From positions 1 through 10,938 of the IMG/VR virus record IMGVR_UViG_3300029212_000210: a stretch of 10,938 nt of DNA. The stretch is one strand, 5' to 3'. Shown here piece after piece: positions 1 to 10,938 of the stretch (positions within the stretch are counted from its first letter, which is position 1; every line of letters begins with the position of its first letter). The translations under genes were made by a program, and so were the position numbers. Source of the stretch: a virus. Lineage: Duplodnaviria > Heunggongvirae > Uroviricota > Caudoviricetes. Below the pieces are notes generated by a model. That model did no database searches. It saw only the letters and a list, made by a program, of their open reading frames with translations, and was not told the DNA's origin.

Positions 1-816
1 ACGGTCTATCTTGGGGCAGGTTTAACTGAGCAGGATATTAATTATTTCTGCTTTTACTGGGATGATGTGGTTATTCTAGATAGTGAAAATATTCACTCGA
101 TTGTGCCTAAAGAAAAAGAATTATTAGATAATGGGGTATTACGTAGACCTATTATGAAACATGATGGTATGCTGAATATCCAAGACTTTCCATTTTTATA
201 TACGGAATTTCAGTTGCAGACATTGGATGAATTCAGGAAGAACGAGCCTGCTACTTATTGGCACTTTCATCAAACAGGGGAAAATTTAATATATGATAAA
301 GAACAGAAAACGGCCCTTCAGTTGAGATTGGAGTTGTTTAATGTTCTGAGAATTCCTGATAAAGATGCTCATATAGAAGATATATTACGTTTTAAAGATG
401 ATTGTCAGGATGATCTTAATGCGTTACATGAGTACTTAGAAAAACTGTATACTGAAGTCCTTTATTCTAGAGACCCTAATCTAACGAGGGCTAAAAATTT
501 TTCTTTATTACAAGAGGCTGTAGTTAATCTTGATAAAGCTATCGAAGGGAAATGGAGAAATCCTATCAGAATGGGAGTCAAAGCCAATCCAGAAGTAGAT
601 GGTGGGCAGGTTATGGAATTTTTAAAACCGTTGTACCATGCTGCTATTGCTGGTTATTCAGGCGGTATTATTCCCGGTATGGTTACAGCCTTGGCAACCG
701 CAATTCCAAGTTTTATAAAATTCCAACCAGAATGGGTGGGCTTTAGAGATAAGGGGCCTAAAGAATTAGCTTATCTTACCAAAGCAACGCATAAGGGGTT
801 GATTAAGAGAGCTTAA
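1..816 (+). CDS. Hypothetical protein, 5'-partial. The frame is open from position 1 and the ORF track starts it at a GTG at 67. AT-rich cargo gene in the P2 tin/old hotspot, with a hydrophobic C-terminal segment.
   Basis: Seen: an uninterrupted frame-1 ORF from the window edge to the stop at 814-816. GC is about 35% against about 55-60% in the neighbouring structural genes (counted by eye on sample stretches). Hydrophobic stretch GYSGGIIPGMVTALATAIPSFIKF near the C-terminus. I recognise no named family. Confidence 0.6.
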   Translation, partial: TVYLGAGLTEQDINYFCFYWDDVVILDSENIHSIVPKEKELLDNGVLRRPIMKHDGMLNIQDFPFLYTEFQLQTLDEFRKNEPATYWHFHQTGENLIYDKEQKTALQLRLELFNVLRIPDKDAHIEDILRFKDDCQDDLNALHEYLEKLYTEVLYSRDPNLTRAKNFSLLQEAVVNLDKAIEGKWRNPIRMGVKANPEVDGGQVMEFLKPLYHAAIAGYSGGIIPGMVTALATAIPSFIKFQPEWVGFRDKGPKELAYLTKATHKGLIKRA

Positions 817-918
817 GGCATTTTAATCGATTTTCGCAACTATATTCCTTCGTAACCACACAAGTGCATGACTATGCCGCATGAATCCGCATGATCGTTT
901 GAGGATCGTTTTAGCTGA

Positions 919-947
919 GGCCCGCTAGGAATGGCGGGCCTTTGCTT
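919..947 (+). terminator. Putative rho-independent terminator downstream of the cargo ORF
   Basis: Seen: stem GGCCCGC (919-925) paired with GCGGGCC (934-940), 8-nt loop, then TTTGCTT. Confidence 0.5.
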
Positions 948-988
948 ATGTCATGCAGGCGCATGAAAACCACTACATAAAGCGGGCA

Positions 989-1007
989 GGCGTGGCGGGG
1001 ATACGAG
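989..1007. other. Putative cos (cohesive-end) site of the P2-like genome
   Basis: Seen: GGCGTGGCGGGGATACGAG, located between the hotspot ORF and the 3' end of Q. Established (from memory): the P2 and 186 cohesive ends begin GGCG(A/T)GGCGGGGAAAGCA and lie next to the Q gene. The exact cut positions are not determinable here. Confidence 0.5.
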
Positions 1008-1095
1008 CGCGCGCAACGGGGTAAAATGGCCAAAATCCGGCGCAGCCTCTGGCCCGCTGGCAGCCTCATTTTGCGTAGGGGGAAAATGTCAGGAC

Positions 1096-1131
1096 AAAAA
1101 GAAACGCCCTGCAGAATGCTGCTGGGGCGTT
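1096..1131 (-). terminator. Rho-independent terminator of the P-Q operon
   Basis: Seen: inverted repeat AACGCCC (1103-1109) / GGGCGTT (1125-1131) with an inner GCAG/CTGC pair. On the minus strand it is followed by UCUUUUUGU (plus-strand A-run 1096-1102), 36 nt past the Q stop. Confidence 0.6.
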
Positions 1132-1166
1132 GTGAGAATTGGTCAGTTATTGATGTTGTGAGTATG

Positions 1167-2216
1167 TCAGCCTCGTTTGCTCTTAAGTCCTAAGTCATAG
1201 GTTTCAAAACGGATCACCTTTTCACCCAGCCAGTTGTTAAGCTCCAGCAGTCGCTTTTGCAGTGGCATCAGCTCATTGCGGACGAAAACACGGCTCGCCT
1301 TTTCCACATCACCGAAGCCGCCAGTGTTGTTGGGAATGATACCCATCATTTGCGGCGGTACGCGGTGTGCCGCCATCATGTCGTCCCGACTCACGTTCTT
1401 GATGTTCAGAAATTCATCCTTCGCCGCGACTTCCGACAACGGGATGATCTGAAGCCCGTCCTTTTTGCCGTTAGGCGAGTACATAAACAGGTTACGGAAG
1501 TTACCAGGACCTTTGGCACTTTTCATTGCGTTGCGGAGGTTGTTCACATCCTCCTGGTTCTGCGCGGCGTCGGTCATGTACATGATGAAGCCCGCATGGC
1601 TGCCGTTAATGTAATACTTCCGGCGGAACAGCGTGGCGGACTCGTTGAGCAGGGCGGATGGAATGGCAGAAAGGTAACCTGGCAGACCATAAATCTCCTG
1701 GTTGATATCCGGCTCCATCAGGTGGAAGACGTTACCTTTTGTGAACTGATACGGCTGTGTCGTCAGGCTGTATTGCACAAACCAGTAGGTATCCAGGTCT
1801 AACCCGCGTCGGGTGTATTTTGCCAGCGCAGGTTCAAGGGCGATAACTTCACCGAAGCGGTTCGTGCGTTTCTCCAGGTAGGCGTTACCAAATACCAGAT
1901 AGTCCTGCACAAAACGTGAAAAAGCCTGCTGGCTGAGCAGTGGGTGAGGGATATAGGTGCTGGTCAGAATGTTGCACTTTACTGCAATCGGTGAGCTGTG
2001 GTGTACGGCGGCGCGGAATGTTCGCGCCAGGCCGTCGAAACTCACAGGCGGCTCATACCAGCGGTCCATCTGTACGCATTCCACATAGTCCAGCAGTTCG
2101 CGGCGGTCAAGTACTGGAACGGGATCACCGAAGCTGAATGCTTCGGCTGAAGTCTGGCTTTTATGCTGAATCTGGTTCGTCGACGCAGCGCGGTTCTTCT
2201 TACTCTTTCCCATCAA
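1167..2216 (-). CDS. Q: Portal protein (P2 gpQ family)
   Basis: 349-aa ORF. Position and orientation match P2 Q (next to cos, transcribed toward cos, ATGA overlap with the P stop). The sequence matches my recollection of P2 gpQ. Confidence 0.9.
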   Translation of the reverse strand: MMGKSKKNRAASTNQIQHKSQTSAEAFSFGDPVPVLDRRELLDYVECVQMDRWYEPPVSFDGLARTFRAAVHHSSPIAVKCNILTSTYIPHPLLSQQAFSRFVQDYLVFGNAYLEKRTNRFGEVIALEPALAKYTRRGLDLDTYWFVQYSLTTQPYQFTKGNVFHLMEPDINQEIYGLPGYLSAIPSALLNESATLFRRKYYINGSHAGFIMYMTDAAQNQEDVNNLRNAMKSAKGPGNFRNLFMYSPNGKKDGLQIIPLSEVAAKDEFLNIKNVSRDDMMAAHRVPPQMMGIIPNNTGGFGDVEKASRVFVRNELMPLQKRLLELNNWLGEKVIRFETYDLGLKSKRG

Positions 2217-3979
2217 AAAATCTCCACAATATTGCTGGTATTGGCGGACTCGCCCTGCAGCGGTTCGTTAAACAGTGCGTGCATTGTTGCCCAGGCCAGA
2301 TCGGCGTGGCTGGCTTCTTCGCTGCGGCTGGCTTCATAGGTCGGGCGGTTGCCGCTGGCGGTGGTTGCGCGACGGATTGCCATGAATGACTGCGCAATGT
2401 CGGTGTGTCCGGCGTCAAACTCCAGACGGCGGTGGCTGATAATGTCGTAGGCCTTGAGTACCAGGGCATTTTTAACATTGGGGTTATAGACAAACTCCCG
2501 GACGGCAGGAAAGAAAGCTTTCACGTTCTCATAAACCCCGTGACCAACGCCGGTCGAGTCGATACCGATATACGTAACGTTGTACTGTTCGGTGAGTTTT
2601 TTGATGGCGTCAGCCTGGGCGCGGAAGTCCATCCCGCGCCACTGGTGACGCTCAAGAATGCGGAACTTACCACCCGGCACGGCTGGCGGAGCCACCACCA
2701 CGCATCCGGCACTGTCGCCGTTCTGCGTACCTTTTGCCGGGTCATAACCGATCCACACTTCGCGCCAGCCAAACGGGCGCAGCGCCAGTGCATGAAAGTC
2801 GGTCCAGACTTCCCAGCTGTCCACCATGCACGCCTGCAGCTCGCTGAGCGGGAACACGGACGCGAGATCGTCCACGAACTCACACATCAGCAGGTTCTGG
2901 TATTCGTCCGGGCTGTACTCCATGCGCAACTGGCCGAGGTCGAACAGGTTACAGCCACCGCGCACCGCATCTTCCACGGTGACTATCTGGCGGTATTGCC
3001 CGTCTGCGCACAGCAGGCCGGGGGCCAGATTGCTGTGGGACAGGTCGATGTCCACCTTGTCAGCTTTGTTGCGCCCACGGTTGAACAGCGCACCGGACCA
3101 GAACGGATAAGCACTGTGGGTCAGACTGGATGGTGTGGAAAAATAGGTCTGCCGCCATTTCTTGTGAATAGCCATACCGGAAGCCACTTTGCGTAGCTCC
3201 TGAAATTTCGGTATCCAGAAATATTCATCCAGATACAGGTTGCCGTGATAACTCTGGGCCGTGCGGGCATTGGTGCCGAGGAAGTAAAGCGTGGCCCCGT
3301 TAGGAAGCACCATCGGATCGCCTTTCAGCTCCACCTCCACTTCTTTGGCGAAGTCGATGATGTACTGCTTAAAGACGTGGGCCTGTGCCTTACTGGCGGA
3401 AAGGAAAATCTGGTTACGCCCGGTAAGCAGGGCGTCAATCAGGGCTTCACGGGCAAAGTAAAAGGTCGCGCCGATCTGGCGTGACTTCAGCAGGTTGCGG
3501 ATGCGGTTGGTTTTTCCGGCTTCCCACCAGTGGCGCTGGTAGTTGAACATGGAGGAATGGAAGATTTCTTCCAGCTTCTCAATCTGTTCATCGGTGAAGA
3601 CATTTTTTTCCGGCTGACGGCGCGGGCCTTTGTTGCGGTTGGCGACGTTAGGGTTTAAGTCGGCTTCGTTGCCGCCATTGTTAAACTTGCCGATCCGCGC
3701 GTGGCGCTCAGACTGGCGCGCCAGCAGGTCAATCTCTTTGAAATCTTTCCCTTCTTTGTGCTCCTTCATAATGAGCTGGCAGTAGCGTGCGGCGGTGGTG
3801 AGCTGCATCTGATCCAGCGGCCCATAGTCACCCCACTTGTCGCGTTTTTTCCAGCTGTGAACGGTTGCAACTTTCTCGCCCAGCATTTCAGCAATGCGGG
3901 CGACGCGGTATCCCTGAAAGTACAGCAGCATGGCCTGCCGACGGGGATCGAGATCTGCGGGTGTCAGTGTGGTGTTCAT
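2213..3979 (-). CDS. P: Terminase large (ATPase) subunit (P2 gpP family)
   Basis: 588-aa ORF immediately upstream of Q on the same strand. Length and sequence are consistent with P2 gpP (about 590 aa). Confidence 0.92.
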   Translation of the reverse strand: MNTTLTPADLDPRRQAMLLYFQGYRVARIAEMLGEKVATVHSWKKRDKWGDYGPLDQMQLTTAARYCQLIMKEHKEGKDFKEIDLLARQSERHARIGKFNNGGNEADLNPNVANRNKGPRRQPEKNVFTDEQIEKLEEIFHSSMFNYQRHWWEAGKTNRIRNLLKSRQIGATFYFAREALIDALLTGRNQIFLSASKAQAHVFKQYIIDFAKEVEVELKGDPMVLPNGATLYFLGTNARTAQSYHGNLYLDEYFWIPKFQELRKVASGMAIHKKWRQTYFSTPSSLTHSAYPFWSGALFNRGRNKADKVDIDLSHSNLAPGLLCADGQYRQIVTVEDAVRGGCNLFDLGQLRMEYSPDEYQNLLMCEFVDDLASVFPLSELQACMVDSWEVWTDFHALALRPFGWREVWIGYDPAKGTQNGDSAGCVVVAPPAVPGGKFRILERHQWRGMDFRAQADAIKKLTEQYNVTYIGIDSTGVGHGVYENVKAFFPAVREFVYNPNVKNALVLKAYDIISHRRLEFDAGHTDIAQSFMAIRRATTASGNRPTYEASRSEEASHADLAWATMHALFNEPLQGESANTSNIVEIF

Positions 3980-4025
3980 GGCACAAACCTACAGTCTTGA
4001 ATGAAGGCTTTCCCCGCCTGCGGTT

Positions 4026-4043
4026 TGTGTGGTTGTCGGTACA
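4026..4043. promoter_or_regulatory. Candidate Ogr-dependent late-promoter element (TGT-N12-ACA dyad) in the divergent P/O intergenic region
   Basis: Seen: TGTgtggttgtcggtACA, centred about 88 bp upstream of the O start codon. Established: P2 late promoters carry a TGT-N12-ACA element centred near -55. This pattern also occurs by chance a few times per 10 kb, so the position is what supports it. Confidence 0.5.
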
Positions 4044-4121
4044 AATACCGCGCATTGTTTCACTGCCCTCATCACCGCAACCATAAGGCTCCAGTAAGTT
4101 TTTTCTAACGGAGCACGGCTC

Positions 4122-4955
4122 ATGACAGTGAAAGCAAAGCGTTTTCGCATCGGGGTGGAAGGTGCCACTACCGACGGACGTGAAATCCAGCGTGAATGGC
4201 TGGAACAGATGGCAGCCAGCTACAACCCGGCGGTGTATACCGCGCTGATTAACCTTGAACACATCAAGTCTTATCTGCCGGACAGCACCTTTAACCGCTA
4301 CGGCAAGGTGACGGCGCTGTTTGCTGAAGAAATCACGGAAGGTCCGTTGGCAGGCAAGATGGCGCTGTATGCCGACGTTGAGCCAACGGAATCCCTGGTG
4401 GAACTGGTGAAAAAAGGCCAGAAATTATTCACCTCTATGGAAGTCAGCCCGAAGTTTGCTGATACGGGCAAAGCCTACCTGGTCGGCCTGGCTGCCACTG
4501 ATGACCCTGCCAGTCTGGGCACTGAAATGCTGACATTCAGCGCCAGTGCAGCCCATAACCCACTGGCAAACCGCAAGCAGAATCCTGCCAATCTCTTTAC
4601 CGCTGCAGAGGAAACGGTGATCGAACTGGAAGAAATCCAGGACGACAAACCGTCCCTGTTTGCCCGTGTCACGGCGCTGTTTACCAAAAAAGAGCAGTCC
4701 GATGACGCCCGGTTCGCTGATGTGCATAAGGCCGTGGAGCTGGTCGCCACTGAGCAGCAGAACCTGAGCGCACGCACCGAAAAATCCCTGTCTGAGCAGG
4801 AAGAACGCCTGTCTGAGCTGGAGACAGCCCTGCAGGCACAGCTGACCGCCTTTAACGAACTGGTGGACAAGCTGAGCCATGAAGACAGCCGCCAGGACTA
4901 CCGCCAGCGTGCAACAGGCGGTAACGCCCCCGCTGACACTCTGACCAATTGCTGA
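4122..4955 (+). CDS. O: Capsid scaffolding protein (P2 gpO family)
   Basis: 277-aa ORF, first gene of the rightward head operon. The acidic, coiled-coil-like middle and a C-terminus ending in TNC resemble P2 gpO. Confidence 0.88.
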   Translation: MTVKAKRFRIGVEGATTDGREIQREWLEQMAASYNPAVYTALINLEHIKSYLPDSTFNRYGKVTALFAEEITEGPLAGKMALYADVEPTESLVELVKKGQKLFTSMEVSPKFADTGKAYLVGLAATDDPASLGTEMLTFSASAAHNPLANRKQNPANLFTAAEETVIELEEIQDDKPSLFARVTALFTKKEQSDDARFADVHKAVELVATEQQNLSARTEKSLSEQEERLSELETALQAQLTAFNELVDKLSHEDSRQDYRQRATGGNAPADTLTNC

Positions 4956-4971
4956 TGGAGCACAAAACCTG

Positions 4972-6030
4972 ATGAAGAAGAATACCCGCTTTGCTTTTAA
5001 CGCTTACCTGCAGCAGCTGGCGCGTCTGAACGGTGTGGCTGTTGAAGAACTGTCCAGCAAATTCACCGTAGAGCCGTCTGTACAGCAGACGCTGGAAGAC
5101 CAGATCCAGCAGTCCGCCGCTTTCCTGACGCTGATTAATGTCACCCCGGTGACTGAACAGTCCGGTCAGTTGCTTGGATTGGGGGTTGGCAGCACCATTG
5201 CAGGAACCACTGATACCTCCGCGAAAGAGCGTGAGCCTGTCGATCCGACGCTGATGGTCGATGTGGAATATAAATGCGAGCAGACCAACTTTGACACGGT
5301 GCTGACCTACGCGAAGCTGGACCTGTGGGCGAAGTTTCAGGATTTCCAGGTGCGTATCCGTGACGCCATCGTGAAACGTCAGGCACTGGACCGCATCATG
5401 ATCGGCTTTAACGGCGTGAAGCGTGCGAAAACCTCCAACCGTAGCGAAAACCCGCTGCTGCAGGATGTGAACAAAGGCTGGCTGCAGAAAATCCGTGAGG
5501 ATGCATCGGATCACGTCATGGGCAGCACCACCACGGGCGGTGAAACCACACCGGGTGCGGTGAAAGTCGGGAAAGGTGGCGAATATGCCAACCTGGACGC
5601 AGTGGTGATGGATGCCGTCAATGAGCTTATCGACGTGGTCTACCAGGACGATGACGATCTGGTGGTGATTTGCGGGCGTGAACTGCTGTCTGACAAGTAT
5701 TTCCCGCTGGTCAACAAAGAGCAGGAAAACAGTGAAAAACTGGCTGCCGATATGATCATCAGTCAGAAGCGCATGGGGGGCCTGCAGGCCGTGCGTGCGC
5801 CGTTCTTCCCGCCGAATGCATTGCTGATCACCCGTCTGGATAACCTGTCCATCTACTGGCAGGAAGACACCCGTCGCCGTTCAGTTATCGACAACCCGAA
5901 ACGTGACCGGATTGAAAATTTTGAATCCGTTAACGAAGCCTATGTGGTTGAGGACTACCGCTGCGCCGCACTGGTGGAAAACATCCAGATTGGCGATTTC
6001 AGCGCCGCTGCAGCAGAAACCGGAGCGTAA
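4972..6030 (+). CDS. N: Major capsid protein (P2 gpN family)
   Basis: 352-aa ORF following O. Strong resemblance to my recollection of P2 gpN (for example the FAFNAYL, FTVEPSV and MIGFNGVKRA..SNRS.NPLLQDV stretches). Confidence 0.92.
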   Translation: MKKNTRFAFNAYLQQLARLNGVAVEELSSKFTVEPSVQQTLEDQIQQSAAFLTLINVTPVTEQSGQLLGLGVGSTIAGTTDTSAKEREPVDPTLMVDVEYKCEQTNFDTVLTYAKLDLWAKFQDFQVRIRDAIVKRQALDRIMIGFNGVKRAKTSNRSENPLLQDVNKGWLQKIREDASDHVMGSTTTGGETTPGAVKVGKGGEYANLDAVVMDAVNELIDVVYQDDDDLVVICGRELLSDKYFPLVNKEQENSEKLAADMIISQKRMGGLQAVRAPFFPPNALLITRLDNLSIYWQEDTRRRSVIDNPKRDRIENFESVNEAYVVEDYRCAALVENIQIGDFSAAAAETGA

Positions 6031-6033
6031 TTC

Positions 6034-6684
6034 ATGAGCCTGAGTCCCGCACGGCAGCATCGCCTGCGCGTCCAGGCTGAACAGGCCGCCCGCGAGGGCG
6101 GCAGTGTTCGCCACGCGTCGGGCTATGACCTGATGCTGCTGCAACTGGCGGAAGACCGCCGCCGTCTCAAGGGTGTTCAGTCCACGGTCAAAAAAGCGGA
6201 AATCAAGGTGGAGCTGCTGCCGAAGTACGCCGACTGGGCAGAGGGTGTCCTGGCTGCCGGAGGCGCACAGCAGGATGACGTGCTGATGTACGTGATGCTG
6301 TGGCGCATTGATGCCGGAGATTATGCCGGGGCGCTGGAGATCGGGCGTCACGCCCTGCGTCATGGCTGGGTGATGCCGTTAGGTAACCGCAACGTGCAGA
6401 CCGTGCTGGCAGAGGAAATGGCAGATGCAGCCCAGAGCGCAATGCTTGCCGCCACCGGCTTTGATGCCGATCTGTTGCTGCAGACGCTGGAGCTGACAGA
6501 CGGTATGGATATGCCGGACCAGTCACGGGCGCGTCTGCATAAAGCGATTGGCGCTGTCCTGAGTGAAAACAATCCGGCGTCCGCCCTTAATCATCTCAAC
6601 CATGCGTTACAGCTCGATCCCCGCTGTGGCGTGAAAAAAGACAAACAGCAGCTGGAGCGCAGACTGCGCAATGACAGCCGCTGA
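6034..6684 (+). CDS. M: Terminase small (endonuclease) subunit (P2 gpM family)
   Basis: 216-aa ORF directly after N (3-nt gap). Resembles P2 gpM (for example QDD.LM.VMLWR.D.GD.AGALEI, GVKK). Confidence 0.87.
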   Translation: MSLSPARQHRLRVQAEQAAREGGSVRHASGYDLMLLQLAEDRRRLKGVQSTVKKAEIKVELLPKYADWAEGVLAAGGAQQDDVLMYVMLWRIDAGDYAGALEIGRHALRHGWVMPLGNRNVQTVLAEEMADAAQSAMLAATGFDADLLLQTLELTDGMDMPDQSRARLHKAIGAVLSENNPASALNHLNHALQLDPRCGVKKDKQQLERRLRNDSR

Positions 6685-6704
6685 CAGAACGTGCCCCCGC
6701 GCAC

Positions 6705-6765
6705 GGGCGGCACGGGGTGGCGAAAGGCACTGCCACATCAAAACCCCGTCCACCGCCCTTTATTT
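6705..6765 (+). terminator. GC-rich stem-loop followed by TTTATTT between M and L. Possible attenuator or processing structure.
   Basis: Seen: GGGCGG-c-ACGGGG (6705-6717) pairs with CCCCGT-cca-CCGCCC (6744-6758), with an inner GTGGC/GCCAC hairpin, followed by TTTATTT (6759-6765) just before the L ribosome-binding site. Confidence 0.3.
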
Positions 6766-6779
6766 CAGGAGAAAGCAGC

Positions 6780-7313
6780 ATGAAGTTTGTTGCGCCAGAA
6801 CAGGCACCGGAACAGGCGGAAATCATCAGAAATACGCCGTTCTGGCCTGATGTGGACCTGTCGGAGTTTCGCAGTGTCATGCGCACTGACGGCACGGTGA
6901 CGCAGCCGCGTTTAAAGCAGGTTGCGCTGTCGGCAATTTCGGAGGTCAACGCAGAGCTGTATGAGTTTCGCAGACGCCAGCAGATGCTGGGGTATGCCTC
7001 GCTGGCAGAGATTCCGGCGGAACAGCTGGACGGCAAAAGTGAGCGCATTCAGCACTATTTCAACGCGGTTTACTGCTGGGCACGCGCCATGCTCAACGAA
7101 CGTTACCAGGACTATGACACCACGGCATCCGGTGTGAAGCGGGGCGAGGAACTGGCGGAAGCCAGCGGTGATTTATGGCGTGACGCCCGCTGGGCCATCA
7201 GCCGGGTACTCGAGGCCGGAGAATCAAGACAGCGTATTGCACTGATTTTTGATGTAGGCGTTTCTACCATTTATAGAAAATTTCCGGCAAATAAGATCAA
7301 TGAATCCCCCTGA
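6780..7313 (+). CDS. L: Head completion/stabilisation protein (P2 gpL family)
   Basis: The ORF track starts it at 6717, but an in-frame ATG at 6780 is preceded by AGGAGA and gives 177 aa, comparable to P2 gpL (169 aa). NTPFWPD.DL..FR and RRDARWAISR.L motifs match gpL. The C-terminal 25 aa are diverged. Confidence 0.82.
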   Translation: MKFVAPEQAPEQAEIIRNTPFWPDVDLSEFRSVMRTDGTVTQPRLKQVALSAISEVNAELYEFRRRQQMLGYASLAEIPAEQLDGKSERIQHYFNAVYCWARAMLNERYQDYDTTASGVKRGEELAEASGDLWRDARWAISRVLEAGESRQRIALIFDVGVSTIYRKFPANKINESP

Positions 7314-7361
7314 ATCAGCATTATGTTGATTATCCCTGCAAGCAGACAAATACCGTTATTT

Positions 7362-7379
7362 TGTGTGAATAACGACACA
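7362..7379 (+). promoter_or_regulatory. Candidate Ogr-dependent late promoter (F-promoter equivalent), TGT-N12-ACA dyad
   Basis: Seen: TGTgtgaataacgacACA, centred about 85 bp upstream of the FI-fragment start codon. Same reasoning as the O-promoter dyad. Confidence 0.5.
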
Positions 7380-7455
7380 ACTGCGCTTAGCTGTTTGTCA
7401 GGCACAATCACTTCAACATAGGGCGAAGCCTAATCCAATCAGGAGGTTCGCCACT

Positions 7456-7866
7456 ATGGCTCAGGATTACCACCACGGGGTGCGCGTTGTTGAAGTCAAC
7501 GAAGGCACCCGATCTATTACCACGGTGAGCACCGCCATCGTGGGTATGGTCTGCACGGGCGATGATGCCGATGCAAAAATGTTTCCTCTTAATAAACCCG
7601 TGCTGATCACTGATGTGCTGACTGCCAGCGGTAAAGCGGGTGAGTCCGGTACTCTGGCCCGTTCGCTGGATGCCATCGCTGACCAGGCAAAACCCGTGAC
7701 CATTGTTGTGCGTGTGCCGCAGGGTGAAACGGAAGACGAAACCACGACCAATATCATCGGCGCAGTGACTGCTGAAGGTAAAAAAACAGGTATGAAAGCC
7801 CTGTTAACCGAAGTGCTGGAATGGCGGTATAAAGCGATTCAGAGAAGCGGGGCCAACGATGAGTGA
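7456..7866 (+). pseudogene. FI: Tail sheath (P2 gpFI family) N-terminal fragment, about 122 codons, fused in frame to about 14 unrelated codons that end in an ATGA overlap with the next ORF
   Basis: Seen: 136-aa ORF with an AGGAGG ribosome-binding site. The first ~120 aa match my recollection of the P2 gpFI N-terminus (DYHHGV.V.E.NEGTR, TVSTAIVGMVCT, FPLNKPVLIT, IADQ.KPVT). Full-length FI is about 396 aa. Confidence 0.72.
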
Positions 7867-8959
7867 TAACAACCTGCGTCTGCAGGTCATTCTTAATGCG
7901 GTTGACAAGCTCACCCGCCCATTTCGATCTGCGCAGGCCAGTTCAAGAGAACTGGCTGCTGCTGTCAAAAAATCCCGCGATGCAATAAAGCAGCTTGATC
8001 AGGCCGGGAGCAGTCTGGACAGCTTCCGAAAGCTGCAGGCAGAAAATCAGAAATTAGGCGACAGGCTGAACTATGCCCGCCAGCGTGCAAATTTGCTCAG
8101 TCAGGAACTGGGAGCGATGGGGCCGCCTTCGCAACGTCAGGTTGTTGCTCTGGGCCGTCAACGGCTGGCTGTTCAGCGCCTGGAAGAACGCCAGAAAAAG
8201 CTGCAGCAGCAGACGGCGCTTGTGCGTGCTGAACTGTACCGGGCGGGAATTTCTGCGAAAGACGATGCGGGAGCAACTGCCCGTTTAGCCCGTGAAACAT
8301 CACGTTATAACCAGGAACTTTCGAAACAGGAGGCGCGGCTGAAGCGACTGGGGGAAGCTCAGCGCAGGATGAATGCAGCGCGTGCCAGTTATGCCCGTTC
8401 GCTGGAGGTGCGTGATCGTATTGCAGGTGCCGGAGCCACCACCACGGCTGCAGGGCTGGCAATGGGTGCGCCAGTGATGGCGGCAGTAAAAAGCTATACC
8501 AGCATGGAAGATGCCATGAAAGGTGTGGCAAAGCAGGTCAATGGTCTGCGTGACGATACCCGCGAACCCGCGAAGAAAGAAAGCACCACGGTGAAGCGTA
8601 AGCGCAGGACTAAGAAGCAGAAGAAAGAGCCGGAAGCGAAGCAGGGCGATTACCTGGTGGGTACGGATGAAAACGTGCTGGTACTTAATCGCACCTATGC
8701 CAACCGGAGCAACGCCGAACGGGCGGCAAAAATGCAGTGGGAACGCCTGCAACGCGGCGTTGCGTCATTCTCGCTACAACTGGCGGAAGGGCGGGCAGAT
8801 CTCTACACGGAAATGCCTGTGAAGGTCAGTGGTTTTAAACAGCCGATAGATGATGCGGAATGGACCATTACGACTCTGACACATACCGTCAGCCCGGATA
8901 ACGGTTTTACAACCAGTATTGAACTCGAAGTGAAGATTGATGATCTTGAAATGGAATAA
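7859..8959 (+). pseudogene. In-frame fusion of a tail tape-measure (gpT-like) N-terminal ~235 aa to the tail protein D (gpD-like) C-terminal ~130 aa
   Basis: Seen: 366-aa ORF. The N-terminal part is helical and coiled-coil-like with a Gly/Ala-rich hydrophobic segment, and sits where T should be. The C-terminal part (lysine-rich linker, then ERLQRGVA.FSLQLAEGRADLYTE.PVKVSGFK ... GFTTS.ELEV) matches the gpD C-terminus as I recall it, and sits directly upstream of ogr as D does in P2. Junction near 8560-8580. Confidence 0.62.
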
Positions 8960-8991
8960 AGTGTTCTCAATATTGATATTTTGTGTATCAT

Positions 8992-8997
8992 TACAAT
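8992..8997 (+). promoter_or_regulatory. Possible -10 hexamer (TACAAT) of the ogr promoter
   Basis: Seen: TACAAT about 30 nt upstream of the ogr start in an AT-rich spacer. No convincing -35 at 17 bp. Confidence 0.3.
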
Positions 8998-9027
8998 GAT
9001 TCTGATAGCAAAGGTAGGGATCTGGAT

Positions 9028-9246
9028 ATGATGAATTGTCCAAAGTGTGGTCATGCGGCACACACAAGGAGCAGTTTTCAAGTAACTGAAAGCACCAAAG
9101 AGCGTTACTGCCAGTGCCAAAATATTAACTGCGGGAGCACTTTTGTTACCCATGAAACAGTGGTCCGGTTTATTGTGACACCCGCACTGATTGCTACTGC
9201 TCCTCCACATCCATTGCCAGGTGGTCAGGGGCATATGAATTTTTGA
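9028..9246 (+). CDS. ogr: Late transcription activator Ogr (C4 zinc-finger)
   Basis: Seen: the ATG at 9028 (or 9031) is preceded by AGGTAGGGA and gives 72 aa with the CPKCGH...CQCQNINC zinc-finger pattern, equal in length to P2 Ogr. The ORF-track start at 8983 is a GTG further upstream and is not preferred. Confidence 0.9.
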   Translation: MMNCPKCGHAAHTRSSFQVTESTKERYCQCQNINCGSTFVTHETVVRFIVTPALIATAPPHPLPGGQGHMNF

Positions 9247-9253
9247 GAAAGAG

Positions 9254-9276
9254 AACCTGCTACGGCAGGTTTTTAT
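9254..9276. terminator. Bidirectional rho-independent terminator between convergent ogr and the BRCT-like ORF
   Basis: Seen: AACCTGC (9254-9260), loop TACG, GCAGGTT (9265-9271), then TTTTATT on the plus strand and CUCUUUCUC on the minus strand. It overlaps the minus-strand stop codon. Confidence 0.6.
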
Positions 9277-9755
9277 TCATCTGGGATCTCACCCGTTTCA
9301 AGAAAATGTATAAAGCCAGGCTCATCTATGATGATTGTGCCTTTCATCCTGGCTGCCGATACTTTTGATGGGCCTGCATTGTAACCGCAACAGAGCATCT
9401 GAAGGCTTTGGGTTACAGAGGTTCTTACCGTTAATCCTTGTTCATTCGCCTTATCAACCAATCTTTCTTTATCTGCTTTCTTAAATCCGGTGAAACACAC
9501 ATCGAATGTATTTTTTTTCGGACCAGACTGCTTAGTGAGATGTGAGTAGCTTTCGGGGAGGAATGACGCGCATTCCTGAATGGCTTGTTCTGGTGAATCG
9601 TACTGTTTAAGAATGCGGTCTTTTCGGAAGGTTTTTATTCGATCGGTGTTCTTACAAATGCCCTGTATATGATTTTCGCTATAACTGATGCTCTGTATAG
9701 AGTGAACACCGATACGACCATTTGCATTGATGTAAACAAAGTGAAGTTCTTCCAT
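9273..9755 (-). CDS. Hypothetical protein with a C-terminal BRCT-like domain and a small beta-rich N-terminal domain that is possibly WYL-like
   Basis: Seen: 160-aa ORF with an AGAGG ribosome-binding site 6 nt upstream of the ATG. GC is about 42%, lower than the prophage backbone. The C-terminal ~80 aa (FDVCFTGF..ADKERL..KA.EQGL.V..SV...L..L..G.N.G.SK...A...G..II.E..F..FL) fit the BRCT pattern seen in the LigA C-terminus. The N-terminal motif R.KTFRKDRI resembles the end of WYL domains. Domain calls are from pattern memory only. Confidence 0.65.
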   Translation of the reverse strand: MEELHFVYINANGRIGVHSIQSISYSENHIQGICKNTDRIKTFRKDRILKQYDSPEQAIQECASFLPESYSHLTKQSGPKKNTFDVCFTGFKKADKERLVDKANEQGLTVRTSVTQSLQMLCCGYNAGPSKVSAARMKGTIIIDEPGFIHFLETGEIPDE

Positions 9756-9781
9756 GTGAAACCTCTTTGCATGATTTCAAG

Positions 9782-9820
9782 ATGGCGACAGGCAAGATGG
9801 ACGCAAAAGTCTGTCGCCAT
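9782..9820. repeat. Perfect 10-bp inverted repeat ATGGCGACAG / CTGTCGCCAT separated by 19 bp, overlapping a CAAGATGG direct repeat
   Basis: Seen: arms at 9782-9791 and 9811-9820. CAAGATGG occurs at 9778-9785 and 9793-9800. Located between the BRCT-like ORF start and the ssrA terminator. Confidence 0.45.
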
Positions 9821-9835
9821 TTTGCCGCCACTACC

Positions 9836-9870
9836 AAAGAAAAAGGGGCTACGCTTTCACGTAACCCCTT
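9836..9870 (-). terminator. Rho-independent terminator of ssrA
   Basis: Seen (minus strand): AAGGGG-u-UACG, loop UGAAAG, CGUA-g-CCCC, followed by UUUUUCUUU, starting 9 nt after the tmRNA CCA end. Confidence 0.6.
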
Positions 9871-9878
9871 GATTTATT

Positions 9879-10241
9879 TGGTGGAGCTGGCGGGAGTTGA
9901 ACCCGCGTCCGAAATTCCTACATCCTCGGTACTACATGCTTAGTCAGTCTTTACATTCGCTTGCCAGCTGCGGACGGACACGCCACTAACAAACTAGCCT
10001 GATTAAGTTTTAACGCTTCAACCCCAGGCAGGGCTTCCACGCGATCTCTTTTGGGTTTGACCTCTCTTGATCCCCGTCCTAAGAGCGGAGGCTAGGGAGA
10101 GAGGGCTCTAAGCAGGTTATTAAGCTGCTAAAGCGTAGTTTTCGTCGTTTGCGACTATTTTTTGCGGCTTTTTACGAGGCCAACCGCCCCTCGGCATGCA
10201 CCTTGGGTTTCGCAAATCCCGTCGAATCCAGAATCAGCCCC
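9879..10241 (-). ncRNA. ssrA: tmRNA (SsrA), complete, 363 nt
   Basis: Seen: the reverse complement runs from GGGGCTGATTCTGGATTCGACGGG to GTTCAACTCCCGCCAGCTCCACCA and includes the tag-encoding stretch GCAAACGACGAAAACTACGCTTTAGCAGCTTAA (ANDENYALAA). It matches E. coli ssrA as I recall it. Confidence 0.97.
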
Positions 10242-10255
10242 AATGTGTAAAGGTA

Positions 10256-10261
10256 AGTATA
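10256..10261 (-). promoter_or_regulatory. Possible -10 hexamer (TATACT) of the ssrA promoter
   Basis: Seen: TATACT on the minus strand, 14 nt upstream of the mature tmRNA 5' end. Established: tmRNA is made as a precursor with a short 5' leader. No convincing -35. Confidence 0.3.
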
Positions 10262-10455
10262 CCAGATTTATGAGCGCCATGACCAGCCTCAATGGCGTTA
10301 TCGTTAAAGATTTAGCACCCATGTAGCCTGATTTTTATTCGATTAAGCAATGGGATGGCAACATTTGTGTCGGATGTGATAGCCAATAAGATGTTCATTC
10401 GCGCCGCCGGAGAGGGAGGCGCGGTGAGGAACTGGTCAATAATTGGAGTGCAGGT

Positions 10456-10938
10456 TTAACGGTGGGCGTTTTTCATGATACGCGCTTTATCCACCTGCCA
10501 TTCGCGCTCTTTGATATCTGAACGTTTATCGTGCTGTTTCTTACCTTTGGCGACGCCGATTTTCACTTTGCACCAGGCATTTTTCCAGTACAGGGAGAGC
10601 GCCACTACGGTATAGCCTTCTCGATTGACGCGACCGTACAATGAGTCCAGTTCGCGCTGGTTGAGAAGTAACTTGCGGGTACGGGTAGGATCGCACACCA
10701 CATGCGTGGAGGCCACTGCCATTGGCGTGATGTTTGCGCCAAACAGGAACGCTTCTCCGTCACGCAGAAGGACATAGCTGTCGCTGATATTGGCTTTTCC
10801 TGCGCGCAGGGATTTAACTTCCCAGCCTTGCAGGGCAAGTCCCGCTTCGAACTCTTCTTCGATAAAGTATTCGTGACGGGCGCGCTTGTTAAGCGCGATG
10901 GTCGCTGAACCAGGTTTATGTGCTTTTTTCTTCGTCAT
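10456..10938 (-). CDS. smpB: SsrA-binding protein SmpB, complete. The start codon is the last 3 nt of the window.
   Basis: 160-aa ORF that matches E. coli SmpB as I recall it, upstream of ssrA on the same strand, which is the conserved arrangement. Confidence 0.96.

What the first reader, a model, noticed from the sequence alone, without database searches (positions are those of the whole stretch)
1..816. AT-rich cargo gene of unknown family in the P2 tin/old hotspot next to cos, truncated by the window edge
Seen: a long ORF open to position 1, at about 35% GC inside a backbone of about 55-60% GC, ending 170 nt before the cos-like site, with a C-terminal hydrophobic segment (GYSGGIIPGMVTALATAIPSFIKF) that could be a membrane-inserting or effector helix. 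Established: in P2 the genes at this position are tin and old, both phage-exclusion genes, and this locus in P2-like prophages has been reported as a hotspot carrying diverse anti-phage systems (work by Rousset and colleagues, cited from memory). Inference: this is the most likely place in the window for an undescribed defence or abortive-infection function, probably with its 5' part and any partner genes upstream of position 1. I do not recognise it as Old, Tin, a retron reverse transcriptase, a Gabija component or any other named family.
Basis: partly seen in the sequence, partly recalled or inferred. Interest (0 to 1): 0.8.

Follow-up and report, generated by a model that had tools for sequence, protein, structure and literature searches.

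The report
Untested DUF6236 cargo gene beside P2 cos
The AT-rich ORF at the window's left edge is a nearly complete single-gene cargo in the defence hotspot of a P2-like prophage; it belongs to the uncharacterised family DUF6236, which was catalogued at this spot in 2022 but never tested, and phage exclusion is its most likely but unproven role.

Summary
Window 1-816 (+) is a real ORF at 36.6% GC (GC3 30%, against 65-70% in the neighbouring portal and terminase genes). It ends 172 nt before a cos-like site and carries a moderately hydrophobic segment rich in small residues.

Just 19 codons are missing, and no partner gene lies upstream. The cargo is a 1,061-bp single-gene island between the conserved DinI-like gene and the conserved cos block.

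The protein (290 aa, WP_053901735.1) does belong to a named family, Pfam DUF6236. This exact sequence is already listed as P2-hotspot system #125 in Rousset et al. 2022, but it is not among the systems they cloned.

It matches no PADLOC model and is unrelated to Tin, Old or DUF4238. A confident AlphaFold model has no relative in PDB or BFVD.

The family is large: at least 1,000 clusters at 50% identity. Members recur as lone accessory genes in temperate phages, next to cos, between the lysis and packaging modules, or before the lysis genes. Some sit beside Old-like, AbiU-like or AbiD/PD-T4-5-like genes, and some persist in decayed prophages.

Best reading: a stand-alone phage-exclusion or abortive-infection protein (confidence about 0.42). 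The mechanism is unproven, and the hydrophobic segment is not a canonical transmembrane helix.

The parts
1..816 (+). Codons 20-290 plus stop of a 290-aa DUF6236-family protein (WP_053901735.1). The first 19 codons (MKRGIVANPNEMSFHRNNS) lie just left of the window.
   Evidence: Translation; 100% identical full gene at L001:11944-12816; Pfam PF19749 E=6e-21; ORF statistics.
1..351 (+). N-terminal alpha/beta domain (residues 20-136 in the window; full domain 1-136). It carries the family-conserved R3/G4 (outside the window), Y38-W39-D40, R68-P69, W106/H109 and L135-x-x-P138.
   Evidence: AlphaFold2 model m368a10cff7a7, pLDDT 76-98 over this part; conservation in A2 and A3.
373..543 (+). Three-helix region (residues 144-200) with the most conserved linear motif of the family: DILxFKxxxxDELxALHxYLxxLYxxxxxSxD.
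   Evidence: F150, K151, Y169 and D177 are conserved in at least 90% of 136 sequences.
595..729 (+). Hydrophobic segment rich in small residues, with glycine-zipper-like motifs (residues 218-262). Its composition is conserved; its sequence is not.
   Evidence: G+A+S+T is 41% here against 21% in the rest of the protein; charged residues 10% against 26%. The density of [GAS]xxx[GAS]xxx[GAS] is 9-fold higher, and 111 of 136 members have at least one. The hydropathy maximum falls here in 90% of members, but the family median is only 1.49. pLDDT is 47-68.
730..816 (+). C-terminal beta-strands (residues 263-290) that return to the core sheet, with the conserved LAYLxKA motif (Y277), then the stop codon.
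817..863 (+). 3' end of the cargo island. The cargo/backbone junction is at about 863/864.
   Evidence: In other P2-like prophages, homology to the window starts at 863-866 (query 264-267 of window:600-1250).
864..1018 (.). Conserved P2-family cos block, shared by 1,267 of 5,426 E. coli genomes. It contains a GC-rich hairpin at 917-942 (11 bp, extended 913-946, followed by a broken U-run, CUUAUG) and the cos-like site at 989-1003.
   Evidence: hairpin about -25 kcal/mol; P2 cosR from NC_001895.
1167..2216 (-). Portal protein gene (gpQ homologue), the right-hand border of the hotspot. The slot between cos and Q (1019-1166) is empty here. In relatives it holds a PIN-domain gene or an AIPR/AbiU-like gene.
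   Evidence: RefSeq annotation of the identical prophage; relatives L002 and L029; PADLOC AbiU 5e-24 for the AIPR protein.

Best explanation
This is a self-contained, horizontally acquired single-gene cargo (moron) of a P2/186-like prophage. It encodes a soluble cytoplasmic protein of the DUF6236 family.

Its most likely role is to benefit the lysogen by excluding other phages, as a one-protein exclusion or abortive-infection module.

Proposed mechanism (inferred, not shown):
- The conserved N-terminal alpha/beta domain and three-helix region form the sensing or regulatory body. Its conserved residues are aromatic and basic (R3, Y38-W39-D40, R68, W106, K151, Y169, D177, Y277), which suggests a ligand- or protein-binding pocket.
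- The poorly conserved, glycine-zipper-like hydrophobic hairpin (residues 218-262) is normally packed against the core.
- On an infection cue the hairpin is released. It then oligomerises or inserts into the inner membrane and arrests the cell before the invading phage completes its cycle.

Shown: gene, family, island boundaries, lack of a partner, distribution, composition of the hairpin, lack of known homologues.

Inferred: the defence role, the trigger and the membrane step.
For: 1. Locus. The gene sits in the gpA-gpQ hotspot, where P2 has old and tin. In that hotspot Rousset et al. confirmed defence by old-tin, found it in 3 of 8 further cloned systems, and found it for the TIR system of phage AC1.

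2. Foreign, modular cargo. GC is 36.6% and GC3 30%. The island is 1,061 bp with sharp junctions. It is present in only 22 of 5,426 E. coli genomes, about 1.7% of those carrying the cos block, at 99.3% identity or more across unrelated hosts.

3. It stands alone. The same gene occurs alone, or combined with different independent second modules: AIPR/AbiU-like, PIN, three hypothetical genes, or an Old-like ATPase.

4. Company. Beside relatives lie an Old-like gene (PADLOC Old 2e-19), an AbiU-like gene (5e-24), an AbiD/PD-T4-5-like HEPN gene only 20 nt upstream on Acinetobacter plasmids (7e-10), and a type II methyltransferase.

5. Retention. The gene is kept in decayed prophages that have lost their structural genes: E. 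coli E2 (with PIN) and Hafnia alvei (with the Old-like gene).

6. Family distribution. The family has at least 1,000 clusters at 50% identity, nearly all stand-alone proteins of about 285 aa. Members recur as lone inserts at classic moron sites of unrelated temperate phages:
- between the lysis cassette and the terminase in lambdoid and P22-like prophages (at least 27 of 52 and at least 23 of 52 IMG/VR loci);
- before XhlA-holin-lysin in a Clostridium prophage;
- at the end of a Vibrio phage genome.

7. Protein features. There is no predicted canonical TM, so a secreted virulence factor is unlikely (inference). The hydrophobic hairpin has conserved composition but not sequence, with a 9-fold glycine-zipper enrichment. 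Weak recurrent Pfam hits to glycine-rich membrane families (DUF1269, DUF3482, Bacteriocin_IIc) probably fall there; this was verified only for one DUF3482 hit.
Against: - There is no experimental evidence of any kind, and no paper mentions the family.
- It matches no PADLOC 2.0 model. Among 136 family members there are only scattered single hits.
- The hotspot also carries non-defence cargo, such as partition systems and cytolethal distending toxin, and 5 of the 8 additional P2-hotspot candidates gave no protection in Rousset's assays.
- The neighbour associations are anecdotal, with no background statistics. Several chromosomal homologues sit among ordinary metabolic or LPS genes.
- The hydrophobic segment is not a canonical TM. 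Its Kyte-Doolittle maximum is 1.55. A rough additive Hessa-scale estimate gives +5 kcal/mol (scale values and control sequences recalled from memory). Rousset's table appears to list no TM for it. It could simply be buried core.
- No consensus sigma-70 promoter was found in the leader.
Confidence: 0.42

Rival explanations
1. It is a lysogenic-conversion or fitness gene unrelated to phage defence, for example a cytoplasmic regulator, stress-tolerance factor or small-molecule-binding enzyme that helps the lysogen in some niche.
For: The P2 hotspot also holds non-defence cargo. Some homologues are lone chromosomal inserts among metabolic or LPS genes with no phage or defence context. There is no PADLOC hit. 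The conserved aromatic and basic residues would also fit a ligand-binding protein or enzyme.
Against: There is no match to any enzyme, regulator or DNA-binding family in Pfam, NCBIfam, PDB or BFVD. The distribution is dominated by temperate phages of very different hosts, from Enterobacteria and Vibrio to Clostridium, which argues against a niche-specific host function.
Confidence: 0.2
2. It is a phage-side accessory of lysis or late development, such as a membrane-active lysis-timing factor or a late-stage superinfection-exclusion factor, expressed with the late genes rather than from the prophage.
For: In lambdoid and P22-like prophages the homologue sits directly after Rz/spanin, in the same orientation as the lysis and terminase genes. 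In Clostridium it sits directly before XhlA-holin-lysin. The hydrophobic hairpin has marginal hydrophobicity, similar in my rough calculation to a holin TM.
Against: In P2-like phages the gene is far from the lysis genes and is co-oriented with the early and replication genes. It is present in only about 1.7% of P2-like loci, so it is dispensable. It is retained in prophage remnants that can no longer lyse. The junctions next to lysis cassettes are also generic moron sites.
Confidence: 0.12
3. It is an anti-defence (counter-defence) protein that helps the phage overcome host immunity or satellite interference.
For: It is variable, AT-rich, single-gene phage cargo with no known fold. Anti-defence genes are also variable cargo in phage genomes (general knowledge).
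Against: At 290 aa it is large for typical inhibitors. It is retained in dead prophages, where a phage-side function is useless. It occurs on small non-mobilisable plasmids and in chromosomes. It is co-located with defence genes rather than with early anti-restriction genes.
Confidence: 0.08
4. It is a selfish addiction module: a self-inhibited toxin whose loss or activation kills the cell, stabilising the prophage without real anti-phage benefit.
For: It is a lone gene retained in decayed prophages, with a possible latent membrane-active segment.
Against: No antitoxin partner is conserved. A single stable protein cannot by itself provide post-segregational killing. This rival overlaps mechanistically with the abortive-infection reading.
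Confidence: 0.06

Closest known systems
Pfam PF19749 / DUF6236, also PHROG 23128; listed as system #125 in Table S5B of Rousset et al. 2022
   Same: The protein is a member: 75.3 bits against a cut-off of 26.2, and phrog_23128 E=2e-31 over the full length. The identical 290-aa sequence is listed as a P2-hotspot 'system' with 23 occurrences.
   Different: Nothing differs. The family has no assigned function, structure or literature. The window copy lacks its first 19 codons only because of the window edge. This clade matches Pfam profile positions 75-319, so it lacks the model's N-terminal ~70 positions.
Rst_DUF4238 (single-gene anti-T7 system from the same P2 hotspot, Rousset 2022)
   Same: Same locus, same one-gene architecture, similar size (309 against 290 aa), unknown molecular function, native AT-rich cargo.
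   Different: There is no homology: hhalign probability 0.16% between the DUF6236 profile and the tested DUF4238 protein, and no Pfam DUF4238 hit. DUF4238 is experimentally validated; DUF6236 is not.
P2 Tin and Old (the canonical occupants of this position)
   Same: Same cos-proximal slot in the same phage family. Both are non-essential lysogenic-conversion genes that exclude other phages.
   Different: There is no sequence relationship to Tin (BLASTP E=3.8; hhalign probability 0.13%). The protein has none of Old's ATPase or TOPRIM domains. In P2, old and tin are transcribed leftwards from a promoter next to cos. This gene is on the opposite strand, co-oriented with gene A.
One-protein abortive-infection factors and defence effectors that act on the membrane (analogy only, e.g. 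lactococcal lone Abi proteins; TM effectors of CBASS, Pycsar or retron systems; Cam1)
   Same: It would work like them if the hydrophobic hairpin is a conditional membrane effector fused to a sensing body in one polypeptide.
   Different: No PADLOC Abi or effector model matches. No canonical TM helix is predicted. There is no signalling partner such as a cyclase nearby. A few CARF proteins, including Cam1, appear among the Foldseek hits, but only at probabilities of 0.2 or less, which is not evidence.

Membership tests
Pfam DUF6236 (PF19749) | Score above the curated gathering threshold of the family HMM | tested here: met
   75.3 bits against a 26.2 cut-off, E=6.4e-21, residues 35-281 on profile positions 75-319 of 324. 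All 136 aligned relatives also hit it.
Pfam DUF6236 (PF19749) | Stand-alone single-domain protein of about 280-295 aa | tested here: met
   Most of the best 150 representatives are 270-312 aa and match end to end. Rare N-terminal SEC-C fusions exist.
P2 Tin | Sequence homology to Tin (NP_046797) | tested here: not met
   BLASTP E=3.8; hhalign probability 0.13%.
OLD-family nuclease (P2 Old) / Gabija GajA / PARIS AriA | ABC-type ATPase (AAA_15/AAA_21) plus TOPRIM domains | tested here: not met
   Pfam finds only DUF6236. PADLOC finds nothing at E<=1. By contrast the Hafnia neighbour gene does hit Old at 2e-19.
Retron / Abi reverse transcriptases | RVT_1 reverse-transcriptase domain | tested here: not met
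   No RVT hit in Pfam or PADLOC.
Rst_DUF4238 | DUF4238 domain, or homology to the validated TA007 protein | tested here: not met
   hhalign probability 0.16%; no Pfam DUF4238 hit.
Any defence family in PADLOC-DB 2.0 | Match to a PADLOC HMM | tested here: not met
   0 families at E<=1 for this protein. Across 136 relatives there are only single scattered hits, the best being PDC-S12 at 1.2e-5 in one member. Newer DefenseFinder and PADLOC releases could not be queried.
Integral-membrane effector | At least one predicted transmembrane helix | tested here: inconclusive
   The Kyte-Doolittle 19-residue maximum is 1.55, just under the usual 1.6; the family median is 1.49. A rough additive Hessa estimate gives +5 kcal/mol (values from memory). 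On my reading of the flattened text, row #125 of Rousset's Table S5B has no TM entry. No dedicated TM predictor was available.
Anti-phage defence system (functional definition) | Reduces plating or propagation of at least one phage when expressed in a sensitive host | not testable with these tools
   Not among the cloned systems in Tables S2A and S2B of Rousset et al.. No literature exists.
Anti-phage defence system (genomic definition) | Statistically enriched next to known defence genes | tested here: inconclusive
   Co-resident with Old-like, AbiU-like, AbiD/PD-T4-5-like HEPN and MTase genes in four settings. But several chromosomal copies have ordinary neighbours, and no background statistic could be computed.
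Phage moron / hotspot cargo | Discrete insert with deviant composition, sporadic among otherwise collinear phages, at a module junction | tested here: met
   1,061-bp island with sharp junctions. GC3 is 30% against 65-70%. It is in 22 of 1,267 genomes that carry the cos block. Homologues sit at lysis/packaging junctions of other phages.

The most novel reading that the evidence does not exclude
DUF6236 is a widespread, structurally orphan family of one-protein abortive-infection or exclusion factors carried by temperate phages of both Gram-negative and Gram-positive bacteria. A novel alpha/beta-plus-helical sensor body holds a latent glycine-zipper hairpin. Infection releases the hairpin, which then permeabilises or depolarises the inner membrane. 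That would be a self-contained sensor-effector with no partner genes and no relative among known defence proteins.
Probability: 0.25. Interest if true: 0.7.

Novelty: new member of a known kind. Interest (0 to 1): 0.45.

Why it matters
If the gene does exclude phages, it would add a very compact defence family of about 870 bp to the catalogue. That family is missing from PADLOC 2.0, has at least 1,000 sequence clusters and has a fold with no solved relative. It would also show that the lysis/packaging junction of lambdoid phages and the tail/lysis junction of Firmicutes phages carry the same defence cargo as the P2 cos hotspot.

In practical terms the candidate is well defined and cheap to test: a 1,061-bp island with known boundaries, plus a short list of conserved residues to mutate.

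If it does nothing against phages, it is simply one more uncharacterised moron. The locus-based expectation that hotspot cargo means defence would then be weakened for this family.

Tried and rejected
- AlphaFold2 with only 13 close homologues gave an unusable model (pLDDT 41). It was replaced by a 136-sequence alignment (pLDDT 84.4, pTM 0.84).
- A profile search of PDB sequences gave only 14-3-3 noise at E=0.18.
- NCBIfam gave no hit.
- Homology to Tin and to DUF4238 was rejected.
- The idea of an upstream partner gene was rejected by the island boundaries and by contexts where the gene stands alone.
- A 485-aa glycosyltransferase-like neighbour was considered as a partner. It follows the gene in only 12 of 52 lambdoid loci and is absent from the P2, Serratia and P22-like contexts, so it was treated as a separate moron.
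- The hairpin at 917-942 was considered as a cargo-specific terminator. It lies inside the cos block conserved in all P2-like prophages, so it belongs to the backbone.
- The genome-contig scan with the broad alignment failed for lack of a conserved stretch. With the narrower alignment it returned only 2 loci.
- Two encoding-contig look-ups landed on contigs too short to be informative.
- Literature searches for DUF6236, PF19749, the WP accessions and PDC-S12 gave nothing useful.
Full report

Frame 1 of the + strand is open from base 1 to the stop at 814-816. The other five frames of the same stretch carry 15-32 stops. None of 20,000 shuffles keeps the frame open (analytic P about 4e-10).

GC is 36.6% over 1-816, and 0.33-0.35 over the first 600 bases. 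It is 53.9% over 1167-10938. Third-position GC is 30%, against 65% in the portal gene and 70% in the terminase gene.

A cos-like site, GGCGTGGCGGGGATA, lies at 989-1003, 172 nt after the stop. The P2 record gives cosR as GGCGAGGCGGGGAAAGCAC.

All four observations are therefore confirmed.

2. What is the gene, and how much is missing?

A megablast against complete E. coli genomes finds the first 1,200 bases at 100% identity in a P2/186-like prophage of strain 22-245. There the gene is 873 nt (L001:11944-12816) and is annotated 'DUF6236 family protein', WP_053901735.1. The window lacks only the first 19 codons.

Family and homology searches on the full protein gave:
- Pfam: PF19749 (DUF6236), 75.3 bits against a cut-off of 26.2.
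- PHROGs: phrog_23128, unknown function, E=2e-31.
- NCBIfam and PADLOC-DB 2.0: nothing.

3. Boundaries and partners.

Homology between this prophage and other P2-like prophages ends on the left at L001 ~11802, 70 nt after the stop of the conserved DinI-like gene. It resumes on the right at window ~864.

The cargo is therefore a 1,061-bp island. It contains a 141-nt AT-rich leader with a strong AAGGAG ribosome-binding site, the single ORF, and 47 nt of trailer. No consensus sigma-70 promoter was detected in the leader.

The next 155 nt (864-1018) are a cos block shared by 1,267 of 5,426 E. coli genomes. This block contains an 11-bp GC-rich hairpin at 917-942 and the cos-like site. The hairpin belongs to the backbone, not to the cargo.

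That is not borne out. Upstream lie the conserved replication endonuclease, a small ORF and the DinI-like gene.

4. Prior knowledge.

Rousset et al. 2022 (PMC9122126) define the gpA-gpQ interval as a hotspot. They validated old-tin, DUF4238, a three-gene system, DprA+PRTase and the AC1 TIR system. They also note non-defence cargo there: partition systems in about a quarter of P2-like phages and cytolethal distending toxin in about 2%.

Their Table S5B lists this exact 290-aa sequence as system #125, 'DUF6236', with 23 occurrences. On my reading of the flattened text, the signal-peptide, TM and notes columns are empty. The sequence is absent from Tables S2A and S2B, which list the cloned systems. 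It has therefore been catalogued but never tested.

Full-text searches for DUF6236, PF19749 and the protein accessions return no paper.

5. Distribution in E. coli and close relatives.

The gene is in 22 of 5,426 complete genomes, always on the chromosome, at 99.3% identity or more. The hosts include chicken, pig, deer, pangolin and human. That is about 1.7% of genomes carrying the cos block.

It occurs in several arrangements:
- alone, as in this window and in L011;
- with a second, independent module on the other side of the cos-like site: an AIPR protein that hits PADLOC AbiU at 5e-24 (L002), or a PIN-domain protein (L029);
- for a 61%-identical orthologue, followed by three hypothetical genes (L013).

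In E. coli E2 the prophage is a remnant. Its terminase is truncated and its structural genes are gone, yet it keeps DUF6236 and PIN. In Hafnia alvei a remnant consisting of a portal fragment and ogr keeps a 69%-identical orthologue together with an Old-like ATPase (PADLOC Old 2e-19).

6. The wider family.

A profile search of 1.84 billion representative proteins finds at least 1,000 clusters at E<=1e-3 and 447 at E<=1e-10. Most of the best 150 are stand-alone proteins of about 280-295 aa. Three main clades emerge.

Contexts, using precomputed Pfam annotation or my own ORF calls with cluster labels checked by Pfam:
- In lambdoid and HK97-like prophages of Citrobacter, Enterobacter and Serratia, and in a P22-like prophage, the gene lies between the holin-endolysin-Rz cassette and HNH/terS/terL.
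- Among 52 IMG/VR loci, at least 27 have lysis genes within three genes upstream and at least 23 have packaging genes within three genes downstream.
- In a Clostridium intestinale prophage it lies between the tail genes and XhlA-holin-lysin.
- In a Vibrio phage it is the terminal gene of the deposited genome, next to an HNH gene.
- On Acinetobacter plasmids it starts 20 nt after a HEPN gene that hits PD-T4-5 and AbiD (7e-10).
- On Vibrio plasmids it follows a type II methyltransferase.
- Some chromosomal copies are lone inserts among thioredoxin-like, P450 or LPS glycosyltransferase genes.

No partner is conserved. A 485-aa glycosyltransferase-like protein follows the gene in only 12 of 52 lambdoid loci. 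A few members carry an N-terminal SEC-C zinc motif.

7. The protein.

With a 136-sequence alignment, AlphaFold2 gives a confident model (pLDDT 84.4, pTM 0.84). Its parts are:
- an N-terminal alpha/beta domain (residues 1-136);
- three helices (144-200);
- a strand (209-216);
- a less confident helical excursion (222-252, pLDDT 47-68);
- two further strands (258-282) that return to the sheet.

Residues conserved in at least 90% of the 136 sequences are G4, Y38, W39, D40, W106, L135, P138, F150, K151, Y169, D177 and Y277. In the closer 24-sequence alignment R3 and R68 are invariant and H162, S175 and W204 are at least 90% conserved. This is an aromatic and basic set, with no recognisable nuclease, NTPase or protease motif.

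8. The hydrophobic segment.

Residues 218-262 hold the hydropathy maximum in 90% of family members, but the value is borderline: 1.55 here and a family median of 1.49.

Its composition is conserved while its sequence is not. G+A+S+T is 41% against 21% in the rest of the protein, and charged residues are 10% against 26%. The density of [GAS]xxx[GAS]xxx[GAS] is nine-fold higher, and the motif is present in 111 of 136 members.

Weak recurrent Pfam hits to glycine-rich membrane families (DUF1269, DUF3482, Bacteriocin_IIc) probably fall in this segment. The position was verified for only one DUF3482 hit.

A rough additive Hessa-scale sum gives about +5 kcal/mol. The scale values and control sequences were recalled from memory, so this is indicative only. 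The value is far from a classical TM and similar to a holin helix in the same calculation.

I conclude that the protein is soluble as made. Conditional membrane insertion of a glycine-zipper hairpin is possible but unproven. The segment could equally be buried core.

9. Most likely function.

The evidence is circumstantial but consistent: a validated defence hotspot, foreign composition, sporadic modular presence, independence from any partner, recurrence at moron sites of unrelated temperate phages, company of Old-like, AbiU-like and AbiD-like genes, and retention in dead prophages. The best explanation is a stand-alone phage-exclusion or abortive-infection protein (confidence 0.42).

The sensor-body and latent-hairpin mechanism is an inference layered on top of that, at roughly 0.2-0.25.

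The rivals are:
- a non-defence conversion gene (0.20);
- a lysis or late-development accessory, suggested by the adjacency to lysis cassettes (0.12);
- an anti-defence protein (0.08);
- an addiction module (0.06).

10. Verdict.

The finding is real and correctly located. The gene is nearly complete, has no hidden partners, belongs to a named but uncharacterised family, and has already been catalogued at this very hotspot. Its interest lies in being a cheap, well-bounded, structurally orphan candidate from a large family that current defence catalogues miss. It does not lie in any surprising feature shown here.

Interest: 0.45. Novelty: new member of a known kind (hotspot cargo, candidate single-gene exclusion factor).

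Noticed in passing
window 1019-1166; L002:9027-10990; L029:5317-6730: The hotspot has two slots separated by the cos-like site. DUF6236 sits before cos. In relatives a second module, either an AIPR/AbiU-like gene or a PIN-domain gene, sits between cos and the portal gene. That slot is empty in this window, apart from a 55-aa ORF at 1026-1193 that overlaps the end of Q.
   Followed up: partly
L001:11242-11257 (about 750 nt left of the window start): A LexA-box-like sequence, CTGTAAATATAAATAG, lies about 42 nt upstream of the small ORF plus DinI-like pair, recalling the SOS-controlled tum operon of phage 186 (from memory). By visual inspection of the spacer (the scan also found none) there is no intrinsic terminator between the DinI-like stop and the DUF6236 start, so SOS-driven read-through into the cargo gene is conceivable.
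   Followed up: partly
L018:9060-10517; L020:8958-10415; L034, L057, L062, L064, L065, L068, L072 and others: A conserved 485-aa protein follows the DUF6236 homologue in 12 of 52 lambdoid viral loci. It has only a weak Glycos_transf_2 match and no PADLOC hit, and is often followed by a ~197-aa protein. It is probably a separate moron of unknown role.
   Followed up: partly
P0052 and P0156 (family members outside the window): Some DUF6236 proteins carry an N-terminal SEC-C zinc-binding motif (Pfam PF02810, E=8e-11 and 3e-7). This is the only recurrent domain fusion seen in the family.
   Followed up: no
L016:6934-8882 (Acinetobacter lwoffii plasmid pALWED1.3; the same in A. indicus): A HEPN protein that hits PADLOC PD-T4-5 and AbiD ends 20 nt before the DUF6236 homologue. 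This is the only context that looks like a two-gene operon.
   Followed up: partly
L001:2559-5073 (between int and cI, outside the window): The same prophage carries another cargo block next to the integrase: an ASCH-domain protein, an N-acetyltransferase and a hypothetical protein. This is a second variable region of P2-like phages.
   Followed up: no
alignment A2 (136 family members), PADLOC scan: One member hits the defence-candidate model PDC-S12 at E=1.2e-5, and one or more members hit E1-E2/E2 models at about 1e-5 to 1e-4. Which members these are, and whether the hits reflect composition or real homology, was not resolved.
   Followed up: no
window 7200-7500 and 8850-9900: Two further dips in GC (0.40-0.47) fall inside the late region. 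In the RefSeq annotation of the identical prophage they coincide with the end of the head completion gene through tail protein X into the start of the holin gene, and with the LysC and tail-completion genes. They are much milder than the cargo gene's dip and were not examined.
   Followed up: no

What the first reader, a model, noticed from the sequence alone, without database searches (positions are those of the whole stretch)
1..9878. Head-only P2 derivative: packaging and capsid module, cos and ogr are retained while tail and lysis functions are gone
Seen: Q, P, O, N, M and L are full-length with normal start contexts, the cos-like site is present, ogr is intact and both late-promoter dyads are present. 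Everything needed for tails and lysis is absent or fragmentary. Inference: the simplest reading is a decaying defective prophage. An alternative worth testing is a helper-dependent element that can still package its own DNA into P2-type heads and borrow tails and lysis from a co-resident P2-like phage, analogous to capsid-forming satellites. The vestigial FI and T-D fragments favour decay, but their intact reading frames and promoters suggest the deletions are recent or tolerated.
Basis: inference. Interest (0 to 1): 0.6.

Follow-up and report, generated by a model that had tools for sequence, protein, structure and literature searches.

The report
Freshly deleted defective P2/186-like prophage
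This is an ordinary, recently crippled P2/186-type prophage sitting at the E. coli ssrA gene, which lost its tail and lysis genes through three small-homology deletions. It is not an evolved capsid-making satellite, but its deletion endpoints fall on breakpoints that recur in unrelated prophage remnants, and that recurrence is unexplained.

Summary
**Verdict: defective prophage, not a satellite.**

- **What it is.** The window holds the right two-thirds of a 186-like (P2 family) prophage, integrated at the 3' end of ssrA in an E. coli-type chromosome.
- **The deletions.** Against an intact relative (E. coli 22-245, 99.7-99.97% identical) it carries three deletions of 8,670, 1,778 and 3,556 bp. 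The junctions at 7209|7210, 7806|7807 and 8558|8559 have 3, 0 and 3 nt of microhomology.
- **What is gone.** X, lysis genes, R, S, the baseplate, fibres, FII, E and U are removed. Three in-frame chimeras remain: L::invertase-HTH, FI::E' and T::D.
- **What is kept.** Q, P, O, N, M, a cos-like site, ogr and two late-promoter dyads are intact.
- **Correction to the finding.** L is not intact. Its conserved 11-residue C-terminus is replaced by 34 foreign residues.
- **Distribution.** The same triple-deletion allele turns up in about 5-10 metagenome or SRA contigs, but in none of 5,426 complete E. coli genomes. One contig joins its ogr end to an int-CI end through the att core, which means either an excised circle or a tandem prophage.
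- **Comparison set.** Other P2-like remnants carry different deletions, some of which remove head genes. Nothing points to a conserved head-only lineage.
- **Unexplained.** Deletion endpoints recur across independent remnants, including this element's E' and D breakpoints.

The parts
1..816 (+). 3' 816 nt of a DUF6236 cargo gene, in the variable slot next to Q (the old/tin position of P2). The full gene is 290 aa and starts 57 nt left of the window.
   Evidence: Pfam PF19749. The full-length gene is seen in L020 and L002. phrog_23128, function unknown.
989..1001 (+). cos-like core GGCGTGGCGGGGA
   Evidence: Read directly from the sequence. It matches the first 13 nt of my recollection of the 186 cohesive end; the full 19-mer is not matched. 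The region is identical to the intact relative L002.
1167..2213 (-). Q, portal protein, 348 aa, intact
   Evidence: PF04860. The exact protein is present in many intact prophages.
2213..3979 (-). P, terminase large (ATPase) subunit, 588 aa, intact
   Evidence: PF06056, PF03237 and PF17289.
4026..4043 (.). Ogr-type late promoter dyad TGT-N12-ACA in the P/O intergenic region
   Evidence: sequence.
4122..4955 (+). O, capsid scaffold/protease, 277 aa, intact
   Evidence: PF05929, E=5e-113.
4972..6030 (+). N, major capsid protein, 352 aa, intact
   Evidence: PF05125, E=1e-151.
6034..6684 (+). M, terminase small subunit, 216 aa, intact
   Evidence: PF05944.
6780..7313 (+). Chimeric L: head-completion/adaptor codons 1-143, fused in frame at 7209|7210 to the last 34 codons (HTH) of the tail-fibre DNA invertase. 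The native 11-aa C-terminus is lost.
   Evidence: PF05926 plus PF02796. phrog_71 head-tail adaptor plus DNA invertase. Junction mapped. C-terminal alignment with P2 gpL and 186 gpQ.
7209..7210 (.). Junction 1. Deletion of 8,670 bp (L 3' end, X, holin, lysozyme, lysA/B/C, R, S, V, W, J, I, H, G, the invertible segment, invertase 5' part). Microhomology TAC.
7362..7379 (.). Late promoter dyad TGT-N12-ACA upstream of the FI stump (P_F equivalent)
7456..7866 (+). Chimeric FI(1-117)::E'(21-39), 136 aa. A tail-sheath N-terminal stump fused in frame to the end of the frameshift extension E'.
   Evidence: PF22671 plus PF06528. phrog_23 plus phrog_6416. Junction mapped.
7806..7807 (.). Junction 2. Deletion of 1,778 bp (FI 3' part, FII, E, E' 5' part), no microhomology. 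Both sides fall on recurrent breakpoints (A and B).
7859..8959 (+). Chimeric T(1-233)::D(234-366), 366 aa. A tape-measure N-terminus fused in frame to the gpD C-terminus.
   Evidence: phrog_28 (residues 1-231) and phrog_12925/phrog_52 (residues 230-366). Junction mapped.
8558..8559 (.). Junction 3. Deletion of 3,556 bp (T 3' part, U, D 5' part). Microhomology ATA. The right side is recurrent breakpoint C, at the edge of a (CCCGCGAA)2 repeat.
9028..9246 (+). ogr, late-gene activator, 72 aa, intact
   Evidence: phrog_603. Sequence. 99.8% identical to annotated ogr in L001.
9273..9755 (-). 160-aa BRCT-like cargo gene between ogr and att
   Evidence: PF00533, weak. phrog_2561, E=2.5e-77. PDC-S48, weak.
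9879..9926 (-). att core: the 3' end of ssrA, duplicated at the far end of the prophage
   Evidence: A 49-nt exact repeat is found at the left end of related ssrA prophages (L001 2118-2166). L008 diverges from the window after 9926.
9879..10241 (-). ssrA (tmRNA), host gene
   Evidence: ARAGORN. Rfam RF00023, 295.8 bits.
10456..10938 (-). smpB, host gene
   Evidence: PF01668 on the called gene. Annotation in L001/L003.

Best explanation
The window is the late-gene half of a 186-like (P2 family, Peduoviridae) temperate phage integrated at the 3' end of ssrA. It has very recently suffered three illegitimate-recombination deletions totalling 14.0 kb.

The deletions remove all lysis genes and every tail gene except stumps. 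They also clip the C-terminus of the head-tail adaptor L. The element is therefore a defective prophage that cannot make infectious particles or lyse its host by itself.

Inferred, not shown:
- Repressor, SOS antirepressor, integrase, replication gene A, Ogr, terminase, portal, scaffold, capsid and cos appear to be retained. The element can therefore probably still be induced, excise, replicate, switch on its late promoters and fill P2-type proheads.
- The particles would be tailless and trapped in the cell unless a co-resident P2-like phage supplied L, tails and lysis.

The three in-frame fusion ORFs are by-products of where short microhomologies lie in coding DNA (CTG codons; T|A at codon positions 3|1). 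They are not evidence of function.
For: - **Deletion map.** Co-linear blocks against the intact prophage L002 are 99.97%, 99.67% and 99.87% identical for the first three. The D-ogr block is a different allele (85% to L002, 99.8% to L001). Junction microhomologies are TAC, none and ATA.
- **Lost and truncated genes.** Pfam and PHROG annotation of the ORFs.
- **L damage.** The replaced tail QDAPHCTVELI aligns with P2 QGKPRCIVSQI and 186 QDKPRCIVGQL, although overall identity is only 38-40%.
- **The allele is real, not an assembly artefact.** All three junction strings occur in contigs from different assemblers and samples: L005, L006/L020, L007, L008, L155. L021 carries junction 1 only.
- **Replication gene.** A is called at its full 804 aa on the same scaffold.
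- **Decay is generic in this phage group.** Other prophages at ssrA and at rcdA/ybjL carry quite different multi-deletion patterns. Examples are F829 (P-O-N lost), GCA_050023395 (P to T lost), TUM1887 (V::D) and NCTC9038.
- **Rarity.** No complete E. coli genome of 5,426 carries this architecture. The fusion proteins T::D and L::HTH are each recorded on only 5 contigs (each report 10 contigs read).
- **Precedent.** Defective prophages, including a P2-like one, still excise, replicate and get packaged (PMC2669165).
Against: - Three deletions with only 5 point differences from an intact phage is a lot of structural change in very little time.
- All three fusions are in frame, which has a 1/27 chance if the junctions were phase-random.
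- The allele was found in several independent samples. One contig joins its ogr end through the att core to an int-CI end. That would fit an element which is still active or mobile.
- Its breakpoints coincide with breakpoints used by independent deletions elsewhere. The process that made them is therefore not simple random decay.
Confidence: 0.8

Rival explanations
1. Helper-dependent, capsid-forming element. The deletion derivative is maintained because it still builds and fills its own P2-type heads. It spreads by borrowing tails, lysis and L function from a co-resident or superinfecting P2-like phage, analogous to cf-PICIs.
For: - Q, P, O, N, M, cos, ogr and both late promoters are intact.
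- A is full length on the same allele.
- An attP-type junction contig, L008, exists.
- The same allele was seen in several samples.
- E. coli genomes commonly hold several P2-like prophages: the median is 4 matching places per genome that has any.
- Defective prophages can be packaged with help from others (PMC2669165).
Against: - The adaptor L, the very protein needed to dock a borrowed tail, has lost its conserved C-terminus.
- No satellite-type genes were found in the window, and nothing beyond standard phage genes.
- The architecture is confined to one allele that is at least 99.7% identical across contigs. It is absent from 5,426 complete genomes, from the IMG/VR viral contigs and from the metagenome-contig scan.
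- Other remnants lose head genes just as readily.
- With any P2-like helper present, the element's own head genes are redundant.
- The inferred size, about 21-22 kb, is roughly 60% of a P2-size headful. This is a size inference plus general knowledge of P2/P4 packaging; it was not tested.
- L008 is equally well explained by a tandem second prophage.
Confidence: 0.1
2. Assembly artefact. The 'deletions' are chimeric joins made by a metagenome assembler between several P2-like prophages in the sample.
For: - The window is a metagenome contig, identical to ERR589534 k127_20561.
- Several contigs break at shared positions: window position 1, and L021 exactly at junction 2.
Against: - Identical junctions were recovered by different assemblers and collections: MEGAHIT k127 and k119, a scaffolded ENA assembly, JGI and Logan.
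- The junctions lie at 0-3 nt microhomologies, not inside long shared repeats.
- The FI::E' junction is also present in an isolate genome, GCA_013057625.1.
Confidence: 0.02
3. The deletions are products of a specific, recurrent break-and-join process acting on P2-like prophage DNA. That would be a site-preferring nuclease, topoisomerase or recombinase, or fork stalling at fixed sites, rather than generic random decay. The head-only outcome would then be incidental.
For: - Among 50 distinct junctions mapped on one reference, 31 endpoint pairs coincide within 2 nt, against 0.86 expected. Excluding the E' site, the figures are 10 against 0.72, and no simulation of 5,000 reached 10.
- The E' site (window 7806/7807) is used in 9 independent events with different partners.
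- The D site (window 8558/8559) is shared with IAL7250.
- The FI site is used in both directions.
- An FI-to-E' deletion offset by one base exists in a different prophage.
- Microhomology ending in TA occurs in 11 of 50 junctions, against a 2% background.
Against: - No common sequence motif was found beyond NTA^ and (G)CTG^.
- The P2-type ori nick site does not resemble the hot spots.
- The invertase crossover sites have a TT centre and a different sequence.
- The E' site has no unusual single-strand fold.
- Several E'-site events were found by searching for that site, so its share of events is inflated.
- In 117 IMG/VR loci chosen for carrying the native D-site sequence, the E' site contributes 1 of 26 junctions. 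That set could not have detected a D-site deletion.
Confidence: 0.35

Closest known systems
Defective or cryptic P2-like prophages of E. coli (for example Sp13 of O157 Sakai, and other ssrA-resident 186-like remnants such as those in NCTC9038, TUM1887 and 01G17CRGN001)
   Same: - P2-family gene order and proteins.
- Integration at ssrA with the ogr end next to the tmRNA gene.
- Internal deletions that leave gene stumps.
- Early region and ogr retained.
   Different: This allele has its own set of three junctions. It happens to keep Q-P-O-N-M intact while losing every lysis gene. It is almost identical to a living relative, so the damage is very recent.
Coliphage 186 / P2 (Peduoviridae), intact temperate phages
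   Same: - Q-P divergent from O-N-M-L.
- cos next to Q.
- Ogr-type activator and TGT-N12-ACA late promoters.
- 186-type early genes in relatives and on the same scaffold (CI, CII, Fil, A, DinI/Tum-like).
   Different: Lacks X, holin, lysozyme, LysA/B/C, R, S, V, W, J, I, H, G, FII, E and U. FI, E', T, D, L and the invertase survive only as chimeric fragments.
Capsid-forming PICIs (cf-PICIs)
   Same: On paper the content is similar: own capsid and packaging genes, no tail genes, no lysis genes. A tail-donor phage would be needed (preprint 10.1101/2025.02.11.637232, listed).
   Different: - cf-PICIs are a conserved, diverged lineage of small islands with their own regulation and dedicated head-tail connectors.
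- This element is one near-clonal deletion allele of a full phage.
- It keeps leftover tail-gene stumps.
- Its adaptor protein is damaged.
Satellite phage P4 and P4-like elements
   Same: Would depend on a P2-type helper and use P2-type cos packaging.
   Different: P4 carries no capsid genes. It has sid/psu/delta/epsilon and an alpha primase, and none of these is seen in the window.

Membership tests
P2/186-like phage (Peduoviridae) prophage | P2-family head and packaging proteins in the order Q-P (leftward) and O-N-M-L (rightward) | tested here: met
   PF04860; PF06056/PF03237/PF17289; PF05929; PF05125; PF05944; PF05926, in that order.
P2/186-like phage (Peduoviridae) prophage | Ogr/Delta zinc-finger activator and TGT-N12-ACA late promoters | tested here: met
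   ogr at 9028-9246. Dyads at 4026-4043 and 7362-7379.
P2/186-like phage (Peduoviridae) prophage | cos site adjacent to Q | tested here: inconclusive
   A 13-nt cos-like core lies at 989-1001 and is identical to the intact relative. The 19-nt P2/186 cohesive-end string is not matched within 3 mismatches. Cleavage was not tested.
P2/186-like phage (Peduoviridae) prophage | Early region with integrase, repressor and rolling-circle initiator A | tested here: inconclusive
   - A (804 aa) and the DinI-like gene are present on scaffold L020, which carries the same allele.
- int and CI are seen only across the att core in L008. They could belong to a tandem neighbour.
- The 5 kb left of A could not be retrieved.
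P2/186-like phage (Peduoviridae) prophage | Complete tail and lysis modules (needed for a functional phage) | tested here: not met
   14.0 kb is deleted, and only stumps of FI, E', T and D remain.
Capsid-forming satellite (cf-PICI-like) | Complete, functional capsid, packaging and head-tail connector set | tested here: inconclusive
   Q, P, O, N and M are intact. The adaptor L has lost its conserved C-terminal 11 residues. No function was tested.
Capsid-forming satellite (cf-PICI-like) | Architecture conserved across diverged members (a lineage, not a single allele) | tested here: not met
   - All carriers are at least 99.7% identical.
- None is found among 5,426 complete E. coli genomes, nor in the IMG/VR or metagenome-contig scans for junction 3.
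- Other remnants have different deletions.
Capsid-forming satellite (cf-PICI-like) | Helper-induced life cycle, and release of particles that acquire helper tails | not testable with these tools
   Needs induction, packaging and transfer experiments.
P4-like satellite | sid/psu capsid-size genes, delta/epsilon regulators, alpha primase | tested here: not met
   None of the window's ORFs matches these families. Only the window was tested.
Defective prophage made by illegitimate recombination | Truncated or chimeric genes at junctions with 0 to a few nt of microhomology, relative to an intact close relative | tested here: met
   The junctions have TAC, none and ATA. The flanks are 99.7-99.97% identical to L002.

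The most novel reading that the evidence does not exclude
P2/186-like prophages in enterobacteria are dismantled by a recurrent, site-preferring deletion process, not by random decay. That process has fixed breakpoints such as the E' site 52 nt upstream of T and the (CCCGCGAA)2 site in D, with NTA^ and CTG^ joints. This element is a product of it that remains inducible, excisable and able to fill heads, so it could be mobilised by a co-resident P2-like helper.
Probability: 0.2. Interest if true: 0.65.

Novelty: new member of a known kind. Interest (0 to 1): 0.33.

Why it matters
As a head-only element it matters little. It is one more defective prophage, and the damaged adaptor makes a satellite life style unlikely.

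Two things give it some value.

- **A very early snapshot of prophage inactivation.** There are three deletions and almost no point mutations, the allele can be traced in several gut metagenomes, and there is a possible excised form. Read-level tests of whether such remnants stay active are therefore feasible.
- **Recurrent breakpoints.** Its breakpoints belong to a set that recurs in independent P2-like remnants. If that reflects a specific mechanism, it would change how prophage 'decay' and the in-frame fusion genes it leaves behind are interpreted.

Tried and rejected
- **Left end of the element.** The integrase of L008 could not be looked up. The homologue search returned only a 92% cluster representative. 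The portal look-up returned only long isolate contigs with intact prophages. The 5 kb left of gene A on scaffold ZHAN15-1_942 therefore stays unseen.
- **Junction 3 in other collections.** The junction-3 string was not found in the metagenome-contig collection or in IMG/VR.
- **Full cos match.** The full 19-nt P2/186 cos string is not matched within 3 mismatches.
- **Rolling-circle initiator A as the cause of the fixed breakpoints.** The P2 ori nick site (AF063097 position 29892) and its equivalent in this phage do not resemble the hot spots.
- **Tail-fibre invertase acting at quasi-sites.** Its crossover sites (TTCTCGCATACC-TT-GGTTTGGGAGAA) are unlike the hot spots.
- **A hairpin at the E' site.** The DNA fold z-score is -1.2.
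- **DNA gyrase sites.** The paper I read gives no simple consensus I could score here.
- **Mis-specified scan.** One IMG/VR scan for the D site matched the native sequence. I reused its 117 loci as a sample for mapping junctions.
- **Selection for in-frame fusions.** Rejected as unnecessary. At least one O-to-E' junction is out of frame. Outside the E' site, 7 of 14 junctions are in frame. CTG and T|A microhomologies are codon-phased.

Full report
**1. What the window is**

The right end of the window is host DNA: smpB (10456-10938, minus strand) and the tmRNA gene ssrA (9879-10241, minus strand). ARAGORN gives the tag ANDENYALAA, and Rfam RF00023 scores 295.8 bits. Everything to the left of 9879 is prophage.

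The ORFs and their Pfam/PHROG families are:

| Feature | Coordinates | Strand | Identification |
|---|---|---|---|
| DUF6236 cargo gene, cut by the window start | 1-816 | + | PF19749 |
| Q portal | 1167-2213 | - | PF04860 |
| P large terminase | 2213-3979 | - | PF06056, PF03237, PF17289 |
| O scaffold | 4122-4955 | + | PF05929 |
| N major capsid | 4972-6030 | + | PF05125 |
| M small terminase | 6034-6684 | + | PF05944 |
| L-like ORF | 6780-7313 | + | PF05926 plus resolvase HTH (PF02796) |
| 136-aa ORF | 7456-7866 | + | sheath N-terminal domain plus GpE |
| 366-aa ORF | 7859-8959 | + | tape measure N-terminus plus gpD C-terminus |
| ogr | 9028-9246 | + | Ogr/Delta (phrog_603) |
| 160-aa BRCT-like gene | 9273-9755 | - | PF00533 (weak), phrog_2561 |

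Related complete genomes show the full context. These are 186-type phages (CI, CII, Fil, Dam, A, DinI/Tum-like) that integrate at ssrA with the ogr end next to the tmRNA gene.

**2. The deletions**

An apparently complete relative, at the rcdA/ybjL site of E. coli 22-245 (L002), matches the window in four co-linear blocks.

| Window | L002 | Identity |
|---|---|---|
| 1-7209 | 20001-27209 | 2 mismatches |
| 7207-7806 | 35877-36476 | 2 mismatches |
| 7807-8558 | 38255-39006 | 1 mismatch |
| 8556-9158 | 42560-43184 | 85% (a different D-ogr allele, 99.8% identical to ssrA prophage L001) |

The three gaps are 8,670, 1,778 and 3,556 bp.

- **Deletion 1** runs from L codon 143 to the last 34 codons of the tail-fibre DNA invertase. 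It removes X, holin, lysozyme, LysA/B/C, R, S, V, W, J, I, H, G and the invertible segment.
- **Deletion 2** runs from FI codon 117 to E' codon 21. It removes the rest of the sheath gene, the tube gene FII and E.
- **Deletion 3** runs from T codon 233 to D codon 234. It removes most of the tape measure, U and the front of D.

The junction microhomologies are TAC, none and ATA. These are the marks of illegitimate recombination. The near-absence of point differences shows the events are recent.

**3.

- Q, P, O, N and M are intact.
- A cos-like core GGCGTGGCGGGGA is at 989-1001, although the full 19-nt P2/186 string is not matched.
- ogr is intact.
- TGT-N12-ACA dyads lie in the P/O intergenic region (4026-4043) and upstream of the FI stump (7362-7379).
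- L is not intact. Its last 11 residues, QDAPHCTVELI, align with QGKPRCIVSQI in P2 gpL and QDKPRCIVGQL in 186 gpQ, although those proteins are only 38-40% identical overall. Here they are replaced by 34 residues of invertase helix-turn-helix.
- PHROGs calls this protein the head-tail adaptor. A changed C-terminus is therefore a serious caveat for any model in which these heads dock borrowed tails. That last step is inference from what adaptor proteins generally do.

**4. Is the allele real, and where is it?**

The window is identical to the first 10,938 nt of a human-gut metagenome contig, ERR589534 k127_20561.

All three junction strings are also present in contigs from other assemblies and samples:
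- ENA ERZ28662196 scaffold_942;
- ERZ27262089;
- JGI 3300076444;
- Logan SRR10682775.

Logan SRR22216082 carries junction 1 only. Some of these may be the same sample assembled twice, which I could not check. The T::D and L::HTH proteins are each recorded on 5 contigs, none from NCBI isolates.

No complete E. coli genome of 5,426 has the arrangement. The junction-3 string is also absent from IMG/VR and from the metagenome-contig collection scanned.

Scaffold_942 extends leftwards through DUF6236, a DinI-like gene and a full-length 804-aa replication gene A. The remaining 5 kb could not be fetched. Its length is about what dam to int would need, but that is only a size argument.

Contig L008 runs FI::E' - T::D - ogr - BRCT - att core, and then into a 352-aa cargo gene, an integrase and the start of CI. 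That is the junction expected of an excised circle, and equally of a second prophage integrated in tandem. I cannot tell which.

**5. Decay or satellite?**

Other prophages of this group show many other deletion patterns:

| Genome | Pattern |
|---|---|
| NCTC9038 | M-L, R-J and J-T gaps |
| TUM1887 | V fused to D |
| 01G17CRGN001 | K-V gap, truncated T |
| F829 | P-O-N lost, as well as tail genes |
| GCA_050023395 | everything from P to T lost |
| FORC_082, KSC64, IAL7250 | other tail and late-gene deletions |
| IMG/VR prophage contigs | a further two dozen junctions |

Head genes are therefore not specially spared. My first impression that they were came from searching with a head-gene query.

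Nothing in the window is satellite-specific.

The best-supported reading is a freshly disabled prophage. Because the regulatory, replication, packaging and capsid genes look intact, it may still be induced, excise, replicate and fill heads. Defective prophages, including a P2-like one, are known to do this and even to be packaged with help from other prophages (PMC2669165). That would make it complementable, which is not the same as being an adapted, capsid-forming satellite.

**6. The in-frame fusions**

All three fusions are in frame, which looked suggestive. Across 20 junctions between same-strand genes, 13 are in frame.

The excess is concentrated at joints whose microhomology is CTG (the commonest Leu codon) or TA. 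In GC-rich coding DNA, TA sits mostly across codon positions 3|1. Such joints are in frame for compositional reasons. One O-to-E' joint at the same site is out of frame. I therefore do not read the open frames as evidence of selection.

**7. An unexplained pattern: recurrent breakpoints**

I mapped 50 distinct junctions from complete genomes, IMG/VR contigs, a food metagenome and this window onto L002. Endpoints coincide far more often than chance allows:
- 31 endpoint pairs lie within 2 nt, against 0.86 expected (maximum 6 in 5,000 simulations);
- without the strongest site, 10 pairs against 0.72 expected, and no simulation of 5,000 reached 10.

The three breakpoints that involve this window:

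- **E' site (window 7806/7807).** This is the strongest site, 52 nt upstream of T. The retained sequence ACCGAAGTGCTGGAATGG is joined to eight different left partners: FI at three positions, W, A, O and the antisense of P, plus this window. It is used once as a left end. Several of these events were found by searching for that site, so their share is inflated. Their independence is not in doubt.
- **D site (window 8558/8559).** This window's D breakpoint lies at the edge of a (CCCGCGAA)2 repeat. It is shared with a T-to-D deletion that has a different T endpoint, in IAL7250.
- **FI site.** The FI breakpoint is used in both directions by three other elements.

An isolate (GCA_013057625.1) and a Logan contig carry an FI-to-E' deletion in an otherwise complete F operon at the ybjL site. 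Its joint reads TTG|ACC instead of TTA|ACC. That is either a second, one-base-offset event between the same two sites, or a point change exactly at the joint.

Joints ending in TA in both partners make up 11 of 50, against a 2% background.

I tested and found no support for:
- the rolling-circle nick site;
- the invertase crossover sites;
- a hairpin at the E' site.

The mechanism is unknown. This is the most interesting thing I saw, but it lies beside the finding as given.

**8. Verdict**

Novelty is low for the element itself: it is a new member of a known kind. The recurrent breakpoints deserve a systematic look.

Noticed in passing
window 7806/7807 (= L002 38254/38255), also L022, L026, L028, L029, L030, L032, L033: A deletion hot spot inside E', 52 nt upstream of the T start codon. 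Nine independent junctions use it, with partners in FI (three positions), W, A, O, P (antisense) and T. The retained side always starts ACCGAAGTGCTGG.
   Followed up: partly
window 8558/8559 (= L002 42562/42563); L028 7835/7836: A second recurrent breakpoint, at the 5' edge of a tandem octamer (CCCGCGAA)2 in gene D. It is shared by this window and E. coli IAL7250, with different T endpoints. Two IMG/VR loci (L112, L124) have three copies of the octamer.
   Followed up: partly
L002 coordinates 14,000-43,000 (50 junctions from about 40 loci): Deletion joints in P2-like prophages are strongly enriched for TA-ending microhomology (11 of 50 against a 2% background; consensus GG[GA]TA^). Other positions recur as well: 40466/7, 28112, 23109, 31596, 36177, 25869-71.
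   Followed up: partly
L154 (GCA_013057625.1 contig AATPXW010000007.1) 766-1176; L156: The identical FI::E' fusion protein occurs in a different prophage (ybjL site) with the invertase, T, U and D intact. Its joint reads TTG|ACC instead of TTA|ACC. This is either an intermediate or an independent repeat of deletion 2.
   Followed up: partly
L008 2880-5418: attP-type junction. The ogr-BRCT end of the triple-deletion element continues through the 48-nt ssrA core into a 64-aa ORF, a 352-aa cargo gene (phrog_17460, function unknown), an integrase that is only 82-89% identical at DNA level to those of the other ssrA prophages fetched, and CI.
   Followed up: partly
window 9273-9755 (-): A 160-aa BRCT-like moron gene between ogr and att. 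It matches phrog_2561 'DNA ligase' at E=2.5e-77 and gives a weak hit to the PADLOC candidate PDC-S48. In strain 01G17CRGN001 the same gene is split by an IS3.
   Followed up: no
window 1-816; L001-L004, L009-L018 next to Q and next to int: The slot between DinI and Q, and the slot between att and int, hold different cargo in each relative. Seen were DUF6236, a dsDNA-nuclease-domain protein, an AAA ATPase plus S8 peptidase, PIN and AIPR proteins, an anti-phage dCTP deaminase, SIR2 and a retron PtuB. These are typical defence hot spots.
   Followed up: no
contig ends: L005, L007 and L152 at window position 1; L021 at window 7806; L033 at L002 42564: Several independent assemblies break at identical positions. 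Two of those breaks fall exactly on deletion hot spots. This suggests mixed deleted and undeleted, or otherwise repeated, sequence in those samples.
   Followed up: no
L002 33458-33484 and 35335-35361: Crossover sites of the tail-fibre inversion system in the intact relative (TTCTCGCATACC-TT-GGTTTGGGAGAA). In the window only the last 34 codons of its invertase survive, fused to L.
   Followed up: yes

What the first reader, a model, noticed from the sequence alone, without database searches (positions are those of the whole stretch)
7314..7455. About 140 bp joins gene L directly to the F-promoter region; the whole X-to-G block is missing
Seen: after the L stop at 7313 there is only a short AT-rich spacer carrying a TGT-N12-ACA dyad, then the FI fragment. 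Established: in P2 this interval holds X, holin Y, endolysin K, lysA/B/C, R, S, V, W, J, I, H, G and the Z/fun variable locus, roughly 10 kb. Inference: a large deletion with its junction between about 7314 and 7360, which is also where the second known P2 cargo hotspot (Z/fun, upstream of FI) would lie. The element cannot lyse the cell or build a baseplate or fibres on its own.
Basis: partly seen in the sequence, partly recalled or inferred. Interest (0 to 1): 0.55.

Follow-up and report, generated by a model that had tools for sequence, protein, structure and literature searches.

The report
Deletion scar in defective P2-like prophage
The window holds a decayed P2/186-type prophage of E. coli that lost its lysis, baseplate and tail-fibre genes in an 8.6-kb deletion.

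Summary
Against intact relatives, the break is at 7207-7209 (3-bp microhomology TAC), inside the ORF read as "gene L". That ORF is a chimera. It joins L codons 1-143 in frame to the last 34 codons of a Hin/Gin-type DNA invertase, so the "L stop" at 7313 is the invertase stop.

The interval 7314-7455 is not a scar or a Z/fun remnant. It is the intact invertase-to-FI intergenic region, identical to phage 500465-1 and differing at one base from E. coli 22-245. It carries the TGT-N12-ACA Ogr box (7362-7379) of late promoter PF.

About 8.6 kb is missing, from the L 3' end through X, lysis, baseplate and fibre genes to the invertase 5' part. Two further in-frame deletions follow: FI::E' at 7806|7807 and T::D at 8556-8558. 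They arose stepwise, because the FI::E' joint occurs alone in other genomes.

The element sits at ssrA in E. coli and recurs in at least 10 contigs, mostly gut-metagenome assemblies. This is ordinary prophage decay.

One thing is unexplained. The right-hand endpoint of each of the three deletions is reused, to the nucleotide, by independent remnants whose left endpoints differ.

The parts
989..1007 (+). cos-like site (GGCGTGGCGGGGATACGAG), about 160 bp from the end of gene Q, as in P2
   Evidence: 14 of 19 bases match P2 cosL, at the equivalent position. Cleavage was not tested.
1167..6684 (.). Intact head and packaging genes: Q (1167-2213, -), P (2213-3979, -), O (4122-4955, +), N (4972-6030, +), M (6034-6684, +)
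   Evidence: ORF lengths equal those of intact prophages. Window 1-7209 differs at only 2 bases from the E. coli 22-245 prophage.
4026..4043 (.). TGT-N12-ACA dyad in the P-O divergent intergenic region (late promoters PP/PO); a second copy lies at 3968-3985
   Evidence: The position matches the known P2 late promoters (PMC3931495). Function is inferred.
6780..7209 (+). Gene L (head completion), codons 1-143 only; the last 11 codons are lost
   Evidence: Colinear with intact L up to L001 13435 / L016 27209. Pfam Phage_GPL, E = 4e-47. Protein comparison.
7207..7209 (.). Junction J1 of the 8.6-kb deletion; the 3-bp microhomology TAC is shared by both parental sequences
   Evidence: The right-hand endpoint is reused by IMG/VR locus L165.
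7207..7313 (+). 3' remnant of a Hin/Gin/Cin/Pin-type DNA invertase gene (codons 155-188 plus stop), read in frame with L
   Evidence: 99.7% identical to phage 500465-1 at 22056-22162, inside the gene annotated 'DNA invertase'. Pfam HTH_7. Frames checked.
7314..7455 (+). Native invertase-to-FI intergenic region carrying late promoter PF
   Evidence: Identical to intact phage 500465-1 over these 142 bp; one base differs in E. coli 22-245.
7362..7379 (.). Ogr/B activator box TGT-N12-ACA of PF; its centre lies 85.5 bp before the FI ATG
   Evidence: In the P2 record the pF activator site centre is 83 bp before the FI ATG and 58 bp before the transcription start. The start predicted here is near 7428-7431 (inferred).
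7456..7806 (+). Tail sheath gene FI, first 117 of 390 codons; ribosome-binding site AGGAGG at 7441-7446
7806..7807 (.). Junction J2 of a 1,778-bp deletion (FI 3' part, FII, E, E' 5' part); no microhomology
   Evidence: J2 occurs alone, with a full invertase, T, U and D, in L025, L026 and L029. The right endpoint is shared by 5 other independent remnants.
7807..7866 (+). Last 19 codons plus stop of E', fused in frame to the FI fragment (136-aa ORF 7456-7866)
   Evidence: Pfam Phage_P2_GpE on residues 117-134.
7859..8558 (+). Tape-measure gene T, first 233 of 1,025 codons
   Evidence: 100% identical to phage 500465-1 at 24434-25185.
8556..8558 (.). Junction J3 of a 3,556-bp deletion (T, U, D 5' part); microhomology ATA
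   Evidence: The right endpoint is shared by L199, L200/L201 and L202.
8559..8959 (+). Gene D, codons 234-366, fused in frame to T (366-aa ORF 7859-8959)
9028..9246 (+). Intact ogr (late-gene activator, 72 aa)
   Evidence: Pfam Ogr_Delta, E = 9e-21. Colinear with the gene annotated 'transcriptional regulator' in phage 500465-1.
9273..9755 (-). Cargo gene between ogr and the prophage end (160 aa, weak BRCT match)
9879..10241 (-). ssrA (tmRNA), the integration site; smpB follows at 10456-10938 (-)
   Evidence: ARAGORN. Rfam RF00023, 295.8 bits.

Best explanation
The window is the right-hand two thirds of a defective P2/186-like prophage (Peduoviridae, close to Wadgaonvirus 500465-1) integrated at ssrA in E. 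coli. Three separate deletions, each with 0-3 bp of microhomology, removed about 14 kb of the late region.

- D1: 8.6 kb, from the last 11 codons of L through X, holin, endolysin, LysA/B/C, R, S, V, W, J, I, H, G and the invertible fibre segment into codon 154 of the DNA invertase gene. Junction at 7207-7209.
- D2: 1.8 kb, FI codon 118 to E' codon 20. Junction at 7806|7807.
- D3: 3.6 kb, T codon 234 to D codon 233. Junction at 8556-8558.

D2 came first, or at least arose independently of the other two. The interval 7314-7455 was never rearranged. It is the phage's own PF late-promoter region, with the Ogr-binding dyad about 60 bp upstream of the expected start and a Shine-Dalgarno sequence before FI.

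Shown:
- The colinearity and the breakpoints.
- The chimeric ORFs.
- The occurrence of D2 alone.

Inferred:
- The element cannot lyse cells or build tails.
- If Ogr were expressed, PF would drive only the FI::E' and T::D fusion peptides.
- The deletions arose by illegitimate, microhomology-guided joining.
For: - blastn of the window against intact phage 500465-1 gives four colinear blocks with three gaps.
- One intact prophage, in E. coli 22-245, matches 1-7209 at 99.97%, 7207-7806 at 99.67% and 7807-8558 at 99.87%. Both sides of D1 and D2 therefore come from one phage type.
- The annotation of both intact references lists the missing genes in the gaps.
- The L ORF carries Phage_GPL plus HTH_7, and the FI ORF carries a sheath domain plus the GpE tail.
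- All three fusions are in frame and end at the natural stops of the invertase, E' and D genes.
- The same triple-deleted arrangement, 100% identical, is found in contigs from several samples and assemblers.
- J2 occurs without J1 or J3 in GCA_013057625.1 and two Logan contigs.
- The geometry of PF matches the annotated pF of P2.
- The consensus and the four late promoters of P2 are described in PMC3931495.
- The host flank is 100% identical to E. coli chromosomes.
Against: - No single intact prophage matches all four blocks at 99% or more. The 22-245 prophage differs in the D-ogr end (85%), and 500465-1 differs in the head genes (95.9%). The parent must have been a mosaic of the two.
- The left end of the element and the rest of the genome were not seen.
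- The right endpoints of all three deletions recur in independent remnants. Plain random illegitimate recombination does not predict this.
- Promoter activity, expression of the fusions and loss of lysis were not measured.
Confidence: 0.9

Rival explanations
1. L is complete to its stop at 7313. The deletion joint lies in 7314-7360, at the Z/fun cargo hotspot, and the roughly 140 bp is what joins L to the F promoter.
For: The ORF does run without interruption to 7313 and is followed by a non-coding stretch with the Ogr dyad.
Against: Homology to L stops at 7209. From 7207 the sequence is contiguous with invertase-intergenic-FI in intact phages. The ORF tail is a resolvase-type HTH. Intact relatives have an invertase and an invertible segment here, not Z/fun.
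Confidence: 0.02
2. D1 was made by the phage's own serine invertase acting on a crossover site or pseudo-site, as a site-specific deletion.
For: - One endpoint lies in the invertase gene.
- The dinucleotide just left of each recurrent endpoint is shared by almost all partners: AC, TG and TA. This recalls the 2-bp core rule of serine recombinases, which is my own knowledge of the Cin quasi-site work.
- FI position 36475/36476 is used from both sides, and TA is kept in both products.
Against: - The true crossover sites of the intact relative are at L016 33458-33484 and 35335-35361. These lie 6.2 kb and 0.5 kb from the D1 breakpoints.
- Neither the breakpoints nor the recurrent anchors resemble the TTCTC..AAACC/GGTTT..GAGAA half-sites, and no shared motif was found.
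- None of the catalogued junctions ends at a true crossover site.
Confidence: 0.06
3. The joint arose by recombination between two different P2-like prophages, in tandem at ssrA or elsewhere, rather than by deletion within one prophage.
For: The best relatives of the left and right parts differ. The head genes are 99.97% like prophages at the ybjL site, and the D-ogr-ssrA end is 98.5% like 500465-1. Tandem elements at ssrA exist (L005).
Against: One intact prophage carries both flanks of D1 and D2 at 99.7% or better. The identity switch lies at D3 or in gene D, not at J1. The junctions have only 0-3 bp of homology, so they are not homologous exchanges.
Confidence: 0.05
4. The three joints are products of one complex rearrangement, by serial template switching.
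For: Three deletions lie within 15.7 kb of the parent, leaving islands of 600 and 752 bp with microhomologies of 3, 0 and 3 bp. J1 and J3 occur in exactly the same numbers of blocks and contigs of the collection.
Against: J2 is present alone, next to a complete invertase, T, U and D, in three other assemblies.
Confidence: 0.05
5. The remnant is a selected, functional element: a tail-less, lysis-less head-only P2 derivative that a co-resident P2-like helper could mobilise.
For: A cos-like site, Q, P, O, N, M, ogr and the late-promoter boxes are all intact. All three deletions are in frame. Gene A is present to the left.
Against: - The retained genes differ from intact phages at only 2 of 7,209 bases, so no time has passed in which selection could show.
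- L, the head-completion gene, is truncated.
- Three in-frame joints have a chance probability of 0.037, which is not compelling.
- Many other, differently truncated remnants of the same phage exist.
Confidence: 0.06
6. The joints are assembly artefacts.
For: The window comes from a metagenome assembly. No complete RefSeq E. coli genome has these joints.
Against: Identical joints appear in contigs from ENA (three assemblies), JGI, Logan and, for J2, an NCBI isolate genome. De Bruijn assemblers do not join sequences at 0-3 bp overlaps.
Confidence: 0.01

Closest known systems
Late promoter PF of phage P2 (Ogr-dependent; equivalent to the B-dependent late promoters of 186)
   Same: A TGT-N12-ACA dyad upstream of the FI-FII-E-T-U-D operon. 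Its distance to the FI start codon is 85.5 bp, against 83 bp in the annotated P2 record. An intact ogr gene lies downstream (PMC3931495).
   Different: Apart from the dyad, the sequence is not alignable with P2's pF region. Here the promoter follows an invertase gene instead of Z/fun, and it now drives only fusion fragments.
Cryptic or defective P2-like prophage remnants of E. coli, such as the ogrK / D' remnant of K-12 (own knowledge), and the general picture of prophage decay by deletion (PMC6379469, listed but not read)
   Same: A P2-type prophage that has lost essential late genes by deletion while keeping ogr and part of D. Many analogous remnants with other deletions were found here: F829, FORC_082, KSC64, IH5, strain 639, FG92-1 and L007.
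   Different: This one keeps the complete head module and the replication gene A, and it sits at ssrA. It is very young, with at most 0.3% divergence from intact phages.
Hin/Gin/Cin/Pin invertible tail-fibre switches of phages Mu, P1, e14 and P2-like prophages (PMC4272514)
   Same: The intact relatives carry a 188-aa serine invertase next to an invertible H/G fibre segment, flanked by 26-27-bp inverted crossover sites.
   Different: In the window only the last 34 codons (the HTH) survive, fused to L. The catalytic domain, the enhancer, both crossover sites and the invertible segment are gone.
One-ended deletions anchored at a recombination or nick site, such as Int-promoted lambda deletions ending at att, or deletions ending at the nick site of rolling-circle replicons (own knowledge)
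   Same: Deletions have one nucleotide-precise, reused endpoint and one variable endpoint, with 2-5 bp of identity at the joint.
   Different: No recombinase site, origin, IS end or shared motif could be recognised at the three anchors. There are at least three anchors, not one.

Membership tests
P2/186-like prophage (Peduoviridae) | Conserved late gene order: Q and P divergent from O, N, M, L, with FI..T, U, D, ogr at the right end | tested here: met
   ORFs and Pfam domains. 95.9-100% nucleotide identity to Wadgaonvirus 500465-1 and 99.97% to an intact E. coli prophage.
P2/186-like prophage (Peduoviridae) | Complete set of lysis, baseplate, fibre, sheath, tube and tape-measure genes (needed for a functional phage) | tested here: not met
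   Three gaps of 8,623, 1,778 and 3,556 bp relative to the intact phage remove or truncate L, X, Y, K, lysA/B/C, R, S, V, W, J, I, H, G, the invertase, FI, FII, E, E', T, U and D.
Ogr/B/Delta-dependent late promoter | TGT-N12-ACA dyad about 55-60 bp upstream of the transcription start of a late operon | tested here: met
   Dyad at 7362-7379, with the same spacing to FI as in the annotated P2 pF. The surrounding 142-bp region is identical to phage 500465-1, and the single base that differs in E. coli 22-245 lies outside the dyad.
Ogr/B/Delta-dependent late promoter | Transcription that depends on the activator | not testable with these tools
   No expression data. ogr is intact.
Serine DNA invertase (Hin/Gin/Cin/Pin) | N-terminal resolvase catalytic domain with the active-site serine | tested here: not met
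   Only codons 155-188 remain. Pfam finds HTH_7 but no Resolvase domain in the window ORF, whereas intact copies have Resolvase + HTH_7.
Serine DNA invertase (Hin/Gin/Cin/Pin) | Inverted 26-bp crossover sites flanking an invertible segment | tested here: not met
   Present in the intact relative. That region is deleted from the window.
P2 Z/fun cargo hotspot (between G and FI) | Variable, non-phage cargo DNA between the fibre genes and PF | tested here: not met
   7207-7455 is conserved phage DNA (invertase 3' end plus intergenic region) with no cargo ORF.
Phage satellite / capsid-forming island | Own packaging and capsid genes, with dependence on a helper for the remaining virion parts, maintained by selection | tested here: inconclusive
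   The head genes, a cos-like site and gene A are present. L is truncated, and the element is too young for selection to be assessed. Mobilisation is not testable here.

The most novel reading that the evidence does not exclude
The three deletions may not be random decay. Each right-hand endpoint is a nucleotide-precise hotspot reused by independent remnants with unrelated left endpoints:
- Invertase codon 155: 2 events.
- E' codon 20/21: 6 events.
- D codon 234: 4 events.

Almost every partner shares the 2 bases just left of the anchor. At the E' anchor, deletions only run leftwards. This points to a directed, one-sided deletion process acting on P2-like prophages in E. coli. It could be a site-specific nick or replication pause followed by 2-bp-matched joining, or a recombinase using pseudo-sites. 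To my knowledge no such process has been described.
Probability: 0.3. Interest if true: 0.6.

Novelty: new member of a known kind. Interest (0 to 1): 0.25.

Why it matters
For the finding as given, the main value is correct annotation. The "gene L" here is an L::invertase-HTH chimera. The 142-bp interval is an intact Ogr-dependent promoter. The prophage is defective for lysis and for all tail functions, so it should not be scored as an inducible phage, and the interval should not be mined as a cargo hotspot.

The by-product could matter more. If the reused deletion endpoints reflect a specific mechanism, they would show that the inactivation of P2-like prophages in E. coli is channelled through a few sites rather than happening at random. 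That would be directly testable with a counter-selectable marker in a lysogen.

Tried and rejected
- **Junction inside 7314-7360:** rejected by alignment.
- **Significance of TGT-N12-ACA by count:** not significant.
- **Sigma-70 and terminator scans of 7150-7950:** nothing above the shuffles.
- **Rfam:** only tmRNA.
- **The same joints in 5,426 complete E. coli genomes:** none.
- **The same joints in GTDB species representatives and JGI metagenome contigs:** no exact hits. L005 from JGI does carry them through the other index.
- **A parent prophage at ssrA in strains with an identical host flank:** strain TC24 has a CP4-57-like island there instead.
- **Invertase crossover sites at the breakpoints:** none.
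- **One-step complex rearrangement:** rejected, because J2 occurs alone.
- **A shared motif, perfect hairpins, or similarity of the anchors to other parts of the phage:** none found. There is only a modest predicted DNA hairpin at the E' anchor, z = -2.06.
- **Ideas considered by eye and dropped for lack of a match:** Chi sites, EcoKI/EcoBI sites, a type I-E PAM/protospacer, IS ends, and the gyrase consensus. The one exception is that the cut position of an XhoI site (C^TCGAG) coincides with anchor A1, which is probably chance.
- **Literature searches for a described deletion hotspot or for the P2 A-protein nick site:** nothing found.
- **Exact P2 cos sequence:** absent at 3 or fewer mismatches. 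A 186-type variant was found with relaxed matching.

Full report
**What the window is**

The ORFs and their domains give a P2-type late region. Q and P lie on the minus strand. O, N, M and an L-like ORF follow on the plus strand. After these come short ORFs with a sheath fragment, a 366-aa ORF, ogr, a 160-aa cargo gene, ssrA (tmRNA, 9879-10241, minus strand) and smpB.

The window is identical to the first 10,938 bases of a human-gut metagenome contig (ERR589534 k127_20561). The contig's 8.7-kb host flank is 100% identical to E. coli chromosomes. The element is therefore a P2/186-like prophage at ssrA in E. coli. An intact phage at the same site, Escherichia phage 500465-1 (NC_049342.1, Wadgaonvirus), is in the phage collection.

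**Checking the observation**

- A stop codon at 7311-7313.
- A 142-bp non-coding stretch at 7314-7455, 43.7% G+C against 52.6% for the window.
- A perfect TGT-N12-ACA at 7362-7379.
- An FI fragment starting at 7456.

The dyad count is not above chance. There are 4 matches against 2.44 expected.

**Where the joint really is**

blastn against the intact phage gives four colinear blocks:

| Window | Phage 500465-1 | Identity |
|---|---|---|
| 2211-7209 | 8437-13435 | 95.9% |
| 7207-7806 | 22056-22655 | 99.7% |
| 7807-8558 | 24434-25185 | 100% |
| 8556-10938 | 28739-31121 | 98.5% |

The first break is at 7207-7209, where both parents read TAC.

Intact L has 154 codons. The window keeps 143 of them and then continues, in frame, with codons 155-188 and the stop of the DNA invertase gene. 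Pfam finds Phage_GPL plus the resolvase HTH_7 in this 177-aa chimera. The "L stop" is therefore the invertase stop.

From 7207 to 7806 the window is contiguous with the invertase 3' end, the intergenic region and the FI 5' part of intact phages. Within the 142-bp intergenic region it is identical to phage 500465-1 and differs at a single base from the E. coli 22-245 prophage. The flagged interval is thus native DNA, not a joint.

**What is missing**

D1 removes 8,623 bp relative to 500465-1, or 8,670 bp relative to the E. coli 22-245 prophage. The lost genes are the L 3' end, X, holin, endolysin, LysA/B/C, R, S, V, W, J, I, H, the fibre-assembly genes, the invertible segment and 154 codons of the invertase.

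In this lineage the place where P2 has Z/fun is occupied by the invertase switch. Its crossover sites are at L016 33458-33484 and 35335-35361. Such switches in P2-like prophages of E. coli are documented (PMC4272514).

- D2 (1,778 bp) joins FI codon 117 to the last 19 codons of E' at 7806|7807.
- D3 (3,556 bp) joins T codon 233/234 to D codon 234 at 8556-8558, with microhomology ATA.

All three joints are in frame and end at natural stops. The chance of this is (1/3)^3 = 0.037.

**One parent, several steps**

An intact prophage in E. coli 22-245 matches 1-7209 at 99.97%, 7207-7806 at 99.67% and 7807-8558 at 99.87%. D1 and D2 are therefore deletions within one phage type. Only the D-ogr end is of the 500465-1 type, so the parent was a mosaic.

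The triple-deleted arrangement recurs, 100% identical, in ENA, JGI and Logan contigs. J2 also occurs alone, beside a complete invertase, T, U and D, in GCA_013057625.1 and two Logan contigs. The deletions were therefore stepwise, and D2 arose independently of the other two and probably first.

No complete RefSeq E. coli genome has any of the three joints.

**How the retained 142 bp works**

The dyad centre lies 85.5 bp before the FI ATG. In the annotated P2 record the pF activator site centre is 83 bp before the FI ATG and 58 bp before the mapped start. P2's four late promoters share TGT-N12-ACA and depend on Ogr (PMC3931495).

ogr is intact at 9028-9246. Two more dyads lie in the P-O intergenic region.

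I infer that the promoter is still competent and would now express only FI::E' and T::D fusion peptides. This was not tested.

**Rivals**

- **Invertase-mediated deletion.** Unlikely. The breakpoints are far from the true crossover sites and do not resemble them.
- **Recombination between two prophages.** Unnecessary, given the 22-245 prophage.
- **A single complex event.** Contradicted by J2 occurring alone.
- **Assembly artefact.** Excluded by independent assemblies.
- **A selected head-only, helper-dependent element.** Cannot be excluded. A cos-like site at 989-1007, Q, P, O, N, M, gene A and ogr are all intact. Support is weak, because L is truncated and the element is too young to show selection.

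**Context: other remnants**

Many other remnants of the same phage type exist in E. coli, with different deletions. These include F829, FORC_082, KSC64, IH5, strain 639, FG92-1, L007 and several IMG/VR contigs. The finding as stated is therefore ordinary prophage decay.

**An unexplained by-product: reused right endpoints**

Comparing those remnants showed that the right-hand endpoint of each of the window's three deletions is reused to the nucleotide.

- **E' anchor** (..GCTG|ACCGAAGTG, window 7806|7807, L016 38254|38255). Six independent events share it. Their left ends lie in FI (36476, 36882, 37145), gene A (18034), O (24548) and P (22836). As a control, the sequence to the left of the anchor is followed by intact DNA in 122 of 122 IMG/VR loci, so the deletions only run leftwards.
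- **D anchor** (..CATA|CCCGCGAACC, window 8558|8559). It is shared with junctions whose left ends lie in Q (two different positions) and in the invertase gene.
- **Invertase anchor** (..TTTAC|TCGAGG, window 7209|7210). It is shared with IMG/VR locus L165.

By contrast, the left end of J1 is not reused.

The two bases left of each anchor are shared by nearly all partners:

| Anchor | Dinucleotide | Partners sharing it |
|---|---|---|
| Invertase | AC | 2 of 2 |
| E' | TG | 5 of 6 |
| D | TA | 4 of 4 |

FI position 36475/36476 is the left end of J2 and also the right start of another remnant's deletion, and both products keep TA.

I found no shared motif, no resemblance to the invertase sites, and only a modest hairpin at the E' anchor. 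The sample was gathered ad hoc. Even so, three further junctions turned up at one pre-specified nucleotide among 119 loci that were chosen only for carrying the neighbouring 29-mer. That is far beyond chance. The mechanism is unknown.

**Verdict**

The feature is a new instance of a known kind, a defective P2-like prophage, and is of low interest in itself. The reused deletion endpoints are an unexplained side observation worth a systematic survey.

Noticed in passing
window 7806|7807 (= L016 38254|38255); also L031, L034, L081, L091, L151: Six independent deletions in P2-like E. coli prophage remnants resume at exactly the same base in E' (..TG|ACCGAAGTGCTGG). Their left ends are unrelated: three in FI, and one each in A, O and P. 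No deletion runs rightwards from this site in 122 control loci. The mechanism is unknown.
   Followed up: partly
window 8558|8559 (= L001 28741|28742); L199, L200/L201, L202: The right endpoint of the T::D deletion (..TA|CCCGCGAACC in gene D) is shared by three other distinct junctions, whose left ends lie in Q (two positions) and in the invertase gene.
   Followed up: partly
window 7209|7210 (= L016 35879|35880); L165 4932-4967: An otherwise largely intact IMG/VR prophage also keeps only the last 107 nt of the invertase gene. It is joined at the same base (..TTAC|TCGAGG) to different DNA. An XhoI site (C^TCGAG) has its cut position exactly here, which is probably coincidence.
   Followed up: partly
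window 6780-7313, 7456-7866, 7859-8959: All three deletion joints are in frame. T and D are both broken 699 nt from their own start codons, so the T::D fusion is 366 aa, the same length as D. Across the remnants examined, in-frame same-strand joints are over-represented. The first tally gave 7 of 10, p about 0.02, from an ad hoc sample.
   Followed up: partly
L016 36475-36476 (= window 7805-7806) and L158: The FI position that ends the window's sheath fragment is also where another remnant's P|FI deletion resumes. Both products keep the dinucleotide TA, as a 2-nt staggered break would give.
   Followed up: partly
L031 (E. coli F829, NZ_OY754443.1 2976522-2997731): An independent remnant of the same phage type at the ybjL site has parallel losses: P-O-N, endolysin-to-invertase (an in-frame K::invertase fusion with an 8-11 nt overlap), and FI-to-E'. 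It also has a frameshifted T.
   Followed up: partly
L005 / L027 (JGI 3300076444), from locus position about 2925: The same remnant is followed, 45 nt into the 3' end of ssrA, by a different element with its own integrase. Islands therefore sit in tandem at ssrA in some strains.
   Followed up: no
window 9273-9755 (-) and window 1-816 (+): There are two cargo genes at the usual P2 hotspots. A 160-aa protein with a weak BRCT match (annotated 'DNA ligase' in 500465-1) lies between ogr and the prophage end. A DUF6236 protein (290 aa in full) lies between DinI and cos/Q.
   Followed up: no
L020 (Logan SRR22216082_14282): This contig ends exactly at J2 (window 7806). This fits a graph branch caused by a second, intact P2-like prophage in that sample.
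   Followed up: no
window 3968-3985: A TGT-N12-ACA dyad overlaps the start codon of P (3979). This is an odd place for an activator site. It may be chance, or part of the divergent PP/PO control region.
   Followed up: no

What the first reader, a model, noticed from the sequence alone, without database searches (positions are those of the whole stretch)
7456..7866. Tail-sheath gene cut to its N-terminal third but still with a ribosome-binding site, promoter dyad and open frame
Seen: 136 codons, of which about 120 match the gpFI N-terminus, followed by about 14 codons (VLEWRYKAIQRSGANDE) that do not continue the sheath sequence and end in an ATGA overlap with the next ORF. Inference: a deletion from inside FI to the very end of the gene that normally precedes T (the E/E' chaperone), so the tail codons could be the E' C-terminus. 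An expressed sheath N-terminal peptide could interfere with tail assembly of a superinfecting P2-like phage.
Basis: partly seen in the sequence, partly recalled or inferred. Interest (0 to 1): 0.45.

Follow-up and report, generated by a model that had tools for sequence, protein, structure and literature searches.

The report
Sheath-gene stump in decaying prophage
This open frame is the first 117 codons of a phage tail-sheath gene joined in frame to the last 19 codons of the tail chaperone E', a leftover of deletions in a decaying P2/186-like prophage; it shows no sign of a selected function, but the break falls at a spot where many independent deletions start.

Summary
ORF 7456-7866 is FI codons 1-117 (98% identical to an intact prophage at the same ssrA site) joined at 7806|7807 to the last 19 codons and stop of E', the -1 frame extension of tail chaperone E. 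A 1,778-bp deletion removed the rest of FI, FII and E. The late promoter dyad, ribosome-binding site and overlap with the T start codon are all inherited unchanged.

It is one of three deletions (8.6, 1.8 and 3.6 kb) that removed all lysis and tail functions from this prophage.

The proposed anti-phage decoy role has no support:
- The junction is absent from 5,426 complete E. coli genomes, from GTDB representative genomes and from IMG/VR. The exact protein was read on only 15 contigs.
- There is no defence-family hit.
- The fragment is an incomplete domain.

Unexpectedly, the FI breakpoint recurs. At least 12 other alleles break within about 5 nt of the same site (GTTA|TC). They join it to different places in FI, FII, T, U and D, in and out of frame, mostly across a TA microhomology. 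One genome carries a deletion running the other way, ending 2 nt past it. Three other endpoints also recur.

The fusion is therefore best read as a by-product of a deletion hot spot. The cause of the hot spot is unknown.

The parts
7207..7313 (+). C-terminal 107 nt (HTH_7 region) of the DNA invertase gene, fused in frame to head-completion gene L (ORF 6780-7313). This is the right edge of the first deletion (8,620 bp).
   Evidence: Window 7207-7806 equals intact prophage 22056-22655 at 99.7%. Pfam GPL plus HTH_7 on the fused ORF.
7362..7379 (+). TGT-N12-ACA dyad (TGTGTGAATAACGACACA), the element of Ogr/Delta-dependent P2-type late promoters. This is the inherited PF promoter region.
   Evidence: Read directly. 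Window 7300-7806 is 99.6-100% identical to intact phages. No sigma-70 consensus promoter upstream of the ORF. The role of the dyad rests on established P2 knowledge and was not tested here.
7441..7446 (+). Ribosome-binding site AGGAGG, 9 nt upstream of the ATG.
   Evidence: Read directly. Identical in the intact phage.
7456..7806 (+). FI (tail sheath) codons 1-117: the N-terminal arm plus part of the N-terminal alpha/beta domain.
   Evidence: 98-99% identity to intact FI. PF22671. AF2 model with Foldseek top hits to pyocin R2 sheath 3J9Q/3J9R, covering about 22% of the target.
7806..7807 (+). Deletion junction GTTA|ACC with no microhomology. L004 and L008 carry GTT|GACC for the same pair of sites. 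The left side is a recurrent deletion endpoint.
7807..7866 (+). Last 19 codons plus stop of E', the -1 frame extension of tail assembly chaperone E, in frame with the FI stump.
   Evidence: 100% identical to intact prophage 24434-24493. PF06528 positions 20-37 of 37. Translation of the -1 frame downstream of the TTTTTTG site.
7859..8959 (+). Context: T (tape measure) codons 1-233 fused in frame to the C-terminal 134 codons of D. Junction at 8556-8558 with microhomology ATA. This is the third deletion (3,553 bp).
9028..9246 (+). Context: intact ogr-type late activator gene (72 aa).
   Evidence: PF04606 Ogr_Delta, profile positions 1-47 of 47. 72-aa gene called in L004 and L133.
9879..10241 (-). 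Context: ssrA (tmRNA), the attachment site. The prophage supplies the 3' end of the gene.
   Evidence: ARAGORN. Comparison with L006.

Best explanation
The ORF is a chimeric pseudogene product. In an E. coli P2/186-like prophage integrated at ssrA, a 1,778-bp deletion joined FI codon 117 to codon 21 of the E' frame. That removed the sheath core, the tube gene FII and the chaperone E.

The join happens to be in frame with E'. The stump therefore runs to the native E' stop and keeps the native overlap with the T start. It also keeps FI's own Ogr-dependent late promoter and ribosome-binding site. It would probably be transcribed and translated only when a late activator is present: the element's own Ogr, or Ogr/Delta from a superinfecting P2-like phage or P4-like satellite. 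This step is inferred.

The product is an incomplete sheath N-terminal piece with no assigned role.

The position of the break is not random. FI nucleotides 349-356 (CTGTTA|TC) are a recurrent deletion endpoint in this phage group. So the fusion is one outcome of a mutational hot spot during prophage decay, not a gene shaped by selection. The molecular cause of the hot spot is not known.
For: Exact map onto an intact prophage at the same ssrA site:
- Window 7207-7806 equals 22056-22655.
- Window 7807-8558 equals 24434-25185.
- Window 8556-10938 equals 28739-31121.
- Three deletions of 8,620, 1,778 and 3,553 bp removed the lysis genes, tail completion, baseplate and fibre genes, sheath core, tube, E, most of T, U and the N-terminus of D (annotation).

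Identity of the parts:
- The tail is the E' C-terminus, in frame.
- All 482 phage records that match the protein match only residues 1-117/118.

Rarity:
- 0 of 5,426 complete E. coli genomes carry the junction, although 973 of them carry this FI region.
- 0 hits in GTDB representative genomes and 0 in IMG/VR.
- The exact protein was read on 15 contigs; the T::D and L::invertase fusions are on 5 contigs each.

Hot spot:
- At least 12 other alleles break at FI codon 117/118. Their right-hand partners lie in FI (2), FII, T (2), U and D (5). With the window's own allele, 5 are in frame and 7 out of frame.
- Of the 12 partner sites whose sequence could be placed, 10 have TA immediately 5' of the join and 2 have TG.
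- Strain SF10 carries a leftward deletion of about 20 kb whose FI side begins 2 nt past the same site.

Other decayed P2-like prophages with several internal deletions are seen in complete genomes F719, F829 and SF10.
Against: - No expression or stability data exist, so a function cannot be excluded.
- The identical 136-aa protein sits on at least four flanking haplotypes and at two chromosomal sites (ssrA and next to ybjL). That means some persistence or spread, or repeated formation.
- All three fusions in this element are in frame (chance about 1 in 27).
- The list of breakpoints came from a search seeded with this protein, which returned only proteins of up to 238 aa. Left ends outside FI and long in-frame fusions were not sampled. 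The in-frame fraction and the apparent uniqueness of the FI site are therefore biased.
Confidence: 0.8

Rival explanations
1. Decoy or dominant-negative immunity. When a superinfecting P2-like phage or a P4-like satellite supplies Ogr/Delta, the stump is made. Its N-terminal arm occupies the 'handshake' beta-sheet site of sheath subunits, caps polymerisation and lowers the burst of the invader.
For: - The late promoter dyad, ribosome-binding site and N-terminal arm are retained.
- The FI N-terminal stump is kept in many alleles.
- An intact ogr gene lies in cis.
Against: - Rare allele: 0 of 5,426 complete genomes.
- No PADLOC hit and no precedent found in the literature.
- The fragment holds only part of the N-terminal alpha/beta domain and none of the conserved C-terminal domain.
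- The breakpoint is fixed to the nucleotide and shows TA microhomology, with out-of-frame tails and a reciprocal leftward deletion. This is the signature of a DNA-level hot spot, not of selection on a protein boundary.
Confidence: 0.06
2. Adaptive trimming into a helper-dependent element. The three deletions turned the prophage into a head-proficient element without tails or lysis genes. It can still excise, and it relies on an intact P2-like helper for tails and lysis, in the manner of capsid-forming PICIs. The stump is a neutral scar of that trimming.
For: - Q, P, O, N and M have the same lengths as in intact prophages.
- ogr is intact.
- All three scars are in frame.
- Contig L006 joins ogr-BRCT-(ssrA 3' core) directly to a 352-aa ORF, integrase and repressor. 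This is an attP-like or tandem arrangement for an element that carries the FI::E' and T::D scars.
Against: - L lost its last 11 codons and gained 34 foreign ones.
- The triple-deleted element was seen on only about 5 contigs.
- The L006 arrangement is equally explained by tandem prophages.
- The left half of the element was not recovered here.
- Similar multi-deletion remnants with broken head genes exist, for example F829.
Confidence: 0.07
3. Assembly artefact or chimeric contig.
For: The window comes from a metagenome contig: it is identical in sequence and coordinates to L002.
Against: - The same junction occurs in contigs from ENA, JGI, Logan and an NCBI isolate assembly, on different flanking haplotypes.
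- Related junctions are present in complete genomes.
- The join has 0-1 nt of homology, which assemblers do not bridge.
Confidence: 0.01

Closest known systems
gpFI tail sheath of P2/186-like phages (Peduoviridae) and R2 pyocin sheath PA0622 (PDB 3J9Q)
   Same: Residues 1-117 are 98-99% identical to FI of Wadgaonvirus-type prophages and about 64% identical to P2-group FI. Intact FI aligns with PA0622 over residues 5-383. The stump has the same promoter, ribosome-binding site and N-terminal arm.
   Different: It lacks residues 118-390: the rest of the N-terminal domain and the whole conserved C-terminal domain that builds the sheath lattice. It cannot be a sheath subunit.
gpE+E' tail assembly chaperone of P2 (made by -1 frameshifting; Pfam PF06528)
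   Same: The last 19 residues and the overlap with the T start are identical to E' of the intact prophage. NCBI names the exact protein 'GpE family phage tail protein'.
   Different: There is no E body, no slippery site and no first 20 residues of the E' ORF. The E' tail is read by direct translation from FI. The database name is a misnomer for a chimera.
Defective ('grounded') P2-like prophage remnants in Enterobacteria
   Same: Several internal deletions, loss of lysis and tail genes, and retention of ogr and part of D next to the attachment site. Comparable remnants were seen here in F719, F829 and SF10.
   Different: The breakpoints are not scattered. The FI-117 endpoint, and at least three others, recur with different partners. 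I did not find this described in the papers searched.
Deletion hot spots at arrested replication forks or site-specific breaks (Ter/Tus-dependent deletion hot spot; quasi-site recombination by Cin/Gin invertases). Recalled from the literature, not read here.
   Same: One fixed endpoint, variable partners, and 0-4 nt of microhomology centred on one dinucleotide.
   Different: There is no Ter-like sequence. The true invertase sites of this prophage are TTCTCACATACC-TT-GGTTTGGGAGAA and TTCTCCCAAACC-AA-CGTTTAAGAAAA. They have a different centre (AA/TT, not TA) and no likeness to the FI site.

Membership tests
Tail sheath protein (gpFI / gp18 family) | N-terminal region (Pfam PF22671, Gp18_domIII_N) | tested here: met
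   PF22671 at residues 27-87, E = 1.1e-11.
Tail sheath protein (gpFI / gp18 family) | Central sheath domain (PF04984) and conserved C-terminal domain; full length about 390 aa | tested here: not met
   Only PF22671 and PF06528 hit. FI homology ends at residue 117/118 in all 482 phage records. The model covers about 22% of pyocin sheath 3J9Q.
GpE / E+E' tail assembly chaperone (PF06528) | Complete E' segment reached by -1 frameshift from E at a TTTTTTG site | tested here: not met
   Only profile positions 20-37 of 37 are present. The E gene and the slippery site of the intact phage (L001 4314-4320) lie inside the deleted 1,778 bp.
Ogr/Delta-dependent P2 late promoter (PF) | TGT-N12-ACA dyad upstream of a weak -10, with no -35 | tested here: met
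   Dyad at 7362-7379. No sigma-70 consensus promoter found upstream. Sequence 99.6-100% identical to intact phages.
Ogr/Delta-dependent P2 late promoter (PF) | Activation by Ogr/Delta in vivo | not testable with these tools
   Needs a reporter or RNA-seq. An intact ogr is present at 9028-9246.
Known anti-phage defence proteins (PADLOC-DB) | Match to a defence-system profile | tested here: not met
   0 families at E <= 0.01.
   Short relatives are FI stumps with unrelated tails, frameshifts or contig-end partials. The E' tail is shared only by near-identical copies.
Hin/Gin/Cin invertase-mediated deletion | Crossover at the centre of a 26-bp site or quasi-site that shares the central dinucleotide of the true sites | tested here: not met
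   The true sites have AA/TT centres. The FI site shares 2 of 12 half-site positions, and the join is at TA, 5 nt from the best quasi-site centre.

The most novel reading that the evidence does not exclude
The sheath stump marks a site-specific weak point in the DNA of P2/186-like prophages. FI nucleotides 349-356 (CTGTTA|TC) are repeatedly broken or used for strand switching, and are joined to other sites across a TA dinucleotide. At least three further positions behave the same way: invertase 22056, FI 23324 and E' 24433 in intact-prophage coordinates.

This would imply an unrecognised sequence- or structure-directed process that drives the decay of these prophages along preferred paths. Candidates are a nuclease or nickase, a topoisomerase cleavage site, replication arrest or a recombinase. 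N-terminal sheath peptides expressed from PF would then be produced again and again as a by-product.
Probability: 0.4. Interest if true: 0.55.

Novelty: already known. Interest (0 to 1): 0.3.

Why it matters
The ORF itself is an ordinary scar of prophage decay, and the exact protein is already in NCBI under a misleading name (EFO0084675.1). It should not be carried forward as a candidate defence gene without an experiment.

What may matter is the side result: deletion endpoints in this phage group are not scattered. One FI position is shared by 13 different deletions with right-hand partners from 0.6 to 6.4 kb away, plus one leftward deletion. Three other endpoints recur, including a triangle of three sites joined in all three pairwise combinations.

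If a systematic survey confirms this, it would show that prophage domestication follows preferred molecular paths. It would also give a tractable assay, a PCR across FI-D in lysogens, for finding the enzyme or DNA structure responsible.

Tried and rejected
- **Invertase as the cause of the hot spot: rejected.** The true crossover sites were located at intact-prophage positions 19684 and 21515. They have AA/TT centres and no likeness to the FI site.
- **Pseudo-origin for the replication nickase gpA: not supported.** No sequence resembling the FI site was found elsewhere in the prophage sequence held (L010, L003, L002).
- **CRISPR self-targeting: no support.** No spacer-length matches to the FI site region appeared among complete E. 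coli genomes. Only full-length prophage hits and a few truncated prophage copies were found.
- **DNA hairpin: unconvincing.** A 6-bp stem (AACAGG-N9-CCTGTT) ends at the site, but folding is no better than shuffled sequence (z = -0.4 to -1.5).
- **Gyrase site: cannot be scored here.** The published motif is a 130-bp degenerate pattern, and quinolone cleavage prefers a position before G (PMC6379681). TTA|TCTG does not fit that preference.
- **Shared recognition sequence: none found.** There is no common 5-mer or longer within 30 nt either side of the four recurrent sites.
- **Hot spot in diverged FI genes: not reliable.**
  - P0052 is a frameshift, not a deletion.
  - P0079 could not be placed without an intact reference.
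  - P0027 breaks 5 nt away in a different local sequence, next to an inverted tail-gene block.
- **Left half of the element not recovered.** The portal look-up returned only intact relatives.
- **P2 tail structure preprint** found could not be opened.

Full report
**What the window is.** The 10,938 bases are the right part of a P2/186-like (Peduoviridae) prophage integrated at the 3' end of ssrA in E. coli.
- The tmRNA gene lies at 9879-10241 (-) and smpB at 10456-10938 (-).
- From left to right the window holds a DUF6236 gene, the cos region, portal Q and terminase P (both on the - strand), scaffold O, capsid N, small terminase M and head completion L. Then come three scars, then ogr and a BRCT-domain gene.
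- The window is identical, coordinate for coordinate, to a human gut metagenome contig (L002) and to L003 and L005.

**Check of the observation.**
- ORF 7456-7866 has 136 codons.
- Residues 1-117/118 are 98.3% identical to the 390-aa sheath protein of an intact prophage at the same ssrA site. That prophage is deposited as 'Escherichia phage 500465-1', NC_049342.
- They are 99.2% identical to FI of Klebsiella phage KP12 and about 63-65% identical to P2-group FI.
- Pfam finds PF22671 at residues 27-87 and, for the tail, PF06528 (Phage_P2_GpE) profile positions 20-37 of 37.
- AGGAGG lies 9 nt before the ATG. A TGT-N12-ACA dyad lies at 7362-7379.
- Window 7300-7806 is 99.6-100% identical to intact phages, so these signals are simply inherited.
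- Three details need correcting. The FI part is 117 codons. The tail is 19 codons (TEVLEWRYKAIQRSGANDE). The overlap with the next ORF is ATGAGTGA, which is the native E'/T overlap.

**Placing the junction.**
- Window 7207-7806 matches the intact prophage at 22056-22655. Window 7807-8558 matches 24434-25185 at 100%.
- The deleted stretch, 22656-24433 (1,778 bp), holds FI codons 118-390, FII (tube), E and the first 20 codons of the separately annotated 39-codon E' ORF.
- In the intact phage a TTTTTTG site near the end of E leads in the -1 frame to ...MPLTEVLEWRYKAIQRSGANDE*, which ends 8 nt into T.
- The join GTTA|ACC has no microhomology.

**Context: three deletions.** The full map shows two more scars.
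- L codon 143 is joined to the last 107 nt of the DNA invertase gene. This deletion is 8,620 bp with microhomology TAC. It removes X, the lysis genes, R, S, V, W, J, I, H, G and the invertible segment.
- T codon 233 is joined to the last 134 codons of D. This deletion is 3,553 bp with microhomology ATA. It removes most of T, U and the D N-terminus.
- All three fusions are in frame. Every tail and lysis function is gone. Q, P, O, N, M and ogr have normal lengths.

**How common it is.**
- No complete E. coli genome (0 of 5,426) contains the FI::E' junction, although 973 carry this FI region.
- No GTDB representative genome and no IMG/VR contig has it.
- The exact protein was read on 15 contigs in the large assembly collection. 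It is NCBI EFO0084675.1, named 'GpE family phage tail protein'.
- The T::D and L::invertase fusion proteins are each on 5 contigs.
- The FI::E' scar also occurs without the other two scars. In an isolate assembly (L004) and a Logan contig (L008), the invertase is intact. L004 also has intact T, U, D and ogr, in a prophage next to ybjL.
- In L004 and L008 the junction reads GTT|GACC instead of GTTA|ACC.
- The window and L004 differ at 5 of 1,352 positions, and one of the five is exactly the junction base. This fits two separate joins of the same two sites, or a mismatch at the join that segregated. A chance point mutation is less likely.

**The unexpected part: the FI breakpoint recurs.** A homologue search returned many short FI-derived proteins. 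I aligned them to intact FI and to the intact prophage DNA. I also read the DNA of several loci. At least 12 further alleles of near-identical FI genes break at codon 117/118 and continue in different places:

| Partner | Allele | Frame |
|---|---|---|
| FI nt ~925 | P0003 | out of frame |
| FI codon 341 | P0016 | in frame |
| FII | P0007 | out of frame |
| T codon 331 | complete genome F719 | out of frame |
| T codon ~595 | P0013 / L134 | out of frame |
| U | P0021 | in frame |
| D | P0015 | out of frame |
| D | P0004 / L135 | out of frame |
| D | P0014 | out of frame |
| D, last 60 aa | P0009 | in frame |
| D, last 36 aa | P0002 group / L133 | in frame |

- Of the 12 partner sites whose sequence could be placed, 10 have TA immediately 5' of the join, matching FI's GT[TA]. 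The other 2 have TG.
- G at position -4 is shared by most of them, and several joins form GTTAAC.
- Among close relatives, other FI endpoints (codons 110, 114, 115, 121, 129, 131, 138, 140, 153, 165) occur once or twice each.
- Complete genome SF10 has a leftward deletion of about 20 kb, from CII into FI, whose FI side begins 2 nt past the same site.
- Other endpoints recur too:
  - Invertase position 22056 is used by the window (from L) and by L133 (from gene I).
  - E' position 24430-24434 is used by the window/L004 and by complete genome F829 (from FI 23324).
  - FI 23324 is also the right end in P0016.
  - So FI-117, FI-340 and E' are joined in all three pairwise combinations.
- Caveat: the list was seeded with this protein and held only proteins up to 238 aa. 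Left ends outside FI and long in-frame fusions were not sampled. The recurrence within the sampled range is still far beyond a uniform expectation.

**What could cause the hot spot.** I could not identify it.
- The prophage's own invertase is unlikely. Its true sites have AA/TT centres and do not resemble the FI site.
- No similar sequence exists elsewhere in the prophage.
- No spacer-like matches were seen.
- A small hairpin ends at the site, but its folding is not significant.
- No common 5-mer or longer surrounds the recurrent sites.
- A fixed DNA end joined through 2-4 nt of terminal homology fits several processes: a site-specific nick or break, fork arrest, or a topoisomerase cleavage site. 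None was testable here (for gyrase).

**Does the stump do anything?**
- The AF2 model has a disordered arm (residues 1-24), a confident partial alpha/beta piece (27-117) and a helix running through the junction (112-133).
- Its best structural matches are the R2 pyocin sheath, of which it covers about 22%. Intact FI aligns with that sheath over residues 5-383.
[quoted passage not shown] A free N-terminal arm could therefore, in principle, compete for that site.
- Against a selected role: the allele is rare, it has no PADLOC hit, no precedent was found in the literature, the domain is incomplete, and the same stump occurs with many unrelated tails.
- In-frame joins number 5 of 12 at this site, close to the one third expected, although that count is biased as noted above.

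**Verdict.** The observation and the deletion inference are correct. The ORF is a decay scar, FI(1-117)::E'(21-39), which probably remains activator-inducible. The decoy idea is possible in principle but unsupported (about 6%). A helper-dependent 'tail-less' lifestyle for the whole element is a second long shot (about 7%). It is suggested only by intact head genes, the in-frame scars and one attP-like contig (L006). The finding itself is ordinary. The recurrent breakpoints are the part worth a systematic follow-up.

Noticed in passing
window 7207-7209 and 7807; intact prophage L010 22056, 23324, 24430-24434: Deletion endpoints other than FI-117 also recur with different partners. The invertase C-terminus (22056) is used by this window and by L133. 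The E' site is used by this window/L004 and by complete genome F829. FI 23324 is used as a right end (P0016) and as a left end (F829). FI-117, FI-340 and E' are joined in all three pairwise combinations.
   Followed up: partly
L006 2757-5418 (compare window 9756-9924): A JGI metagenome contig carrying the FI::E' and T::D scars continues from the BRCT gene through the 45-nt ssrA 3' core straight into a 352-aa ORF, an integrase and a repressor. This is an attP-like or tandem-prophage junction. It hints that the deleted element may still excise, or may sit in tandem.
   Followed up: partly
window 7806 versus L004 1115 and L008: The same FI::E' join exists as GTTA|ACC and as GTT|GACC. The junction base is one of only 5 differences in 1,352 nt between the window and L004. 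This suggests two independent joins, or a mismatched crossover that segregated.
   Followed up: partly
window 6780-7313: Head-completion protein L has lost its last 11 codons and gained the 34-residue helix-turn-helix end of the DNA invertase, in frame (GPL plus HTH_7 in one ORF).
   Followed up: partly
window 67-816 (complete gene in L003 2489-3361): A 290-aa DUF6236 protein sits between DinI and cos/Q, the position of the old/tin cargo hot spot of P2-like phages. It has no PADLOC hit and its function is unknown. The same gene is present in many intact relatives.
   Followed up: partly
window 9273-9755 (-): A 160-aa protein next to the attachment site has a weak BRCT hit (E = 0.0011, below the Pfam cut-off) and a weak match to PADLOC candidate PDC-S48 (E = 1.8e-7). 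RefSeq calls it 'DNA ligase' in the intact prophage.
   Followed up: no
window 7778-7784 (GGTAAAAAAACAGG; FI codons 108-110): The A7 run just upstream of the breakpoint is a frameshift site in several database FI fragments (P0023, P0028, P0032, P0034, P0055). These are either real slippage mutations or sequencing errors.
   Followed up: no
L010 (NC_049342.1), whole record: The RefSeq 'phage 500465-1 complete genome' is a predicted prophage region. It includes about 8 kb of host genes (smpB to ffh) and an IS-disrupted replication gene A, so it is not a phage genome as such.
   Followed up: no
L145 4001-5016: In an isolate assembly, a diverged FI breaks 5 nt from the same position and is followed by an inverted block (invertase, G, H, I, J on the other strand). 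This is an inversion or a head-to-head pair of P2-like tail modules.
   Followed up: partly
NCBI EFO0084675.1 (the exact protein of window 7456-7863): The chimera is annotated 'GpE family phage tail protein' because of its 19-residue tail, although 86% of it is sheath. This is a database misnomer.
   Followed up: yes

What the first reader, a model, noticed from the sequence alone, without database searches (positions are those of the whole stretch)
7859..8959. Chimeric ORF: tape-measure N-terminus fused in frame to the C-terminal domain of tail protein D
Seen: a single 366-aa frame. The first ~235 aa have the coiled-coil and hydrophobic-segment character of a tape-measure N-terminus. The last ~130 aa match the conserved gpD C-terminus. 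The junction lies in a lysine-rich linker near 8560-8580. Established: in P2 the order is T, U, D, ogr, so such a fusion removes most of T, all of U and most of D. Inference: an in-frame deletion product, either a neutral remnant or a selected chimera.
Basis: partly seen in the sequence, partly recalled or inferred. Interest (0 to 1): 0.5.

Follow-up and report, generated by a model that had tools for sequence, protein, structure and literature searches.

The report
Tape-measure/gpD fusion from prophage decay
The ORF is a real in-frame fusion of the first 233 codons of a phage tail tape-measure gene to the last 133 codons of the tail-hub gene D, left behind when 3.5 kb were deleted from a decaying P2-type prophage next to the E. 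coli tmRNA gene. It is an ordinary prophage scar, but its breakpoints fall on sites that break again and again in related prophages.

Summary
Confirmed. ORF 7859-8959 (366 aa) is gpT residues 1-233 joined to gpD residues 234-366 of a P2-type (Wadgaonvirus/186-like) prophage integrated at ssrA in E. coli. Both parts are 100% identical in protein to the intact relative, phage 500465-1. The join lies at 8556-8558, a 3-nt 'ATA' microhomology. It removes 3,556 bp: the rest of T, all of U, and D codons 1-233.

The same window carries two more deletion fusions: head-completion L to the invertase HTH, and sheath residues 1-117 to E'. The tail and lysis modules are therefore gone, while the head genes, ogr and attR remain. 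The identical three-deletion haplotype occurs in at least four gut metagenome assemblies but in none of 5,426 complete E. coli genomes. That pattern indicates one recent lineage, not repeated selection.

The chimera keeps only the last third of a gp27-like hub and the pre-domain part of T, so it is most likely a neutral remnant.

One result is unexplained. Deletion junctions in these prophages are strongly non-random. They cluster at a few sites (D nt ~345 and ~699, sheath codon 117, L codon 143). They also carry a TA dinucleotide far more often than chance predicts.

The parts
7859..8959 (+). Chimeric ORF T'::'D (366 aa)
   Evidence: ORF list. BLASTP to gpT 1-233 and gpD 234-366, both 100%. 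The exact protein is in public assemblies as P0001.
7859..8558 (+). gpT (tape measure) codons 1-233; the ATG overlaps the stop of the upstream E' frame, as in intact phages
   Evidence: 100% nt identity to L003 24486-25185. This part lies upstream of the Pfam PhageMin_Tail region, so it gives no Pfam hit.
8556..8558 (+). Deletion junction J3: 'ATA' shared by the T side (GACGATA|ATGG) and the D side (TTGCATA|CCCG); 3,556 bp lost
   Evidence: Three-way alignment of window, T side and D side.
8559..8959 (+). gpD codons 234-366: native lysine-rich segment plus the last domain of the gp27-like tail hub
   Evidence: 100% aa and about 96-98% nt identity to D of related phages. Full-length D aligns end to end with the R2 pyocin hub protein 6u5h_C.
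7456..7866 (+). Second fusion ORF: sheath FI codons 1-117 joined in frame to the last ~20 codons of E'; junction J2 at 7806/7807, 1,778 bp lost (rest of FI, FII, E)
   Evidence: Pfam Gp18_domIII_N plus Phage_P2_GpE. Junction alignment.
6780..7313 (+). Third fusion ORF: head-completion L codons 1-143 joined in frame to the C-terminal HTH of the tail-fibre DNA invertase; junction J1 at 7207-7209 ('TAC'), 8,623 bp lost (X, lysis genes, R, S, V, W, J, I, H, G, invertase 5' part)
   Evidence: Pfam Phage_GPL plus HTH_7. Junction alignment.
7362..7379 (+). TGT-N12-ACA dyad upstream of the sheath start, at the position expected for the Ogr-dependent late promoter P_F. The two fusion ORFs could therefore still be transcribed when Ogr is made.
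   Evidence: Pattern search; the count of this pattern in the window is not above chance. The reading as P_F rests on established knowledge of P2 late promoters and was not tested.
9028..9246 (+). ogr (late-gene activator), intact
   Evidence: Pfam Ogr_Delta, E = 1.5e-20. Collinear with ogr of L003.
9273..9755 (-). BRCT-domain ORF between ogr and attR, conserved in ssrA-type relatives
   Evidence: Weak Pfam BRCT hit. The same gene is present in L001, L002 and L026.
9879..10241 (-). ssrA (tmRNA). Its 3' end (about 9879-9923) is the prophage/chromosome boundary (attR).
   Evidence: ARAGORN. L007 diverges from the window after 9923.
1167..6684 (.). Retained head module: portal Q (1167-2213, -), terminase P (2213-3979, -), scaffold O, capsid N, small terminase M (4122-6684, +)
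   Evidence: Pfam families on called genes. 99.97% identical over window 1-7209, which includes this module, to the intact prophage L014.

Best explanation
The ORF is a scar of prophage decay. A P2-type (Wadgaonvirus/186-like) prophage integrated at the 3' end of ssrA in E. coli lost 3,556 bp by an illegitimate, microhomology-associated join. The join is between GACGATA|A in codon 233/234 of the tape-measure gene T and TTGCATA|C in codon 233/234 of the hub gene D. Both breaks sit at the same codon phase, so the product reads through as gpT(1-233)::gpD(234-366). Two further deletions in the same element, L::invertase and sheath::E', removed the lysis genes and all other tail genes. The element can no longer lyse the cell or build tails. 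The chimera lacks the gpT region that sets tail length and the first two thirds of the gp27-like hub, so it cannot perform either parental function. It is most probably a neutral by-product, possibly still transcribed from the retained late promoter when Ogr is present. Shown: the anatomy, the junction sequences, the missing DNA, the existence of intact and partly deleted relatives, and the clonal distribution. Inferred: the joining mechanism, the loss of function, and neutrality.
For: The parts are identical to gpT 1-233 and gpD 234-366, and the junction is mapped to 3 nt. Intact gene order FI-FII-E-E'-T-U-D-ogr-BRCT-ssrA is seen in phage 500465-1 and plasmid-borne 13P477T. L026 is an ssrA prophage that carries the sheath::E' deletion but has intact T (1025 aa), U and D (366 aa), which shows stepwise decay. 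The intact prophage L014 is 99.97% identical to window 1-7209 and 99.7-99.9% identical to the two short segments up to the T side of J3. The chimera gives no Pfam hit, although full-length D carries PF05954 and T carries PF10145. gpD aligns over its whole length with the solved R2 pyocin hub, so 133 residues are only its last part. The same haplotype is 100% identical over up to 10.9 kb in four assemblies from different samples and 99.8% identical in a fifth. It is absent from 5,426 complete E. coli genomes. Many other deletion fusions that keep the D 3' end occur in E. coli, including strain B.
Against: All three junctions in this element are in frame, which has a chance probability of 1/27 = 0.037. 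This could hint at selection against polar or truncated products. The late promoter dyad and ogr are retained, so expression is possible and a function cannot be excluded by sequence alone. The D'-ogr-BRCT part is at most 99.4% identical to any complete E. coli genome, while the parts to its left are 99.7-100% identical to known phages. The two sides of J3 may therefore have different histories.
Confidence: 0.88

Rival explanations
1. The chimera, perhaps together with the other two in-frame fusions, is a selected, exapted protein. It might be a decoy that interferes with tail assembly of superinfecting P2-type phages, or a domesticated remnant.
For: Three of three junctions are in frame. The late-promoter dyad and ogr are retained. 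The haplotype is seen in several human gut samples.
Against: The copies are clonal, 100% identical over 10.9 kb, so spread reflects one lineage and there has been no time for selection to leave a signature. The haplotype is absent from 5,426 complete genomes. Across 12 DNA-level junctions the in-frame excess is not significant, 7 against 4 expected. Other prophages carry out-of-frame junctions at the same D site, for example E. coli B and IH5. The retained pieces are fragments of folds.
Confidence: 0.07
2. The join was not an internal deletion of one prophage. It was an illegitimate recombination between an older resident remnant (D'-ogr-BRCT-attR at ssrA) and a second, incoming or co-resident P2-type genome.
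For: Sequence left of J3 is 99.7-100% identical to phages known from other sites; L014 sits at ybjL. Sequence right of J3 is only 95.8% identical to L014, 98.5% to 500465-1, and at best 99.4% to any complete genome. The same head module occurs with several different integrases and sites.
Against: P2-type phages are mosaic, so unequal distances to sampled relatives are expected. 500465-1 and L026 show ssrA-site prophages that contain both parts in the normal order. The 5' end of the element (integrase, attL) could not be retrieved, so this was not tested directly.
Confidence: 0.1
3. The fusion is an assembly or sequencing artefact, a chimeric contig.
For: The window comes from a metagenome assembly (identical to L004 and L006), and genomes with several P2-type prophages are hard to assemble.
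Against: The same junction is present in at least 10 contigs from independent projects and assemblers (ENA, JGI, Logan), with a one-residue variant in another run. De Bruijn mis-joins need long shared k-mers, but the sides share only 3 nt. Equivalent junctions exist in finished genomes, including E. coli B.
Confidence: 0.01

Closest known systems
Cryptic P2 remnants of E. coli K-12 (PR-X: yegZ-ogrK) and of E. coli B
   Same: A C-terminal fragment of gene D followed by an intact ogr next to the right attachment site. K-12 keeps the last 219 nt of D. E. coli B and C41(DE3) keep D from exactly the same position as here (nt ~699), fused to a truncated invertase gene. From my own knowledge, Slettan et al. 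1992 (J Bacteriol 174:4094) reported functional ogr genes in both remnants.
   Different: They lie at different chromosomal sites (yegR/cyaR region and ybjL, not ssrA) and have different left partners. The E. coli B junction is out of frame. The K-12 remnant has lost everything else, whereas this element keeps the complete head module.
Escherichia phage 500465-1 (Wadgaonvirus, NC_049342.1) and the intact prophage of E. coli 22-245 (L014)
   Same: They are the parental type: same gene order, with 95.9-100% nucleotide identity to the window's prophage segments for 500465-1 and 95.8-99.97% for L014. 500465-1 is also integrated at ssrA.
   Different: They carry full-length L, invertase, sheath, tube, E, T (1025 aa), U and D (366 aa), plus the lysis and baseplate genes.
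L026 (GCA_958308675.1), an ssrA prophage with only the sheath::E' deletion
   Same: It has the same sheath117::E' junction and the same right end (ogr, BRCT, ssrA).
   Different: T, U, D and the invertase are intact. The left flank of the shared junction differs by 3.3%, with the nearest difference 15 nt from the join. The right flank differs by 0.4%.
gp27-like tail hub proteins (P2 gpD, R2 pyocin hub 6u5h_C)
   Same: Residues 234-366 of the chimera are the C-terminal part of this family.
   Different: The N-terminal two thirds of the hub fold are missing and are replaced by unrelated tape-measure sequence.

Membership tests
P2-type tail tape-measure protein gpT (Pfam PF10145 PhageMin_Tail) | N-terminal sequence homologous to gpT | tested here: met
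   Residues 1-233 are 100% identical to gpT 1-233 of phage 500465-1.
P2-type tail tape-measure protein gpT (Pfam PF10145 PhageMin_Tail) | Full length (about 800-1000 aa) including the PhageMin_Tail region that spans the tail | tested here: not met
   Only 233 of 1025 residues are kept. The chimera gives no Pfam hit, whereas longer T fragments carry PF10145.
Late control/tail hub protein gpD (Pfam PF05954 Phage_GPD; gp27-like hub) | C-terminal sequence homologous to gpD | tested here: met
   Residues 234-366 are 100% identical to gpD 234-366.
Late control/tail hub protein gpD (Pfam PF05954 Phage_GPD; gp27-like hub) | Complete hub fold, aligning end to end with solved hub proteins | tested here: not met
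   Full-length D aligns at 15-355 with 6u5h_C. The chimera lacks residues 1-233 and falls below Pfam detection.
Defective (cryptic) P2-type prophage remnant | Collinear with an intact P2-type prophage except for internal deletions, lying at a known attachment site | tested here: met
   There are three clean deletion junctions relative to L003 and L014, and the right end abuts ssrA.
Defective (cryptic) P2-type prophage remnant | Loss of genes essential for plaque formation | tested here: met
   X, Y, K, lysA/B/C, R, S, V, W, J, I, H, G, FII, E and U are absent, and L, FI, T and D are truncated. That these genes are essential comes from established P2 genetics.
Defective (cryptic) P2-type prophage remnant | Inability to produce particles, and whether excision still occurs | not testable with these tools
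   This needs induction experiments. The integrase end of the element was not retrieved.

The most novel reading that the evidence does not exclude
The breakpoints of this scar may not be random accidents. Deletions in P2-type prophages of E. coli, at both the ssrA and ybjL sites and with two examples in the protein set labelled Salmonella, recur at a small set of sites. These are D nt ~345 and ~699, sheath codon 117, L codon 143, K codon 157 and the E' tail. The sites are joined to each other in many combinations, usually through a 2-3 nt overlap containing TA in a GNTA(NC)-like context. This would fit a sequence-targeted break-and-rejoin activity that drives fast, quasi-programmed prophage inactivation. 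Candidates include a phage function, such as the rolling-circle initiator A acting at ori-like sequences, and a host enzyme that makes short staggered cuts. The T::D chimera would then be one product of that activity.
Probability: 0.3. Interest if true: 0.65.

Novelty: new member of a known kind. Interest (0 to 1): 0.3.

Why it matters
Taken alone, the chimera is a textbook example of how prophages decay, and it warns annotators that a 'phage-related tail protein' of normal gpD length can be a fusion of two genes. The wider pattern could matter more. If deletions in a very common E. coli prophage family really are channelled to a few TA-centred sites, then prophage inactivation is faster and more repeatable than the usual picture of random deletion. 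Identical scars in different strains could then not be taken as proof of common descent. There would also be a specific activity, still to be identified, that shapes bacterial genomes.

Tried and rejected
1. Pfam on the chimera gave nothing, so it was uninformative; pairwise comparison with intact genes settled the identity.

2. A search for the same haplotype in complete E. coli genomes found none.

3. I tried to recover the integrase end of the element through the portal protein. This returned only other, mostly intact prophages, so attL and int remain unseen.

4. Explanations considered for the hot spots and not supported:
- The tail-fibre invertase acting at pseudo-sites. Its natural crossover sites, TTCTCACATACC-TT-GGTTTGGGAGAA and its partner, exchange at a central TT/AA, not where the junctions lie.
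- Integrase at pseudo-att sites. There is only a vague likeness to the tmRNA T-arm.
- Chi/RecBCD. The polarity is wrong for the retained side.
- DNA gyrase. Published drug-stabilised cleavage prefers scission before G (PMC6379681), and the motif matrix was not available to me.
- Known restriction specificities. None matches.

5. Phage A protein at ori-like sites. The P2 nick site has a DNA homologue in this phage type, preceded by CTGGATAACCCGCG, which resembles several hot sites. The D41 site is 17/21 identical to the ori region. However, the two strongest hot sites are not among the 30 best ori-like matches, and the junctions lie about 12 nt from the predicted pseudo-nick. This remains open.

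6. The apparent palindromic GNTANC preference is partly confounded by imperfect homology of left sites to the two D hot sites.

7. Literature searches for a described TA-centred deletion process in E. coli prophages found nothing relevant.

8. Liu & Haggard-Ljungquist 1994 (PMC332061) is not held.

Full report
**1. What is there**

The window is the right-hand part of a P2-type prophage abutting the E. coli tmRNA gene.
- From left to right it holds the 3' part of a DUF6236 'moron' gene and then portal Q and terminase P on the minus strand.
- Scaffold O, capsid N and small terminase M follow on the plus strand, and after them three short fusion ORFs.
- The right end holds ogr, a BRCT-domain ORF on the minus strand, ssrA (9879-10241, minus) and smpB.
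- The chromosomal flank is 100% identical to E. coli chromosomes, so the host is E. coli.

**2.

ORF 7859-8959 encodes 366 aa.
- Megablast of 7400-9300 against phages and E. coli genomes splits cleanly. Window 7807-8558 hits 'GpE / tape measure', and window 8556-9300 hits 'late control D / ogr'.
- The comparison used the intact relative Escherichia phage 500465-1 (Wadgaonvirus; order sheath, tube, E, E', T 1025 aa, U, D 366 aa, ogr, BRCT, ssrA, smpB). The chimera is gpT 1-233 plus gpD 234-366, both 100% identical in protein.
- In DNA the T side reads ...CGTGACGATA|ATGGC and the D side ...GGTTGCATA|CCCGCG. The window reads ...CGTGACGATACCCGCG.
- The join is therefore a 3-nt ATA overlap at 8556-8558, and 3,556 bp are missing.
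- Both breaks lie 700 nt into their genes, so the product has exactly the length of intact gpD. I treat this as coincidence.

**3. The context is stepwise decay**

The window differs from intact relatives by three deletions:

| Junction | Window position | Overlap | Joined parts | DNA lost |
|---|---|---|---|---|
| J1 | 7207-7209 | TAC | L codon 143 to the HTH end of the tail-fibre invertase | 8,623 bp |
| J2 | 7806/7807 | 0-1 nt (blunt) | sheath codon 117 to the end of E' | 1,778 bp |
| J3 | 8556-8558 | ATA | T codon 233 to D codon 234 | 3,556 bp |

- All three joins are in frame.
- The lysis genes and every complete tail gene are gone, while the head module is intact.
- An intact prophage in E. 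coli 22-245 (L014, at ybjL) is 99.97% identical to window 1-7209 and 99.7-99.9% identical to the next two segments.
- L026 (GCA_958308675.1) is an ssrA-site prophage with the J2 fusion but intact invertase, T, U and D. Intermediates therefore exist.

**4. Distribution**

- The exact chimera (P0001) and a one-residue variant (P0002) are in public assemblies.
- The contigs that carry it show the same three fusions.
- They are 100% identical to the window over 2.9-10.9 kb in four assemblies and 99.8% identical in a fifth.
- In one (L007) a second integrase element sits between the remnant and ssrA.
- No complete E. coli genome among 5,426 has the haplotype.
- The chimera therefore recurs, but as one young lineage. 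That says nothing in favour of selection.

**5. What it can do**

- gpD aligns end to end (15-355) with the hub protein of the R2 pyocin baseplate (6u5h_C, E = 1e-53).
- The 133 retained residues are only its last part, preceded by a variable lysine-rich insertion.
- The T part stops before the Pfam PhageMin_Tail region, and the chimera gives no Pfam hit.
- A TGT-N12-ACA dyad at 7362-7379 lies where the Ogr-dependent promoter P_F is expected, and ogr is intact. Transcription is therefore possible.
- Neither parental function can survive. The best reading is a neutral scar (confidence about 0.88 for deletion origin; neutrality is inferred).

**6. Rivals**

- *Selected chimera.* Only the three-of-three in-frame result (p = 0.037) speaks for it. 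Over 12 junctions read in DNA, 7 are in frame against 4 expected, which is not significant. The same D breakpoint is out of frame in E. coli B and IH5.
- *Inter-element recombination.* The right side of J3 is more distant from sampled relatives (at best 99.4%) than the left side (99.7-100%). This is compatible with mosaicism, and I could not retrieve the integrase end.
- *Artefact.* Excluded by independent assemblies and by equivalent junctions in finished genomes.

**7. An unexpected pattern: recurrent breakpoints**

The protein search returned about 95 other fusion proteins that keep the D C-terminus. Their N-terminal partners come from nearly every phage gene: T, U, tube, sheath, V, J, I, H, K, lysA, holin, X, L, M, N, O, A, Dam and invertase.

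I mapped these on the reference phage.
- This gave 82 distinct junctions. Of the 60 with a right end in D, 11 fall at D nt ~345 (..CTGAA|TACCCGCC) and 13 at D nt ~699 (..TTGCA|TACCCGCG).
- Each junction in those clusters has a different left partner, and p is about 1e-10 per cluster under a uniform model.
- Finished genomes add O::D345 (MB7671), T::D345 (AREA_497), T595::D699 (IAL7250), tube::D~705 (IH5) and invertase::D699 (E. coli B).

The other junction sites of the window are hot too.
- Sheath codon 117 (CCCTGT[TA]TCTG) is joined to at least 9 different right partners.
- L codon 143 (CCGGG[TA]CAGG) is joined to at least 7.
- The E' site is joined to sheath 117, W and L145.
- K codon 157 is used with D41, D84, D116, D234 and X.

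The junctions also share sequence features.
- Microhomology is typically 2-3 nt. It contains TA in 28 of 72 junctions with at least 2 nt of overlap, against 1.7 expected (p about 1e-26).
- Without the two D hot spots it is 12 of 49 against 1.1 expected (p about 6e-10).
- TA is the rarest dinucleotide of the region at 3.1%.
- Among the 12 junctions read directly in DNA, 8 contain TA.
- Junction TA sites show G at -2 on 63% of half-sites against 30% for other TA sites (p = 2e-8). This gives a GNTA or palindromic GNTANC tendency. It is partly confounded by imperfect homology to the D sites.

The J2 junction shared by the window and L026 has a left flank that differs by 3.3%, with the nearest difference 15 nt from the join. 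The window's own left flank is 99.7% identical to intact phages. This suggests either independent recurrence of the identical deletion or later recombination.

**8. Mechanism of the hot spots**

This is not resolved.
- The pattern is fixed sites, many pairings, a short TA overlap, and use of a site as either the left or the right end.
- It fits site-preferred breakage with short cohesive or annealed ends better than random breakage.
- The invertase, the integrase, Chi/RecBCD, gyrase and known restriction enzymes do not fit.
- The phage rolling-circle initiator A remains a candidate. The P2 nick site (GCCGCGCCTCG|GAGTCC) has a DNA homologue in this phage type (CCCGCGCCTTG|ATGCC) that is conserved in a different reading frame.
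- That homologue is preceded by CTGGATAACCCGCG, which resembles several hot sites. The match is imperfect and the junctions are offset from the predicted nick.

**9. Caveats**

- Most junctions were inferred from protein sequences projected on one reference genome.
- The protein sets were retrieved with queries that fix which end of each gene can be seen.
- Independence of events is inferred from different partners, not from a phylogeny.

**10. Verdict**

The chimera itself is an ordinary, already-catalogued kind of object. The breakpoint recurrence deserves a dedicated study.

Noticed in passing
window 6780-7313 (junction 7207-7209): Head-completion gene L (codons 1-143) is fused in frame to the C-terminal HTH_7 of the tail-fibre DNA invertase, with 8,623 bp lost. 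The L-side breakpoint (CCGGG[TA]CAGG) is joined to at least 7 other right partners in other genomes.
   Followed up: yes
window 7456-7866 (junction 7806/7807): Sheath codons 1-117 are fused in frame to the end of E'. The same junction occurs in L026, where T, U and D are intact, but with a left flank 3.3% different, the nearest difference lying 15 nt from the join. The identical deletion may therefore have arisen twice.
   Followed up: yes
L003 (NC_049342.1) 28385-28388 and 28739-28748; window 8556-8570: There are two deletion hot spots in gene D (nt ~345 and ~699), both at the 8-mer ATACCCGC. They are used with 13 and 16 different left partners respectively, including E. coli B. One database protein (P0063) is a D with an internal deletion exactly between the two sites.
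   Followed up: yes
related loci L009-L013, L016 and proteins P0001-P0360: Deletion junctions in P2-type prophages carry TA in the microhomology about 16 times more often than expected, and junction TA sites tend to GNTA/GNTANC. No known mechanism was identified.
   Followed up: partly
L003 1690-1712; L014 18466-18490; L027 (P2) 1880-1900: The P2 ori nick motif is conserved as DNA (CCGCGCCTYG|) in the A gene of this phage type although the reading frame differs. It is preceded by CTGGATAACCCGCG, which resembles several deletion hot sites.
   Followed up: partly
window 1-816: This is the 3' part of a DUF6236-family gene in the variable slot between the replication genes and the portal gene (the P2 'old/tin' position). 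Relatives carry TIR, HIRAN, retron RT, AIPR or PIN genes there, so it is probably a defence-gene slot.
   Followed up: no
window 9273-9755 (-): A 160-aa ORF with a weak BRCT hit lies between ogr and attR. It is conserved in all ssrA-type relatives, is annotated as 'DNA ligase' or 'BRCT domain-containing protein', and its function is unknown.
   Followed up: no
L007 2783-5417 (window equivalent: beyond 9923): In one metagenome contig the same remnant is followed, from the att core onward, by another integrase-bearing element instead of ssrA/smpB. This is a tandem occupation of the ssrA site.
   Followed up: no
window 8803-9234 (-): Gene callers in public assemblies call a 143-aa ORF antisense to the D' 3' end and ogr. 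It has no family hit and is probably spurious.
   Followed up: no
window 7859-8959: The deletion length (3,556 bp) equals the distance between the T and D start codons, so the chimera has exactly the length of intact gpD (366 aa). This can mislead length-based annotation.
   Followed up: yes

What the first reader, a model, noticed from the sequence alone, without database searches (positions are those of the whole stretch)
9273..9755. Small BRCT-like protein inserted between ogr and the ssrA attachment end
Seen: a 160-aa ORF with a good ribosome-binding site, lower GC than the phage backbone, convergent with ogr and sharing a bidirectional terminator with it. The C-terminal half fits a BRCT fold pattern. 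The N-terminal half is beta-rich with a TFRKDRI motif reminiscent of WYL ligand-sensing domains. Established: in P2 the attachment site follows ogr within about 150 bp with no gene in between, so a gene here is an accessory insertion (moron) or the remnant of another integrated element. BRCT domains bind phosphorylated proteins or DNA ends. Inference: a candidate sensor or regulator involved in phage-host or phage-phage conflict. I know of no described standalone WYL-BRCT protein.
Basis: partly seen in the sequence, partly recalled or inferred. Interest (0 to 1): 0.7.

Follow-up and report, generated by a model that had tools for sequence, protein, structure and literature searches.

The report
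WYL–BRCT accessory gene of P2-like prophage
The 160-codon gene between ogr and ssrA is a real, intact accessory gene of P2-like prophages; its small protein joins a single-stranded-DNA-sensing WYL domain to a DNA-end-binding BRCT domain, and it belongs to a widespread, database-known family that nobody has characterised and that usually sits next to the phage repressor gene.

The parts
9273..9755 (-). Coding sequence of the 160-aa WYL-BRCT protein (stop codon 9273-9275)
   Evidence: ORF list; full-length match to phrog_2561, E 2.5e-77; 122 homologues; AlphaFold2 model with pLDDT 91.6
9594..9755 (-). WYL-type Sm-like beta-barrel, aa 1-54 (five strands). Ligand-site residues are Y8, H29, R44 and R47.
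9504..9593 (-). Helices (aa 55-73) and a flexible linker (about aa 74-84) of variable length between the two domains
   Evidence: pLDDT falls to 69 in the aa 71-80 block, and pTM is only 0.52 for the whole model. The linker has insertions and deletions in alignment A1.
9276..9503 (-). BRCT domain, aa 85-160, of the LigA/RFC1 class. Its 5'-phosphate pocket is T89, G90, K96, K131.
9762..9767 (-). Ribosome-binding site AAGAGG, 6 nt upstream of the ATG
   Evidence: Read from the sequence
9254..9271 (.). Hairpin shared by the convergent ogr and WYL-BRCT genes. It is a strong terminator for ogr and a weaker one for the ORF.
9843..9870 (-). Phage-supplied terminator directly after the rebuilt ssrA 3' end (12-bp stem, then UUUUU)
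   Evidence: -19.8 kcal/mol, z -5.7. Identical in phage Cartapus and near-identical in MLG42.
9811..9830 (-). TGGCGGCA-AAA-TGGCGACAG repeat pair in the 5' leader of the gene; putative integrase arm-type sites (P' arm)
   Evidence: The same motif pair lies on the other side of the attP core in Cartapus and MLG42. The assignment as integrase sites is my inference.
9879..9923 (-). att core: the last 45 nt of ssrA, identical between the window and the attP of Cartapus and MLG42
   Evidence: Alignment A2. Prophage-free E. coli genomes match the window only from about 9874-9879 onward.
9028..9246 (+). ogr (late-gene activator), the convergent neighbour
   Evidence: Pfam Ogr_Delta, E 9e-21
9879..10241 (-). 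ssrA (tmRNA), upstream of the gene and in the same orientation
   Evidence: ARAGORN; Rfam tmRNA 295.8 bits

Best explanation
The gene is an accessory (moron-type) gene of P2-like temperate phages (Peduoviridae). It encodes a small protein with no enzymatic or effector domain, made of two nucleic-acid-recognition modules on a flexible linker. The N-terminal WYL barrel is the domain that binds single-stranded DNA in PafBC, DriD and CapW. The C-terminal single BRCT domain belongs to the LigA/RFC1 class, whose T-G...K/R...K pocket grips a 5' phosphate at a DNA end or junction. Shown: both folds, conservation of both ligand sites, phage carriage, and accessory status. Inferred: the two modules together recognise ssDNA next to a 5'-phosphorylated duplex end, that is a nick, gap, resected end or cohesive end. 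The protein would then act by binding or capping such a structure rather than by catalysis. Also inferred: the gene belongs to the lysogeny side of the phage. It sits directly 3' of the repressor gene in many lineages. In the E. coli type it lies across attP from cI-int, so in a lysogen it sits downstream of ssrA and its terminator. It would therefore be made in lysogens. There it would bind DNA ends or junctions of incoming or replicating foreign DNA and interfere with their circularisation, ligation or repair. That makes it a prophage-encoded exclusion or defence function.
For: Folds. BRCT class and 5'-phosphate tetrad: alignment to yeast Rfc1, with residues named in PMC9359705, and conservation. 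WYL ligand-site residues: the beta1 Tyr, the WYL-triplet Tyr/His and the beta4/5 Arg pair that were singled out for mutagenesis in PafBC (PMC6789036) are conserved here. ssDNA is the ligand of the structurally closest WYL domains (CapW-ssDNA 9c5g, DriD-ssDNA 7tzv). Phage carriage: all 28 phage records are P2-like except one Pseudomonas record. Accessory status: 176/5426 E. coli genomes; absent from P2, SopEPhi, SEN8 and Klebsiella phi14.1 at the same slot; low GC. Lysogeny-module placement: the gene is immediately 3' of the repressor gene and on the same strand in PHL101 and PV94, and one gene after it in Burkholderia FUB5a. At least 12 of 50 genome loci also have a cI-type repressor directly upstream. 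Of 34 same-strand upstream neighbours, 9 match Phage_CI_repr and 8 match HTH_3, 7 match Peptidase_S24. The repressors belong to unrelated families while the WYL-BRCT protein stays about 35-40% identical, which argues for a generic DNA target rather than a repressor-specific partner. Downstream neighbours are variable and defence-like: AbiTii, KAP NTPase/PDC-S20, PDC-S39, GmrSD_N, HNH. The gene is intact in a prophage that has lost most tail genes. Some longer relatives carry an N-terminal membrane anchor.
Against: There is no experimental evidence of any kind. No known defence model matches beyond the shared BRCT or WYL domains. The protein has no effector domain, so any exclusion mechanism must work by binding alone. 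The gene's position is more fixed (right after cI) than is usual for swapped defence cargo. No sigma-70 promoter was found between the ssrA terminator and the start codon, so expression in E. coli lysogens is unproven and may depend on read-through. In 20 more distant loci the neighbours are a mix of mobile-element and housekeeping genes. The model's inter-domain geometry is uncertain (pTM 0.52).
Confidence: 0.4

Rival explanations
1. DNA-damage sensor that tunes the lysis-lysogeny switch. The WYL domain senses ssDNA produced by damage and the BRCT anchors the protein at the lesion or contacts a partner. The protein then promotes or restrains prophage induction independently of RecA/LexA.
For: The closest WYL structures are ssDNA-activated damage regulators (PafBC, DriD, CapW). 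The gene is adjacent to and co-oriented with cI in many phages. A 2026 preprint independently notes cI plus BRCT-protein modules replacing quorum-sensing modules in Roseobacter prophages and assumes they sense damage (PMC13345283).
Against: The protein has no HTH or other output domain. The neighbouring repressors belong to unrelated families, including self-cleaving S24 types that need no extra sensor. Cartapus also carries a DinI-like gene. From my own knowledge, not tested here, this resembles the 186 Tum SOS module. In the E. coli type, integration separates the gene from cI-int.
Confidence: 0.25
2. Helper of the phage's own DNA metabolism. It binds the phage's cohesive ends, nicks or replication intermediates to protect them from host nucleases, to recruit host LigA, or to compete with RecFOR. 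It would act like a non-catalytic ligase subunit B.
Against: The gene is dispensable: it is absent from P2 and from the nearest ssrA-integrating relatives. It lies on the lysogeny side, not among the replication genes. No catalytic ligase partner is encoded nearby.
Confidence: 0.15
3. It is an enzyme, a DNA ligase or an exonuclease, as RefSeq, PHROGs and the Cartapus record annotate it.
For: phrog_2561 is labelled 'DNA ligase'. RefSeq labels 500465-1 and PHL101 genes 'DNA ligase' and Cartapus 'putative exonuclease'. There are weak NCBIfam hits to LigA and to a DEDDh exonuclease.
Against: All those hits cover only the C-terminal BRCT part of the enzyme profiles: LigA positions 549-650 of 652, and DEDDh positions 229-307 of 331. 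Their scores of 11-26 bits are far below the cut-offs of 369-1051. A 160-aa protein with a WYL barrel and one BRCT has no adenylation, OB, zinc-finger, HhH or DEDD domain.
Confidence: 0.02
4. It is a host gene, or the remnant of a different element at the ssrA integration hotspot, functionally tied to tmRNA/SmpB.
For: It lies 123 bp downstream of ssrA on the same strand.
Against: It is present in only 176 of 5426 E. coli genomes and always with the P2-like prophage. It is part of the packaged genomes of Cartapus and MLG42, and the sequence from the ssrA 3' end to the gene is phage DNA. Elsewhere it sits beside cI, far from any ssrA.
Confidence: 0.02

Closest known systems
wHTH-WYL-WCX regulators (PafBC, DriD, BrxR, CapW)
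   Different: This protein has no helix-turn-helix and no WCX domain. It starts directly with the barrel and ends in a BRCT domain. It therefore cannot act as a conventional transcription factor and is not a member of that family.
Single DNA-binding BRCT domains of bacterial NAD+-ligase LigA and clamp-loader subunit RFC1 (also PARP1)
   Same: These are the best sequence matches of the family profile (1dgs LigA 4.5e-5; RFC1 2ebu, 7tfh, 2k6g about 6e-5 to 1e-4). The fold is the same. The 5'-phosphate site T-G...R/K...K is fully conserved.
   Different: Here the BRCT stands with a WYL barrel only, without the ligase or AAA+ machinery. DNA binding has not been measured.
PHROG 2561 / NCBI 'BRCT domain-containing protein' (for example Mannheimia phage PHL101 ORF34, Escherichia phage Cartapus gp32, 500465-1 gp44)
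   Same: This is the family the window protein belongs to: a full-length match at E 2.5e-77 and 98-99% identity to the Escherichia phage proteins.
   Different: Nothing differs structurally. The family has no assigned function, and its 'DNA ligase' and 'exonuclease' labels are annotation carry-over from the BRCT domain.
Accessory and lysogenic-conversion genes of P2-like phages (P2 old, tin, fun/Z; defence hotspots between gpA and gpQ, downstream of gpL, int-att, and int-primase)
   Same: It is a low-GC, dispensable gene in a variable slot of an otherwise conserved genome. In repressor-adjacent loci it is followed by candidate defence genes. A 2026 survey lists minor P2 hotspots between int and att and between int and the primase (PMC13586616).
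   Different: The att-ogr slot used in E. coli is not among the hotspots described there. The gene is not recognised by defence-finder models, and no anti-phage activity has been shown.
PADLOC candidate PDC-S48
   Same: It shares a related C-terminal BRCT domain (E 1.8e-7, profile positions 335-406 of 411).
   Different: Only the BRCT aligns. The first ~330 positions of the PDC-S48 profile have no counterpart, so this protein is not a member.

Membership tests
BRCT domain (Pfam PF00533) | Match to the Pfam profile at or above the gathering score | tested here: inconclusive
   The window protein scores 19.5 bits against a cut-off of 21.3 (E 1e-3, aa 84-145). 34 of 49 close family members and 45 of 56 longer relatives match at the E-value limits of those searches (0.01 and 0.001).
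BRCT domain (Pfam PF00533) | Fold of a four-stranded parallel sheet flanked by three helices | tested here: met
LigA/RFC1/PARP1 class of single, DNA-binding BRCT domains | Closest sequence relatives are LigA and RFC1 BRCT domains | tested here: met
   The profile search of PDB sequences puts LigA (1dgs, 1l7b) and RFC1 (2ebu, 7tfh, 2k6g) on top. NCBIfam hits map to the LigA C-terminus.
LigA/RFC1/PARP1 class of single, DNA-binding BRCT domains | 5'-phosphate site: TG motif plus two basic residues (yeast Rfc1 T166, G167, R174, K209) | tested here: met
   These residues align to T89, G90, K96 and K131 (residues named in PMC9359705). Conservation in 49 homologues is 49, 49, 47 K + 2 R, and 49.
LigA/RFC1/PARP1 class of single, DNA-binding BRCT domains | Binds 5'-phosphorylated DNA ends or junctions | not testable with these tools
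   This needs binding assays with purified protein.
WYL domain (Pfam PF13280) | Match to the Pfam WYL profile | tested here: inconclusive
   The window protein has no hit at E<=10. However, 4/49 close homologues (best 1.5e-5) and 23/56 longer relatives (best 1.2e-8) match. PADLOC WYL models match 31/56. One homologue carries a precomputed PF13280 hit (P0097).
WYL domain (Pfam PF13280) | Sm-like five-stranded barrel most similar to solved WYL domains | tested here: met
WYL domain (Pfam PF13280) | Ligand-site residues: Tyr/His in beta1, Tyr of the WYL triplet, two Arg in the beta4/beta5 loop | tested here: met
   Y8 is 49/49. Position 29 is H in 26 and Y in 21. R44 is 44 R + 4 K. R47 is 42/49. 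The loop aligns with PafBC 'NFRLDRV'. The residue roles come from PMC6789036.
WYL domain (Pfam PF13280) | Binds ssDNA or another nucleic-acid ligand | not testable with these tools
   This needs binding assays.
wHTH-WYL-WCX transcription factors (PafBC/DriD/BrxR/CapW) | [quoted passage not shown] | tested here: not met
   The protein begins with barrel strand 1 at residue 3. No HTH family matches it or its homologues.
wHTH-WYL-WCX transcription factors (PafBC/DriD/BrxR/CapW) | C-terminal WCX dimerisation domain | tested here: not met
   The C-terminal domain is a BRCT.
NAD+-dependent DNA ligase (label used by PHROGs and RefSeq) | Adenylation, OB, zinc-finger and HhH domains | tested here: not met
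   Only LigA profile positions 549-650 of 652 are matched, at 19.6 bits against a cut-off of 444. The 160-aa model holds only a WYL barrel and a BRCT.
P2-type accessory ('moron') genes | Present in some and absent from other closely related phages at the same slot, with deviant base composition | tested here: met
   At the att-ogr slot, P2 and SopEPhi have no gene, SEN8 has a 48-aa ORF and Klebsiella phi14.1 a 73-aa ORF. Cartapus, 500465-1 and MLG42 have the WYL-BRCT gene there. GC is 41.6% against 55.6%.
P2-type accessory ('moron') genes | Expressed from the prophage in lysogens | not testable with these tools
   No promoter was found between the ssrA terminator and the ATG. Transcript data are needed.
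PADLOC PDC-S48 defence candidate | Full-length match to the PDC-S48 profile | tested here: not met
   Only profile positions 335-406 of 411, the BRCT, are matched.

The most novel reading that the evidence does not exclude
WYL-BRCT proteins are a distinct class of stand-alone sensors for ssDNA next to a 5'-phosphorylated duplex end. P2-like prophages would make them alongside their repressor. By simply capping such junctions they would do one of two things. Either they block circularisation or ligation of superinfecting cos-ended or nicked phage DNA, which would be an immunity mechanism with no enzyme or toxin. Or they gate RecA loading at gaps and so set the threshold for prophage induction.
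Probability: 0.15. Interest if true: 0.75.

Novelty: new variant of a known kind. Interest (0 to 1): 0.48.

Why it matters
Characterised WYL domains include ssDNA sensors wired to a DNA-binding transcription-factor module. Single BRCT domains of the LigA/RFC1 type are known as 5'-phosphate DNA-end readers inside large enzymes. Here the two readers are joined with nothing else, in a family with thousands of representatives that temperate phages keep next to their repressor gene. If the protein really recognises gapped, nicked or cohesive-ended DNA in lysogens, it could reveal either a binding-only exclusion mechanism or a RecA-independent input into the lysis-lysogeny decision of P2-like phages. 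The practical gain is smaller but certain: the 'DNA ligase' and 'exonuclease' labels on this family in phage databases are wrong and should be replaced.

Tried and rejected
1. Literature searches for BRCT with P2-like prophages and for BRCT with anti-phage defence found nothing. A BRCT/WYL/phage search found only the 2014 architecture list. A broader search found one 2026 preprint that mentions cI/BRCT modules in passing.
2. I looked for informative domain fusions in 56 longer relatives. The extra regions (membrane anchors, coiled coils, a ~230-aa C-terminal extension) match no Pfam family.
3. PADLOC shows only BRCT-level similarity to PDC-S48 and WYL-level similarity to Cas-associated WYL models. 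No defence system membership follows.
4. I found no conserved partner gene. Downstream neighbours are all different.
5. The promoter scan found no sigma-70 site on the gene's strand between the ssrA terminator and the ATG. By eye I saw no Ogr-type TGT-N12-ACA dyad either.
6. The 87-nt leader folds only marginally better than shuffles (z -2.45) and its hairpin is not conserved in MLG42. I do not claim a regulatory RNA. Rfam finds only tmRNA.
7. The AlphaFold-database fold library was unavailable. The viral library returned LigA-type BRCTs and one full-length 162-aa look-alike in Vibrio phage SSP002, with no functional information.
8. I searched for the window's exact deleted prophage in complete E. 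coli genomes. None has the junction.
9. In 20 distant loci without P2 markers the context is a mix of integrases, repressors and housekeeping genes, so no general rule emerged.
10. The ligase/exonuclease, host-gene and ssrA-linked readings were rejected (see the rival explanations).

Full report
OBSERVATION. An AAGAGG ribosome-binding site lies at 9762-9767, 6 nt from the ATG. The ORF's GC is 41.6% against 55.6% for the structural genes of the prophage. It converges on ogr (9028..9246 +; Pfam Ogr_Delta). The 26-nt gap between the two stop codons holds an 18-nt hairpin, 9254-9271. On the ogr strand it folds at -17.7 kcal/mol (z -4.8) and is followed by UUUUUAUU. On the ORF strand it folds at -10.8 kcal/mol (z -3.8) with a poor U-tract. 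'Bidirectional terminator' is therefore fair but asymmetric. ssrA is at 9879..10241 (-) and smpB at 10456..10938 (-). The gene is real: 122 homologues in the first search and 2606 cluster representatives in the exhaustive search, 213 of them at E<=1e-30.

DOMAINS. An AlphaFold2 model built on 49 homologues has mean pLDDT 91.6. It shows a five-stranded barrel (aa 3-52), two helices, a soft linker (pLDDT 69 around aa 71-80) and an alpha/beta domain from aa 85. The pTM of 0.52 says the two domains are not fixed relative to each other.

In yeast Rfc1, T166, G167, R174 and K209 form the 5'-phosphate site (PMC9359705). In the alignment these fall on T89, G90, K96 and K131. These positions are conserved in 49/49, 49/49, 47 K + 2 R, and 49/49 homologues.

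The PafBC structure paper singled out three conserved elements of the WYL domain for mutagenesis: a beta1 Tyr/His, the Tyr of the WYL triplet, and two Arg in the beta4/beta5 loop (PMC6789036). All three are kept here: Y8 in 49/49, H/Y29 in 47/49, and R44 and R47 in 44 and 42 of 49.

WHAT IT IS NOT. The labels 'DNA ligase' (PHROG 2561; RefSeq for 500465-1 and PHL101) and 'putative exonuclease' (Cartapus) come from the BRCT tail of LigA and of a DEDDh exonuclease. The matches cover only the last ~100 profile positions, at 11-26 bits against cut-offs of 369-1051. There is no catalytic domain. There is also no HTH or WCX domain, so it is not a PafBC/BrxR-type regulator.

WHERE IT LIVES. The window is E. 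coli DNA; its 8900-10300 segment is 100% identical to strain ETEC4089. The gene is in 176 of 5426 complete E. coli genomes. In 165 genomes it has the ogr-gene-ssrA arrangement. The other genomes share only ssrA.

It is part of packaged phage genomes. In Cartapus the circular order is cI - int - RES-like gene - attP - WYL-BRCT, with ogr and D convergent. MLG42 has the same order without the RES-like gene.

Aligning the window with both phages shows three things. The att core is the last 45 nt of ssrA (9879-9923). The phage supplies the rebuilt ssrA end. The phage also supplies a strong terminator (9843-9870), a TGGCGGCA/TGGCGACA repeat pair that also occurs on the other side of the core (probably Int arm sites; my inference), and then the gene.

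P2 has nothing between ogr and attP. Neither does SopEPhi. SEN8 and Klebsiella phi14.1 have only a 48-aa and a 73-aa ORF there. It is not a remnant of another element, and it has no tie to ssrA.

In Mannheimia PHL101 and Vibrio PV94 the gene lies directly 3' of the repressor gene on the same strand. In Burkholderia phages it follows one gene after the repressor gene. Across one-genome-per-species contigs, 50 loci were recovered. Six have the ogr/D arrangement. Seventeen have a cI-type repressor within 2 kb upstream on the same strand, at least 12 of them immediately adjacent. At least 22 carry P2-type markers.

Of 34 same-strand upstream neighbours, 9 match the 186-type Phage_CI_repr family, 8 match HTH_3 and 7 match Peptidase_S24. 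The gene that follows the WYL-BRCT gene differs from locus to locus and is often defence-like: AbiTii, KAP NTPase/PDC-S20, PDC-S39, GmrSD_N, HNH. Twenty distant loci without P2 markers have mixed mobile and housekeeping neighbours.

HOW IT PROBABLY WORKS. Shown: two nucleic-acid-reading modules with intact ligand sites, no effector, phage carriage, and accessory status. Inferred: the WYL barrel binds ssDNA and the BRCT grips a 5' phosphate. The protein would then recognise ssDNA next to a 5'-phosphorylated duplex end (gap, nick, resected end or cohesive end) and act by occupancy.

Its home is the lysogeny side of the phage. The repressors beside it are from unrelated families while the protein itself stays about 35-40% identical. 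I therefore favour a generic DNA target over a repressor-specific partnership. My preferred role is a lysogen-expressed exclusion or defence function (confidence 0.4).

The main rival is a DNA-damage sensor feeding the lysis-lysogeny switch (0.25). It is attractive because the closest WYL proteins are exactly such sensors, and a 2026 preprint assumes this for cI/BRCT modules in Roseobacter prophages. It is weakened by three points: there is no output domain, some neighbouring repressors are the self-cleaving S24 type, and Cartapus has a separate DinI-like gene. From my own knowledge, untested here, that gene recalls the 186 Tum SOS module.

A helper role in the phage's own DNA handling (0.15) is suggested by likeness to LigA and to the B subunits of split phage ligases. 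The gene is dispensable, however, and is not in the replication module.

Expression in E. coli lysogens is unproven. I found no sigma-70 promoter between the ssrA terminator and the ATG. Transcription may therefore depend on read-through from ssrA in the prophage, or from int in the circular form.

NOVELTY. The family is already catalogued (PHROG 2561; NCBI 'BRCT domain-containing protein'). The WYL+BRCT fusion was listed among WYL architectures in 2014 (PMC4012209). The claim that none is described is therefore overstated. I found no functional study.

I rate it a new variant of a known kind: a WYL sensor whose partner module is a DNA-end-reading BRCT instead of an HTH. Interest is moderate (0.48). 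The domain call is solid, the family is large and sits in an interesting place, and clean experiments are obvious. Nothing here is yet surprising to a specialist, and the function remains inferred.

SIDE OBSERVATIONS. The prophage in the window is heavily deleted, yet this gene is intact. Details are in the list of things noticed in passing.

Noticed in passing
window 7859-8959 (+), junction near 8556: This ORF looks like gene D but is a fusion. Its first 234 aa are the N-terminus of the tape-measure protein T and its last 133 aa are the C-terminus of D. The rest of T, all of U and most of D are deleted in frame. No complete E. coli genome has this junction.
   Followed up: partly
window 6717-7313 (+) and 7456-7866 (+): There are two more fusion ORFs. 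One joins head-completion protein L to the HTH_7 end of an invertase/resolvase. The other joins the N-terminus of the tail sheath to the C-terminal end of GpE. The lysis, baseplate, tail-fibre, sheath and tube genes are missing, so the prophage is defective. That all three junctions are in frame is odd.
   Followed up: partly
window 1-900, ORF 67-816 (+): A very low-GC stretch (34-42%) lies beside the portal gene Q (1167-2216 -). This is the known gpA-gpQ (old/tin) defence hotspot of P2-like phages. It holds a 249-aa DUF6236 ORF that matches profile positions 91-319 only, so it may be truncated. No PADLOC model matches it.
   Followed up: partly
window 9811-9830 and L002 (Cartapus) / L004 (MLG42) on the other side of the attP core: TGGCGGCA/TGGCGACA direct-repeat pairs flank the 45-nt ssrA-derived core on both arms. 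They are probably integrase arm-type binding sites. One pair lies inside the 5' leader of the WYL-BRCT gene, so Int binding could affect its expression.
   Followed up: no
L002 (Cartapus) 4508-5713: A 401-aa gene annotated as a RES/NAD+-binding protein sits between int and attP. This is the minor 'integrase-att' defence hotspot described for P2-like phages in 2026 (PMC13586616). No PADLOC model matches it.
   Followed up: partly
L035 (Aeromonas veronii) 6527-8314; L032 (Hafnia paralvei) 6468-7922; other loci: In prophages with the order cI - WYL-BRCT - X - int, the X position holds different candidate defence genes: PDC-S39 (E 2e-214), a KAP NTPase/PDC-S20 PifA-like protein (E 3e-82), AbiTii, GmrSD_N and HNH proteins. 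The slot behaves as a cargo hotspot inside the lysogeny operon.
   Followed up: partly
L004 (Yersinia phage MLG42) 4514-4777: The record annotates an 84-aa hypothetical protein on the strand opposite to where tblastn places a 92%-identical ogr. The ogr gene seems to be mis-called there.
   Followed up: no
P0137, P0167, P0174, P0153, P0176, P0182: Longer relatives attach the WYL-BRCT module to other parts: an N-terminal membrane anchor plus coiled coil, C-terminal transmembrane segments, or a conserved ~230-aa C-terminal domain of unknown function (compare phrog_36782). None of these extra parts matches Pfam.
   Followed up: partly
BFVD entry H9EB15, Vibrio phage SSP002: A 162-aa 'putative DNA ligase' aligns over the full length of the model. 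SSP002 is, from my recollection, a virulent siphophage (not checked here). If so, the architecture is not confined to temperate P2-like phages.
   Followed up: no

What the first reader, a model, noticed from the sequence alone, without database searches (positions are those of the whole stretch)
9778..9820. Perfect 10-bp inverted repeat plus CAAGATGG direct repeat between the BRCT-like gene and the ssrA terminator
Seen: ATGGCGACAG (9782-9791) and CTGTCGCCAT (9811-9820) with a 19-bp spacer, and CAAGATGG at 9778 and again at 9793. By rough estimate a perfect 10-bp inverted repeat within 30 bp is expected well under once in a window this size. Inference: it lies in the presumed promoter or 5' leader of the BRCT-like gene and close to where attR should be, so it could be an operator for a dimeric regulator, an RNA stem-loop in the leader, or part of an integrase or excisionase arm-binding array.
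Basis: seen in the sequence. Interest (0 to 1): 0.45.

Follow-up and report, generated by a model that had tools for sequence, protein, structure and literature searches.

The report
Integrase arm-binding sites in prophage attR
The inverted repeat is two oppositely oriented copies of the short motif that a 186/Fels-2-type phage integrase is predicted to bind beside its ssrA attachment site, so it is an ordinary part of a prophage end and not a new regulatory element.

Summary
They lie inside attR of a P2/186/Fels-2-like prophage integrated at the 3' end of ssrA in E. coli.

- **Right arm (9811-9820):** this is the first of two tandem motifs, TGTCGCCATTT and TGCCGCCACTA, 11 bp apart. They match the published 186-type integrase arm-site consensus (tgccGCCActt / YAYCGCCAYTY).
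- **Other side of the core:** the same tandem pair recurs at attL. It is invariant in Salmonella, Klebsiella, Yersinia and Citrobacter phages that integrate at ssrA.
- **Integrase:** the prophage integrase carries the 186-type residues in its arm-binding domain.
- **Left arm (9782-9791):** this is a third, inverted copy of the motif (TGTCGCCATCT). Phage 186 and its relatives have the same layout, one inverted site plus two direct sites.
- **Left arm is lineage-specific:** Yersinia phage MLG42 has a 93% identical integrase and a homologous cargo gene but lacks it. It varies without compensation in 6 of 45 related contigs.
- **CAAGATGG repeat:** this is the flank of the inverted motif plus a decayed second copy. 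An 8-bp direct repeat this close is not significant on its own.

The operator, RNA-hairpin and excisionase readings are not supported. No protein binding was tested. This is a known kind of element and of low interest.

The parts
9812..9822 (+). Arm-type Int site A (TGTCGCCATTT). It covers all but the first base of the right arm of the inverted repeat.
   Evidence: Matches tgccGCCActt. Differs from YAYCGCCAYTY only at position 2 (G for A). Invariant apart from the Y position across Fels-2, SEN8, Klebsiella ST15/ST437, MLG42, Cartapus and about 20 other genomic loci. No variation in 45 IMG/VR contigs.
9823..9833 (+). Arm-type Int site B (TGCCGCCACTA), in tandem with site A at 11-bp phasing.
   Evidence: The same tandem pair recurs on the int-side arm at attL (L005 7602-7623) and in Cartapus attP.
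9780..9790 (-). Arm-type site C (TGTCGCCATCT on the minus strand), an inverted third copy. It covers most of the left arm of the inverted repeat. Its flank supplies the first CAAGATGG.
   Evidence: Exact match to TGYCGCCAYYT. Analogous to the inverted third site of 186 and its relatives. Lineage-specific: absent from MLG42, the Klebsiella phages and Fels-2. Variable at 9783, 9786 and 9789.
9795..9805 (-). Degenerate copy D (TGCGTCCATCT on the minus strand, 9 of 11 matches, CGCCA core broken). Its flank supplies the second CAAGATGG.
   Evidence: Read from the sequence. The second repeat is altered in L071, L078, L084, L100, L101 and L117, L122.
9843..9870 (-). Phage-borne intrinsic terminator that ends ssrA in the lysogen. 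In the free phage the equivalent element is annotated in 186 as the terminator of the lysogenic operon.
   Evidence: Terminator scan. Conserved in all ssrA-integrating relatives. The 186 record annotates an equivalent terminator between the arm sites and the core.
9862..9874 (-). Exact match to the IHF consensus WATCAANNNNTTR (AATCAAGGGGTTA), between the arm sites and the core.
   Evidence: 2 matches in the window against 0.32 expected. 186 has an IHF footprint at the equivalent place. Fels-2, Klebsiella and Yersinia relatives carry one mismatch here.
9878..9922 (.). 45-bp att core identity, equal to the 3' end of ssrA. It is shared by attR, attL and the Cartapus attP.
   Evidence: Comparison of the window with L005 attL and Cartapus attP. 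Fels-2 annotates a 47-bp attP here.
9879..10241 (-). ssrA (tmRNA), the integration target.
   Evidence: ARAGORN and Rfam RF00023 at 295.8 bits.
9273..9755 (-). Cargo gene inserted between the ogr terminator and the att arm. It encodes a 160-aa protein with a BRCT domain like that of NAD-dependent DNA ligase.
   Evidence: Pfam BRCT E=0.0011, below the curated cut-off. phrog_2561, E=2.5e-77. Absent from Fels-2 and SEN8; other cargo occupies the same place in Klebsiella phages.
9028..9246 (+). ogr/Delta-like late activator, the last core phage gene before attR.
   Evidence: RefSeq annotation of the source genome.

Best explanation
**Setting.** The window ends with the right end (attR) of a P2/186/Fels-2-like prophage integrated in the 3' end of ssrA.

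**What the inverted repeat is.** It is not a functional palindrome. It is two oppositely oriented copies of the 186-type arm-type recognition motif (TGYCGCCAYYT) of the phage's heterobivalent tyrosine integrase.

**Right arm.** The right arm (site A) and the adjacent site B form a tandem pair at 11-bp phasing. This pair is conserved in this integrase lineage and is mirrored by a second tandem pair on the int-side arm.

**Inferred mechanism.** This follows established knowledge of lambda, P2 and 186 intasomes. The N-terminal domain of Int binds the arm sites while its core-binding and catalytic domains act on the ssrA-derived core about 60-100 bp away. An IHF-type bend between them brings the two together.

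**Left arm.** The left arm (site C) is a third, inverted copy of the motif, in the same layout as the inverted third site of phage 186. In this E. coli lineage it is probably an auxiliary Int site or a recent copy, and it is dispensable.

**CAAGATGG repeat.** The repeat is the 3' flank of the inverted motif (GCCATCTTG) plus a decayed second copy 15 bp away.

**Shown versus inferred.**
- Shown: motif identity, the architecture on both arms, conservation, and the integrase type.
- Inferred: actual Int binding, and any role for site C.
For: **1. The locus is attR.**
- The window is 100% identical to E. coli 2014C-3011. There the prophage runs from int/attL to ogr/attR at ssrA.
- The free phage Cartapus carries the intact attP in the order ogr, cargo, inverted repeat, terminator, 45-bp ssrA core, AT-rich arm, RES gene, int.

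**2. The motif is a known one.**
- Nilsson et al. 2011 (PMC3448106) report at least two direct arm repeats on each side of the core in P2-like phages. They define two classes, tgTGGaCa (P2-type) and tgccGCCActt (186-type).
- The 186 GenBank record annotates 'predicted Int arm-type recognition sequences; consensus YAYCGCCAYTY; 3 sites to left of attP and 2 to right'.

**3. The window's sites fit it.**
- Sites A (TGTCGCCATTT), B (TGCCGCCACTA) and inverted C (TGTCGCCATCT) match.
- attL has TGCCGCCAAAATGTCGCCATCA, in the same orientation and at the same 11-bp phasing.

**4. The conservation edge is sharp.**
- Conservation starts at 9811. CTGYCGCCATTTTGCCGCCAC is invariant apart from its single Y position in Fels-2, SEN8, two Klebsiella phages, MLG42, Cartapus and Citrobacter, Tatumella and Enterobacter loci.
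- Everything to the left of 9811 differs between lineages.
- Cronobacter phage ESSI-2 also integrates at ssrA. It has P2-type GTGGAC repeats at the same two places and D/R residues in its Int N-terminus.

**5. The integrase is of the 186 type.** It has W11/E14/Y16, as does 186 Int. These correspond, at an offset of 5, to alignment positions 16, 19 and 21 named.

**6. An inverted third site has precedent.**
- The 186 consensus hits exactly five sites in attP. The leftmost is inverted.
- That inverted site is kept at constant spacing in EtG, GCS667, BIS20, MDG45 and Klebsiella ST147, and in about 10 diverged IMG/VR contigs.
- Other att types also show one inverted site plus two direct sites (L113, L116, L121).

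**7. Constraint is on sites A and B.** Among 45 related IMG/VR contigs, 11 variable positions fall between 9778 and 9838. None falls in 9812-9830.
Against: - **No binding data.** Even the 186 arm sites are annotated as 'predicted'.
- **The left arm shows no detectable constraint.** Three of its 10 positions vary. Two variants, CGCCA to CACCA and GCCAT to GCCCT, break the motif core.
- **The left arm is not required by a close relative.** MLG42 has a 93% identical Int and a 72% identical cargo protein but lacks the left arm entirely.
- **Spacing differs from 186.** The inverted core lies 31 bp from the first direct core here, against 17 bp in 186.
- **Orientation differs from the closest relatives.** In Fels-2-type phages the third site is direct, not inverted.
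- **Position 2 of the motif differs.** It is G here and A in the 186 consensus, although this agrees with the published tgccGCCActt.
Confidence: 0.78

Rival explanations
1. Only the right arm, with site B, is functional. The left arm and the CAAGATGG repeat are neutral by-products of local duplication or inversion of the arm motif when the cargo module and its leader were acquired. On this reading the perfect palindrome has no function.
For: - Left-arm positions 9783, 9786 and 9789 and second-repeat position 9799 vary in close relatives, while sites A and B never do.
- MLG42 and the Citrobacter, Tatumella, Erwinia and Klebsiella loci lack the left arm although they have the same Int type and cargo.
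- The two arms are 13 of 14 identical beyond the 11-nt consensus, which suggests a recent copy.
- A 10-bp perfect inverted repeat arises by chance in about 25% of windows of this size.
Against: - An exact 11-nt consensus match within 60 bp of the tandem pair has a chance probability of about 2e-4 (my calculation from the degeneracy of the motif).
- The layout of one inverted plus two direct sites recurs and is conserved in the 186 group and in other att types.
- The more diverged relatives L117 and L122 keep the left arm intact although the second CAAGATGG and the leader have changed.
Confidence: 0.3
2. The inverted repeat forms an RNA hairpin in the 5' leader of the BRCT-like gene. The transcript would be one that reads through the ssrA terminator, since all elements are on the minus strand. 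The hairpin would modulate stability, processing or translation.
For: - ssrA, its terminator, the inverted repeat and the cargo gene are co-oriented.
- No sigma-70-like promoter was found between the terminator and the ATG.
- The minimum-free-energy fold contains the hairpin.
Against: - The fold is not exceptional: z = -1.64, and 11 of 200 shuffles fold as well.
- The hairpin ends 27 nt upstream of the ATG and leaves the AAAGAGG ribosome-binding site free.
- No U-tract follows it.
- 6 of 45 related contigs carry stem-breaking substitutions (at 9783, 9786, 9789 and 9811) without compensation.
- Homologous cargo genes in other genera lack the hairpin.
- No Rfam family matches.
Confidence: 0.05
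3. The palindrome is an operator for a dimeric transcription factor, such as CI or the BRCT-like protein itself, that controls the cargo gene.
For: - It has dyad symmetry.
- It lies 27-65 bp upstream of the cargo start codon.
Against: - It is not conserved with the cargo gene: the 72% identical homologue in MLG42 and others have no palindrome.
- The prophage's likely CI operator in the switch region is an unrelated palindrome, AACTTCTAA...TTAGAAGTT.
- The 19-bp spacer is long for a simple dimer operator.
- The cargo protein has no recognisable DNA-binding domain. Only a BRCT domain was found.
- Asymmetric variants are tolerated.
Confidence: 0.04
4. The CAAGATGG direct repeats are binding sites for the Apl/Cox-like excisionase (RDF).
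For: - The prophage encodes a Cox/Apl-like RDF (phrog_575).
- RDFs bind direct repeats inside att.
Against: - There are only two copies, 15 bp apart. RDF operators are spaced 10-11 bp apart, and 186 Apl needed three adjacent operators for efficient binding in vitro.
- The dual-function RDFs of P2-like phages use the same motif in the switch region. That region shares essentially no 6-mers or 7-mers with the repeat segment. It has its own T[TA]AAAC repeat, three copies at 10-bp spacing.
- In 186 the Apl sites are on the int-side arm.
- The second repeat is mutated in several relatives.
Confidence: 0.03

Closest known systems
Predicted Int arm-type sites of coliphage 186 attP (GenBank NC_001317/U32222; consensus YAYCGCCAYTY, 3 left and 2 right)
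   Same: - The motif has the same core (YCGCCA) and T-rich 3' flank.
- Tandem direct pairs at 11-bp phasing lie on both sides of a tRNA-like core.
- A minus-strand terminator and an IHF site lie between the ogr/B-side arm sites and the core.
- A third, inverted site lies upstream of the B-side pair.
- The integrase is 55% identical and has the same W/E/Y arm-domain residues.
   Different: - The target is ssrA, not tRNA-Ile.
- Position 2 of the motif is G, not A.
- The inverted site is 31 bp from the first direct core, not 17 bp.
- A cargo gene is inserted between ogr and the arm.
- The inverted site here is not conserved in the nearest ssrA-integrating relatives.
attP of Fels-2 / SopEPhi / SEN8 (Felsduovirus, ssrA-integrating)
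   Same: - The ssrA core, terminator and A+B tandem pair are the same. Similarity starts exactly at window 9811 and is 97-98% over 9811-9923.
   Different: - There is no cargo gene.
- The third arm-type site is in direct orientation about 20 bp upstream (TTGCCGCCAG / TTGTCGCCAG).
- There is therefore no inverted repeat and no CAAGATGG repeat.
P2 attP arm-type sites (tgTGGaCa class; per Nilsson et al. 2011)
   Same: - The general architecture is the same: heterobivalent Int, at least two direct arm repeats on each side of the core, and IHF and Cox/RDF as accessory factors.
- Cronobacter phage ESSI-2 shows this class at the same ssrA site.
   Different: - The recognition motif differs.
- The Int N-terminal discriminator residues differ (Y/D/R against W/E/Y).
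Lambda attP arm-type sites P1, P2, P'1-P'3
   Same: - The concept is the same: several copies of an arm motif.
- The following rests on my own knowledge of lambda, not on a tool result. The arm sites occur in both orientations across the att site, and different subsets are used for integration and excision.
   Different: - The motif is unrelated.
- The integrase subfamily is different.
- The lambda sites have been footprinted.

Membership tests
186-type Int arm-type binding sites (P2-like phage attP) | Sequence matches the arm-site consensus tgccGCCActt / YAYCGCCAYTY | tested here: met
   Sites are A TGTCGCCATTT (9812), B TGCCGCCACTA (9823) and C TGTCGCCATCT (9780, minus strand). Copy D (9795-9805, minus strand, TGCGTCCATCT) fails the CGCCA core.
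186-type Int arm-type binding sites (P2-like phage attP) | [quoted passage not shown] | tested here: met
   The ogr side has sites at 9812 and 9823. The int side has sites at L005 7602 and 7613, also 11 bp apart and on the same strand. The same holds in Cartapus, SEN8 and MLG42.
186-type Int arm-type binding sites (P2-like phage attP) | Located in attP between ogr and int, flanking a core identical to attB | tested here: met
   A 45-bp identity (9878-9922) is shared by attL, attR and the Cartapus attP, and it equals the ssrA 3' end. Other E. coli genomes match the window only from about 9874-9879 rightwards.
186-type Int arm-type binding sites (P2-like phage attP) | The cognate integrase has the 186-type N-terminal arm-binding domain (W, E, Y discriminators) | tested here: met
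   This prophage's Int reads GKWLCECYPNG and 186 Int reads GGWICELYPNG. ESSI-2, which has P2-type arms, reads GEWLCDLRPNG.
186-type Int arm-type binding sites (P2-like phage attP) | Conserved across phages that share the integrase type, whatever the neighbouring genes | tested here: inconclusive
   Met for sites A and B: invariant across genera and free of polymorphism. Not met for the left arm, site C: absent from MLG42, the Klebsiella phages and Fels-2, and polymorphic.
186-type Int arm-type binding sites (P2-like phage attP) | Bound by the N-terminal domain of Int (footprint or EMSA) | not testable with these tools
   This needs purified protein. Even for 186 the record calls the sites 'predicted'.
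RDF (Apl/Cox/Xis) binding array | Direct repeats at 10-11 bp spacing, with three adjacent copies needed for efficient binding (shown in vitro for 186 Apl) | tested here: not met
   There are two CAAGATGG copies, 15 bp apart.
RDF (Apl/Cox/Xis) binding array | The same motif is present in the lytic/lysogenic switch region (dual-function RDFs of P2-like phages) | tested here: not met
   The switch region shares no relevant k-mers with 9756-9810. It carries T[TA]AAAC, three copies at 10-bp spacing, instead.
Structured RNA element or intrinsic terminator | Stable stem supported by covariation; a U-tract if it is a terminator | tested here: not met
   The fold z-score is -1.64. The terminator scan reports nothing there. 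Stem-breaking variants are uncompensated. No Rfam family matches.
Palindromic operator of the adjacent gene | Co-conserved with the regulated gene | tested here: not met
   Cargo homologues (72% identical in MLG42) lack the palindrome.

The most novel reading that the evidence does not exclude
The arm-type sites could double as a transcriptional control point.

- The BRCT-like cargo gene has no recognisable sigma-70 promoter.
- It sits directly downstream of ssrA and its terminator on the same strand. In the lysogen it could therefore be transcribed by read-through from the very strong ssrA promoter.
- Int bound head-to-head at sites C and A/B, 27-78 bp upstream of the start codon, could act as a roadblock or operator complex.
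- Cargo expression would then depend on integration state and Int level. The extra inverted site of this E. coli lineage would have been selected for that role and not for recombination.
Probability: 0.05. Interest if true: 0.5.

Novelty: new member of a known kind. Interest (0 to 1): 0.15.

Why it matters
**What it settles.**
- A striking palindrome next to ssrA is part of a standard prophage attachment site, not a new regulatory or RNA element.
- The attR anatomy of a P2-like lineage found in about 3% of complete E. coli genomes (165 of 5,426) is now mapped: core, terminator, IHF-like site and Int arm sites.

**Practical use.**
- The limits of the minimal attP are defined for anyone wanting to use this ssrA-specific integrase as a tool.
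- The cargo hotspot between ogr and the arm sites abuts, and in some lineages replaces, a third arm site. That suggests the third site is dispensable.

Nothing here changes current understanding of site-specific recombination.

Tried and rejected
**Readings tested and rejected**
- **RNA hairpin.** The fold is not exceptional, no Rfam family matches, and variants are uncompensated.
- **Operator tied to the cargo gene.** Cargo homologues lack the palindrome.
- **Excisionase array.** Spacing and copy number are wrong. The motif is absent from the switch region. By analogy with 186 it would also be on the wrong arm.
- **Promoter for the cargo gene within 9756-9880.** The scan found none, and by eye there is no TAnnnT hexamer on the minus strand. 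How the cargo gene is transcribed remains open.
- **Chance alone.** This is plausible for the bare 10-bp inverted repeat and for the 8-bp direct repeat. It is not plausible for the cluster of motif matches.

**Dead ends**
- Figure S4 of Nilsson et al., which lists the arm repeats of Fels-2 and SopEPhi, is not held as text.
- Pelludat et al. 2003 on the SopEPhi attP is not held.

**An idea I could not settle**
- The degenerate copy D may mark the ancestral position of the inverted site. It lies 16 bp from site A, against 17 bp in 186. Site C would then be a 15-bp tandem duplicate of it. The spacing coincidence is suggestive, but the two 15-mers share only 10 of 15 bases.

Full report
**Observation.**
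ATGGCGACAG lies at 9782-9791 and its complement CTGTCGCCAT at 9811-9820, separated by 19 bp. CAAGATGG lies at 9778 and 9793. The inverted repeat extends to 14 nt with one mismatch.

- A perfect 10-bp inverted repeat with a spacer of 30 bp or less is expected about 0.4 times in a window of this size. It appeared in 25% of simulations.
- The 14-nt version with one mismatch appeared in 0 of 40 simulations.
- An 8-bp direct repeat within 30 bp is commonplace: 4.8 expected and 20 observed in the window.

**Context.**
The window is 100% identical to E. coli 2014C-3011. It covers the right end of a P2/186/Fels-2-like prophage. In order it contains:
- late genes;
- ogr (9028-9246);
- a 160-aa BRCT-domain cargo gene on the minus strand (9273-9755);
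- the repeats;
- an intrinsic terminator on the minus strand (9843-9870);
- ssrA (9879-10241, minus strand);
- smpB.

All 5,426 complete E. coli genomes match the ssrA part. Only 165 carry the prophage end, and the others match only from about 9874-9879 rightwards.

The other prophage end, attL, lies 35 kb upstream next to int. It repeats the last 45 bp of ssrA.

The sequenced phage Cartapus has the intact attP. Its order is ogr, cargo, the same inverted repeat, terminator, 45-bp ssrA core, AT-rich arm, RES-domain gene, int. The repeats therefore lie inside the ogr-side arm of attP/attR.

**What the right arm is.**
Several ssrA-integrating relatives were compared: Fels-2, SEN8, two Klebsiella phages, Yersinia phage MLG42 and Cartapus, together with Citrobacter, Tatumella and Enterobacter loci. 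Conservation starts sharply at 9811.
- CTGYCGCCATTTTGCCGCCAC is invariant apart from its single Y position, followed by the terminator and the core.
- Everything to the left of 9811 differs between lineages.

This block is two copies of TGYCGCCA 11 bp apart. The same tandem pair, in the same orientation, lies on the int-side arm.
- In this prophage it is TGCCGCCAAAATGTCGCCA at L005 7602-7620.
- Cartapus, SEN8 and MLG42 have the equivalent.

The literature gives the identity.
- Nilsson et al. [quoted passage not shown]
- They define two classes, tgTGGaCa (P2-type) and tgccGCCActt (186-type).
- The phage 186 GenBank record annotates predicted Int arm-type sites with consensus YAYCGCCAYTY, three to the left of attP and two to the right.
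- That record also annotates a minus-strand terminator and IHF footprints flanking the core, and five Apl sites on the int-side arm.

The integrase fits.
- This prophage's Int is 55% identical to 186 Int.
- It carries the W/E/Y residues proposed to discriminate 186-type arm recognition.

Cronobacter phage ESSI-2 acts as a natural control. It also integrates at ssrA. It has GTGGAC tandem repeats at the same two places, and an Int with D and R at two of the three discriminator positions.

The right arm of the inverted repeat is therefore arm-type site A of a conserved A+B pair.

**What the left arm is.**
On the minus strand, 9780-9790 reads TGTCGCCATCT. This is an exact match to the same motif. 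The inverted repeat is thus two arm-type sites placed head to head.

Phage 186 has the same layout.
- Its consensus hits exactly five sites in attP, and the leftmost is inverted.
- That inverted site is kept at constant spacing in diverged relatives: EtG, GCS667, BIS20, MDG45 and Klebsiella ST147, and about ten IMG/VR contigs whose flanks differ.
- Other att types also show one inverted site plus two direct sites (L113, L116, L121).
- In Fels-2-type and several other lineages the third site is direct. In MLG42-type and Klebsiella ST15-type arms it is absent.

**The CAAGATGG repeat.**
- The first copy is the 3' flank of inverted site C (GCCATCTTG). Site A has the equivalent flank, GCCATTTTG, which explains the third copy found.
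- The second copy belongs to TGCGTCCATCT (9795-9805, minus strand). This is a 9-of-11 match in which the CGCCA core, kept by every other arm-type site examined here, is broken.
- The second copy is mutated in several relatives.

I read it as a decayed duplicate.

**How constrained is each part?**
An anchored search that left the whole 9778-9838 segment free recovered 45 related IMG/VR contigs. Variable positions were:
- 9783, 9786 and 9789 in the left arm;
- 9799 in the second repeat;
- 9804 and 9807 in the spacer;
- 9811, the first base of the right arm and outside the 11-nt motif;
- 9831 and 9834-9836.

No position in 9812-9830 varied. By my calculation about 4 of the 11 variable positions would be expected to fall in sites A and B (22 of the 61 free positions), and P(0) is about 0.007.

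Six of the 45 contigs have an imperfect inverted repeat with no compensating change. One variant, TGTCGCCA to TATCGCCA, moves site C towards the 186 consensus while breaking the stem.

MLG42 is a phage isolated on Yersinia pestis EV76-CN. Its Int is 93% identical and its cargo protein 72% identical. It has no left arm and no CAAGATGG. The left arm is therefore dispensable in a close relative and is not visibly constrained.

**Rival readings.**
- *RNA hairpin.*
  - The elements are co-oriented with ssrA, and no sigma-70 promoter is evident.
  - Against that, the fold is unexceptional (z = -1.64), there is no U-tract, and the ribosome-binding site stays free.
  - Variants are uncompensated.
  - No Rfam family matches.
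- *Operator of the cargo gene.* It is not co-conserved with the gene. It is unrelated to the likely CI operator in the switch region.
- *Excisionase array.*
  - There are two copies at 15-bp spacing. RDF operators are spaced 10-11 bp apart, and 186 Apl needed three adjacent operators for efficient binding in vitro.
  - The motif is absent from the switch region. That region has its own T[TA]AAAC repeat, three copies at 10-bp spacing.
  - In 186 the Apl sites are on the other arm.

**Mechanism.**
This part is inferred from established knowledge of lambda, P2 and 186 intasomes.
- The N-terminal domain of Int binds sites A and B and the attL pair.
- The core-binding and catalytic domains act on the ssrA-derived core.
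- A bend between them brings arm and core together. An exact IHF consensus lies at 9862-9874, at the place of a 186 IHF footprint.
- Site C may add a further Int protomer, as is presumed for 186, or it may be a neutral recent copy.

No binding has been measured for this phage, and the 186 sites are themselves annotated as predicted.

**Verdict.**
The other options are not.
- The element is a new member of a known kind: 186-type arm sites in a Cartapus/500465-1-like E. coli prophage lineage.
- Interest is low.

Noticed in passing
window 9273-9755 (minus strand); also L009 961-1443, L022, L027, L039, L046: A 160-aa cargo protein sits between the ogr terminator and the att arm. It has a C-terminal BRCT domain like that of NAD-dependent DNA ligase (Pfam E=0.0011, below the cut-off; phrog_2561 E=2.5e-77; weak PADLOC PDC-S48 hit). 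Homologues occupy the same slot in Yersinia, Citrobacter, Klebsiella, Erwinia and Tatumella elements. Klebsiella phages carry unrelated small genes there, and Fels-2 carries none. No sigma-70 promoter is evident, and the gene is co-oriented with ssrA, so read-through expression in the lysogen is conceivable. Its function is unknown.
   Followed up: partly
L005 7463-7639 and upstream (source genome NZ_CP027591.1, about 968-976 kb): Two prophages sit in tandem at ssrA. A lambdoid prophage remnant (NleG and DUF1076 effector genes, tail fibre genes, IS30) ends at a second, partial ssrA copy. That copy serves as attL of the P2-like prophage.
   Followed up: no
L005 10392-10417 (switch region between cI and the apl-like gene); int-side arm L005 7509-7601: T[TA]AAAC occurs three times at exactly 10-bp spacing between the divergent early genes. 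These are candidate operators for the Cox/Apl-like RDF (phrog_575). GTTTAA and GTTTTA occur in inverse orientation in the AT-rich int-side arm of attP and not in the ogr-side arm. The switch region shares 15 six-mers with the int-side arm and 3 with the ogr-side arm.
   Followed up: partly
window 9862-9874 (minus strand): There is an exact IHF consensus, AATCAAGGGGTTA, overlapping the promoter-distal half of the ssrA terminator stem. It lies between the arm sites and the core, where 186 has an IHF footprint. Relatives carry one mismatch here (AAACAAGGGGTTA).
   Followed up: partly
L005 7624-8655 (minus strand); Cartapus L003 3644-4849: A second cargo slot lies on the other side of attP, between int and the int-side arm sites. 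Here it holds a 343-aa protein of unknown function (phrog_17460, no Pfam hit). In Cartapus it holds a RES-domain protein, in 186 orf69, and in SEN8 and MLG42 nothing. The stop codon of the cargo gene abuts the arm-type sites.
   Followed up: no
L005 16981-18873 (outside the window, same prophage): A 630-aa P-loop NTPase matches the PADLOC candidate defence system PDC-S49 (E=1.5e-160). It lies between the replication gene and the portal gene. From my own knowledge, not checked here, this corresponds to the tin/old cargo position of P2.
   Followed up: no
window about 1329-1895 (L005 33942-34508) and the flanking tail-fibre ORFs: A recombinase-family (invertase-like) gene lies next to tail-fibre and tail-fibre-assembly genes that are annotated as frameshifted and sit in opposite orientations. 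This probably marks an invertible host-range segment.
   Followed up: no
L041 (Plesiomonas MAG contig), about 45 bp upstream of the match at 1265-1284: An inverted-plus-direct pair of the arm motif (TGGCGGCAggTGCCGCCA) flanked by A and T runs looks like a bidirectional terminator built from arm-type motifs, just upstream of the tandem pair.
   Followed up: no
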